Source: Eledone cirrhosa
Taxonomy: Eukaryota
NCBI GenBank assembly: GCA_964016885.1
Contig: OZ024741.1
Coordinates: 184,078,001-184,142,000 of the forward strand
Reading direction: 5' to 3'
DNA: 64,000 nt
The first letter of the stretch is position 1. Each line of letters starts with the position of its first letter. Below the pieces are notes generated by a model. The model saw only the letters and a program-made list of their open reading frames with translations. It had not been told where the DNA came from and ran no database searches. A program made the position numbers and the translations under genes. Shown here piece by piece: positions 1 through 64,000 of this stretch.

Positions 1-2483
1 CACAAGAAGCGAAAGAGCAAACGCTCCAGCGCAGTCAGGTGGGGCTTAGGACAAGGTACGACGGTCAGGCGGTAGTAGATGACGGATGCGATGTACGCAT
101 TCGCCACCTCCGCTCGACCTTTCAGGGATAGCTTCCTCTCGGCCCATTTCTGGGTGAGAGAAGCCATCCTGCTCGTCACCTCGTCCCAGTTTTTGTCCGT
201 CTGGAGGTCTGGACCGAACCAGACCCCTAGCAATTTAACCGGTCCGTCCGTCCAGCGCCCGACGACGCTGTTGGACGGCATGGACCTGCCTCTCCAGGTG
301 CCGAGCTGCAGGCCCACTGACTTTTCCTGGTTGATCATTGCTCCTGTCACCGCTTCGTATTCTCTTAGTGTAGTGCCGATCGCCTCGATGTGTTTGGCGT
401 TCGACAACACTACGGTGACATCGTCGGCATATGCTGACACGGATCTTCCGCATCCTAGTTCGCGCGGGACCCCCCTCAACGTCTCCAGTTTGTGCAGTAA
501 TGGCTCGAGAGTCAATACGTACAATAGGGACGAGAGGGGACATCCTTGGCGGACCGAGCGCATGATGTTGAACGGTTCCGAAAGGTGACCGTTCACTCTC
601 ACTACAGAGCAGATGTCGCTGTGCATGGCAGCGATCCAGCCTCTGAAGACGGGCCCAAAGCCAGCCGCCCTCAGGACTGCCGTTAGGTAACGATGGTCGA
701 CCCTATCGAAGGCTTTCGACTGATCTAAATTGATCAAAGACCCACCCGTGCCAGGTTCCCTAGCTACCCTCTCTACGATGTATCGCATGAGGTGGAGGTT
801 GTCGTGGATGGATCTGTCGGGAATGGCGCATGTCTGCGCCTCTCCCACCAGACCATCAACGACAAGCGCCAACCTCTTTGCTAGCACCTTGGCCAAAATC
901 TTGAACTCTGTGTTTAGCAGAGTTATGGGCCTAAAATTATCTATGTTATCCCCCTTGTTCGGATCCTTTCTCAGCAGCGCCACCGCTCCTCGGCTCACAG
1001 AGCTGGGAATTCTCCCGTTCTGTTTCCAGTTGCAGTAGACGTCCGCCAAGAGGCCTCCGAACAAGTTTGGCATTTGTACGTAAAGTTCATAGGGCAGACC
1101 ATCCAAACCAGGCGATTTACCCCTTGTGCAACTAGTCATTGCATCCCGTACTTCAGCGGTTGTTATCGGCTTTTAGCAACACTCCGCCTCAGTGACCGAA
1201 AGCCGCGGCAGTCCGTCGAGGTAGACACTAAAGTCCATCCCTCGATCCGGCCCGCCACTGCCCCCGAACAGTTGAGCGAAGTGTCGCTGAAAAGCTTCAC
1301 ACATTTGCCCGGGATCGAGTAGCATGCGCCCGTCGTGGTCCACCAAAGACCGGATCGTGGCTTTGTTTCCACGACGCGCCTCCGCCACTCGGGCCCATTG
1401 AACGGCTTTCGTCCCCTCGTGTCTGAGAGCACGCACCCTAGCTCTGACAACGCAGCCTTCGTGCTTTGCATTGAAGAATTGGTCAAGGGCCAATTTCGCC
1501 GCAAGTACGTCGGTCGCGATGCCTTTGCTAAGCGCCTCATCTAATTTTCTAACTAATTCTCCCTCTGCTCTATTTTTCTCTATTGCTAAAGTCTTACTAA
1601 ACCTAATGGACTCTATTCTAATTGCTCTTTTCAGAGCAAACCACCACTTGTTGTTGACGATGGCCCCCGTCAACGCCCGCTTAACTAGTTCGCTAATCCG
1701 GTCTCTGTTGACCTTGCGCGCTGGTAAGGACGCGTTTAGCTTCCAGTAGCCGGGTCCTCGTCTATGAAGCCTATCTAAGTCAAGCACACAGATCACGAAT
1801 TTGTGGTCCGTGTAGCTGACTATCTTGAATTGTGGACAGCCTATGCTAGACCTATCTATTTCCCTACAAAATACTCTATCTAGATATGATCTGGATGACC
1901 CTATGCGATTTGTCCAAGTCCACATTGGTACATTCGGGAAATCCATTCGGTACCTGTCAGACAGTTCAAAACGTCTGAGCAGGTTGGTGAGACTCTTGCA
2001 CCCTCCTTCCCTATCCACTAATCCCACACAATCCCAGCGTGCATCTAAGATCCCGTTCCAGTCGCCCACTAACACTAAAGAGCGGGACGTTCCAAGAAAG
2101 GTCTCCAGACGCCGGAAGAAATCAGGCCGCCCTGCTCCTGTCGGGGCATAGACGGCCACTAACCTGAAAGCTTGCCCGTCTCCGCTGGTCACGTCCAGCA
2201 CCACCAACTTACCTTCTGGGTCCAGGAAGATGGCCCGTATGGCAAGATCCAAACCTCTCCGAAAAAGCACAGCAACTCCTCCCCCCGATCCCGGACGGCT
2301 GGGAGATGCGTACACATCGTAGCCGCCGAAGATCGGTGCGAAAGCCTGTGCTTCGGAGATTCTGGTCTCGCTGATGGCCACTACATCTATGTTTAGTGAC
2401 CTGAGGTCGTTGAGCAGGTGGCCCTGCTTCCATGACGACCCCAAGCCACGCGCATTTATGCTGCCTATTCTGAGTGAGGTCAT
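1..2483 (-). pseudogene. Tx1 ORF2 (APE endonuclease + reverse transcriptase) with an in-frame TAA at 1173-1175
   Basis: ORF 1173..2483 (MTSLRIGSINARG...GPGYWKLNAS) continues in the same frame after the stop with KSPGLDGLPYE, FRPITLLN, DQSKAFDRV and YADD. Confidence 0.9.
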
Positions 2484-2517
2484 GTTGAAAAGGAGTGGAA
2501 AAGATGGGAAAGACCAC

Positions 2518-4500
2518 TTACCTTACTTCTCGTAGGGGAAGGACGGTTTTTCCATCCTTTTCACTGCTTGTGGCCTCCTCAGGAAGGATGTCCTTATAAA
2601 TCCTCCTGGAGAGTGCTTGTCGGAAGTCTCCGATGTCTTTTGGGAATTTTTGTTTTAGTGTCATGTACGTTTTCTGTGTGATGCGAGTGATTTGTATGTG
2701 TGGAGGTGGTGTGAATTTTGGGGTTGTTGTGTAGTCTTTTTCTGTGATGCTGGTGTTGTGTTGGATGTAGTGTAATAATTGCTTGTTGTTCAAATTTAAT
2801 GCTGTGTAGTGTGTATCGTTTTGGTTGTTTTGTTTTGTTTGCGTTTGTTGTGGGTTTGTTTCTGTTTCGCATTTTGGTGACTTTTGTGGTGTAGGTGATG
2901 GTGGTGTTGGAGTTAATGATGGTGATGGTGTTGGTGTTTGGGTTGATGGGGTTGGTGATGCTGGTGTGGATGGTGGCATATCTGTCCTAACTTTTTTGTT
3001 TCTTAGTTTATTTGTTTCCCTCTGTGTTTTGTTTTGGAGGGAGAAGGAAGAGAATTTTTTCTTTTTTGGCTTCTTTTTTTTTTCCGGATATCGTTTCCCA
3101 CTCCTCGTCGTCACAATCTGTCTCCAGTTGTGATAGGCCGGGGAGTGGAAAATCCTCCACAGCCGTTAGTTTTGGTTGTGGTGTGGTGGATGGTGTAGGC
3201 GCTGGTGCTAGTTCTGAAGCGTTGGGTGGTGGTGGTGTTGGTTTTGCTGGTGGTGGTAGTGGTGTTGGTTTTGCTACTGTTGCTGGGGTTGTTGCTGTTA
3301 TAGTTGCTTCTGTTGTTGCTGCTACAGTTGTTGCTGCCATCTCTGCTACTGGTGGTGTTGATGGTTGTGTCACTGGGGTGGGTAGGAGAGGTGGCCTCAA
3401 CCTTTTAGCCTGAGGGCAGAAAGCCCTTAGGTGGGTTCCTTCTCCACAAACGACACACCTAGGTCTTCTGCCCTCGACAATTACCGTGAGGTGGCTGCCG
3501 TCAGTGAGGTCTATTACCTCTGGGATCTCCTCAATGCTTTTTTGGTCCGCTTGGATCAGGAGCTCCATCCCAGATCCGGACCAGTTTTCCTGCTTTTCTT
3601 TTGCTACTGCTATTATTTTCGTGTTGGCTTCGATGCCGGCGAGGACAGCCGCTATTAGCCAGGGAATTTCGATGGCCGGTGGAACGTGGGTCACCCTGAT
3701 CTTTACGAGTCTCTGGCCACAATAGCTTGGGACGAGTGTGAGGTCGTCACTTTTTAATGGGGCCATGGAGTGTTCTCTAGCCTCCTCTGGTGTTTCAAAG
3801 AACACATCCACGGTTCCATACTTTTGCCCACGTCTGATGTGGGTTTTTCTTGCCCACACATGTCCCAAAGCTTTTTGGATTTGGGACTCGGATGCCCGTT
3901 CCACTCGGCGCGATTTTACATTTATTGTTCTATACGACACGGTGCACAGGCGCCGATGCTCCATTTTATTAGGTGGGGGGGGGTGAGGCTGACCCTGTAC
4001 CCATCTTTCTTTACCATTTGTTTGGCATTTTCTAAATCTTCTTGAGTTACCGTGAACGCTTCGAATTGTTTTGCTACGATGGCGAAACTGAGGGTCGGTT
4101 TTATAATGTCATTGTTGTTGTTGTTGCTATCGTTAATATTAATTTTATTTTCAGTTGTGGTGGTGGTGACGTCAGTCGTCTTTGGTGGGGAAGAGTCCAT
4201 TTTGCTTGATTTCATTTCGACGTCACGAGTTAATTTATTTTTTTCTTCTTTTGTTTCTGTTGTCGCGGTGGTGGTGGTGGTGGTGGTTGTCGCGGTGGTG
4301 GTGGTGGAGGGTTTAACACCTGCAGTCATTGGTAATGGCGGGAAATGAATGTCTGCCTGAGACAAATTTAAAATATTGCTACTGCTTATATTTTTTTTTG
4401 TGTTGGCAAACGTAGTAACATTTACAATGGTGGTGTCGGTGTGAGGTGTTATTTTGTGAGGAAGGCTTTCAGCTGCTTCGTGCAGAGGGGAATTAGCCAT
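2518..4500 (-). pseudogene. Tx1 ORF1 (gag-like, CX2CX4HX4C knuckle, Pro/Thr linker), frameshifted at homopolymer runs
   Basis: ORFs 3922..4500, 3008..3964 (CVVCGEGTHLRAFC) and 2518..3114 overlap in sequence order, with breaks at a G run (~3975) and T runs (~3055-3082). Confidence 0.85.
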
Positions 4501-4709
4501 TTTTTTTCAAAGAAATTTTTGGATAATAATAAAAGTTAAAATTTTGGGCACAAGGCCCCAATCTTTTTGGGTGTCCTTTTCGGAAAACAATGTATGTGTG
4601 CTTATAAACAGTTTACAATAAAATTTTCCATAAATGGCAATTTTTAAACAAACGGAAATAACAAACCTCTGCGGAGCTCACGATAATACGATTTCCTACG
4701 TAGGTCGCC

Positions 4710-4710
<1 letters not shown>

Positions 4711-4751
<41 letters not shown>

Positions 4752-4796
4752 AAAAAAAAAAGAAATATATATATATACATATACATACACATATAT

Positions 4797-4827
<31 letters not shown>

Positions 4828-4972
4828 TACATTAATAACAATAATAATAATAATAATAATAATAACAACAATAATAATAACGACAACAACAATAATAATA
4901 TACATATACATATATATATAGACACACACGCACACACATAAGCGTATCTACACACACACACACACACGCACA
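4711..4972. repeat. Compound microsatellite (AAT)n/(TA)n/(CA)n
   Basis: Seen directly in the sequence. Confidence 0.95.
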
Positions 4973-4981
4973 CGATAGCAA

Positions 4982-6315
4982 CTAACAGCGCTGCGATCGA
5001 ATGTGGCTTTTTAGCCTAGCCAATGATCTAAAATGTCTTGCACAGAATCGGCAACCAAAACATTCACTGGGAATAGTCGGCTGTGGTTGGAGTTCGTGTA
5101 CTTTTGCATGTCGCTTGAGCCCTCCTGCTGATTTACATTCTCTACCACATGTTTGGCAAGCATGATGAGTAGCATCTCCAACAGCAGCCTGGTAGTCAAC
5201 CACTGGTCTTACTTTATGACTGCGAAGATGACTTTCGAGTCCAGCTTTGCTTAGGCAGAGTCTCGCACATACGCTGCATGTCAGCACCATAGGAGGACCC
5301 TCGCCGTCTGGAAGTGCAACAGCAATGCCCTTCCTCACATCCCGCTTTACTTTCTCGTATGCGATTCAAGATGCCTCAAAGGCAACTTTTCCCTCATATA
5401 CAGTCTTTCTCCATTTATTACGATCAGCAGCAATATTCTCCCATGTATCAGCAGAGATGTTAGCGTCTTTCAGAGAGGCTTTCAAGGAATCCTTATACCT
5501 CTTTTTTGGTTTATGTGGCAGTCGTTTTCCTTTAACCAACTCTCCATAAAAGAGTTGTTTTGGTATTCTAGAATCCTTCATCCTGGCAAGGTGACCACTC
5601 CAACGGAGTCGTTGCTTAAGCACAAGACCTTCTATACTGTGACACATAGAGCTTTCCAAAATCTCGACATCACTGATGTGGTCCCTCCAGTGAACGCCAT
5701 GGATCCGTCTGAGACACATCTGATGGAAACGCTCCAATTGCTTAAGGTGGTGTCGATATGTGACCCAGGTCTCGCAGGCATAAAGAAGACAAGAGAGCAC
5801 ACATGCCCTGTACACCTTTACCTTTGTCCTCCTGCATATGTCTCGCCGACCCCAGAGTCGTCTTTCTAGCTTTCCGAAAGCATCACTTGCTTTCCTAATC
5901 CTAAGTGAGATTTCACTGTCAAGGTTGCTGTATCGATTGACAGTGCTTCCCAGGTAGACAAACTGATCAACCACTCCAAGTCATTTGCCATACACATAGA
6001 TGTTTGGTTCAGTGTACTGCTTACCAGGGGCAGGTTGGTACATGACGACGGTTTTCTTGAGACTGACAGTCAGACCTAGGGCAGTGCAAGCGTCAGAAAA
6101 TGCATTCAAAATGTGCTGCATATCACTCTCTGTGTGCGCTACAAGATCGCAATCATCTGCATACAAGAGGTCTCTTATGATTGATGTAAACACTTTTGCC
6201 TTCGCAGCAAAGCGCCTGATGTTAAATATGCTGCCTGAGGTTCGATATCGGATGTAAACACCATGCTCGCAATTCCTGAATGCAATACAGAAAACCATTG
6301 CAAAGTATATGGCAA
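4982..6315 (-). mobile_element. RTE-clade LINE, 5'-truncated: RT C-terminal half plus three C2H2 zinc fingers
   Basis: LLYADDCDL, FVYLGS, TKVKVYRACVLSCLLYACETW, RLRWSGHLARM...PKQLFYGEL; fingers CSVC..H..H, CQTC..H..H and CRFC..H. Confidence 0.9.
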
Positions 6316-6361
6316 ACATACATACATACATACATACATACATACATACATACATAATACA

Positions 6362-6395
<34 letters not shown>

Positions 6396-6408
6396 CATAC
6401 ATACATAC
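6316..6408. repeat. (CATA)n tract; it reads as the (TATG)n tail of the RTE at 6409-9948
   Basis: Seen directly. It sits between the two RTE copies. Confidence 0.9.
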
Positions 6409-9400
6409 ATGGTGGCTGCAAACTCTGCTAAGAGTGTTGCAATCGCTTGTCAGATTCAGATGTATGGCGCTCAGTTATGGCTTTTCCAGCCTGCTAGAGA
6501 CTTAAATCTCCCTGGCCTGAGGTCTTGCATCAGGTTTCATGTGAACCCTCACAATACCGTGGAGATCATAATTCACTGGTTCTCTTTTAACATGGCTGCA
6601 ACTGTGGCTCCTGAGAACAGATTTGCTCAAGCAAATTGTTCCGCACTCAGGGCACTTCAATTTAATGGAGACACCGATCGTTTCAAGCGATACACCAGAG
6701 CATTGCTTATGCACATCCCGTTTGAGCTTCTCGTGCTCTATGCGCCTGTCCTCAAAATTATGGACCACATCATACACCATTCCACACCAAGTTTCTCTTT
6801 CAAGAGCTTCTCTCTCCCAGTCAGCCATCATCAAACCAGTTTTCTTCAGTACACATGCAGCATACACTCTCACCTTGGTCTTCATTGTGATTCCTCACCT
6901 GCACCAAAGACGGTCGCTGAGCCTTCCAAATGATTCATTTGCCTTACTAACACGTAGACCAACTTCTGCATCCAGAGAGCAGGTCACGCTCAGAGTACTC
7001 CCCAAATACACAAATGTGTCAGCAGCCTTCAGCTTTAGACCGTATACATATATGGAGGGATCATTGAAAACTTTATCCGGAGCAGGTTGGTACATGACGA
7101 CAGTCTTCTTCAGAGTGATTGCCAGTCCAAAAGCACTGCACGCATTGGAAAAAGAATCCATAAGGTGTTGCATGTCACTCTGGGAGTGTGTAAAGAGATC
7201 ACAATCATCTGCATACAGGAATTCATTGATCAAGGTACTCAGTACCTTAGCAGTAAGACGGCTGAGGTTAAACAGCTTGCCGGAAGTGCGATATCTGAGA
7301 TAGATACTTGACAATCCTTGAAGGTCATGAAGAACAGCATTGCGAAATACAAGGCAAACAAAGTTGGTGCAGGTATATCAACTTGCTTGATAGCATTTTC
7401 AACCGAGATTGGCTCAGACAGTTTACCTCCAATATTACCCATGCCTGCATCTCATCGTGGAAGAGTTTCAGTATGTTCACAAACTTTTCAGCACAGCCCA
7501 ATCCCTCCAAAATAACCCACAAAGCCTTCCGATTAACGGTGTCAAATGCCTTGGTCAGATCGGCAAAAACTTGGTATAAGTCCTTGTGCTGCTCAATGCA
7601 TTTCTCTTGAAGTTGTTTGGCCGAGAGGATCATGTGAACAGTGCCTCTGCCATTCCTAAATTCACATTGGGACTCAGGAAGTACCTCAACAGCAATGTGC
7701 TGTATCAATATGTCCAACAAAATCCTGCACAAGATCTTTCCAGCCACAGATAGCAGTGAAATACCTCTGTAGTTGCCACAATCATCTTCGGCTCCCTTTC
7801 CTTGTACCACCATCAATGCATCCTTCCAGTCCTGTGGTACATCTTCTTCATTCCAAATATACACAAAGAGATCAGTGAGGCGGTTTAAGAAGTTATCACC
7901 AGCACACTTGAATATCTCGGCACTCAGTCCATCCATTCCAGGTGACTCACCGCTGTTTAATTTCGCAATGGCCTTCGCCACCTCATCAAATGAAGGAAGA
8001 TCAGCGATTGCCAGCTTTGTAGGTCTGGATGGAATCGATCGGATGAACTCATCATCGATTTCTGATGGTCTGTTGAGGAGTTCATCAAAGTTATGTTACC
8101 TGATCAGGATTTCATTCGGATCTCTGAGCAATTCCTTGCCGTCCCTGGAGTGAAGTGGTGATATTTGTGAACCGGTTAGACCATACACCTCCCTGGGCAG
8201 ATTGTATAAGAGCTTTCTATCATGTCTATCTGAGACTTTCTGGATTTCATCAGCCTTTTGGCTCCACCAGGTATTCAGCATGGCTCTCAATCGATGTTGC
8301 ACACGTGCCTTGATCTGCTTGAAGATCCGGTCACTCCTGTCAGAACGTGTCTCACACAACAATGGTGTCAATACTTTTTGTTTCTCTTCACGCAAGATCT
8401 GGATTACTGCATCATTTTCATCGAACCAGTCTTTATGCTTTCTACTGGTATGACCTAAAACTCCAACACTAACACCATAGACGGTTTTCTTCAATGATTA
8501 CCACGTGTTTTCACATTCCATGGACTCAAGAGACTTCGACAGCTCTGCTATGACTTTTTTGTCTTCAGACGAGCCACGTTCAGTTGTTTTGGAAGTGCAA
8601 CATTCCCCCTCCCCCTTACTTTGGGCTTCACAACAAATTGAAATTTGGCGCGCACTAGACGATGTTCAGTCCAACATTTCGCACCTCACAATACACGAAC
8701 CAGTGTGTATCCCTAATATCACGTTTTCTCGTTAAAGCAAAGTCAATAAGGTACGACTTCTTGGAACCTGGATGCATCCAAGTTGTCTTATATTTGTCTT
8801 TCTGCTGAAAGAGCTTGTTCCCAACAACAAGATCCAACTCAGCGCACATCTGCAACAGAAGTAGGCCATTGTTATTGCACTTACCTACCCCATGCCTGCC
8901 CATCACACTCCAAGCTTCCCAGTCATTACCAACATGTGCATTAAAATCACCTAGGATGACAATCTTGTCTGCATAAGGTATACTATGGATGACCTCTTTC
9001 AAAGACATGTAAAAATCTAGTTTTTCTTCATCACTGGTACACATAGTAGGAGCGTACACACTGACCAGAGTCACAAAGCGGTTTTGAATAAGAGGGACTC
9101 TCATGGATATTATTCGATCATTGAATCCACAAGGAAGATTTTCCAGCTTTGAGACGTTTCCATTTCTGACAGCAAATGCGACACCTGCCTCTCTCTTACA
9201 ACATTCTACCAACCCAATAGAAGGTTTCTGAAAGAGCAACGATGTCCATGTTATAGCGATTGAGTTCCCTCGACATCAAAGCAGATCTTTCTTCGGGGCG
9301 AGTTTCACTGGATTGGGAATAAAGTAAAGTTCTTACATTTCAGCATCCAATATTCAGTGGCTGAACCTCTTTGCAGTTGCAGGATGACGACCGGGCCCAC

Positions 9401-9948
9401 GCTGCGGTACCGTGGGACACCTGTCGGGGCAGAACCCTTCACAATAAGTTCCAGAGCCCTTATTGTCATTGACTTCAATGTCATCATTTGTCATCATAGA
9501 GTTTGGTGCACTTTTAGGCTACGGCCAGCCACACGAATCTATAACAGATCCTGAACAAGCAATGCCTGTGCTTTGAAGGTTTTTCAAGTGGGGAAAGGCC
9601 TTGCACACGACCAATCCCACTCTCTGAGCATCGAAATCACTACCCGAAAAGGAGAACTGGTCAACATCATCGGATACTTCTAAAGCCGCAGGTTTCTTTT
9701 TCTGAGTTTTCCTCTCCTAGAAAGGTGTTGTGACAACAACTGGGGGCGCTTCACTCCCAGGTGGAAAAAAGTACTATTTGGATGGCCTTCGCCCTTTGCC
9801 GGGTCTTGTATTTCATTCCGCAGTGTCCAAATATCAACCTCCTCACCAAGCTAGCTTGGTGGGGTTGCCGGTTTAGTCGTCGACGACCCAACCAGGAGAC
9901 AGATTGTACAGGGTTACATGTTACCAGTAGCACTTGAGAGCGACCTGA
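6409..9948 (-). mobile_element. RTE-clade LINE, near full length, decayed (5'UTR, APE endonuclease, RT, zinc finger, 3' end ...GCAGCCACCAT)
   Basis: ORF fragments 8655..9239 (VYAPT, LGDFNAHVG, TTWMHP, IDF), 7325..7981 (NYRGISLLS, DLTKAFDTV), 6895..7314 (LYADDC) and 6502..6885 (CPEC). Flanked by (TATG)n on both sides. Confidence 0.9.
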
Positions 9949-10810
9949 CATACATACATACATATATATATGTTTGTGTGTGTGTGTGTGTGTGTGCATA
10001 TATATATATATATATATACATATATACAAGGGTATTAATGAAAAAATTGACTTCTTTCAATAAAAAAAATGACACATTTATTCCCTTACATATGTTTTGA
10101 ATGGAATATGACCTTTAATCATTCGAGATGTTGGTAAACATTTTTTCTTGTAGTAATGTCCATCTATAAATTTAGATATATGAGAATAAAGTCATATTCA
10201 TTCTCCCCGGAAAGATAAATGCGATAAATAGTCTGTGGTGAATTTTCTCAGTGAAATATCGAGATTACCTTTAGCTGAGATGTTGTATATAAATCATGTA
10301 TATTAAGCACAGAATTTGTTTCGCCAGAACATTTTTCTTTCCGGGTTTTGTAATTTTCCTGTTCTGCGTATTTTGATATCTTACTTGCTTTAGAAAAAAA
10401 GAAGAAAAATCGTCAAACGTCACTTCTAGTAAAGGGAGACAATTCATGGAAACTAACCTCAGAATTTTGATCCTGGGATTAAGTAAATTGGTTTTGAATA
10501 CATTCATATTTCTCACTAGAAATACCATTTAAATAAGGGGGATACCATAGGATACACCCTGAAATGTACACATAATTATGTTGGCATGTTATTGCCCCCT
10601 AAATGCATTCACAAACGTATCCGCCTAAGTATATTCACACACCCATATATATATGCATATTTTATTAGACTACCCCAATCGATGTATATACACATAGGTG
10701 CGTACAAATTCAACAAATACCCATGTATATACGTCTCCTTATATGTGTGCATAAACATGTGAACTCAGATTCATTGTCACCTATATATATATATTAATAA
10801 TAACAATAAT

Positions 10811-10990
10811 AATTGTTTCTACTTTAGGCACAAGGCCAGCAAGTACCCAGTGCATTACTGATACTTTTATTTTATCGACCCCGTAAGGATGAAAGGCAAA
10901 GTCAACCTCGGCGGGATTTGAACTCAGATCGTAAAGGGACGTAACTATGCTGGAAAGCATGGCGTCCGACCCTCCACCGATACTGCCAAT
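10811..10990 (-). mobile_element. tRNA-derived SINE (octopus type)
   Basis: A-box-like TGGCAGTATCGG, B-box-like GAGTTCAAATCCC, core GCCTTTCATCCTTACGGGGTCGATAAA and 3' end GGCCTTGTGCC..AAGTAGAAAC(ATT)n. About nine copies occur in the window. Confidence 0.85.
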
Positions 10991-11002
10991 AACAATAATA
11001 AT

Positions 11003-14000
11003 GATTTCATTTATTAGCCACAAGAGCCGACATGTAGGGGACAATACAAAGACAGAGACAGTGGGGGTTTACAATAAGGTCGAGTAAAAGTCCACAATGG
11101 CAAAACTAATTTAACAATGAAAATATAAAAATATAAAATAAACTATGAATAAATATAACAAAATAAATTCCCCAATAGGGGGTGGACCACCCTGGGGTGA
11201 CTCGGGTACCCCACCAATCCTGAACCACCCTGCGCTTCTAGGGCACCCAGGGAGAGCACCCCTCTCCTCAAGTTAGCTAGCCTATAGGCGCATGGTCAGA
11301 GTAGGCCCATTCACACGAGCCATTCTCGCCACATTCATCCACCTTTTAGCAAATGTACTGGGGGGCAGCACTTTTCTCTCCACCTTCACCTTCCTTTCCA
11401 GGTGAAACTTGAAGTAGTTGATGAGGGATTGGCCGAAGAGAAAAGTGTCTGTCTTCAGTCCTTTTAACCTGGTCCACCATATAACCTCTTTCGCAACTGC
11501 CACCAGACAGAGGAAAATTTCCTGCTCTTCCCGACCTAAAGAAGGCGGTGGATCGATCTTCACTATGAACTCGGCCGATAGTCGAATTCGTTCCACACGC
11601 GACAGTAGCCGTTCGACATAACTCCACAAGTCAGTAATGCACGGACTTTGGACAAGTGCGTGCAGAACGGTTTCGTCTGTAGAGTTTATCCCGAACCGGC
11701 AGTGCCCCCCCCGGTAGCACTGCCAAGCGAGGGATTTCTGGAAATTTTCCATCGTCTCCCGCTCAAAAGTCCTCCGGTACAGACTGGTCAGTTCGACTTC
11801 GTCGAGGCGCAAAGCTTCTCCGAGTGCGTCATCGCACTTGCCCACCACTAATCCTCCATAGAACTCGAGAGTGGAAGTTCCACTGATCGCATTGCCCGCT
11901 TGGTAGAGGGCAGTGAGTGCCTGGCAACATTCCAGGTGCCAGTCACCCAGTCTCGGTCTCTTCTTGACCCAGGACTGCAGCTCAGTCAAAGAAATGAGCT
12001 GCAGAAAGGCCCGTCTGATAAACGGCGACCACACCTGTTTACCGTTGAGGCAGAATATCTGGAGATGTCGCAGCCTCAACGTATGTCTGCGCATCATTAG
12101 CCACGGCATGCCCAGCCCTCCGCGTAGAGGGTGCTGGCAGCAGATGGACCGCCTCACCAACGGAACTTGTCCTCTCCACAAGAATTTGAAGAGGAGCCGT
12201 TCCAACTTGATGAGGCGCGGACGGGGGCAAGGCACGACGGTCAGTCGGTAGTAGATGACGGACGCGATGTACGCATTCGCCACCTCCGCGCGACCTTTCA
12301 GTGATAGCTTCCTCCCAGCCCATTTTTGGGTGAGACTGGCTACTCTGCTCGTTACCTCGTCCCAATTCTTTTCCACCTGGAGGTCTGGTCCGAACCAAAC
12401 CCCGAACAACTTTACCGGTTCGTCCGTCCAGCGCCTCATGACGCTGTTGGACGGCATGGGCTTACCTCTCCAGGTTCCGAGCTGCAAGCCCACCGAGATT
12501 TCCGGGTTAAGTTTGGCTCCTGTCAATCTTTCATATTCCTTCAATAAGGTGCAGACCACCTCGATTTCTGAGGTGTTCGACACCATCACGGTGATGTCGT
12601 CCGCATAAGCCGACACCGCCTTTCCACGTCCCGGTTCCAACGGGATGCCCTGCAACAGTTCCAGCTTCCGCAGTAAAGGCTCGAGAGTCAATATGTACAG
12701 AAGGGAAGAGAGGGGGTACCCTTGACGGACCGATCGGGAGAGCCGAAATGGTTCCGAGAGGTGGCCATTAACCTTGACCACCGAGCGTGTGCCGCTGTGC
12801 ACTGCAGCGATCCAGCTTCTGAAGACAGGGCCGAAGCCAGCTGCTTTGAGGACAAACTCCAGATACCGATGGTCGACCCTATCGAATGCTTTCGATTGAT
12901 CTAAATTGATCAGTGCCCCACCGAAGCCAGGTTTACACCCTACCCTCTCTATGATGTATCGCATGAGGTGGAGATTGTCGTGTATGGACCTGGCTGGGAT
13001 TGCGAAAGCTTGCGCCTCCCCAACCAAATCCTCGACGACAAGCTCCAATCTCTTTGCTAACACCTTGGCCAAAATCTTAAACTCTGTGTTGAGCAGAGTT
13101 ATGGGCCTAAAGTTGTCTAATGTATCCCTCTTGTTCTCGTCTTTCCTTATCAGCGTCACCACTCCCCTGCTCACAGAACTGGGAATACTCCCATTCTGCT
13201 GCCAATTGCAGTAAAGTGTTTCGAGGAGTTCGGACAACAAGTCTGGCATATTTACGTAAAGCTCGTAGGGCAGGCCATCCAAACCGGGTGACTTGCGCCT
13301 TATTCAGCCGACAAGGGCATCCTGAATTTCGGCTGAAGTAATCGGCCTTTAGCAGCGCTCAGCGTCGACCGTCGAGATGCGCGGCAAGCCGTCAAGATAG
13401 GGACTGAAATCCGCTAATCTCTCTGACTCGCCACTCTCCCTGAACAACCGAGCAAAGTGATGGCGAAAGGCCTCACACATCCGCTTGGAATCGCTTATCT
13501 CGTGTCCTTCTCGGTCCGCCAAAGACCGAATTGTGGTTTTATTACCACGCTGCGCATCCGCCAGGAGGGCCCATCGAACAGCTTTGGTTCCCTCATTTCT
13601 CAGCGCACGCGCCTTAGCTCTGACAATGCACCCTTCTAGTTTCGCATTGAAGAAATGGTCTAATGCCATTCTCGCCGCTAGCACGTCAGTTGCAATGCCA
13701 CTACAAATAGCCTCGTCTAACTTATCTATCAGCTCCCCCTCCTTTCTATTTTTTCTAACGCTAGTTCTTTGCTGAACTCTATCGAAGTTACTCTAATCTC
13801 TCTTTTGAGAGCCCCCCACCATCTGTTGTTAATGATCCCCCCTGTCGACTTTTGCTTAACTAAATTGTTGACTCGGTCCCTGTAAGCCTTACGTGCCGGA
13901 AATGACATGTTCAGCTTCCAGTAACCCGGTCCTAACCTACGCGTTTTATCTAGATCGACCGTACAGATCACAAATTTGTGATCTGAATAGGCGACCGTTT

Positions 14001-15300
14001 TAAAAAGTGGGCAGCCCACACTATTTCTATCTATTTTCCTAATGAAGATCCTGTCTATATACGATCTAGATGACCCCATTCGGTTGGTCCATGTCCATAC
14101 TGGCGCATTGGGGAAGTCTAGTCGATAACTGTCAGACAATTAGAACTGGCTGAGTAGGTGCTTGAGGCTTTTGTACCTCCCGCTGCTATCGGCTACTCCC
14201 ACACAATCCCAGCGTGCGTCTAAGATGCCATTCCAGTCCCCCGCTAACAGTAAAAGGCGAGACGTACCCAGAAAGGTCTCCAGGCGCCGAAAGAAGTCCG
14301 GTCGTCCGGCCTCTGTAGGGGCGTAGACGGCCAGCAGTCTAAAGGCACCACCTTCGCTACTGCTCACATCCAAGACCACAAACTTACCGTCCGGGTCCCG
14401 GAAGATCGACCTTACCTCGAGATCCAGTCCTTTCCTAAACAGCACTGCCACCCCACCCCCCATTCCCGGTCTGCTAACAGATGCGAAGATCTGATAGTCT
14501 TCGAAAATGGGGGCTAGTGCGCGCGTGTCGGAAATTCTGGTCTCGCTTACGGCAATCACATCCATTTCCAGCGACCAGGGCGCGAGCATTTAAACTTCCT
14601 ACTCTTAATATGGCCATATTGGTAAGCTAAGAGAGAGAGAGGGAAGGTTTACTTACCTCCCGGGGTCTTGTGAAGGTCGGGTGGTTCGACCTCCATGGTT
14701 GGTGGGGTTTCTTTTGGGAACCCCTTTAAAAGTCTTGATGTGGGTTTCACATTCGGGGTTCCCACGTCTTGAGAAAAGCTCTCTCGAATTTCTTTGAAGG
14801 AATTGAGTGACATTCGGACCAGAAGCAAATCTTCTGGCACGCAAAATGTGCTCATTTCAAAAATCTCCCACTCTGTTTGAATGTCCTCGCTTCGTGCTAA
14901 GAGGGCCATCAGTTTATCGTTGGCCCTTCTTACAAGCACGAAGTTTTTAACATTTTGTTGGTGTGGTTTTATTAGTTTTCGTTTTGGTGACTGTGGTGGT
15001 GATGGTTTTGGTGGTGTTGTTTCGGGTATGTCTGTGTTTGTTGTAGGTGTGGTGTCTGCAATTTCAGGTATTTGTGTGTTTATTTGTACTTGTGTTTGTT
15101 TAGGTTGTTTGCGTTTCGGGGATTGTGGAGGTGGTGTCGATGTTGCTGTTGGTGATGATTTTATTGGGTAAGTGTTTGCGTTAGTGGTGTCCGTATTTTT
15201 TGTTGTGTATGTTTTTGTGTTTTGTTGGGGCTTTTTTGTTTCCTCTGTTTTTTTTTTGCACTTTTGGGTTTTCCTTTATCTTCGCTGCTGGAAGACAAAA
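11003..15300 (-). mobile_element. Tx1 family B, copy B1, 5'-truncated within ORF1
   Basis: ORF1 tail 14649..14939; ORF2 pieces 14140..14589, 13729..14139, 13349..13684 and 11282..13282. The 3'UTR ends CTTGTGGCTAATAAATGAAATC(ATT)n. Confidence 0.92.
11282..13282 (-). CDS. Open 666-aa reverse transcriptase portion of Tx1 ORF2 (element defective upstream)
   Basis: FRPITLLN, DQSKAFDRVDH, VRQGYPLS, AYADDI, GGLG. Part of the C-terminal Cys motif is deleted near 11680. Confidence 0.8.
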   Translation of the reverse strand: MDGLPYELYVNMPDLLSELLETLYCNWQQNGSIPSSVSRGVVTLIRKDENKRDTLDNFRPITLLNTEFKILAKVLAKRLELVVEDLVGEAQAFAIPARSIHDNLHLMRYIIERVGCKPGFGGALINLDQSKAFDRVDHRYLEFVLKAAGFGPVFRSWIAAVHSGTRSVVKVNGHLSEPFRLSRSVRQGYPLSSLLYILTLEPLLRKLELLQGIPLEPGRGKAVSAYADDITVMVSNTSEIEVVCTLLKEYERLTGAKLNPEISVGLQLGTWRGKPMPSNSVMRRWTDEPVKLFGVWFGPDLQVEKNWDEVTSRVASLTQKWAGRKLSLKGRAEVANAYIASVIYYRLTVVPCPRPRLIKLERLLFKFLWRGQVPLVRRSICCQHPLRGGLGMPWLMMRRHTLRLRHLQIFCLNGKQVWSPFIRRAFLQLISLTELQSWVKKRPRLGDWHLECCQALTALYQAGNAISGTSTLEFYGGLVVGKCDDALGEALRLDEVELTSLYRRTFERETMENFQKSLAWQCYRGGHCRFGINSTDETVLHALVQSPCITDLWSYVERLLSRVERIRLSAEFIVKIDPPPSLGREEQEIFLCLVAVAKEVIWWTRLKGLKTDTFLFGQSLINYFKFHLERKVKVERKVLPPSTFAKRWMNVARMARVNGPTLTMRL

Positions 15301-15408
15301 GGTCTGTGGCTGTGAGTGTCTCTGTGTCTGTGTGTGCGTTTATTGTTTTGTCTATGTGTATAATTGGGGGGGGGGGGGGGGGGTAATAATAATAATAAAA
15401 ATAATAAT

Positions 15409-17316
15409 ACTTTCTTTATTAACCACAAGGGTTGACATAAAGTAGACATTAAGGACAGTACAGGACAATACAGGACGGTACAAATGGGCATTTCTGCGTG
15501 TAAAAAACAAAAAACAGAGGATGTAACAAAAAAATATTAATGAAAAATTCGCCAATACGGGGGAGACTTCCGAGGGACATTCGTGGAGAAAGCCCATTAA
15601 AGAGCCACAGTGACCCTAGCCACCAGGGCAAGTGCCCTCTCCCAGTTTTCCACCTTGAATTTACAGACACATACTCAGAGTAGGCCAATTCACTCGGGCC
15701 ATTCTTGCTTCTCTCACCCATCTTTCAACAAAATGCTGGGAAGAGAGCACTTCCCTCTCTACCCTGATTTTCCTTTTCAAATGAAATTTGAAAAAGTTAA
15801 TCAGGGCATCACCGAAGAGGTAAGTGCTCGTTTTCAGCCCTTTCAAACGCGTCCACCATACTATCTCTTTCGCCATGGCCACCAGACAGATAAAAACGGC
15901 CTGCCCTTCCCGGCTAAAGGAGAGGGCGGGGCGATCCTCACGATGTACTGAGCTGATAGCTGGATCCGTCCTACACGCGACAGCAGGTGTTCCACATAAA
16001 CCCACAAGTCAGCAAGCTCGGACACTGGACGAGTGCGTGCAGGACGGTTTCGTTGCCCTGCGCGCATCTCGGACATGCCCAGCTGACGGCACCTCCATGC
16101 CTGTAGAGTTTATCCCGAACTGGCAAAGCTCTTCGGTAGCACTGCCAGGCCAGGGATTTCTGGAAGTTGTCCATAGGCCCCGGCCCGAAAGTTCTTCCGA
16201 AGAGATTGGCTAGTTGATTTTCGTCGACGCCTAGAGTTTCCCCAAGTACGTAGTCGCAATTCCCCTCCACTAATCATCTATAGAACGCCAAGGTGGAGTT
16301 TCCACGGATCTCATTGCCAGATTGGACGAGGGCTGTGAGCGCCTGAAGACATTCTAGTCTCTTCGCTTGACCCAGGACTGCAGCTCCGTCAAGGAGACGA
16401 GCAGGGGAAAGACGCGTCTAGCAAACGGCGACCACACCTGATCACCGTCGAGGAAGAGGTGGAGATGTCGTAGCCTGAGCGCTTGTCTGCGCATCATCAG
16501 CCACGGCATGCCCTGCCCTCCACGTAGCGGGTGTTCATAGCAGATGGACCGCCTGACCATCGGAGCGCGTCCCTTCCACATAAAGCGAAAGAGCAAACGC
16601 TCCAGCGCAGACAGGCGGGGCTTAGGATAAGGTACGACGGTCAGGCGGTAGTAGATGACGGACGCGATGTACGCGTTAGCCACCTCCGCTCGACCTTTCA
16701 CGGATAGCTTCCTCTCCGCGCCCATTTCTGGGTGAGAGAAGCCACGCTGCTCGTTACCTCGTCCCAGTTTTTGTCCATCTTGAGGTCCGGACCGAACCAG
16801 ACCCTAGCAATTTAACCGGTCCGTCCGTCCAGCCCCTGACGACGCTGTTGGACGGCATGGACCAGCCTCTCCAGGTGACCCTGTACCCATCTTTCTTTAC
16901 CATTCTCTTGGCTTCATCTAATTCTTCCTGAGTTACCTGGATTGCTTCGCACTTTTTTGCTACTCTGGCAAAAGACAGGGTGGTTTTCTTATTCTCATTG
17001 TTGTTGTTGCTGTTGTTGTTATCGTTATTTTTGTTATTGTCATTTTTAGTTTCAGTTGTGGTCGTGGTGGCGTCAGTGGTGTTCGGTGTGGAAGAGTCCA
17101 TTCTGGGTGAATCCATTTCGATGTCACGAGATAATTTATTTTTTCTTTTGTTTCTGATGACGCTGTCGCTTTTTTAGTGTCTTTTTCAGAAAACAATGTA
17201 TGTGCACTTATATACAGTTAACAATAAAAAATTTCCATAAATGGCAATTTTAAACAACTGAAAATAACAAACATTTGCGGATCTCACGATAATACGATTT
17301 TCTACCTAGGTCGCCA
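15409..17316 (-). mobile_element. Tx1 family A, internally deleted copy A2 (5'UTR and ORF1 start fused to the ORF2 3' third and 3'UTR)
   Basis: 16876-17316 matches A1 3989-4710. 15409-16877 matches the ORF2 3' part of family A (A1 1-300 and 42540-43807). The fusion reads KKDGYRVT|WRGWSMPSNSVV. Confidence 0.9.
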
Positions 17317-17361
17317 ATAATAATTTAAAAAAAATAAAATAAATAATAATAATAATAATAA

Positions 17362-20300
17362 TGATTTCTTTATTGGTCACAAGGGCTGACATCAAGAAAA
17401 ACATTACAGACGGCACAGGACGGTACAGTACGGTACGATGTGGGTTTTGTGCGTGTAAAGATTTTTATTATTTATATCAGAAAATAAAAAAAAAGACATA
17501 GAAACATATATATATATAAACTATAAAAATGAAAATTGAAACAATGAAGCCTCTGAGGGTTACTCGTGCGAAAACCACACAAAAGACCACGGCCACCCTG
17601 ACCACCAGGGCAAGCGCCCTCTCTCAATTTTTCCATTTCTCAAACTACAGGCGTATATTCAGAGTGGTCCCGTTCACACGGACCATTCTCGCTACATTCA
17701 CCCACCTTTCAACAAACTTGCTAGAAAGCAGCACTTGCATCTCCACCCTGATTTTCCTCTTCAAGTGAAACTTGAAAAAGTTAATTAGGGATTCGCCGAA
17801 GAGGAAAGTGTCTGTCTTTAACCCTTTCAACCTTGTCCACCACACAATCTCTTTCGCCATGGCCACCAGGCAGATGAAAACCGCCTGCCCTTCCTCCTCG
17901 AAGGAAGACGGCGCGAACATCTGCACAATGGACTCAGTCGATAACCGAATCAGTCATACACGCGACAGCAACTGTTCGACATAGCTCCACAAATCAGCAA
18001 TGCTCGGGCATTGAACGAGTGCGTGCACGACGGTTTCGTCCCTCTGCGCGCATCACGGACAGGCTCGGCTGACAGCACTTCCGTGCCTGTAGAGCTTATC
18101 TCAAACCGGCAACGCTCTGGCCAGGGATATTTGGAAATTATCAATAGGCCCTGGACTGAAAGTTCTCCGGAAGAGAGCAAACAGCTGATCTTCTTCGACG
18201 CCCAGGATCTCTCTGAGAACGGCGTCGCTCTTACCCCCCACTAGGCCTTTCAGAGACAGCTTCCTCTCGGCCCATTTCTGGGTGAGGGAGGCCACCCTGC
18301 TCATCACCTCGCTTCAGTTTTTCTCCATCTGGAGGTCCGGTCCGAACCAGAACCCGAGCAATTTAACCTGTCCGTCCGTCCAACGCCCCACGACGCTGTC
18401 GGATGGCATGGACTTGCCTCTCCTGGTGCCGAGCTGCAAGCCCATCAATTTTTCCTGGTTTATCTTTGCTCCTGTCACCACTTCGTATTCCTTGAGAGTG
18501 GTGCCGAGCATCTTGACGTGTAGGGTGCTCGACACCACTACGGTGACGACGTCGGCGTAAGCCGACTCGGATTTCCCGCATCCTACTTCGGTCGGGACGC
18601 CCCTCATCGCCCCCAGTTTGGGCAGAAACGGCTCGAGAGCCAATACGTACAAGAGGGACAAGAGGGGTAAAACCCTGGCGGACCGAGCGCATGATGCTGA
18701 ACGGCTGCGACAGGTGACCGTTCACCCTCACAACTGAGCAGATGTCGCTGTACATAGCAGCGATCCAACCTCAGAAAATGGGCCCAAAACTGGCTGCCTC
18801 GAGGACGCCGCCAGGTACCGATGTTCGACCCTATCAAATGCTTCGGATTGATCCAAGTTGATCAAGGCCCCACACGTGCCAGGTTCTTTAACCACCCTCT
18901 CTACGATGTATCGCATGAGGTGGAGGTTGTCGTGTATGGATCTGACCGGAATGGCGCATATATGCGCCTCTCCCGCCCGATCCCCGACGACAAGCACCAA
19001 CCTCGTTGCTAACATCTTGGCCAAAATCTTGAACTCTGCGTTTAGCAGGGTTATGGGCCTGAAGTTATCGATAACATCCCCCTTGTTCGGGTATCTTCTC
19101 AGCAGCGCCACCGCTCCCCGGCTCACAAAACTGGGAATGCTCGCGTTCTGCTGCCAGTTGCAGTAGACGTCTGCCAAGAGGTCACCGAACATCTAGCATA
19201 GATGCATAAAGCTCGTAGGGCAGAGCATCCAAACCTGATGATTTACCCTTCGTGCAGTTAGCCATCGCTTCCCGTATTTCACCGCCTGTTATTGGCTTTT
19301 CGCAACACTGTGCTGCGGTCGTCGAGAGCCGAGGGAGTCCGTCGAGGTATGCTCTGAAGTCCACACCCCGATCCCGTCCGCCGCTGCTCACGAACAGTTC
19401 AGCAAAGTGCTGTTTAAAAGCCTCACACATCTGCTCAGTTTCGAGCAACACGCGCCCGTTTTGGTCAGATAAAGACCGAATTGTCGTTTTGTTGCCACGT
19501 CGCGCCTCTGCCAACCGGGCCCATTGGACGGCTTTTGTCCCCTCGTGTTTCAGAGCACGCGCTCTAGCTCTGACAACGCAGCCTTCGGGTTTTGCGCTGA
19601 AGAATTGGTCGAGTGCCAATCTCGCTGCAATCACGCCAGTTGCGATGCCTATCCTAAACGCCTCTTCTAGCTTTCTGACTAGCTCTCCCTCTATCCTATT
19701 TTCCTCTATCACTAGTCCTTTGCTAAACCTAATCGACTCTAACCTGTTGTTGACGACCGCTCCCGTCAACGCCCGCCTAACTAATATGCTAATCCGGTCT
19801 CTGTAGGCTTTGCGCACCGGGAAAGACGCGTTCAGCTTCCAGTAACCGGGTCCTTGTCTATGAAGTTTGTCTATGTCGATCTCACAGATCACACATTTGT
19901 GGTCTGTGTAGTCGACTATTTTAAATTGTGGACAACTTATACTAGCCTTATATAGTTCTCTGCATAATACCCTATCGAGATACGATCTGGATGACCCGAT
20001 GCGGTTTGTCCATGTCTACATTGGCACATTCGGGTGATCCAGTCGATACCTGTCAGACAGTTCAAAACCTCTGAGCAGGTGGGTGAGGCTCTTTCACCCT
20101 CCTCCCCTATCCACTAGCCCCACACAATCCCAGCGTGCATCCAAGATACCGTTCCAATCGCTCACTAACACTAAAGAGCGGGACGTTCCAAGAAAGGTCT
20201 CTATCATGTGAATAAATCTGGTCGTCCTGCCCCAGTTGGGGTGTAGACGGCTACTAGCCTGAAAGCTTTGCCTTCGCTGCCGGTCACGTCCAGCACCACC

Positions 20301-22850
20301 GACTTACATTCTGGGTCCAGGAAGATGTGCCATATGGCGAGATCCAAGCCTCTCCGGAAAAGGACGGCAACCTCTCCTTCCGATCCTGGACAGCTGGGAG
20401 ATGCGTATACATGGTAGCCGCCGAAGATTGGGGCGAAGGCTCGTGTTTAGGAGATTCTGGTCTCGCTGATAGCTACCACATCTATGTTTAGTGACCTGAG
20501 GTCGTTGAGCAGGTGACCCTGCTTCCAAGATGACCCCAGGCCACGTGCATTTATACTGCCTATTCTAAGCACGGCCATGTTGGATGAGAAACGGGGCAAG
20601 TGAGAAAGGGTTACTTACCTTGATCGTGTGGTGAAGGGACAGTAGAACCGTCCCTTTGGCTGGTCATGGGGGTTTCCAAGAGGATGTCAGTGTATATCCT
20701 CTTGGTAACTGACACTCTGAAGTCTCCAACTGCGTTGGGGAATTTTTGTTTTAAAGGTTTGTGCTGTTCTATTAAGATTTCAATGATGCTTATGTTTGTC
20801 GGGAGAGTTCTTGGTGTTGGTGGGGTGTAGCAGTTTTTTTCTGTGATGTCTGTGTGCTGCTTTATATATTGTATGAGTTCTTTATTTGCCATATTTAGAG
20901 CTGTGTACTTTTGGGGGAGAAGGGTGATTTTGTTGCTGTTTTCTTCTTCTTGCTGTTTGGTGTGTGTGTTTTGTTGTGTTTGTGTTGTTGGTGTTTTTGA
21001 TGATGCTGGTGGTGGTGTGGTTGTTGTTGGCGGTGGTGCTTGTGGTGGTGTTGCTGAAAGTCTCCTTACAGCCTTTACCCCTCTTTGTGTGCTTTCGCTT
21101 TTGGAGGGTGAAGCTAAGGGTTTTTTTGTTTTTTGTTTGTTTTTGTGGCAGACTGTTTGCCACTTCACTCCCGCCTCAGACTCCATGTCGGATTCCGTGG
21201 CGTCTGGGAGGTGTATGTGCGTCACGGCTGTTGGTGGTGGTATTGGAGCCCTCTCCGGCGATTTTGTTGCTGGTGCAGCTACTGCAGATGTAGCTACTGG
21301 TGTTGCCGCCACTGATGCTGCTGCTTTAGTTGTCAGTGGCCTTGGTACGGGTGCCACGGACGTTGCCCTCCTACTCACCGTGGAAGGGGCTTCTGCGTTT
21401 GTTGCCTGCCCTACTCTTGGTAGTAGCGGACTAGGTATTGGAGAGGGGCCTTCTTCTTCACTGTCTTCTGCTAGAAAAAGGCACTGAGGTGACCCTTTGA
21501 CCCACAGAGATAAAATGTTGGCCGTCTTCCTTCCACGCTTATAGGGAGTTGGAGTCCTTCCTCGATGTCTATGATATCGGGGATAGCGTCGATACATTCC
21601 TGGTCAGTTTGTATAAGCATTTGCATGCCTATACCTGACCAGCTCTCTCTCCCTATTTTCTCTACTTGCAGCATGGTCGTCCTGTCCTCGATTCCGGCAA
21701 GGACAGACGCGGCCAGCCAAGTTATGGGCACCTCGGGTGGGACCTGGGTCACTTTGAACCTCACAATTTTCTGCCCGCGGTAGGAGGGTACCAAGACTAT
21801 CTCCTCACTCTTTAGGGTTTCCAAAGAGTGAAACTTCGCTTCTTGGGTGGCGGCGAAGAGTACGTCTACTGTGGCGTACTTTCTGCCTCGGGTGATGTGG
21901 GTTTTGTGTGCCCAGACGCACCCCAAGGCCTTTTGGATTTGAGCCTCCATGGCTCACTCCACCCGATGTGAAATTTTGCTTACGGTGCAGTAATTTACCG
22001 TCCGTAGCTGCTGGTCCTTGAAAACATCGGGTGGAGGTTTCAAGGAAACTCTATTGTCGTTTCTTGTCTCCATGGCCCTTGAGACTGTCATCTCCTCCTC
22101 TGTGACTAACACTGTCTCGATATTTCGGGCGACACCTGCAAAAGAGGTGATCCCTTTTTCAGCAGCACCACTATTGCTGCCGCTACTGGTCTTGCTGGTG
22201 GTGCTGAGATCGCTGTTACAGGTATCGATGTCATTGTTGATGTTTTCGTTGGTACTGTTATTGTTGTTGCTGTTGTTGTTTTCGTTGATACTGTTGCTGT
22301 TGTTACTGTTATTGTGGCTGTTGTTATTATTGTTGTTGTGGCTGTTGTTATTGTCATTGTTATTGTCGTTCTCGACCTTACCGCTGTTATTTTTGTTGTT
22401 GCTGTTGTTATTGATGGTGTTGTTGTTTGTGTTATTGTTGGTGTTGTTTGTGTTCGATATATTTGGTAATTTTAAATCTGTAACAATATCATTAAAAATG
22501 CTATTGTTCTTCTTTTCCTTCGTAATATTTTCTTTTAAAATTACTTTGGCTAGAACGCTGTCTTGTTGATATGTTGACAAAGTCTCCCTCTCTCTGTGTC
22601 GTCTGACAGCGCTCTCTCTCTTTCTTGTGTTTTCCATGTTGAAAGACTTTTTTTTTCAAATAATACTTTTACACAATACGACACCCCGTAAAGGGGTGCC
22701 GTATTATTTACGAGTGAACCCCTGTATTAGGTGGGTCACTTCTAAACTTTTATCAAGTTTAAAACTTGAATAAAAGGTTTAGAACGGTTGAAAACGAGGT
22801 AAACTGTTGAAAAAAACTGGAGGCGATAAGAAGCGTATCTTCACCTTCAA
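17362..22850 (-). mobile_element. Tx1 family C, full-length, decayed
   Basis: ORF1 pieces 21954..22637 (Asn-rich), 21471..21950 and 20611..21597. ORF2 runs from ATG 20578 (MAVLRIGSINARG) to 17645 with stops and deletions. (ATT)n at both ends. Confidence 0.92.
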
Positions 22851-23043
22851 TAAACAATAATAATAATAATAGTAATAATAATAAATTTGAAGAATAAAAT
22901 CCCAAAAGGGCTCGATAAGGAGAAATATATGTCAAATATATAAGAACCGTAGAGCAAGTATTTATTAAAATAACAGATTAAAGTTTAAGCAAAGAATCGC
23001 TGCTTTCACCCTTAACGGGATCTTCTGGAACTAAAAGAAATCA

Positions 23044-23044
<1 letters not shown>

Positions 23045-23108
<64 letters not shown>

Positions 23109-23141
23109 TGTATGTATGTATGTATGTATGTATGTATGTAT
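23045..23141. repeat. (TA)n(TATG)n microsatellite
   Basis: Seen directly in the sequence. Confidence 0.95.
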
Positions 23142-23154
23142 ACCCGTATTTATA

Positions 23155-23340
23155 CCCGTATGAAGGATGACAGCTATGAAGGATGCAGAGCGCTCAAAGT
23201 TGATGGAACCTATGGAGTAGGAAGTCCCAGGAAGACTTGGGATGAGGTGATAAAAGTTAACCTTTCACAATTGCACCTCCCAGGATGACACAGGGTCAGG
23301 ATCTCTGACATTATGCCGTAATACAGAAAACCCTGCTTCA
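23155..23340 (+). mobile_element. RTE-type LINE 3'-end remnant
   Basis: Translates as ..ALKVDGTYGVGSPRKTWDEVIK.., resembling the RTE C-terminal G.RGRPRKTW motif. Confidence 0.6.
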
Positions 23341-23639
23341 CATGAGTGTAGGCTGAAGCATATATATAGTTTTCACCTCACGCCTTTCACACAGACTTCC
23401 CATGAGCACAGCCTGAAGCATAAATCTGGTATGCACCACCTTCACCTTTATCCTCCCTTCCACAAACCTCTCACATCCTAACACTCAGCATCTCTCACAT
23501 GCCCATATACCCACCTCCCTAATCCCTACACACCATTCTCACCAAAGCCCCCAGCCCACACCGTAATGTGGTCGTGATGGCAACACGACAACATCAACTA
23601 GCCCACACTGTAAGGTGGTCGTGTATGTGTCACGACAAA

Positions 23640-23725
23640 AAACACTCAGTACTCACTGTAAATGTGGTTGGCGTTAGAAAGGGCATCCTGCCATAGAAAC
23701 CAAGCCAACATCAGTTCTGTATGAG
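23640..23725 (+). mobile_element. Fragment of an RTE-related SINE or RTE 5' region
   Basis: GGTTGGCGTTAGAAAGGGCATCCTGCCATAGAAAC resembles the GTTGGCG.CAGGAAGGGCATCC motif of RTE-related repeats. Confidence 0.5.
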
Positions 23726-23883
23726 CGAGACCTGGACATCGATTAGATGGATTTACTTGATATTAAGGATTGTTACTTATATGTATGCGAAACTTAGTAT
23801 TAAGTGTGGGAAGCAAACCAACATATTTATTTCTATAATTTATAGGGTATATATTAGGGTTTTTATATTATCATTAGGTATAG

Positions 23884-24073
23884 GGCGGTGGATTGGCAGT
23901 ATCGGTAGAGCGTCAGATACCATGGTTTGCAGCATAGAGTTATGGCCCTTTACTTTCTGAGTTCAAATCCCGCAGAGTTTAACTTTTCCTTTCATCCTTA
24001 TGGGGTCGATAAAGTATAGCACCAATAATGCACTAGGGTAATTGCTGGCCTTGTGCCAAAAGTAGAAATAATT
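23884..24073 (+). mobile_element. tRNA-derived SINE with 11-bp TSD
   Basis: ATTAGGTATAG at 23873-23883 and 24074-24084. Confidence 0.88.
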
Positions 24074-24122
24074 ATTAGGTATAGTTGCATGGTCTTTTAC
24101 TGAGTTAATATTACTAGCAGGC

Positions 24123-24745
24123 TTACTGGTTTTTACCTGGGCATTTGCTACTCTTGCTAAAATTATTATTAATGTTACTAGTATGTATGACGATATTCGT
24201 ATTATTAAGGAATTGTGTAGAATTACTATCAGGGATGTATGTAATCTTACTTCTATATCCTGATCTAGACAGTGCATTGTTATAATACCAGGCTGTGGTG
24301 TTAAATATGTTTTCATTAGCTGATATTTTAGAGATTCTATATGATATACTTCTAATTATTGAGCTAATAATAGACATTGAATTGTTGGATAATCTATTTA
24401 CATGTGATAGGAATTTCCCTGTCTTATGGTAGGGCCGGTAAAGTTCAGTATGTAGTTCAAAAGTAGCGTCCATTTAAACTTCACCATCTTATAGTTACAC
24501 TCAATAGTTATGGTGTGTCCATAATTTTAAAGAACCTATGCAATTGATTATTGAGGTTTTCTATCCTGCAAGGGTTATAGTTATTTACGGTAAATAGAGC
24601 GTCGTCCCTATATAAATCCGCCTTGCAGGGCAGACATTTCCTCTTTAAGCTTATGCAATAGATAAATGCCCATCAAATCCGTGACTTGTGCAGAGTCACT
24701 GGACGCCATAGTGATATCAAAATTGTTTGGGCGGCTGGTTCTAGT
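24123..24745 (-). pseudogene. Decayed Penelope-like (Naiad) RT fragment
   Basis: NFDITMASSDSAQVTDLMGIY and YRPYHK...ISYRISKISANENIFN...YYNNAL are homologous to the PLE ORF at 25.5-27.8 kb. Confidence 0.75.
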
Positions 24746-25144
24746 ACTCAAAGAAAAACAATTATCAACATTTCGAATGATTGGCGGTCATATCTCATTC
24801 GAAACGTATGTAAGGGAATAAATATGGTTTTTGGATGAAAGAAATATAATTTTTCCATTAATACCCTTGTTTATATTTGCTCTGTATTTATATGTGTAAC
24901 CACTCCTCCACGTTAATAGCATTTCTTCTTCAAAACTTTACATATTATATCAATGCATTGAGCTATATCTTTTTATTAAAGACTGGCAATTTCAAACAAT
25001 ACTATCTTTTTAATTCTCTACTTTTCTTTGAGAATTGTTAGTATAATTCTACCTTTGATTTGATATATATATGTATATATATTATATACATAACTATAAA
25101 TAGTATCATTATTATTATTATATATATATGTATATGTGTATGTG

Positions 25145-25175
<31 letters not shown>

Positions 25176-25478
25176 ATATATATATAAAGAATGAATAATA
25201 ACAGGTAGACATCATAAAAAGGTAATTTATTCCGTGTGCTTACAAGTGTTTCCACGGTGGTACTGCAGCCTAGTTCCGCTACGTGCAAATTCACAAGTAT
25301 TTGCAGAACTCGAATATCAAGTTTCTTGAACAATTCTTCCATAACTCGTAGAGTAACCTCTTACCGTACGTCAACCATATCCAGTGTAGTAATTAACCAT
25401 CACTACATCTTGGATAATCCTATACCTAATAATCGCCTCCTACATAGTTGAGCAACCACACCGACACACGGCATTAAT

Positions 25479-27801
25479 ATGGAAAGGCATCATATAGGTA
25501 TGTCACTTAAAACCATACCTATACCTAACAAAAGGGAATATATTCTCAGTATGATTCAACGCAGTAACGACTTCATTCGGCGTGTACGATGGAAAATTTC
25601 CACTTCGATAAAGGACGCGCCAGTCACTCGTCTGAATCATATGGTTTTAAATCATCTAAAAACCCACCTACAAACCCTCACCTCGAAGCTTTCGAACAGG
25701 ACTTATTGAAAACTACCATGAACATTAAGTTCAACAGACATAGAAATAATGAGCTGCAGAACAACATGAAAGCACTACTCCGAAGATTGCAAAATACCAA
25801 TGGAATTGTTGTGAAAGCTGACAAGACTTCTAACGTATATACCATGGATATCGATACGTATAATAACTTCATACGCAACGAACTACACAAAAAATATAGA
25901 AAAACAAATGAAACTACGCTAGCAAATATTAACAACGAGGCATATAAAGTGGTAATGAATCTCAAGATAGACGATAGAACCGAGCCGATTATCCCCGCTA
26001 CCTCCAGCTTCAACCTGAAGGACCATAAGGTAAATTTTGACTCTAACCCTAAGATTAGACTTATATGCCCTTCTAAATTAGTAGGGAAAATTAGTAAACA
26101 TATACTTGACAGAGTAATAACTCAAGTGAAAAAGAAAATTGAAATTAAATTATGGGGCAACACTAGCGAAGCAATTCGCTGGTTTAATAATGTTAAGAAT
26201 AAGAATAAATCTAAGTTTATACAATTTGACATAGACGAATACTACTCTTCCATCTCACCAAGCACTTTACGTAAGGCCCTATCGTTTGCTAAGGCCAATT
26301 CCGACCTAACGGAGGACGAAATTAATATTATTCTCGAGGCTAGAAAAACCATTATTAAGTTCGATAACTGCTACTGGGAACGTAAGGACAGACCCACAAA
26401 TTTCGATATTACCATGGGTTCCAACGACTCGGCGGAGGTCACGGATCTCGTGGGAATTTACATAGCCCACATATTACATAGTAGATTTAGTAATCTACAG
26501 GGGGGATATATAGAGATGACGGGCTCTTATTAGTTAATAACTTGAATAACCAAAATCTTGAAAGGCTACGGAAAAATATTAGAAAATCTTTTAGTGAACT
26601 GGGTCTAAAAATAACATACGAATACAATCTTAAGGTAGTAAACTTTCTGGACGTAACTCTTAATTTAAATACCGGACAGATACGACCCTTCCACAAGGTA
26701 AATGAGAACCTTACGTATATTGACTTTAACTCTAACCACCCACTCTCCATGATCAAATCAGTTCCCCGGAGTATTTCTCTTAGAATCTCTCGCCTATCGT
26801 CTAACTCTGATATTTTTAGTGAACATGCTGAATACTACAATAATGCATTAAGGAATGCTGACCACCGGGATACAATAGAATACATCGATAGTAATTTCCA
26901 CAACACACATAGCTCTACACGTAATCAAGGTATACGTAACCGGGGGACTAATACACAAGCACACACACACGGTACTACCAGACATACTAATAATAGAAGA
27001 TCACCACCAAATAAATCACGTTGTAGAAAGTATATCTGGTATAATCCTATTTTTAATGCCTCGATTAGTACAAAACTATCTCTTTCATTCTTTAAATTAA
27101 TCAATAAACACTTCCCTAGTTCCCATAAGTACAGCAAAATTCTGAACTCTAAAACTATTAGACTATCATACTCCACGGCACCAAACCTTGAAGCATACAT
27201 AAAAAAACTTAACTTAAGGCAATTAAACAACTCTACAAAACAAAACATTTTAGTAACAGATGGGCAGAACGCAATATCTGCCTCCCAACCACTAAATGGG
27301 AGACGGGTATTGCACAACCCACCTGTACCGTTATCACAACCTATCCATGGTATACCCGCTACCCACAACAAAGAATGTAACTGCCATCTACCTGAAAGAT
27401 GTCCATTGCAGAATGAATGCCTAAAGTCCAACATTGTTTACCAATGCACGGTTGAATCGAACGACCAGAAATGGTATTATATCGGATCTACCACCACATC
27501 GTTTAAATCTCGCTGGTACCGTCATCGATTCTCAATCAAACATCCGAATCACCGTTTTGTGACCACGCTCGCCAACAAGACCTGGCAACTCCGTGAACAC
27601 AACCAACAGTTCACCTTAAAATGGGATATACTTTCCAGCGCAAATGCATATCTGAGTGGATCGAAATACTGCAGGTTATGTAACCTTGAGCTATTTTACA
27701 TACTAAAATCCCAAAACAAACTACTTAACGATAGAATTGAACGATCATTATACTGCAACCACAAACTAAAAGCTAAATTCTCTCACTATAAAATAACTTA
27801 A
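25479..27801 (+). pseudogene. PLE polyprotein (RT + GIY-YIG endonuclease), frameshifted at ~25600 and ~26505
   Basis: SLKTIPIP..FIRRVRWK; VKADKT; QFDIDEYY; FDITMGS; YRDDG after the frameshift; VNFLDVTL; CNCHLPERC (CxCx5C, as in Naiads); IVYQC..YYIGST..FKSRW; CRLC. Confidence 0.88.
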
Positions 27802-28296
27802 CATTCGAACCCGTAACTACAACACCACTTTCTAGCTAACAACCTTCTCTTCCCCCCCCCACACTACAAGACAATACACTGCTTATCACTATACATGGTA
27901 ACTCAGTACAATTCCTAGATTACTACTACAAAACCAAAAGTTCACTCACCACATATACTTTATCTGTCCCCTCTCTACCTATATATCTCTCTCTACATCC
28001 ATTACACTCTCTCTCTCTCACCTTTGACCTACCTCCCTCTCAACATCTATGAATCTGCCCTCTGGGGCAATAAATAATTCCGACCTCAACTATCTACGCA
28101 TCTCTCCAAAAGTAACTAATAAAACCCCTACCATAACATTTTGATTAAGATATCTACAAGCCACTCTCTCCTACTTCTCCAACACCTGCATATCTTTCCT
28201 TCTCTCTCCTTCTTCCCTACTTTTCTCTCTTCCTGTTCCACTCTATCTTCCCCAACAACCCCACTTAAGGGTTTTTACATTGTACATTTACCATTC

Positions 28297-28408
28297 TGCT
28301 CTGAGGAAACAGTGGTCACAGCATTGGATATTCGAGTTCTGCAAATACTTGTGAATTTGCACGTAGCGGAACTAGGCTGTAATACCACCGTGGAAACACT
28401 TGTAAGCA
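28297..28408 (+). ncRNA. Type I hammerhead ribozyme in the pLTR, with extended stem II
   Basis: TGCT-CTGAGGA-[~85-nt hairpin]-GAAAC-actt-GTA-AGCA. Confidence 0.75.
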
Positions 28409-28628
28409 CATGGAATAAATTACCTTTTTATGATGTCTACCTGTTATTATTCATTCTTTATATACACTCCGGAATACTGAAGGACTAAGTTTCTTGAACA
28501 ATTCTTCCATAACTCGTAGAGTAACCTCTTACCGTATGTCAACCATATCCAGTGTAGTAATTAACCATCACTACATCTTGGATAATCCTATACCTAATAT
28601 ATATATATATATGTATATATATACATAC

Positions 28629-28659
<31 letters not shown>

Positions 28660-28689
28660 CACATATACATATATATATAATAATAATAA

Positions 28690-29368
28690 TGATACTATTT
28701 ATAGTTATGTATATACTATAAACAACTATAAACAGTAATTTCCTACTACCTTATTACCAGTAAGAGAAATAGCTCAATGTAAGAAGATCGGGTGTTTTAC
28801 AGAGCAGGAATATATATTACACAATTATCAAAGTTATGTTCGAATCATTTAATTGCTGACAATCGTTTCTTCCAAACTTTCGTTTGGTGTCATCGGAGCA
28901 TTAGCAATGTTTGTACTTAACCTCCTATTCAACTGAACAATCATATAGATACATATATAAGGATGTTGTTTCGTATTTACAAGGTGTAATGGATGCAACA
29001 TATATTATACGAGAATTGTACAAACATTCAAATTCAAATTAAAAGCACAGATTGGAATACATGCAACATATAATACAAGAGAATAGTCTAATACTTAAAG
29101 AGGCATTGATAAAGAATGACAGTAGCAGTACATATGCATATATATGTCGCATCCATTATATATATATACGTCGCATCCATTACACCCTGTACATACGAAA
29201 CTGTTGTTCACAACATCAATATATATGTATCTATATGATTGTTCAGTTGAATAAAGGGTTAATTATATGTACAAACATTGATAATGCTCCGATGAAACCA
29301 AACGAAAGTTTGGAAGAACAATTTCAGCAATTAAATGATTTGAACATAACTTTGATAATTGTGTAATT
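28690..29368. mobile_element. Non-coding PLE pLTR remnant with inverted arms (28820-28968 vs 29210-29366)
   Basis: Arms of about 150 bp each carry a hammerhead; the copy at 29285-29329 is degenerate. Related to sequences at 49.6-51.3 kb. Confidence 0.7.
28854..28900 (-). ncRNA. Minimal type I hammerhead ribozyme (CCGAUGA core variant)
   Basis: Minus strand reads TGCT-CCGATGA-ca-CCAAAC-gaaa-GTTTGG-aa-GAAAC-gatt-GTC-AGCA. Confidence 0.75.
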
Positions 29369-29517
29369 TATACATACATATATATATATATATATATACT
29401 CACTGCCACCAAAAATTCTCACTGCTATCAACAAACCACTCCCTCAACTATTCTTCTAACAACTTCACCCCTCCCTCCTAATATTCTCTATAAAAACCAA
29501 ATAGGTCCTCAGTAATA

Positions 29518-29638
29518 TTATTCTGATGAAATGACAGTAAATAATAACATTGAAATATTGAATGTCTGCATAACTAAAACTTTGTAGATAGCAGCTGTTT
29601 TCAGGTTATGTAACTGTTATAGAAACACTTGTCAATAA
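29518..29638 (+). ncRNA. Type I hammerhead ribozyme with extended stem II (solo pLTR)
   Basis: TTATT-CTGATGA-a-ATGACAGT...ACTGTTAT-a-GAAAC-actt-GTC-AATAA. Confidence 0.72.
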
Positions 29639-29672
29639 ATTCCTTTCAACTAAACTGTATCCATTCAAATCT

Positions 29673-29675
<3 letters not shown>

Positions 29676-29744
<69 letters not shown>

Positions 29745-29756
29745 GTATATATATAC

Positions 29757-29792
<36 letters not shown>

Positions 29793-30103
29793 ATTTATAT
29801 ATACATACATACATTCATATATATATGTATATCTATATATATATGTGTGCGCGCGTATTTAAGTTTGTTGGTTCACCATTGGAAAGCCTCCTACCATTTT
29901 ACTCAATAATATATATATATATATAATATATATATATTTATATATATATATATGTGTGTATGTGTGTGTGTATATATATATGTGTGTGTGTATATATATA
30001 TGTGTGTGTGTGTGTGTATGTATATAAATATGTATATATATATGTATATATATGTTTATATATGTATATATATATATATGTATATATATATATCTATATA
30101 TAT

Positions 30104-30173
<70 letters not shown>

Positions 30174-30806
30174 GTATAGTGGAAACCACAAATCACGGGA
30201 CATGCTATCGTTATATTCCCAGCTTAATGTCATCTGCCGTTTATTATTATCTAAATGTTGGATTGGCAGTATCGGTAGAGGGTCGGGCGCTATGCTTTGC
30301 AGCACAGAGTTACGCCCCTTTACGATCTGAGTTCAAATCCCGCCAAGGTTAACTTTGCCTTTCATCCTTACGGGATCGATAAAATAAAGTACCAGTAATT
30401 ATATTGTGTAATTGCTGGCCTTGTGCCAAAAGTAGAAACAATTATTATCTAAAACGTTCAGTCCAAAACTAATCAAAATGAGCAGCTATCAATCTCTCTC
30501 CCCCTCTCTGGCTTTACACCCACCCACATACTCACATACACCCAAATACCCACATACACATACAGTGTGTAGACCCTAATAGATACTGTTATTTTTCAGG
30601 CAAGTCAGTCTACATTTGATAATGAATGCATGTGCTCTTTGTCTTCCACTGGTAAGTTTCGAATTTTATATACATATAGATACATATATATCTATACACG
30701 CATTCATGCATACACACACACACACAAACACACACTCACACACTCACACAGACACATATATACGTATGCATATATACATATATATGTATATATGTGTGTG
30801 TATATG

Positions 30807-30890
<84 letters not shown>

Positions 30891-30899
30891 CATACATAC

Positions 30900-30953
<54 letters not shown>

Positions 30954-30985
30954 GTATATATATATATACATACATACATACATAC

Positions 30986-31026
<41 letters not shown>

Positions 31027-31050
31027 GCATGTGTGTGTGTGTGTTCATGT
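29676..31050. repeat. Series of (TA)n/(TG)n/(CA)n microsatellites interrupted by a SINE
   Basis: Seen directly. The IYIY ORFs here are artefacts of the repeats. Confidence 0.9.
30256..30440 (+). mobile_element. tRNA-derived SINE with 13-bp TSD
   Basis: ATTATTATCTAAA at 30243-30255 and 30441-30453. Confidence 0.88.
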
Positions 31051-31647
31051 GAGTGCGTGCATATGTATGTTTACGCAAGATTTGCTGTTGGCAACTTTGT
31101 GAGAATCGATACTTGCAAGAATGTATATTTATACGTATGCACGTGCGTGCATGCTCACATACACACATGCACACTAATATATATATATATATATATATAA
31201 ATATATATACATACACGTGGTCACATAGTAATGCTTGCATTAAATATGTCCACCCTTCAAGCAAATGTGTACTATACTCCAGCTGTGCAGCCGTTAGAAT
31301 TCTGAATAAACATTTCCGTCGCTGCAGCTAAATATCAACTGAACAAAGGAAGCAAAATCTATATCCACAGACCCTTCTGGAACAGTGGGGTGTCATTTTA
31401 CGAACGGATATTGAAACCAAGTATTTAGATCCCTTTGAGCTAAAGGATTCCACGCACTGGTATGAATTTGACTGGTGAAGCAATGAAGACAAACAAAACT
31501 GACACAAACATGATTCACGTTCATAAAAGGTAGATTTTAATAAACTTATATGACTTTTTTTTCTATCTAGTTCACAATTTTGCACATTTTATATAGATAT
31601 ATTAGAGTTTCGTTTAGGCAATAAGACCGTTCAATTCCAATTTATGC

Positions 31648-31694
31648 CATCTATCTATCCATCCATCTATCTACCTATCTATCTATTTATCTAT

Positions 31695-31768
<74 letters not shown>

Positions 31769-31950
31769 CTCTGTCTACCTGTCTGTATGTATGTTTGTCT
31801 GTTTGCCTACCTGCCTAACAGCATGTCTGTTTGTCAGTCTGTCGGTTCGAATTGTCTGTTAGTCTGCCTGTCTGCGTATCTGTTTATCTGTTTGTTTGCC
31901 TATTTGCCTCTGTCTGCTTGTCTGACTGTCTGCCTGTCGGCCTCTCTATC
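31648..31950. repeat. (ATCT)n grading into degenerate (GTCT)n
   Basis: Seen directly in the sequence. Confidence 0.9.
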
Positions 31951-32643
31951 TGACCCCTCACTGTATAATCTACCATAGAATGCTGTAAAAATCAGAGTTG
32001 CAAAATATTTTCTGGCAATAATCAGAAAATATGTTTCAAAGACAACATAAAGTTGAACAAGTATACAGAGAAACAAATGAATACCCACAGGAGCTGGTTT
32101 GAAATTTCCGAAGTATAGGGGTTATGACTCGTAAAGTGAAAAGTCTTAGATAAAGCATTGTATTCCCTGCAAATGTCACAACTTATAACATATCAAGAAA
32201 CTATATACAATTCTTGCAGAATGCCTTCAAAAGTAATTTGTACTAGCACAGTTCATTTCACAGTTCATTTCATCATCGACACTCAGAGACAAACTCTAGC
32301 AATAAAATAGAGACCATCAACGTTAAATAGACAGCAAGGTTAACTTTGCCTTTCATCCTTACGGAAATTTTGTGAATAGGCATCATATCTTGTCATTTAT
32401 CTATGGTTTAAATTTCATATAAATCGAAGTGAAAACATTTTCAGCGGGGGAAAGCGAGAGTTTGTGCCCCCGGTGAACCCTTTGATTAAAATTAAATATA
32501 CTTATCGAAGTACCCTGGCCAATGTAGTTTCAGAATATATATCGTTATGGGGGGGGGGGGGTCTATCTCCAAAACCATAAGAGGGGTTCGTGAACAAATA
32601 AACAAACAGACAGGAACTACAACTTTATTATATAAAATAACAG

Positions 32644-32829
32644 TTTTGTGGATTGGCAGTCTCGGTAGATGGTCGGTAGATGGCTTTGTAGCATAGAGTT
32701 ACGCCCCTTTATGATCTGAGTTTAAATCCCGCTGAGGTTAACTGTGCCTTTCATCCTTACGGGGACGATAAAATAAAGCACCAGTAATACACTGGGGTAA
32801 TTACGGGCCTTGTGCCAAAAGTAGAAACA
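32644..32829 (+). mobile_element. tRNA-derived SINE with 17-bp TSD (1 mismatch)
   Basis: ATTATAT(A/T)AAATAACAG at 32627-32643 and 32830-32846. Confidence 0.85.
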
Positions 32830-33340
32830 ATTATATTAAATAACAGCATTTAGTTTTACGAATCTGTTCTTTTCTTATATACATATATAATTATTTTCTC
32901 ACTTTTGTATAAACAGGGACGTGTTTTATTTTTTGAAATACTGATTTAAGCCCTTGGAACATCCGGCGATGAGATATTTTTTCTCTTGCATTTTAGAATT
33001 CCTACTTTTCATCGTTTTGGCCCAACGCGCAGCCATTAGAAATTATCCTTTAACACATAAATGAGAAGTGGCTCTAGGGCAACTTAACTCATCCATACGC
33101 CAGTGAGTCCTGTAAGCCATAGTTACGTGGATATATATCTTTCTGGTGGTTTTTCAGCGTTTCCTCAACATAAACCAACGAATGAGAAAAACAACCCTTA
33201 CCACAAAGCAAGAGAGCCTGTTTTAAAGGTGCTCGATACCCGCCCTCCGTTAGCATGAAAGCAATGACAACAGTTAGAAATCTGAGACCAAAATGCGAGG
33301 TGTATTCCACTTGTTTAGAAATTGTGCACTTTTAACACTT

Positions 33341-33535
33341 TGAACCTGCCAACCTCTAAAAACCTAAATGGAGAGTACCATGAAAAAAGGTTCCCCCAAA
33401 CGGGGAGAAATGGGGCAAAATGGGGAGATTTTACATAATGAAAGCTATACCCATTTTCACAAGAGAAGACATCAGTAACCCTCCCCAAAGTGGGTGGGAG
33501 ATCTCCCCGTCCGACGGGGAGAGTTGACAGGTCTG
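33341..33535. mobile_element. Small non-autonomous DNA transposon, hAT-Tip100-like
   Basis: Termini ACCTGCCAAC...GTTGACAGGTCTG form imperfect TIRs, with a subterminal hairpin CTCCCCGTCCGACGGGGAG. Confidence 0.5.
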
Positions 33536-33583
33536 TTTAATATCACAACAGATTTAACGAGCTATATACATACACACACACAC

Positions 33584-33656
<73 letters not shown>

Positions 33657-33913
33657 TCCTGATCAGTTTTATCGTTACTTTGGTAAATATTGTGTGTTAG
33701 TTTAGCCTACCACAATGTTCGATTTGTCAAGCTATTTAAACGTAGGTTATAACTCTGAGATCTATCTTATCGAGTGCTTTGCTAACTCATCACTTCATAT
33801 AAGTAGGCCGAATTTACTTGCAAACCGCCAGAGATTTTATTTTACTGATTTCCAATTATATATATATATATATATTTAAAAGAATAGAGGTGTAACACAC
33901 AAGTTATGATATA

Positions 33914-34233
33914 TTGGTAAACGGAAGAGAAAATGCTGACATTTTGGTTAGTATTCAGTTTTGGTTTTAAGTTTTACCGGTTGCGCATTTCTAATGCTTT
34001 TCAAAAATAAATTTGAGATAGAGCGTCCGTGATGTTTGCTCTAATCAGATTAGAGCAAACATCACGGACGCTCTATCTCAAAATTATTTTTGAAAAACAT
34101 TAGAAATGCGCAACCGGTAAAACTTAAAACCAAAACTGAATACTAACCAATACTATTACTAATTCTCACTTATTCCTAATTAAACTATTTTTCACTGTGA
34201 ACAATTTGTCAGCATTTTCTTTTCCGTTTACCA

Positions 34234-34234
<1 letters not shown>
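33914..34234. mobile_element. Palindromic MITE / foldback element flanked by TA
   Basis: Outer TIR TTGGTAAACGGAA(G/A)AGAAAATGCTGACA; inner palindrome 33944-34150 centred on 34047. Confidence 0.8.
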
Positions 34235-34272
<38 letters not shown>

Positions 34273-34753
34273 AATATATAGGGGAAGTCTGTTACCTTTC
34301 TCATAAGATATAAATCATTCAAATAAATGATGTTATTTTATGTTATGTTGTTAATACGATGTATTTCAAGATCCTCCAGCGCCCAGAATATTTTTCTAGT
34401 AAACACAATAACTGCCCTTAGAATAATTCCTCTGTGTTTACAAACATAAAAATAAAACAATAAATATTGTTTCCCATTGAAAGCGATAACAAAATTTATC
34501 AATTATGAAACAAAATTGATGACCGATGACCAAAATTTACGTTATCACAAATGAACATGATGCTAAATATTCAATGAAGTAGTTTTCTTGGCATTGTTGT
34601 TAATTTATTTATTTACATTTATTTCGTAAATGTTGGTTCTTTTATTTTTCTTTATTAAATTCACATTCGTGTTCTTTGTCTAAGCTTTTGCTCTGTTAAA
34701 GATTGTTTATAGCGAAATCATAAATTTAAGTCATGTATAATCATTAGACAGAC

Positions 34754-34915
<162 letters not shown>

Positions 34916-35326
34916 ACACAAATAGGAAAACAGAAGTATTAAGGAAACAAAAGTAAAAAAATAATCAGACATACCAAAAAAGTGTAAAGAATTCGACAAA
35001 TGGTAGAAAATTCAAAATTCCTCCGGCATTGTATTTGAGTCGCTTCATTAATCTATTTTTTAAAAGATATTTTATGTATTCTGCTCAAATTAACAAACAT
35101 ACAATCAGAAATCATGCCTAATCAATCAAGCCATGAAACATTTGTCTTTCGAGACCGTTGACATCTCTCACTTGCAATATATTTTCTATATTTTAATATA
35201 AAGTTGAAATATAAGCTCCATCCCTCATGTTTTAATGTAACTTGTATTAAATATGTTAACACACTTAATTATGTTTTTTTTATGCAGATTACTTCTCTGG
35301 ATGATTTACTCTCTTAAACAATTATA

Positions 35327-35857
35327 CTTGGCGTGGCAATAAAGTGTTTAGAATAGTAGGCTGTGTGCCGTATATAGCAGTAAATGTAGTTAATATTATT
35401 GGGAATTTGAACTTTGTTGTACACGTGTGATATTTTGTATGAATACTGTATTTTGTCACAGGCCTATGCATACTTATTTTGCTGTCATTCTTGTGAGTTT
35501 ATAATACATGCATCGAACTCTTCAATCCACAAAAAGAGAAGAATGGCAATGATCAATCAATCAACCTATAGTCCTGACTTAAATTTGTGCGATCGTTGGG
35601 TGTTCAAGTTATTAAAGAAACATCTTTGAAAATTTGTTTTTGCTTCATTAGAAGAGGTGGTAGATGAATCGTTGCGCTGGTTTCGACAATTGCTGAAGGA
35701 ACAGTTCCAGAAAGAGTTAAATGCTTTGCATAAGCACTGTAAATATATTATTGCATTCAATTGATATTATGTTTTGCAGAATAAATAAATTTTAGTTTCC
35801 ATATGTTGTGTATTTTCATTTAAAAGGTTATTCTAAAGACTTTATAGCCACGCCAAT
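35327..35857 (+). mobile_element. Internally deleted mariner transposon
   Basis: TIRs TTGGCGTGGCAATAAAGTGTTTAGAATA / TATTCTAAAGACTTTATAGCCACGCCAA with TA flanks; transposase remnant YSPDLNLCDRWVFKLLKKHL. Confidence 0.82.
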
Positions 35858-36160
35858 TATTTTCCTATGCAAACCTCTACACAGTCGTATAAATTCATTT
35901 ATTGAATCTTCATCCTTACTTCTACTGCAAGTACGGTGCTATCATTAATTCGCTTCGGAGATTATTGTAAAACCGACCCCCCCCCCCCGCCTGATTTACC
36001 TCACCGCATATTTACTTCTAGTTAGAGTCTTAATATTTCCTAAATAAGTTAAAACTAACTTAAATATTCAATACTTTATAACTTTGGAGTTAGTAGCTAA
36101 AGCAGAACTAAAGAATGAAAATAATGAATAAAGCATAGCCGAGTCCAATTAACATTTATG

Positions 36161-36369
36161 ATTTCTAGTATAGGCATAATACCAGTAATTTGGGGGAGGG
36201 GAAAGTCGATTAAATAGACCCCAGAACGTTACTGGTATTTTATTTTATCGACCCCGTAAGGATGAAAAGCAAAGTTAATCTCGGCGGGATTTGAATTCAG
36301 AACGTAAATGGCCCTGACTCTATGCTGCAAAGCATGTTGTCCGACATTCTACCGATACTGCCAATCCAA
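36161..36369 (-). mobile_element. tRNA-derived SINE (longer 3' variant)
   Basis: Same head and core as the other copies, plus an extra AATCGACTTTCCCCTCCCCC segment. Confidence 0.82.
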
Positions 36370-36371
36370 TT

Positions 36372-36620
36372 ACTTTATTGGCTACAAGGGCTTACATATA
36401 AGGGACAATACAATAGGCGGGGACAGTGGCGGTTTTACAAAAAACAGTAAAAATTTGTATAAAAACAATAACAATTAACAAAAGAAATACAACAATGAAA
36501 ATTCCCTAATGGCGAGTCATGTACCCCACCAATTCTGAACCAACCGACACTTCGAGGGCACCTGGAATGGGCACCCTTCTCCTTCTCAAATCAACCAGTC
36601 TACAGTGCATGCTCATAGCA
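36372..36620 (-). mobile_element. Tx1 3'-end remnant (ORF2 stop and 3'UTR)
   Basis: Resembles the family B 3'UTR (GGGTGCCC..TGGTTCAG.ATTGGTGGGGTAC) and ends GCCCTTGTAGCCAATAAAG. Confidence 0.65.
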
Positions 36621-36624
36621 TCTT

Positions 36625-37590
36625 TTCAAAGGAAACAGAATTGAGAGATCCACAGACATGAAACTGGTTTTAAAAGGGGGACCTAAAGAAATCCACAGTG
36701 GGAATGCTACTGGCTGCACAGGAGGAAGCCCTTAGAATGAAGTGGGATGAAACACCACATTGACAAGGAGGAGGCTAGCCCACTCTCCAGGACTCGTGGA
36801 AATATTGAGAGGGGAGACTGTGGCTCACATCGTATCTGAGTGTAAACACCTAGCCCAGACTCACTATAAAGGCTGGAGACATGATATCGTAGGAAAAGTG
36901 ATTCATTGGCATTTATGCAAACTGAACAAGTTACCTCATTCTTAGAAAGGGTATATGCATACACCAGAATCGGTGATAGAAAACGATAGAGTGAAGGTGC
37001 TGTCGGATTTCAGGAGACAAATAAACAAATAATTAGAACATAATAGGCCTGACATGGTGGTGTTTCAGAAGGAAAACAGATCTTGCTTGATTATAGATGT
37101 AGCTTGCCCAGTTGACACAAAAGTGCAAGAAAAGGAGAATAAACATGTCATGGGATCAAGGTCGTCCTCATCCTCATAGGAGCACTGGGTGCTATCTCGA
37201 AAAGCTTGCAAGACTGGTTAAAGAACATTAGCCCAGCCCCCTTATTTGGAACATTCCAGAAGGCATACCTAATGGGAACAATGAGGACCCTTCGGTACGT
37301 CCTGAATGTCTGAGGTTGCAGGTAGCGGCTTGATGATCATTAGGACAAATTTTCCTGTTAAATAACTGTTTCTACTTTTAGCACAAGGCCAGCAAATTAC
37401 CCAGTACATCACTGGTACTTTATTTTATCGACCCCATAAGGATGAAAGGCAAAGTGAACCTCGGCGGGATTTGAACTCAGACCGTAAAGGGACGTAACTA
37501 TGCTGGAAAGCATGTCGTCCGACTCTCTACCGATACTGCCAATCCACCGGTTATTTTCCTGTTAAATAACATCAATGACTGAGATATAAA
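36625..37590 (+). mobile_element. R4/Dong-type non-LTR element 3' fragment (restriction-like endonuclease), with a SINE inserted in its 3'UTR
   Basis: AAQEEAL..ETVAHIVSECKHLAQTHYKGWRHDIVGKVIHW..HNRPDMVV..IIDVACP; followed by (TAA)n at ~37592-37608. Confidence 0.82.
37367..37552 (-). mobile_element. tRNA-derived SINE with perfect 18-bp TSD
   Basis: ATTTTCCTGTTAAATAAC at 37349-37366 and 37553-37570. Confidence 0.92.
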
Positions 37591-37607
37591 AATAATAATA
37601 ATAATAA

Positions 37608-37960
37608 TGTTTCTACTTTTGGCACAAGGCCAGCAATCACCCAGTGCATTACTGGTACTTATTTTATCGACCCCGTAAGGATGAAAAGCTAAGTTAACCT
37701 CGGCGTATTTGAACTCATACCGTAAAGGGCCATAACTCTATGCTGCAAAGCCAGGCGTCCGTATAATAATAATTGTTTCTACTTTTGACACAAGGCCAGC
37801 AATAATAATAATAGGCCCTTTACGGTCAAATCCCGTCGAGGTTAGTTTTGCCTTTCATCATAACGGGGTCGATAAAATAAAGCACCAGTAATGCACTGAG
37901 TTCGATTTAATCGACTTTTCCTTTTCCCCAAATTGCTGGCCTTGTGCCTATAGTTGAAAT
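37608..37960. mobile_element. Cluster of SINE copies and fragments (37608-37762 minus, 37771-37802 minus, 37813-37960 plus)
   Basis: Same core and 3' motifs as the other copies, separated by (AAT)n. Confidence 0.82.
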
Positions 37961-37979
37961 GGTTATTATTATTATTATT

Positions 37980-40900
37980 GAATGCCATGGTTGACGGAGG
38001 CTCGGCTCTGTAAGGTATAGTCAGGTTTAACCGCTATAACAATTGTAAATTGTTTAAAACTTGAATGAAATTGTAGATAAAAACACCCACCTCCTCGTGA
38101 GAGGGGTCTTTCTGCCCGCTATTTGGCACTTCGGGGTTAAATATCTGCTTATTGGGGTTTTGTGCCCAATATTCATTTTAAACCGTAAAAAAAACATGGC
38201 TGCAAAAAATAATTTTCATAAGTCACTCCCACTCATTCTGTCTTCTTCTTCCTCAATCGTCATTACATCAGAGAGAAGATTGTCTCTCTCCCTCCCTTCT
38301 CTAAATGTGGTGTCGCCTCTTTCGCAAGCGACGCCATTAAATAAAAATAAAAATATAGTTTCTGGTAGATTTCACCAAGAGAACGTGCATACCGTGAAAC
38401 ATTTCTCCACGACGACGACAACGACGAAAAATGTGTGCGGTAAAGACGGAAAGCCATTTTATTCGTCTGACGTCATGGAGAATAGCAGCAGCAGCCGTAA
38501 TAACAGCAGCAGCAGCAACAGTGACAAGGAAAACACTAGTAGCAGCCGCAACAACATCAGCAGCATAAACAACAACAGCAACAACAACAGCAGCAGCAGC
38601 AGCAACAAAATCAAAAACCACAGCAACCACAGCAACAGCGGCGGCGGCGGCGGCGGCGGTGGTCATAGTACCAGCAGCAACAACAAAAGTAACAGCAGCT
38701 CTGACGACAACAACAACAACAAGAAGAAAGAAAAAACAATCTCGTTTGCAGGTATCGCAAAGAACCTGGAAACCATCCTTATAACAAATGAGGAATTACA
38801 GGAAGCAAAGAAGATGGTGACGAAAACCGGACAGCGAGCAATCTGTAAGGTAGCCGAAAAATATTTCGAAACCCAACAGCACTGTACGCTCACGTACCGT
38901 ACAGTAAGCACCAAATCACGTAGGGTTGAAAGAGCGACAGGGGCTCAAATACAAAATGCCTTAGCGTCTGTGTGGCAGCGGAAAACGCATATCACCCAAG
39001 GCAAGAAATATGCCATCGTGGACGTGCTTTTTGCCACACCCCAGGAGGCAAAGGCTCAATCCTTAGTGACCCTAAGGAGCGAGGAAATTGTATTGGTGCC
39101 CTCCTACTGCGGGCAAAAATTGTGAGAGTCAAACTGACCCACGTCCCCCCGGGATGTCCCCTTCTTGGCTGGCCGAGTCTGTCCTTGTCGGAATCGAGGA
39201 CAAAACAACTGTACTGCAAGTACAGAAAAAAGTACGAGAAGATTGGGTAGGCACCTCTATTGAGATGTTAATTCAAACCAACCAGGAGTGCATCGAAGCT
39301 ATCCCGGATGTGATAGACTTCGATAACGGCACTCAACTGCCCATAAGTGTTGAGGGCAAACGCCCGAAATGCTTTCCCTGTGGGTCGAATACTCACCGTA
39401 GGGCCTTCTGCAATGAGAAGACCCTGATAAAGGAGAAAACCACCTCCTTCCGAAACCGGCTCCACTGCTACCAGCAACAGGACAGGCGGCAAGCAGGAAG
39501 GATAGGTCCGTGGCACCCATACCCACGCCCCGGAAATCAAGAACAGCAGCAGCAGTGGATGTAATAACAATAACAACAGTAATACCAACTGCAGTTGCAA
39601 CAGAGACTCCACTGCAACCATCACCAACAAGAACAAGTGAAAGAGTGGAGCTCGTACCCCTCCCCGACCTCACGGAATCGGACATGGAGTGTGAGGTGGG
39701 AGAGGGATTGCAAAAGGTCGCAAGAAGGCACAAACGCAGAAGCAGCACATCGTCGCCTTCGAAAAGGGAGGGAAGAAATGAAAAAAGGGTAAAGGCTACT
39801 GCAAAGAGACATACAGCAGCAACACCACTAACATCATCACCACCCACACTAGCATCACCATCACCACCGGCGACAACCCCACCGCCAACAACAACAACAC
39901 TTTCAACAGCACCACCACAAGCACCAACATCGCAAACACAACAACAAAACACCCACACCCAGCAACAATGACAAGAAAATAGCAGAACTACACCCCACCC
40001 CCAGAAAAAGAAATGCACAGCAATAAATACACACAAGAAACTAATGACTTACTTAATTGAACACACAGACATTTCACAGCACGACTACATAATACCAGCA
40101 CCAATCAAAACACCAACGAACTGGTAAGAATAGCACAGAAACAATACACAAACATTGAAATAAAATTCCCCAACGCAGTTGGTGATTTCAGAGACCTAGG
40201 AGGGACACTCAATCGGCGAGTATGTTCGAATATACTCACAGAAGAGATGACGACCAGCCGAAGGGACGATTCAACGATGCCTTCAACAGAAGATCAAGTG
40301 GAAAGGGATGGAGAAACCATCCTTCCTCTACGAGAAGTAAGGTAACTGGTCTTTCCCATCTTTTCCACTCCATTTCAACATGACCTCACTCAAAATAGGC
40401 AGCATAAATGCGCGTGGCTTGGGGTCGTCATGGAAGCAGGGCCACTTGTTCAACGAACTCAGGTCACTAAACATAGATGTAGTGACCATCAGCGAGACCA
40501 GAATCTCCGAAGCACCGGCCTTCGCACCGATCTTCGGCGGCTACGATGTGTACGCATCTCCCTGCCGTCCTGGATCAGGGGGTGGAGTTGCTGTGCTTTT
40601 TCGGAGAGGTTTGGATCTCGCTATACGGGCGATCTTCCTGGAACCAGAAGGTAAGTTGGTGGTGCTGGACGTGACCAGCGGAGACGGGCAAGCTTTCAGG
40701 CTAGTGGCCGTCTATGCCCCGACAGGAGCAGGGCGGCCTGATTTTTTCCGTCATCTGGAGACCTTTCTATGAACGTTCCGCTCTTTAGTGTTAGTGGGCG
40801 ACTGGAACGGGATCTTAGATGCACGCTAGGACTGTGTGGGATTAGCGGATAGGCGAGGAGGGTGCAAGAGCCTCACCAACCTGCTCAGGCGTTTTGAACT

Positions 40901-43807
40901 GTCTGACAGGTACCGATTGGATTTCCCGAATGTGCCAATGTGGACTTGGACAAACCGTATCGGGTCATCCAGATCATATCTAGATAAAGTATTTTGTAGG
41001 GAAATAGATAGGTCTAGCATAGGCTGCCACAATTCAAGATAGTCAGCTACGCGGACCACAAATTCGTGATCTGTATGCTTGACTTAGATAGGCTTCATAG
41101 ACGAGGACCCGGCTACTGGAAGCTAAACGCGTCCTTCCCCGTGCGCAAGGCCTACAGAGACCGGATTAACGAACTAGTTAAGCGAGCGTTGACGGGGGCC
41201 ATAGTCAACAAGAAGTGGTGGTTTGCTCTGAAAAGAGCTATTAGAATAGAGTCCATTAGGTTTAGTAAGGCTTTAGCTCTAGAGAAAAATAGAGTAGAGG
41301 GAGAACTAGTTAAAAAATTAGACGAGGCGCTTAGCAAAGGCATCGCGACCGACGTACTTGCGGCGAAATTGGCCCTTGACCAATTCTTCAATGCAAAGCA
41401 CGAAGGCTGCGTTGTCAGAGCTAGGGTGCGTGCTCTCAGACACGAGGGGACGAAAGCCGTTCAATGGGCCCGAGTGGCGGAGGCGCGTCGTGGCAACAAA
41501 GCCTCGATCCGGTCTTTGGTGGACCACGACGGGCGCATGCTACTCGATCCCGGGAAAATGTGTGAAGCTTTTCAGCGACACTTCGTTCAGCTGTTCGGGG
41601 GCAGCGGCGGGCCGGGTCGAGGGATGGACTTTGGTGTCTACCTCGACGGACTGCCACGGGTCTCGGCCACTGAGGCGGAGTGTTGCGAAAATCCGATAAC
41701 AGCCGCTGAAGTACGGGAGGCAATGACTGGCTGCACAAGGGGTAAATCGCCTGGTTTGTATGGTCTGCCCTATGAACTTTACGTACAGATGCCAGACTTG
41801 TTCGGAGGCCTCTTGGCGGACGTCTATTGCAACTGGCAACAGAACGGGAGAATTCCCAGCTCTGTGAGCCGAGGAGCAGTGGCGCTGTAGAGAAAGGATC
41901 CGAACAAGTGGGATAACATAGATAATTTCAGGCCCATAACTCTGATAAACACAGAGTTCAAGATTTTGGCCAAGGTGCTAGCAAAGAGGTTGGCACTTGT
42001 CGTCGGTGGTCTGGTAGGAGAGGCGCAGACATGCGCCATTCCCGATAGATCCTTCCACGACAACCTCATGTGATACGTAGTAGAGACGGTAGCTAGGGAA
42101 CCTGGCACGGGTGGGTCCTTGATCAATTTAGATCAGTCGAAAGCTTTCGATAGCGGCAGTCCTGAAGGCGGCTGGCTTTGGGCCCGTCTTCGGAGGCTGA
42201 ATCGCTGACATGCACAGCGACATCTGCTCTGTGGTGAGAGTGAACGGTCACCTTTCTGAACCGTGCAACATCATGTACTCGGTCCGCCAAGGATGTCCCC
42301 TCTCGTCCCTCTTGTACGTATTAAGTCTCGAGCCATTACTGCACAAACTGGAGACGTTGAGGGGGTTCCCGCGCGAACTAGGATGCGAAAGATCCGTGTC
42401 AGCATATGCGGACGATGTCACCGTAGTGGTGTCGAACGCCAAATACATCGAGGCGATCGGCACTACACTAAGATAATAAGAAGCGGTGACAGGACTAATG
42501 ATCAACCACGAAAGGTCAGTGGGCCTGCAGCTCGGCACCTGGAGAGGCAGGTCCATGCTGTCCAACAGCTTCGTCGGGCGCTGGGCGGACGGACCGGTTA
42601 AATTGCTAGGGGCCTGGTTCGGTCCCGACCTCCAGACGGACAAAAACTGGGACGAGGTGACGAGCAGGGTGGCTTCTCTGACCCAGAAATGGGCGGAGCG
42701 GAAGCTATCCCTGGTCCGATGGTCAGGCGGTCCATCTACTGTCAACACCCGCTACGTGGAGGGCTGGGCATGCCGTGGCTGATGATGCGCAGACACGCGC
42801 TCAGGTTACGACATCTCCACCTCCTCCTCGATGGTGTTCAGGTGTGGTCGCCGTTTGCTAGAAGCGTCTTTCCCCAGCTCGTCTCCTTGACGGAGCTGCA
42901 GTCCTGGGTCAAGCGAAGACTGAGAGGGAGCGCTTGGAGTCTGGAATGTCTTCAGGCGCTCACAGCCTTCGACCAATCTGGCAATGTGATCTGTGGAAAC
43001 TCCACCTCGGCGTTCTATAGAGGATTGGTGGAGGGGTAGAGCGACGACGTACTTGGGGAAACTAGGTCTCGACGAAAATCAACTAGCTAATCTCTTTGGA
43101 AGAACTTTCTGGCCGGGGCCTATGGACAACTTCCAGAAATCCCTGGCCTGGCAGTGCTACCGAGGAGCTTTGCCAGTTCGGCATAAACTCTACAGGCATG
43201 GAGGTGCTGTCAGCCGGGCATGTCCGAGATGCGCGCAGCGCGACGAAACCGTCCTGCACGCACTCGTTCAATGTCCGAGCATTGCAGACTTGTGGGTTTA
43301 TGTCGAAGACCTGCTGTCGCGTGTAGGTCGGATCCGGCTATCAGCTGAGTCCATCGTGAGGATTGCCCCGCCCTCTTCCTTTAGCCGGGAAGGGCAGGCA
43401 GTTTTTATCTGTTTGGTGGCCATGGCGAAAGAGATAGTATGGTGGACACGTTTGAAAAAGCTGAAGACGAGCACTTACCTCTTCGGTGATGCCCTGATTA
43501 ACTTTTTCAAATTTCATTTGAAAAGGAAAATCAGGGTAGAGAGGGAAGTGGTCTCTTCTCAGCATGGAAAACTGGGAGAGGGCACTTGCCCTGGTGGTCA
43601 GGGTCACTGTGGCCTTTTAATGGGCTTTCTCCACAAATGTCCCTCGGAAGTCTCCCCCCTATTGGGGAATTTTCCATTGTTACTTTTTGTTACATCCTCT
43701 GTTTTTGTTTTTTTACACGCAGAAATGCCCATTTGTACCGTCCTGTATTGTCCTGTACTGTCCTTAATATCTACTTTATGTAAACCCTTGTGGTTAATAA
43801 AGAAAGT
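37980..43807 (+). mobile_element. Full-length chimeric Tx1 element: C-like ORF1 joined to family A ORF1 tail, ORF2 and 3'UTR; decayed
   Basis: ORF1 from ATG 38196 (knuckle CFPCGSNTHRRAFC; LPDLTESDMECEVG as in family C) to TAA 40343-40345. ORF2 from 40380 (MTSLKIGSINARG) is near-identical to A1. Confidence 0.9.
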
Positions 43808-43819
43808 ATTATTATTAAT

Positions 43820-46800
43820 AAAAACTCACACAACAAAAAATACAGACACCACTAACGCAAACACTTCCCCAATAACATCATCACCAACAGCAACATCGAC
43901 ACCACCTCCACAATCCCCGAAACGCAAACAACCTAAACAAACACAAGTACAAATAAACACACAAATACCTGAAATTGCAGACACCACACCAACATACCCG
44001 AAACAACACCACCAAAACCATCGCCACCACCTTCACCATAACGAAAACAAATAAAACCACACCAACAAAATGTTAAAAACTTCGTGCTTGTCAGAAGGGC
44101 AAACGATAAACTGATGGCCCTCTTAGCGCGAAGCGAGGACATTCAAACAGAGGGGGAGATTTTTGAAATGAGCACATTTTGCGTGCCAGAAGATTTGTTT
44201 CTGGTCCGAATGTCACTCAATTCCTTCAAAGAAATTCGAGAGAGCTTTCCTCAAGACGTGGGAACCCCGAATGTGAGACCCACATCAAGACTTTTAAAGG
44301 GGTTCCCAAAAGAAACCCCACCAACCATGGAGGTCGAACCACCCGACCTTCACAAGACCCGGGAGGTAAGTAAACCTTCCCTCTCTCTCTCTTAGCTTAC
44401 CAATATGGCCATATTAAGAGTAGGTAGTTTAAATGTTCGCGGCCTGGGGTCACTCTGGAAGCAGGGTCTCCTGCTCAACGACCTCAGGTCGCTGGAAATG
44501 GATGTGATTGCCGTAAGCGAGACCAAAATTTCCAACAACGGCGCAGTAGCCCCCATTTTCGAAGACTATCAGATCTTCGCATCTGTTAGCAGGCCGGGAA
44601 TGGGGGGTGGGGTGGCAGTGCTGTTTAGGAAAGGACTGGATCTCGAGGTAAGGTCGATCTTCCGGGACTCGGACGGTAAGTTGGTGGTCTTGGATATGAG
44701 CAGTAGCGAAGGTGGTGCCTTTAGATTGCTGGCCGTCTACGCCCCTACAGGGGCCGGACGACCTGACTTCTTTAGGCGCCTGGAGACTTTTCTGGGTACG
44801 TCTCGCTTTTTACTGTTAGCGGGGGACTGGCATGGCATCTTAGACGCACGCTGGGATTGTGTGGGAGTAGCCGATAGGAGCGGGGGGTGCAAAAGCCTCA
44901 AGCACCTACTCAGCCAGTTCCAACTGTCTGACAGGTATCGACTAGATTTCCCCAATGTGCCAGTATGGACATGGACCAACCGAATGAGGTCATCTAGATC
45001 GTATATAGACAGGATCTTTATTAGGAAAATAGATAGAAATAGTGTGGGCTGTCCACTTTTTAAAACGGTCACCTATTCAGATCACAAATTTGTGATCTGT
45101 ACGGTCGACCTAAATAAAACGAGTAGGTTAGGACCAGGTTAGTGGAAACTGAACATGTCATTTCCGGCACGTAAGGCTTACAGGGACCGAGTCAACAATT
45201 TAGTTAAGCAAAAGTTGACAGGGGATCATCAACAACAGATGGTGGGTGGCTCTCAAAAGAGAGATTAGAGTAACTTCGATAGAGTTCAGCAACGAACTAG
45301 CGTTAGAGAAAAATAGAAAGGAAGGGGAGCTGGTAGATAAGTTAGACGATGCTATTTGTAGCGGCATTGCAACTGACGTGCTAGCGGTGAGAATGGCATT
45401 AGACCATTTCTTCAATGCCAAACACGAAGGTTGCATTGTCAGAGCTAAGGCGCGTGCGCTGAGAAACGAGGGAACTAAAGCTGTTCGATGGGCCCGCGTG
45501 GCGGCGGCTCAGCGTGGTAATAAAACCACAATTCGGTCTTTGGCGGACCGAGACGGACACGAGATAAGCGATTCCAAGCGGATGTGTGAGGCCTTTCGCC
45601 AGCACTTTGCTCGGTTGTTCAGAGAGAGTGGCGAGTCAGAGAGAGTAGCGGATTTCAGTCCCTACCTTGACGGCTTGCCGCGCATCTCGACAGTCGACGC
45701 TGAACGCTGCGAAAAGCCGATTACTTCAGCTGAAATTCAGGACGCCCTTGTCGGCTGCATGAGGCGCAAGTCACCCGGTTTGGATGGCCTGCCCTACGAG
45801 CTTTACGTAAATATGCCAGACTTGTTCTCCGAACTCCTCGAAGCACTCTACTGCAACTGGCAGCAGAATGGGAGTATTCCCAGTTCTGTGAGCAGGGGGG
45901 TGGTGACGCTGATGAGAAAAGACGAGAACAAGAGGGATACATTAGACAAGTTCAGGCCCATAACTCTGCTCAACACAGAGTTTAAGATTTTGGCCAAGGT
46001 GTTAGCAAAGAGATTCGCGCTTGTCGTCGAGGATTTGGTTGGGGAGGCGCAAACTTGCGCAATCCCAGCCAGGTCTATACACGACAATCTCCACCTCATG
46101 CGATAAATCATAGAGAGAGTAGGGTGTAGACCTGGCTTCGGTGGGGCACTGATCAATTTATATCAATCGAAAGCATTCGATAGGGTCGACCATCGGTATC
46201 TGGAGTTTGTCCTCAAAGCAGCTGGCTTCGACCCTGTCTTTAGAAGCTGGATCGTTGCAATGCACAGCGACACATGCTCGGTGGTCAAGGTTAATGGCCA
46301 CCTCTCGGAACCATTTCGGCTCTCCCGATCGGTGTGTCAAGGGTGCCCTCTCTCTTCCCTTCTGTACGTATTGACTCTCGAGCCTTTACTCCGGAAGCTG
46401 GAGCTGTTGCAGGGCATCCCGCTCGAACCGGGACGTGGAAAAGCGGTGTCGGCTTATGCGGACGTCATCACCGTGATGGTGTCGAACACCTCAGAAATCG
46501 AGGTGGTCGGCACCTTATTGAAGGAATATGAAAGGTTGACAGGAGCCAAACTTAACCCGGAAAAGTCGGTGGGCTTGCAGCTCGGAACCTGGAGAGGCAA
46601 GCCCATGCCGTCCAACAGCGTCGTGGGTCAAGAAGAGACCGAGACTGGGTGACTGGCACCTGGAATGTTGCCAGGCACTCACTGCCCTCTACCAAGCGGG
46701 CAATGCGATCAGTGGAACTTCCACTCTCGAGTTCTATAGAGGATTAGTGGTGGGCAAGTGCGATGACGCACTCGGAGAAGCTTTGGGCCTCGACGAACTC

Positions 46801-47637
46801 AAACTGACCAGTCTGTACCCGAGGACTTTTGAGCCGGGGACGATGGACAATTTCCAGAAATCCCTCGCTTGGCAGTGCTACCGAGGGGCACTGCCGGTTC
46901 GGGATAAACTCTACAGGCACGGGTGTGCTGTCAGACGGACCTGCCCAAGATGCGCACAGAACGACGAAACCGTTCTGCACGCACTTGTCCAAAGTCCGTG
47001 CATTACTGACTTGTGGAGTTATGTCGAACAGCTACTGTCGCGTGTGGAACAAATCCGGCTATCGACCGAGTCCATAGTGAAGATCGATCCACCGCCTTCC
47101 TTAGGTCAGGAAGAGCAGGAAATTTTCCTCTGTCTGGTGGCAGTTGCGAAAGAGATTATATGGTGTACCAGGTTGAAAGGACTAAAGACAGACACTTTTC
47201 TCTTCGGCCAATCCCTCATCAACTTCTTCAAGTTTCACCTGGAAAGGAAGGTGAGGGTGGAGAGAAAGTGCTGCCCCCCCCCCAGTACATTTCCTAAAAG
47301 GTGGCTGAATGTGGCGAGAATGACTCGTGTGAAGGGGCCTACTCTGACCATGCGCCTATAGGCTAGCTAACTTGAGGAGAGGGGTGCTCTCCCTGGGTGC
47401 CCTAGAAGCGCAGGGTGGTTCAGGATTGGTGGGGTATCTGAAGCACCCCAGGGTCGTACACCCCCTATCGGGGAATTTAATTTGTTATATTTATGCATAG
47501 TTTATTTTATATTTTTATATTTTCATTGTTAAATTAGTCTTGCCATTGTGTACTTTTACTCCACCTTATTGTAAAACCCCACTGTCCCTCTCTTTGTATT
47601 GTCCCCTACATGTCGGCCCTGGTGGCTAATAAATGAA

Positions 47638-47638
<1 letters not shown>
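43820..47638 (+). mobile_element. Tx1 family B, copy B2, 5'-truncated within ORF1
   Basis: Reverse-complement homolog of 11003-15215. ORF2 pieces 44405..45142, 45246..46106, 46260..46652 and 46747..47361, with an internal deletion at ~46626. Confidence 0.92.

Positions 47639-47726
<88 letters not shown>
47639..47726. repeat. (ATT)n(AGT)n microsatellite (Tx1 tail/target)
   Basis: Seen directly in the sequence. Confidence 0.95.
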
Positions 47727-47727
<1 letters not shown>

Positions 47728-48917
47728 TGGAGTATCATCAGCTACATCGATATACAAATAAGCAAAATAAAGGTTATAAAAAGGAAGAAAATTAGCAGAA
47801 ATTTACATTTAATTTTATATGCAGAAACTAAACGTCTATAAAAAGAAAAAGATAAAATTAATATGCAATAAGTTTATAAATAAAACAACAACAACACATC
47901 ATTGATTGATTAGGCATGAACCAGGGGATCGTAAAATCCTCTTTTACATTGTAAGGTCGATATAATCTACTAATTGTTAGGATACGACATCTCTCTCTTT
48001 CTTTCTTTTTCTCTGTTCATGTGTATATGCGTATGTGTGTGTGCGTGTATGTGTATATGTGTGTGCATATATGTGTGTGTCTTATGATTTTATTGTTTTT
48101 TATATCTTAACAGTTGAATTACTTCAGCAAAACACTCTACTGATTGTGTAATTAACATGAAGTGGGGCAAGTAGAAATTAAAATAAGAACGAATGAAATT
48201 TATATCTTAGCAAGTTTGTAGTCAACGAAGCAGTGTCAACTGGGCGCTTCAATTGCTATTTTAACATTAATATGGCGCTGATATTCAATATGGTGGATAT
48301 TTTTTTTCTTCTTTTGTTGAAATGGCGATTTTTTCGGACATGGTGGCGATATTACAACATGTCGGTGTTTTAAATAAATTGTAGGCGATATTTTAAAATG
48401 ACAGCAGTCTTATCAGGTTTAATTCAAGGAAATTGTCTAGGGACTGAACATGATTGTCCTAAAAAGTGATAGGAATTAAAAATTCAACGAACGACGCTGA
48501 TGTTGTACTAAGTCGATTAAAACAATACCTATAAATCATCGATTCTTCAATTATTTGGCATTTACATTTAGAATATCTCGAACCATCTCAAAGTTAATTC
48601 AAAGTTAATCTAAAAATGTTTTTGTTTTTTTTTAACGATAAAGATAAAGCATTTCTAAAACTAAAGATAATGTACTATTAATAATTTGTGGTGTTGTGTT
48701 TTGGTAGAGCCATATCTGATGATATTTTGACATATGCACTGAGCGATTTAATTCTTCCATTATTTGATTATGTGTATCAGAAGCCTTTCGTTAAACTACC
48801 ATGGCTCGTTTATTGTATAATTTTGACACGTTTCCTACATTTCTGACACTCCATTTTGAGTGGCAAAAACTTAAAATGCTAATGGGTGCATATTATAAAT
48901 ATTCATCAATCCTCCTA

Positions 48918-48968
48918 ATCATCACCACCATCATCATCACCATCATCATCATCATAATCATCACCATC

Positions 48969-49000
<32 letters not shown>

Positions 49001-49159
49001 CATCATCACCACCATCACCATCATCATCATCATCATCATCACCATTATATTCATCGTTATATTCATCACCATCACCATCATCACCATCATCATCTCCATC
49101 ATAATCATCATCATCATCATCATCATCATCACCATTACATTCATCACCATCATCATCAC

Positions 49160-49195
<36 letters not shown>

Positions 49196-49292
49196 TATCA
49201 TCATCATCATCATCACCATCACCATTATATTCATCGTTATATTCATCACCATCATCATCACCATCATCACCATCATCATCACCAACATCATT
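48918..49292. repeat. (CAT/CAC)n microsatellite with a duplicated variant block
   Basis: ATTATATTCATCGTTATATTCATCACC occurs at ~49044 and ~49224. The poly-D/M/I ORFs are artefacts. Confidence 0.93.
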
Positions 49293-49604
49293 ATCCAATG
49301 TGGCTTTCTTCTAACGCAGTCGATTTGACGGGATCGTTATAGCGTTGGATATTTTGATCTGAGTATCTGCGCACGGAATTCCAATTTCCCTTTCATCTTT
49401 GCCAGGACAGCCCTGTTTGCTTCCAGCTATCACATCCAGACTGTTCCATTAGATAATGTGAGGGAAGCAAGGTCGAGAGGGTAATCTGTTCACAACTTCT
49501 TGTGCAGTTGATACTCATAGCGAAAGCATGGTACCTTCTACTATGTTATACTCGATTGCGACAGATGGGTGGATTTAGTTTTGCATTATATATATATATA
49601 TATA

Positions 49605-50940
<1,336 letters not shown>

Positions 50941-50974
50941 TACATGAATCAAAGTTCAGTTTAAATCATTTATT

Positions 50975-51021
50975 TGCTTACAATTGTTTCCTTCAAACCG
51001 AGGTTTGGATTCTTCGGAGTA
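50975..51021 (-). ncRNA. Minimal type I hammerhead ribozyme (palindromic stem III ACAATTGT)
   Basis: Minus strand reads TACT-CCGAAGA-atcCAAACC-tc-GGTTTG-aag-GAAAC-aatt-GTA-AGCA, inside a solo pLTR at 50940-51270. Confidence 0.65.
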
Positions 51022-51308
51022 ACTATTTAGTGATTTTACACATACTTGACCTCTTTATCAACACAAGAGACATACACAAACATATGTATATATTGACCCA
51101 CAGTGGGTTGACATTCATCATAATGATATAGGATGCCAATTTACATACAAAGGTTAAAACAACTGATGTTATTACATTGAGCTATTTATCTTACTGGTAA
51201 TAAGATAGTAATGAATTACTGTCTTTCACTATTTAGAGTTTAAATATATATAACCATAAAAGGTTTTATTATATACATAACGATAAATATTATCCTTAAT
51301 ACTATTAA

Positions 51309-51402
<94 letters not shown>

Positions 51403-51490
51403 ATATATATATATATATAGGGTTGATAAAATAAAGCACCAATGGGATAATTGTTGGCCTAGTGCCAAAAGTAGAAACCATTATGATTAC

Positions 51491-51675
51491 GGTGAATTGG
51501 CAGTATCGGTAGAGGGTTGGACGTCATGCTTTCTAGCATAGTTACGTCACTTTACAGTCTGAGTTCAAATCCCGCCGAGGTTAACGTTGCCTTTCATCCT
51601 TACAGGGGGCGATAAAATAAAGTACCAGTAATGTACTGGGTAATTGCTGGCCGTGTGCCTAAAGTAGAAACAATT
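51491..51675 (+). mobile_element. tRNA-derived SINE (plus a 3' fragment at 51420-51482)
   Basis: Head, core and 3' motifs as in the other copies. Confidence 0.85.
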
Positions 51676-51835
51676 ATATATATATATATATGTGTGTGTG
51701 TATATGTAGAAGTTATATTTAATTTGTTGGGATACAAGCAAAATATTTTTATAACTGATATAAAGCACTCAACAAATTATTGGAGCAAATATACAATATA
51801 TTAACAAATGGAAACTATATTTATAAAACCATATT

Positions 51836-51901
51836 TATTTCATTATACATATTTCAAGGGCCACCAAGTCAAACTATGGTGCGCTTTCATCAGATAAAAT
51901 A
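51836..51901 (-). ncRNA. Type I hammerhead ribozyme in a solo pLTR related to the PLE at 59-62.8 kb
   Basis: TATTTTAT-CTGATGA-AAGcGCACCA...TGGTGgCcCTT-GAAAT-atgt-ATA-ATGAAATA. Confidence 0.75.
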
Positions 51902-52006
51902 TAATATAGGTTAGTTTTATAAATAGATATCGACATACCCTGAAAAAATGCGACCCTTCTGGTTGGAATCTCCTGGATATATATCTATATATGTTGTTTT
52001 GTCAAC

Positions 52007-52077
<71 letters not shown>

Positions 52078-52141
52078 CCAGATATATATATATTGTTTTG
52101 TCAACCCAATATATATATATAATGCAAAACTAAATCCACCC

Positions 52142-52189
<48 letters not shown>

Positions 52190-52388
52190 TTGACGTCGGT
52201 GGAATTTGAATTGGCGCACTTACGAGTCACCGCCCTAGTTCAAAATAATGATGTTATTTAAAGACCGGTGTTGTTATTGCGATCGCATGATTTGAGATGG
52301 GAAATTAACAGAATGGACAATCTTAATGTGTATTATATATGTGTGTGAATATAATACAAACACACACGCACACACACATATATGAATG

Positions 52389-52454
<66 letters not shown>

Positions 52455-52455
52455 A

Positions 52456-52546
<91 letters not shown>

Positions 52547-53019
52547 ATAAAAATACTTGAGTGCATTAGAGTCAAACACACTCGTCGTATTAGAGAAATG
52601 ACAGTATAAGAGATAGCTCGATGTTATCAAACAGAGCCGAAAAATTATATATATATATATTTATATATAAAAATGCTGTCCCAAAAAATATATACACACT
52701 TGAACAGTATTCTAATAAATATGTATGCATTTTTTGGGGACATCCTATATATATACATTATTTGAAAACGTTTTATTTTTACAGTCCAATTCCAACAAAA
52801 TCTAATATTCTTAAGAAAAAATATTTATAGTGTTTTAGATAAAAAAACTTTAACTTTCTTATCAGAAAAATACTGTAAATCTCCGATGGCAGCTGTGATA
52901 GGCGGATTATATTATTAAATAAATTAGATTTTAATGACGTGTTCTTCAATTCCCCCAAAACACCATGTATCATGCACATACACACACACACATAAATTTA
53001 TCTATCGATCTATCTATCT

Positions 53020-53610
53020 ATTTGTCGAACAGCTACTGCCACGTGTGGGACGCATCCAGTTGTCAGCCGAGTCCATAGTAAGAATCTCCCCACCGCCTTC
53101 ATTTAAGAATAGAGAGGCGGTTTTCCTCTGTCATGTGGCTATGGCGAAAGAGGTAATATGGTGAACGAGGTTAAAAGGTCTGAGGGCAAACAACTTCCTC
53201 TCCGGAAAACAACTCATCCCTTCTTTAAATGCCCAATCAGAAGGAAGGTGAGAGTGGAGAGAGAGGTGCTACACCCCAGTAAATTCGCTGAAAGGTGGGT
53301 GAATGTGGCAAAAATGGTCCGTGTGAATGGGCCTTCTTGGTATATAAACCTGTAGGTTGAGGAAGATAAATACAGTGAAGAGGGGAACACCTACAAAATG
53401 TGCTCCTGATGTTGAGGGTTGTTCTACCTACGGGGTGTAAAATAACCACGCAGTAACGTTCCCCTCTATTAGGGATTTCGATTGTTAATTTTTTAATATA
53501 TAGTTTATTGTTATTTATTATTATTAAGGTTTATACGATTTCATGTAAAACCCCCGCCGTTACGTCTTGTAATGTCTCATTTCTTGTACGCCCTTGTGAC
53601 AAATAAAAAT
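53020..53610 (+). mobile_element. Tx1 3'-end fragment (another subfamily)
   Basis: VEQLLPRVGRIQLSAESIVRISPPPSF..AMAKEVIW; RKVRVEREVL..RWVNVAKMVRVNG; ends GCCCTTGTGACAAATAAA. Confidence 0.85.
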
Positions 53611-53668
53611 ATATACCTATTTATCTCTCCATCTCTCCCTCTTTCTCCCCCCCCCCCTCTCTCTCTTG

Positions 53669-53737
<69 letters not shown>

Positions 53738-53742
<5 letters not shown>

Positions 53743-54452
53743 ATAAAGTATGTGTTTCTACGTGTAAAAAATACATATAGGGATACAAGTATTATCCAAC
53801 CGTATGCCAATGTGGTTCTATGGCAGGTTAATAAATTAACGAGCCAGAACATATAAAATCAAGGTTTAGCAAATAGAGAAAAAGTTTTAAAACAAATTTT
53901 AAAAAGTTCGCTGTACTTACTATATGTACCCTTACCGCGCGGTTTCAAATCCCAATATAAATGGATAATCCAGGCGGACCTCCATTGAGAAGGGCATTCT
54001 CGTCAGAAGGTTCTTCTCGCTCGGAGGATATAAAATTCCAGAGTTCAAATCACAAACTGGTGCCTTACAGAACTGTTCCCAGATTAGAGTGAATGGGGAA
54101 GGGACCAATTCTGTCTAGTGCCGTGTGTAAAGACAGAAGGCAAGGGTGGACAGGTAAATGTCCTGCCACATAGCAGCAGTTCAAGCGACCAAAATATTAT
54201 CTCTACCTTAGGGGTGATTAATAATAATAAAGTATGTGTACCTACGTGTAAAAAATACATATAGGGATACAAGTATTATCCAACCGTATGCCAATGTGGT
54301 TCTATGGCAAGTTAATAAATTAACGAGCCAGAACATATTAAATCAAGGTTTATCAAATAGAGAAAATAGAGTCGTTTGAACTGGTGTTATTTCTAGTGGC
54401 AGGACATTGACACGTCCTCCCTTGCCTTCTGTCTTTTCACACGGCACTAGAT
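53738..54452 (-). mobile_element. Non-coding pLTR-like element: direct repeats 53738-53882/54222-54366 and inverted repeats 54113-54169/54396-54451
   Basis: Repeats seen directly. Contains a hammerhead motif and has (TA)n flanks. Confidence 0.6.
53928..54011 (-). ncRNA. Type I hammerhead ribozyme with extended stem II and palindromic stem III ACCGCGCGGT
   Basis: Minus strand reads ACCTT-CTGACGA-GAATgCCC..AATGGA..TCCATT..GGGATTT-GAAAC-cgcgcg-GTA-AGGGT. Confidence 0.7.
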
Positions 54453-54516
54453 ATGTATATATTTTAAATTTGATACTTGTGTATTATATATATATATATA
54501 TATATATATAGAATAA

Positions 54517-54905
54517 ATGGTGGCTGCCAACTCGTTTTCGAGTACGGCCACTACTTTATATCCATGTAGGAGAACCCCTACCGATGCGCTGAACGAGTGT
54601 CACTTTTTAGTCCAGCCAGCGACTTGAAAACTCTGGTACAACAACTACACTTGTGACAATTATTGACACATAGTGCTAGGCCCATGGTACCATGTGACGA
54701 CAAGTGCAGAGAGATCTCCAGATATAAAGCAATGCCTGTGTCGTGAAGATTTTATAGTGAGCAAAGACATTGCACAAAGCCAGTCCCACTCTCTTAACCA
54801 AGATGATATTTACCAAAAAGAAGAACAAGTCAACATCATTGGATACCATCAGGGTTGCAGGTGTTATATCAGAGTTTTCCTTCTCCTAGAATTCTGCCTT
54901 AAGGG
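54517..54905 (-). mobile_element. Bipartite non-autonomous RTE derivative (5'UTR piece fused to the 3' end)
   Basis: 54715-54890 matches the RTE 5'UTR at 9550-9720. 54517-54670 encodes CSCCTRVFKSLAGLKS and ends GCAGCCACCAT, like the RTE end at 6409. Confidence 0.7.
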
Positions 54906-55114
54906 GTCATCTCTCCCGGATATATATATATATATATATATATAACGAAGGAAATGTGGTAAGGAACCAGGTGGACCATAACGCACCAAAGTACTCAATA
55001 CTTAGGGTATTAGAGTGGGTAATAGGAACGAGTAGGAGCCCGACGGCTGAGCTCAAGCCGTTTCGACGGCTAATTCTGGACAAAACGTCAGCCGTCGGGG
55101 TCCTACTCGTTCCT

Positions 55115-58610
<3,496 letters not shown>

Positions 58611-58763
58611 CATTAGTTAACGTTCCAATTTTCTGTTAACACATTTGACCATACACACACCCATTATATATGCCTTTGTTAAAATATAGGTTCTTTGAAA
58701 TAACATTTTTCGCAGCGTTTTCTTGCCTGACTTACGCTGATTTTCTTCTTTCTTTCTTTCTTC

Positions 58764-58802
<39 letters not shown>

Positions 58803-58995
58803 TATTCTCTTGTTTTCTTCTCTGACGGGGAGGTGGTAGTACATTATAAGCCTTCGCCCCTTCACCAGATGGTCATTAGTAGACTAAATAGCCATCACTT
58901 GAGGGCGACTGACCGAGGTGAAAACAGCGAGTTGGTCAGTCGTCCTCTCTGTCTCTTATTTTCGGCCTCATATATATTCCTTTGTTATATTTCGA

Positions 58996-59053
58996 ATACC
59001 TGATGATGTCACCGGATTCATACGGAACCCGGTCATTGAAATGATCATAGTAT
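58996..59053 (+). ncRNA. Type I hammerhead ribozyme with palindromic stem III ATGATCAT
   Basis: ATAC-CTGATGA-tgtcACCGG..CCGGTcatt-GAAAT-gatc-ATA-GTAT. A strong hairpin GAGGGCGACTGACC/GGTCAGTCGTCCTC lies upstream at 58901-58947. Confidence 0.72.
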
Positions 59054-59252
59054 AATAAAGTTTTCAAGGATTTACACCAGTCCAGCCTCCTGTTATTTTA
59101 TTCATAATAATTAACTCCGTATTCGCACCACCAACTACACAAACGAAGACGGGTGAACTGCACTACGTTGAGTACTTTCCATAATATTACATCAAGATTG
59201 ACCATACGGAATGACCAATTCCATCCGGTGGTGAACCAACAAACCTAAATAA

Positions 59253-59327
<75 letters not shown>

Positions 59328-59367
59328 TTCAAAATATTAACAAAATAGATATTCTTGTGATCAATTA

Positions 59368-59434
59368 TATTTTATTATACATATTTCAGAGGTACTGAAT
59401 TAAGTTCAACAGTACGTCCTCATCAGATAAAATA
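59368..59434 (-). ncRNA. Type I hammerhead ribozyme (inverted pLTR copy)
   Basis: Reverse complement of 62551-62617. Confidence 0.78.
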
Positions 59435-59857
59435 AAATGATACATGACATACCCTGACATGGTAGCTGGTTAAGATTTAATCAAGGTAGTGTTTAACTTA
59501 TGACAAAACTCAATATTTATACCCTAATATTGAGAACATGAGAAAACGTAATACAAACAATAGAGAGAGTGTGAGTAATACATTTTAAGAAATACATGGC
59601 ATCAACGTACCATTGAACTTAATTCAGTACCTCTGAGATATGTATAATAAAATATAATTGATCACAAGAATATCTATTTTGTTAATATTTTGAATTAATA
59701 TTAATAACTCTGGAAAATATTTTCCCTAGAGTGCTTCCAATCTATTGTAAAACTCATTCTTTGATGTATTCATTGAACCTTGTTTAACTCTTAAATATAT
59801 ATAGCTCCCAGCAGGTTGAGCGCTTTTCTATACAATAGATTGTATATTTAATAAATT

Positions 59858-62101
59858 ATGGAATTCTTAACCTTCCCGACATCCCTGAACGATATACCAA
59901 TACCATCTAGTGAGGAATTCAGGAGGTTAATTATCGAACAAACAAACTCTTTTATAAGAAGAATGAGATGGCGAGAATTTCATTTCGAAAATATAGATGC
60001 TAAAAGAAAAACCAACAGCAATCCTTTCGAAACTTTATTTAAATCAAGAAAGAATCCTCCATACAACAAACTCCTGGAGGATTTTTAAACTGAAATGCTC
60101 AATATACTTAAGAAAATTAAATTTAGGAAAAACCCATATATAGGTCACCAATACCTTAGAACTTTAATAGAAAAAATCACGGAAATAAAAAAGTTAATAA
60201 AATACTGGTAAAATCGGACAAAACAAACAATTTATATAGGATAAATAAAGAAGAATATAATAACTTGATTTTAAAGGAACTTAGGAAACATTATAAAAAA
60301 GCCCCGGCTGAAGATCATACAGACATCAATAATGATGCATATAAATTAATTGCCAAATTAGGAATTGAAGGAAGAACAGAGCCTCTTATATCTAGACAGC
60401 CGCGGATCAATTTTAAAGATCACAAAAGAAGCTTCGAGGAAGACCTGCCAGTTAGACTGATTGCTCCATCCAAATCGGATATTGGAGTAATCAGTAAAAA
60501 TATTATTGATAGAATTCTACCTACTCTGAAATTGAGGTCTAAATTGAGCTTGTGGAAGGATACAAATGAAGTCATTGAATGGTATAAGAGTATAGATGAT
60601 AAGAAAAACCGTAAATTCATCAAGATGGACATAACAAGCTATTACTCTTCCATTACGCCCAATCTACCAAATAAGGCTTTATCATACGCTTACAAACATA
60701 CTAATCTAACTATGGATGAAATTGATATCATATTAACTGCTAGAAGAACTCTTAACTTCAACAATGAGTATTGGAGCCGCTCAGATAGAAATAGAAACTT
60801 CGACATTACCATGGGATCACCTGATTCAGCGCAAATCACAGATCTTCTGGGGATTTTCATCTTAAATATGATAAATGGAAAACTGCCGGAGATTACCCGT
60901 GGTTTATATAGGGACGATATTTTATTTACGGCTGTTAAACACAACAATATAGAACTAAATAGAGTAAAGAAAAATATAATTGAATTCTTTAAAATTTACG
61001 GCCTTAAACTAAAAGTAGAAAGTGGTACCAAAATAGTTAATTTCCTTGATGTTACCTTGAAACTAAACTCTGGTTTTTATTACCCTTTCCATTAGCCCAA
61101 TGAAAACTTAAATTACGTGTTATTACTCTAATCACCCTAGGTCAGTGAAAAAAGCAATTGTAAATAGCGTACAAAAACGCATAAATAGAATATCTGCCAA
61201 TAAATCAATATTTGATGAAAATGCAGGATATTACAATGATGCGCTAAAAAGGGCAGGTTATAAAAATAATATAGAATATATAGACAATAATAATCCAAGT
61301 TAAAAAAATGATAAACATAATGGCATATATAAACGAAATTCTATAAATTCTAATAATTATAATTCAAACACCTGGACTGTGAATAAATCGGGGAAAAGAA
61401 CCAGGACTAAATCAGTTATATGGTTCCCCCCTGCTACTGTAGCACTAAGAACACCAATAGCTAATCTATTTTTCGAAGCTTTGGATAGTTCATTCCCTTG
61501 TCAACATAAATACCAATCCATTTTTAATAGACATACAATTAAATTATCTTATTCTACAACTATGAATATGGCCCAAAACATCGCTGAAGTAAACAGTATA
61601 ATTCTAAATCAAAATCAACATAATGATATTAATAATAGGTTTAATATAAATAATAATAAATCAAAATGTAATTGTAGAAATAAACCAGATTGCCCTCTGC
61701 AAAATAATTGTTTGGATAGAAATTTGGTGTATAAATGCACCGTAAAAACAAATAACAACACATACAACTACATAGGAGCAACTTCTTCAACATTTAAATT
61801 GAGATTTGCGAATCACAAATGCTCATTCTCGAATTCTAATAGGAAGTCTTCGACTTCTTTATCACAGCTTATATGGTCATTAAAAGACAAACATTTAAAA
61901 TACTCGATCTTTTGGACGAAGCTTTGTAATAGTGGAATTTATATCAACTCTTCAATATCAATTAACTACCGCCTCTGTACAAAGGAGACCCTATTAATAA
62001 TTAATAATTATGAAAACTTAATTAACAAAAAAAGTGAATTATTCTCAAACTGCCTTCATAAAGCTTCGTCTACATTCCAAGCCTTCGCAAATGCCTATTA
62101 A
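59858..62101 (+). pseudogene. PLE polyprotein (RT + GIY-YIG) with several stops and frameshifts
   Basis: SLNDIPIP..FIRRMRWR; KMDITSYY; FDITMGS; GLYRDD; VNFLDVTL; CNCRNKPDC; LVYKC..YIGAT..FKLRF. Confidence 0.88.
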
Positions 62102-62550
62102 CTTTTAAAACCTAAAATTTGATTCTTTACCTTGAAATAACATGAATTAAATATTTTGAAAATTAAACGCCAACTATACTATATAAGAATCTGTGTGTGT
62201 AGAAATTTGAACATAAATTACTCCCCTTTTGTCTCTCTCTCTCTTTAATCATCTTTCATCTGTCTTCTCAAGCTAAATACTAAATAAGTTATCACATCAG
62301 CTGTTTCTTCCTCTATACTTTCCTTTCCATCCTCTTTCTCTAGTAGTTTTTAAAAATTAAAAATTCTATAGCTGTTATATTGATGCCATGTATTTATTAA
62401 AATATATTACTCACACTCTCTCTATTGTTTGTATTACGTTTTCTCATGTTCTCAATATTAGGGTATAAATATTGAGTTTTGTCATAAGTTAATCACTACC
62501 TTGATTAAATCTTAACCATCTACCATGTCAGGGTATGTCATGTATCATTT

Positions 62551-62617
62551 TATTTTATCTGATGAGGACGTACTGTTGAACTTAATTCAGTACCTCTGAA
62601 ATATGTATAATAAAATA
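62551..62617 (+). ncRNA. Type I hammerhead ribozyme in the 3' pLTR
   Basis: TATTTTAT-CTGATGA-GGAcGTACTG..CAGTACcTCT-GAAAT-atgt-ATA-ATAAAATA (8-bp stem I). Confidence 0.8.
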
Positions 62618-62754
62618 TAATTGATCACAAGAATATCTATTTTGTTAATATTTTGAATTAATATTAATAACTCTGGAAAGAATTTACTGTAGAGTGCTTC
62701 CAATCTATTGTAAAACTCATTCTTTGATGTATTCATTGAATCTTGTTTAACTCT

Positions 62755-62832
<78 letters not shown>

Positions 62833-62845
62833 CACATGTATATAT

Positions 62846-62975
<130 letters not shown>

Positions 62976-63106
62976 GTGAGGTTTTTTTTACAAATTGAAA
63001 AATAACCGAGGTGTCCTACACGAGTGAAAGTATAAAGAAAAAGAGATGAAATCGAAAATGCAACTGGAGTCTTATTTTTAAAAAAAATTTATATATTTGT
63101 TTGGTT

Positions 63107-63144
63107 CCTTTACTGGTTTCGCAGTTCTTCTGCTTTTCAAAAGG
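63107..63144 (-). ncRNA. Degenerate hammerhead (core TTGAAAA in place of CTGANGA), probably the pLTR of the PLE at the window end
   Basis: CCTT-TTGAAAA-GCAG-aagaa-CTGC-GAAAC-ca-GTA-AAGG. Confidence 0.45.
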
Positions 63145-63183
63145 TGAGTTGAGATGGAGGGTCTATGGTTCTTCTCACATCTC

Positions 63184-63214
<31 letters not shown>

Positions 63215-63268
63215 TACCAAATACACATAAGAATATACATTAAAAAAATATATATGTGTGTGTGTGTG

Positions 63269-63315
<47 letters not shown>

Positions 63316-63696
63316 CATATGATTAAATAAACGTATATAAATAAATAAATACGTATATAAGGCGCCACACACATACCTACATGTAAATACACATATGTTC
63401 GGAGACTACGTCAACCAAAACACAAAGTACACATATACACACACCCTACATACGTACGAACCCACATACCCACACAGACACAAAACTCGCGTATACACAT
63501 AACCAAATACATATGTACCAGCATATATAATATATACGCCATAACATATACAATCAAATATACGTACGAGAAAGTATACGTACCTTCACAAAACATACAT
63601 GTAATATATACTTACCTATACAAATAAGTAATGGTATAAACATAACATATACTTAGCTACCACATCAAGACGTAAAATATCCGCGTATAGTTCGTA

Positions 63697-64000
63697 CTAT
63701 CCGTTAGGGTGTAATGTGGAACTGTAATAGAGGAAAGTTTTGTGCAATTTATGTTTGCAAGCCGAAATTGCTTCAGATTTTTTGTTTAAGATGTGGTCTT
63801 TGGCGTTGAATATTTCCAGGGCCTCAGCGGCGCAGAGGTCACACGGTCTTTTATTTCCGTTATACGATCTAACCCAAGCTAGGATCTTCCAGTGTAACTT
63901 ATATTGGGTGTGGTTGTCTTTTAGACTCCAGATATAAGCTGAAAATGACGTCATATTCCTTCTTAAAGGGTAACGAAAAGAATGGTTATGTATGTAAAGA
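63697..64000 (-). mobile_element. C-terminus of a third Naiad-type PLE ORF (GIY-YIG end); continues beyond the window
   Basis: HNHSFRY..TSFSAYIWSLKD..LHWKIL..YNGNKRPCDLCAAEALEI..LNKKSE..CKHK. Confidence 0.8.

What the first reader, a model, noticed from the sequence alone, without database searches (positions are those of the whole stretch)
40240..40380. Chimeric Tx1 whose ORF1 junction falls at the conserved splice donor: ORF1 swapping by splicing of array read-through RNA
Seen: this ORF1 ends with two C-termini in frame, TSRRDDSTMPSTEDQ (compare family C TSQRDGSTVPSPHDQGK*) then VERDGETILPLREVR* (compare family A SEKDGKTVLPLREVR*). Family C reads GATCAAG|GTAAGT; the chimera reads GATCAAG|TGGAAAGGGATGG (junction 40298/40299); family A has GCAG|TGAAAAGGATGG at the matching place, offset by 1 nt. 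Upstream is C-like, and downstream is near-identical to A1. Inference: a transcript running through a head-to-tail array was spliced from the upstream element's donor to an AG near the end of the next element's ORF1, then retrotransposed. This would give a new promoter and ORF1 on an old ORF2. ATT-targeted arrays plus the conserved donor would form a built-in module-shuffling system.
Basis: partly seen in the sequence, partly recalled or inferred. Interest (0 to 1): 0.78.

Follow-up and report, generated by a model that had tools for sequence, protein, structure and literature searches.

The report
Hybrid LINE joined at splice site
A jumping-gene family with thousands of copies in this animal genome is a hybrid of two older families, joined exactly at a splice signal, likely because RNA splicing once fused their transcripts before the RNA was copied back into DNA.

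Summary
The chimera is real and is a whole family (X), not one copy: 2,180 exact junction matches. Both parents are in the genome. P (69 of 72 hits) has the same promoter and ORF1, then GATCAAG|GTAAG and its own ORF2. A' (446 hits) has CAG|TGAAAAGG. X equals P up to the donor and A' from the CAG on, plus one extra G; ORF1 and ORF2 trees conflict. The join is GT..AG at a perfect donor with 2 nt of microhomology; only 1 of 88 other joins in these elements is GT..AG. Head-to-tail P→A arrays on (ATT)n exist. Against a built-in system: it is one event; no second donor-spliced copy appeared from the P, A or C donors; another family-level swap (P/C) lies inside ORF2, away from the donor; the acceptor is weak; the extra G has no surviving intermediate. 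No RNA run was available. Splicing 0.55, donor-cleaved template jump 0.1, ordinary microhomology join 0.33. The scan's earlier notes held nothing comparable.

The parts
37980..43817 (+). Full-length but decayed copy of chimeric family X (L1/Tx1-type LINE), between an (ATT)n run and an AATAAA-(ATT)n tail
   Evidence: intact relative L244 has ORF1 707 aa and ORF2 1139 aa
37964..37979 (+). (ATT)n target run at the 5' end
37980..40298 (+). P-derived module: 5' UTR (promoter inferred) and ORF1 (ATG 38196, frameshifted in this copy), ending at the last exonic base of P's donor
   Evidence: 88-94% to a P copy in 11 of 11 windows, 61-69% to A'; tree
40258..40298 (+). First tail unit (P type, 41 nt, ends GATCAAG); P continues GTAAGTGA here
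40298..40299 (+). Junction: P donor AAG|GT joined to A' acceptor CAG|TG, 2-nt microhomology AG
40299..40341 (+). Second tail unit (A' type, 42 nt plus one extra G in the run 40305-40307) that keeps A's ORF1 frame
40342..40379 (+). A'-type donor (GTAACT here, GTAAGT in the family) overlapping the ORF1 stop TAA 40343-40345, then pyrimidine-rich spacer
40380..43564 (+). A'-derived ORF2 (APE endonuclease, RT, zinc finger), broken here by stops and deletions of about 133 and 81 nt
   Evidence: (on L244)
2564..2566 (-). CAG acceptor position in window copy A1 (young A subfamily)
20613..20625 (-). GATCAAG|GTAAGT donor in window copy C1, sister family of the true parent P

Best explanation
Family X is a hybrid of two co-active ATT-targeting LINE families, P (promoter region and ORF1) and A' (ORF1 tail, spacer, ORF2), likely made once by the spliceosome joining P's ORF1-end donor to a cryptic CAG in A' RNA. 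Shown: both parents, the breakpoint at P's AAG|GTAAGT and A's CAG|TG, a single origin, head-to-tail P→A arrays, and later expansion of X far beyond P. Inferred: the precursor was a transcript reading through P's poly(A) signal into the next A' copy (about 5.8 kb removed) or a trans-spliced pair; the CAG was picked because it is the last YAG before A's own donor 42 nt downstream (exon definition); one G was added at or right after reverse transcription, restoring A's ORF1 frame so that the stop again overlaps the donor; the product retrotransposed as a new master element. It is a one-off event, not a demonstrated recurring system.
For: P's last shared base is exactly the exon end of a consensus donor in 69 of 72 hits; A' has CAG directly before its first shared base in the large majority of 30 of 30 A' loci read. 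X matches the A' majority over 1,450 nt except the G and one site that is polymorphic in X. P copies carry the six upstream X alleles stepwise, so X comes from late P. Longer microhomologies close by were not used: 10 nt donor-to-donor in register and 11 nt further up; the 5-nt AGTGA join has 0 matches. Donor..AG products are 0.35-1.9% of possible joins with 2 or more nt of microhomology, by window size. Of 88 distinct internal joins in fetched copies 1 is GT..AG and 0 start at GTRAG. Only 2 of 10 AG sites within 64 nt before to the A' donor are YAG, and the used one is the last. Precedent: exons ending at donors joined to L1 acceptors and retrotransposed (PMC11838501).
Against: Exact splicing gives no extra G; all six G-less copies sit inside X subfamilies and look like later losses, so no clean spliced intermediate survives. 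The acceptor has a poor pyrimidine tract (8 of 20). No other donor-spliced retrocopy was found: 13, 10, 33 and 3 hits in four exclusion searches were local mutants, family members or X itself (56/57), with L100 ambiguous. Short-microhomology joins are very common in these elements (88 events, 69 with 0-2 nt), so the prior for a non-splice join is high. Viability also pushes any junction towards the ORF1 end, and the pattern was noticed after the fact.
Confidence: 0.55

Rival explanations
1. Ordinary microhomology join without splicing: a 5'-truncated A' cDNA primed at P's (ATT)n tail attached upstream in P with loss of P's ORF2, or an RT template switch or DNA deletion inside a P→A' array. The position at the donor is coincidence plus selection for a whole ORF1, and the extra G is junction error.
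For: 88 such joins in fetched copies, mostly 0-2 nt microhomology; a single-copy out-of-register P/A' join about 520 nt into P ORF2, not at a donor; P/B and P/C hybrids; the extra G present from the start. Truncated insertion as a route to ORF1 shuffling is proposed in PMC4120745; SDSA-like chimeric L1 is mentioned in PMC8087252.
Against: Needs a 0.35-1.9% coincidence, ignores 10- and 11-nt microhomologies nearby, and picks CAG (2 nt match) over several AAG sites (3 nt or more).
Confidence: 0.33
2. Spliceosome-assisted template jump: P RNA cut at the donor (first splicing step) leaves a 3' end at ...CAAG, and the RT copying A' RNA jumps onto it by pairing at AG, adding a G nearby.
For: Explains the exact donor position, the AG on the A' side despite a weak acceptor and an error near the join. 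Inference only.
Against: No direct evidence for free 5' exons; microhomology would favour AAG over CAG sites.
Confidence: 0.1
3. The doubled ORF1 end is an internal tandem duplication within one family.
For: P and A tails are homologous, so the two units look like a 42-nt repeat.
Against: Unit 1 equals the P sequence and unit 2 equals the A' sequence; the whole 5' part groups with P and the 3' part with A; X+P on ORF2 rejected at p-AU 2e-5 and X+A on ORF1 at 4e-7.
Confidence: 0.01

Closest known systems
Tx1-clade target-specific LINEs (Kibi, Koshi, Keno, Tx1-Mar; PMC4494074, passages)
   Same: Two ORFs, APE endonuclease-RT-zinc finger ORF2, CCHC knuckle in ORF1, microsatellite target and tandem arrays
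   Different: Target is (ATT)n; clade placement by RT tree with named references was not tested
SpIREs, spliced integrated L1 (PMC5860796, abstract and outline)
   Same: Retrotransposed element whose junction fits a donor and an acceptor
   Different: SpIREs are intra-element deletions and described as dead ends; X joins two families, keeps both ORFs and outnumbers its parents
mRNA/L1 5' chimeras by cis or trans-splicing, e.g. RAP1GDS1/L1PA2 (PMC11838501, passages and section 35)
   Same: 5' partner ends exactly at a donor and is joined to a LINE acceptor; proposed route to new L1 5' ends
   Different: There the 5' partner is a host exon and copies are few; here it is another LINE's promoter region plus whole ORF1 and founds a large family
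Reticulate ORF1 acquisition in Jockey/CR1/L2 LINEs (PMC4120745, passages)
   Same: ORF1 and ORF2 have different histories
   Different: Inferred there from deep trees, with recombination or truncated insertion proposed (0 occurrences of 'splic' in the text); here both parents and the base-exact junction are in one genome

Membership tests
L1/Tx1-type LINE | ORF2 with APE endonuclease, RT and C-terminal zinc finger | tested here: met
   Pfam Exo_endo_phos, RVT_1, zf-RVT above cut-off on L244; endonuclease's best PDB hits are L1 endonucleases
L1/Tx1-type LINE | Type I ORF1 (RRM plus CCHC knuckle) | tested here: inconclusive
   CX2CX4HX4C visible; Atlas look-alikes zf-CCHC/ZCCHC3 RBD at 0.88-0.93; Pfam finds no ORF1 domain
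Tx1 clade | Target-sequence specificity | tested here: met
   (ATT)n at the ends of most full-length X, P, A copies in 19 fetched regions
Tx1 clade | RT phylogeny with reference Tx1 elements | not tested
   The 52 homologues carry no Tx1 names, so no reference set was on hand
SpIRE | Junction at GT donor and AG acceptor | tested here: met
SpIRE | Splice within one element | tested here: not met
   Two parent families
SpIRE | Evolutionary dead end | tested here: not met
   2,180 matches; young copies with both ORFs open
Splice-derived LINE chimera | Spliced RNA observed | not testable with these tools
   No RNA holder listed; only contigs could be laid
Recurrent donor-driven shuffling system | Independent chimeras share the donor junction | tested here: not met
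   no second case; P/C swap inside ORF2; B donor and unknown families not searched

The most novel reading that the evidence does not exclude
The donor that overlaps the ORF1 stop in all four families (A, B, C, P) is a working splice site, and because these LINEs insert into each other's (ATT)n tails, read-through splicing acts as exon shuffling between retrotransposons: a promoter-plus-ORF1 exon is put onto a neighbour's ORF2, and selection (the extra G) rebuilds an ORF1 that again reads through the donor. X would be the first case with both parents and the splice junction preserved, and it replaced its ORF1 parent.
Probability: 0.2. Interest if true: 0.82.

Novelty: new variant of a known kind. 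Interest (0 to 1): 0.6.

Why it matters
LINE families are known to swap promoters and ORF1s, but the event is normally inferred from trees with no parents or junction left, and the mechanism is speculation (PMC4120745, PMC11838501). Here both parents, the base-exact join and a very successful daughter family sit in one genome, which makes the question testable by RNA sequencing or a minigene. If splicing made X, a spliced retrotransposon need not be a dead end, and splicing joins template switching as a way to found autonomous LINE families.

Tried and rejected
No RNA holder listed: no evidence on expression or splicing. Contigs of runs X1, X4, X5, X6 laid on a P..A stretch show the same join with the extra base in X4 and X6; their kind is not on record and they are close to this genome (X6: 20 differences in a 2,370-nt contig), so they are not counted as independent lineages. 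One search listed no joint at the donors, but its table was cut (44 rows not shown). Intermediate formed at the 5-nt AGTGA microhomology: 0 matches; three GTAAGTGA(A/G) hits were C variants. G-less X copies as ancestral intermediates: rejected, they scatter among X subfamilies (the tree step of that script failed, the allele counts ran). ORF1-ORF2 fusion by a 52-nt intron: in frame in A but not in P or C by inspection, and no such retrocopy among the 10 hits. An A copy that jumps from its 5' UTR into ORF2 was checked as a SpIRE and is not GT..AG. L100 (P donor followed by TAAG of the A' tail) carries all six X alleles and fits a 4-nt microhomology deletion as well as a second acceptor: undecided. 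One search's downstream alignment was noisy and was redone. Trees: one search left out one P row by me (truncated ORF2), the two B rows in the ORF1 tree, and one A row by the tool; one search used 17 of 40 elements. Earlier scan notes: none for this genome, one unrelated CR1 chimera note.

Full report
Setting. The window is G000:C2:184078001-184142000 of a 3.0-Gb animal genome. It is probably an octopus: the only named close match is a short stretch of an Octopus protein, and the neighbouring SINEs look like octopus ones (recalled, not tested). The window holds several related two-ORF LINEs. An intact relative of the element in question has a 707-aa ORF1 with a CCHC knuckle and a 1,139-aa ORF2 with APE endonuclease, RT and zf-RVT domains. 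The elements start and end in (ATT)n and form mixed head-to-tail arrays. L1/Tx1 type fits; the clade was not tested by tree.

Observation. The sequence at 40240-40380 is as described. A search with the 149 nt before the junction gave 1,188 candidates, 40 scored, 30 fetched. Besides the window itself, 27 of 29 continue as the chimera and 2 of 29 continue GTAAGTGATCC into a different ORF2. That second form is the parent P. Exact patterns give 72 hits for the P-type donor; all 72 were read, 69 are P and 3 are C, and all keep their own spacer (30, 37, 5). The chimeric junction has 2,180 exact hits. The downstream parent A' has 446 hits; of the first 100 listed 96 are plainly A'-like, 2 are G-less X and 2 were odd, one A' mutant and one deleted X; 30 of 30 fetched are A'. 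Pattern counts are lower bounds and the patterns differ in length.

Anatomy. The window copy is 88-94% identical to a P copy in all 11 windows before the junction and 76-86% after it; against A' it is 61-69% before and 92-98% after. In trees of 38 rows X groups with P on ORF1 (100/100) as one clade (97/92) and with A on ORF2 (100/100). On 17 selected elements X+P is rejected for ORF2 (p-AU 2e-5) and X+A for ORF1 (4e-7). P and A tails are homologous, so X carries a 42-nt unit twice, once from each parent. X differs from the A' majority over 1,450 nt only by one extra G and one site that is polymorphic within X, and from the P majority at six upstream sites which single P copies already carry stepwise. 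So X arose once from the late P master and the A' master, at about the same age (median 3-4% from majority). Younger X subfamilies have both ORFs open and short branches.

The case for splicing. The P part ends at the exon end of a consensus donor and the A' part begins after CAG; the only shared letters are AG. Among all possible P×A' joins near the ORF1 end with at least 2 nt of microhomology, donor..AG products are 10 of 539, 16 of 1,934 and 24 of 6,898 for three window sizes. A 10-nt in-register match between the two donors and an 11-nt match upstream were not used, and the form expected from the 5-nt match five bases away is absent. As an empirical background, 88 distinct internal joins in the fetched copies include 1 GT..AG case and none starting at GTRAG. 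The CAG used is the last YAG before A's own donor, 42 nt on, which exon definition would favour (sequence; the rule is established knowledge). A P copy directly followed by an A 5' end across (ATT)n exists in two fetched arrays, so the read-through substrate is real; trans-splicing would give the same sequence.

The case against. Exact splicing would shift ORF1 out of A's frame; X has an extra G that restores it. Five G-less copies and a sixth carry X alleles and share marks with different X subfamilies, so they are later losses and no clean intermediate survives. The acceptor has 8 pyrimidines in 20 nt. Four exclusion searches, each keeping only part of possible other joins (roughly half to three quarters), found no second donor-derived chimera: after the P donor 13 hits, after the A-type donor 10, before the A acceptor 33 of which 30 were read, after the C donor 3; all are local mutants, family members or X, with L100 undecided. 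The same 88 joins show that short-microhomology joining is frequent in these elements, and a single-copy P/A' join away from the donor exists. Above all, P and C differ by about 30% over the 5' UTR and ORF1 and at 45 sites in the first 391 nt after the donor, then at none up to +1,264: a second family-level swap, in register inside the endonuclease region. Module exchange is common here, mostly by homologous or microhomologous routes. Weighing a rare coincidence against a rare process gives 0.55 for a spliceosomal join, 0.1 for a jump onto donor-cleaved RNA and 0.33 for an ordinary join (my estimate).

What the donor is for is open. In A, P, C and B the ORF1 stop lies in or just after the GTAAGT, and the extra G restores that in X, which hints at selection (inference). 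No RNA run was listed, so donor use is untested.

Comparison with print. Tx1 elements targeting microsatellites are known (PMC4494074, passages; Tx1 ORF1 type in PMC5203782, passages), and L1-Tx1 families are listed as recently active in an octopus (PMC13282606, passages). ORF1 exchange between LINEs is known from trees, with recombination or truncated insertion proposed (PMC4120745, passages). Spliced L1 retrocopies are known and called dead ends (PMC5860796, abstract). Host exons spliced onto L1 and retrotransposed are described, with the speculation that such chimeras drive 5' end exchange (PMC11838501, passages and section 35). Eight searches (listings only, apart from the papers named) showed no report of an autonomous LINE family founded by a donor-acceptor join between two LINE families; the library lacks most subscription papers, and Repbase, Dfam and supplements were not seen.

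Verdict. Observation confirmed, interpretation partly supported. A real, highly successful inter-family chimera with both parents in hand and a junction that looks spliced; a single event rather than a shown system. New variant of a known kind, interest 0.6.

Noticed in passing
L061-L090 vs L195-L224, about +392 after the donor: Families P and C share an identical ORF2 majority from +392 on but differ by about 30% upstream: a second family-level swap inside the endonuclease region; C's first 300 nt of ORF2 are closer to A'.
   Followed up: partly
L225-L230, L244: Young X subfamily has a weaker donor context (CG|GTAAGT) and one extra base in the spacer, leaving the ORF2 frame open 56-65 codons upstream of its ATG, overlapping ORF1; no canonical slippery site seen.
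   Followed up: no
L146-L148: Tandemly duplicated unit of a P/B hybrid (P 5' part, B-type 3' end) alternating with X.
   Followed up: no
L137:7020-7120: Single-copy out-of-register join of P ORF2 to the A' spacer, not at a donor.
   Followed up: partly
window 40649 and 2214 (minus); also P copies: A second AAG|GTAAGT about 310 nt into ORF2 is shared by A, X and P; an antisense AG|GTAAGT lies near the ORF2 end (43480).
   Followed up: no
L100 / L300: X-lineage copy in which the P exon end is followed directly by TAAG of the A' tail: deletion or second acceptor.
   Followed up: partly
L135:880-1080: A element that jumps from 80 nt of 5' UTR into ORF2 (2.9 kb missing), not GT..AG.
   Followed up: yes
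window 4950-9300: Other LINE remnants (RT-like ORFs on the minus strand) lie upstream of A1, with microsatellite-rich ends.
   Followed up: no
L225-L228: Five X copies in a row; two of them share the same downstream flank, suggesting local duplication as well as repeated insertion.
   Followed up: no
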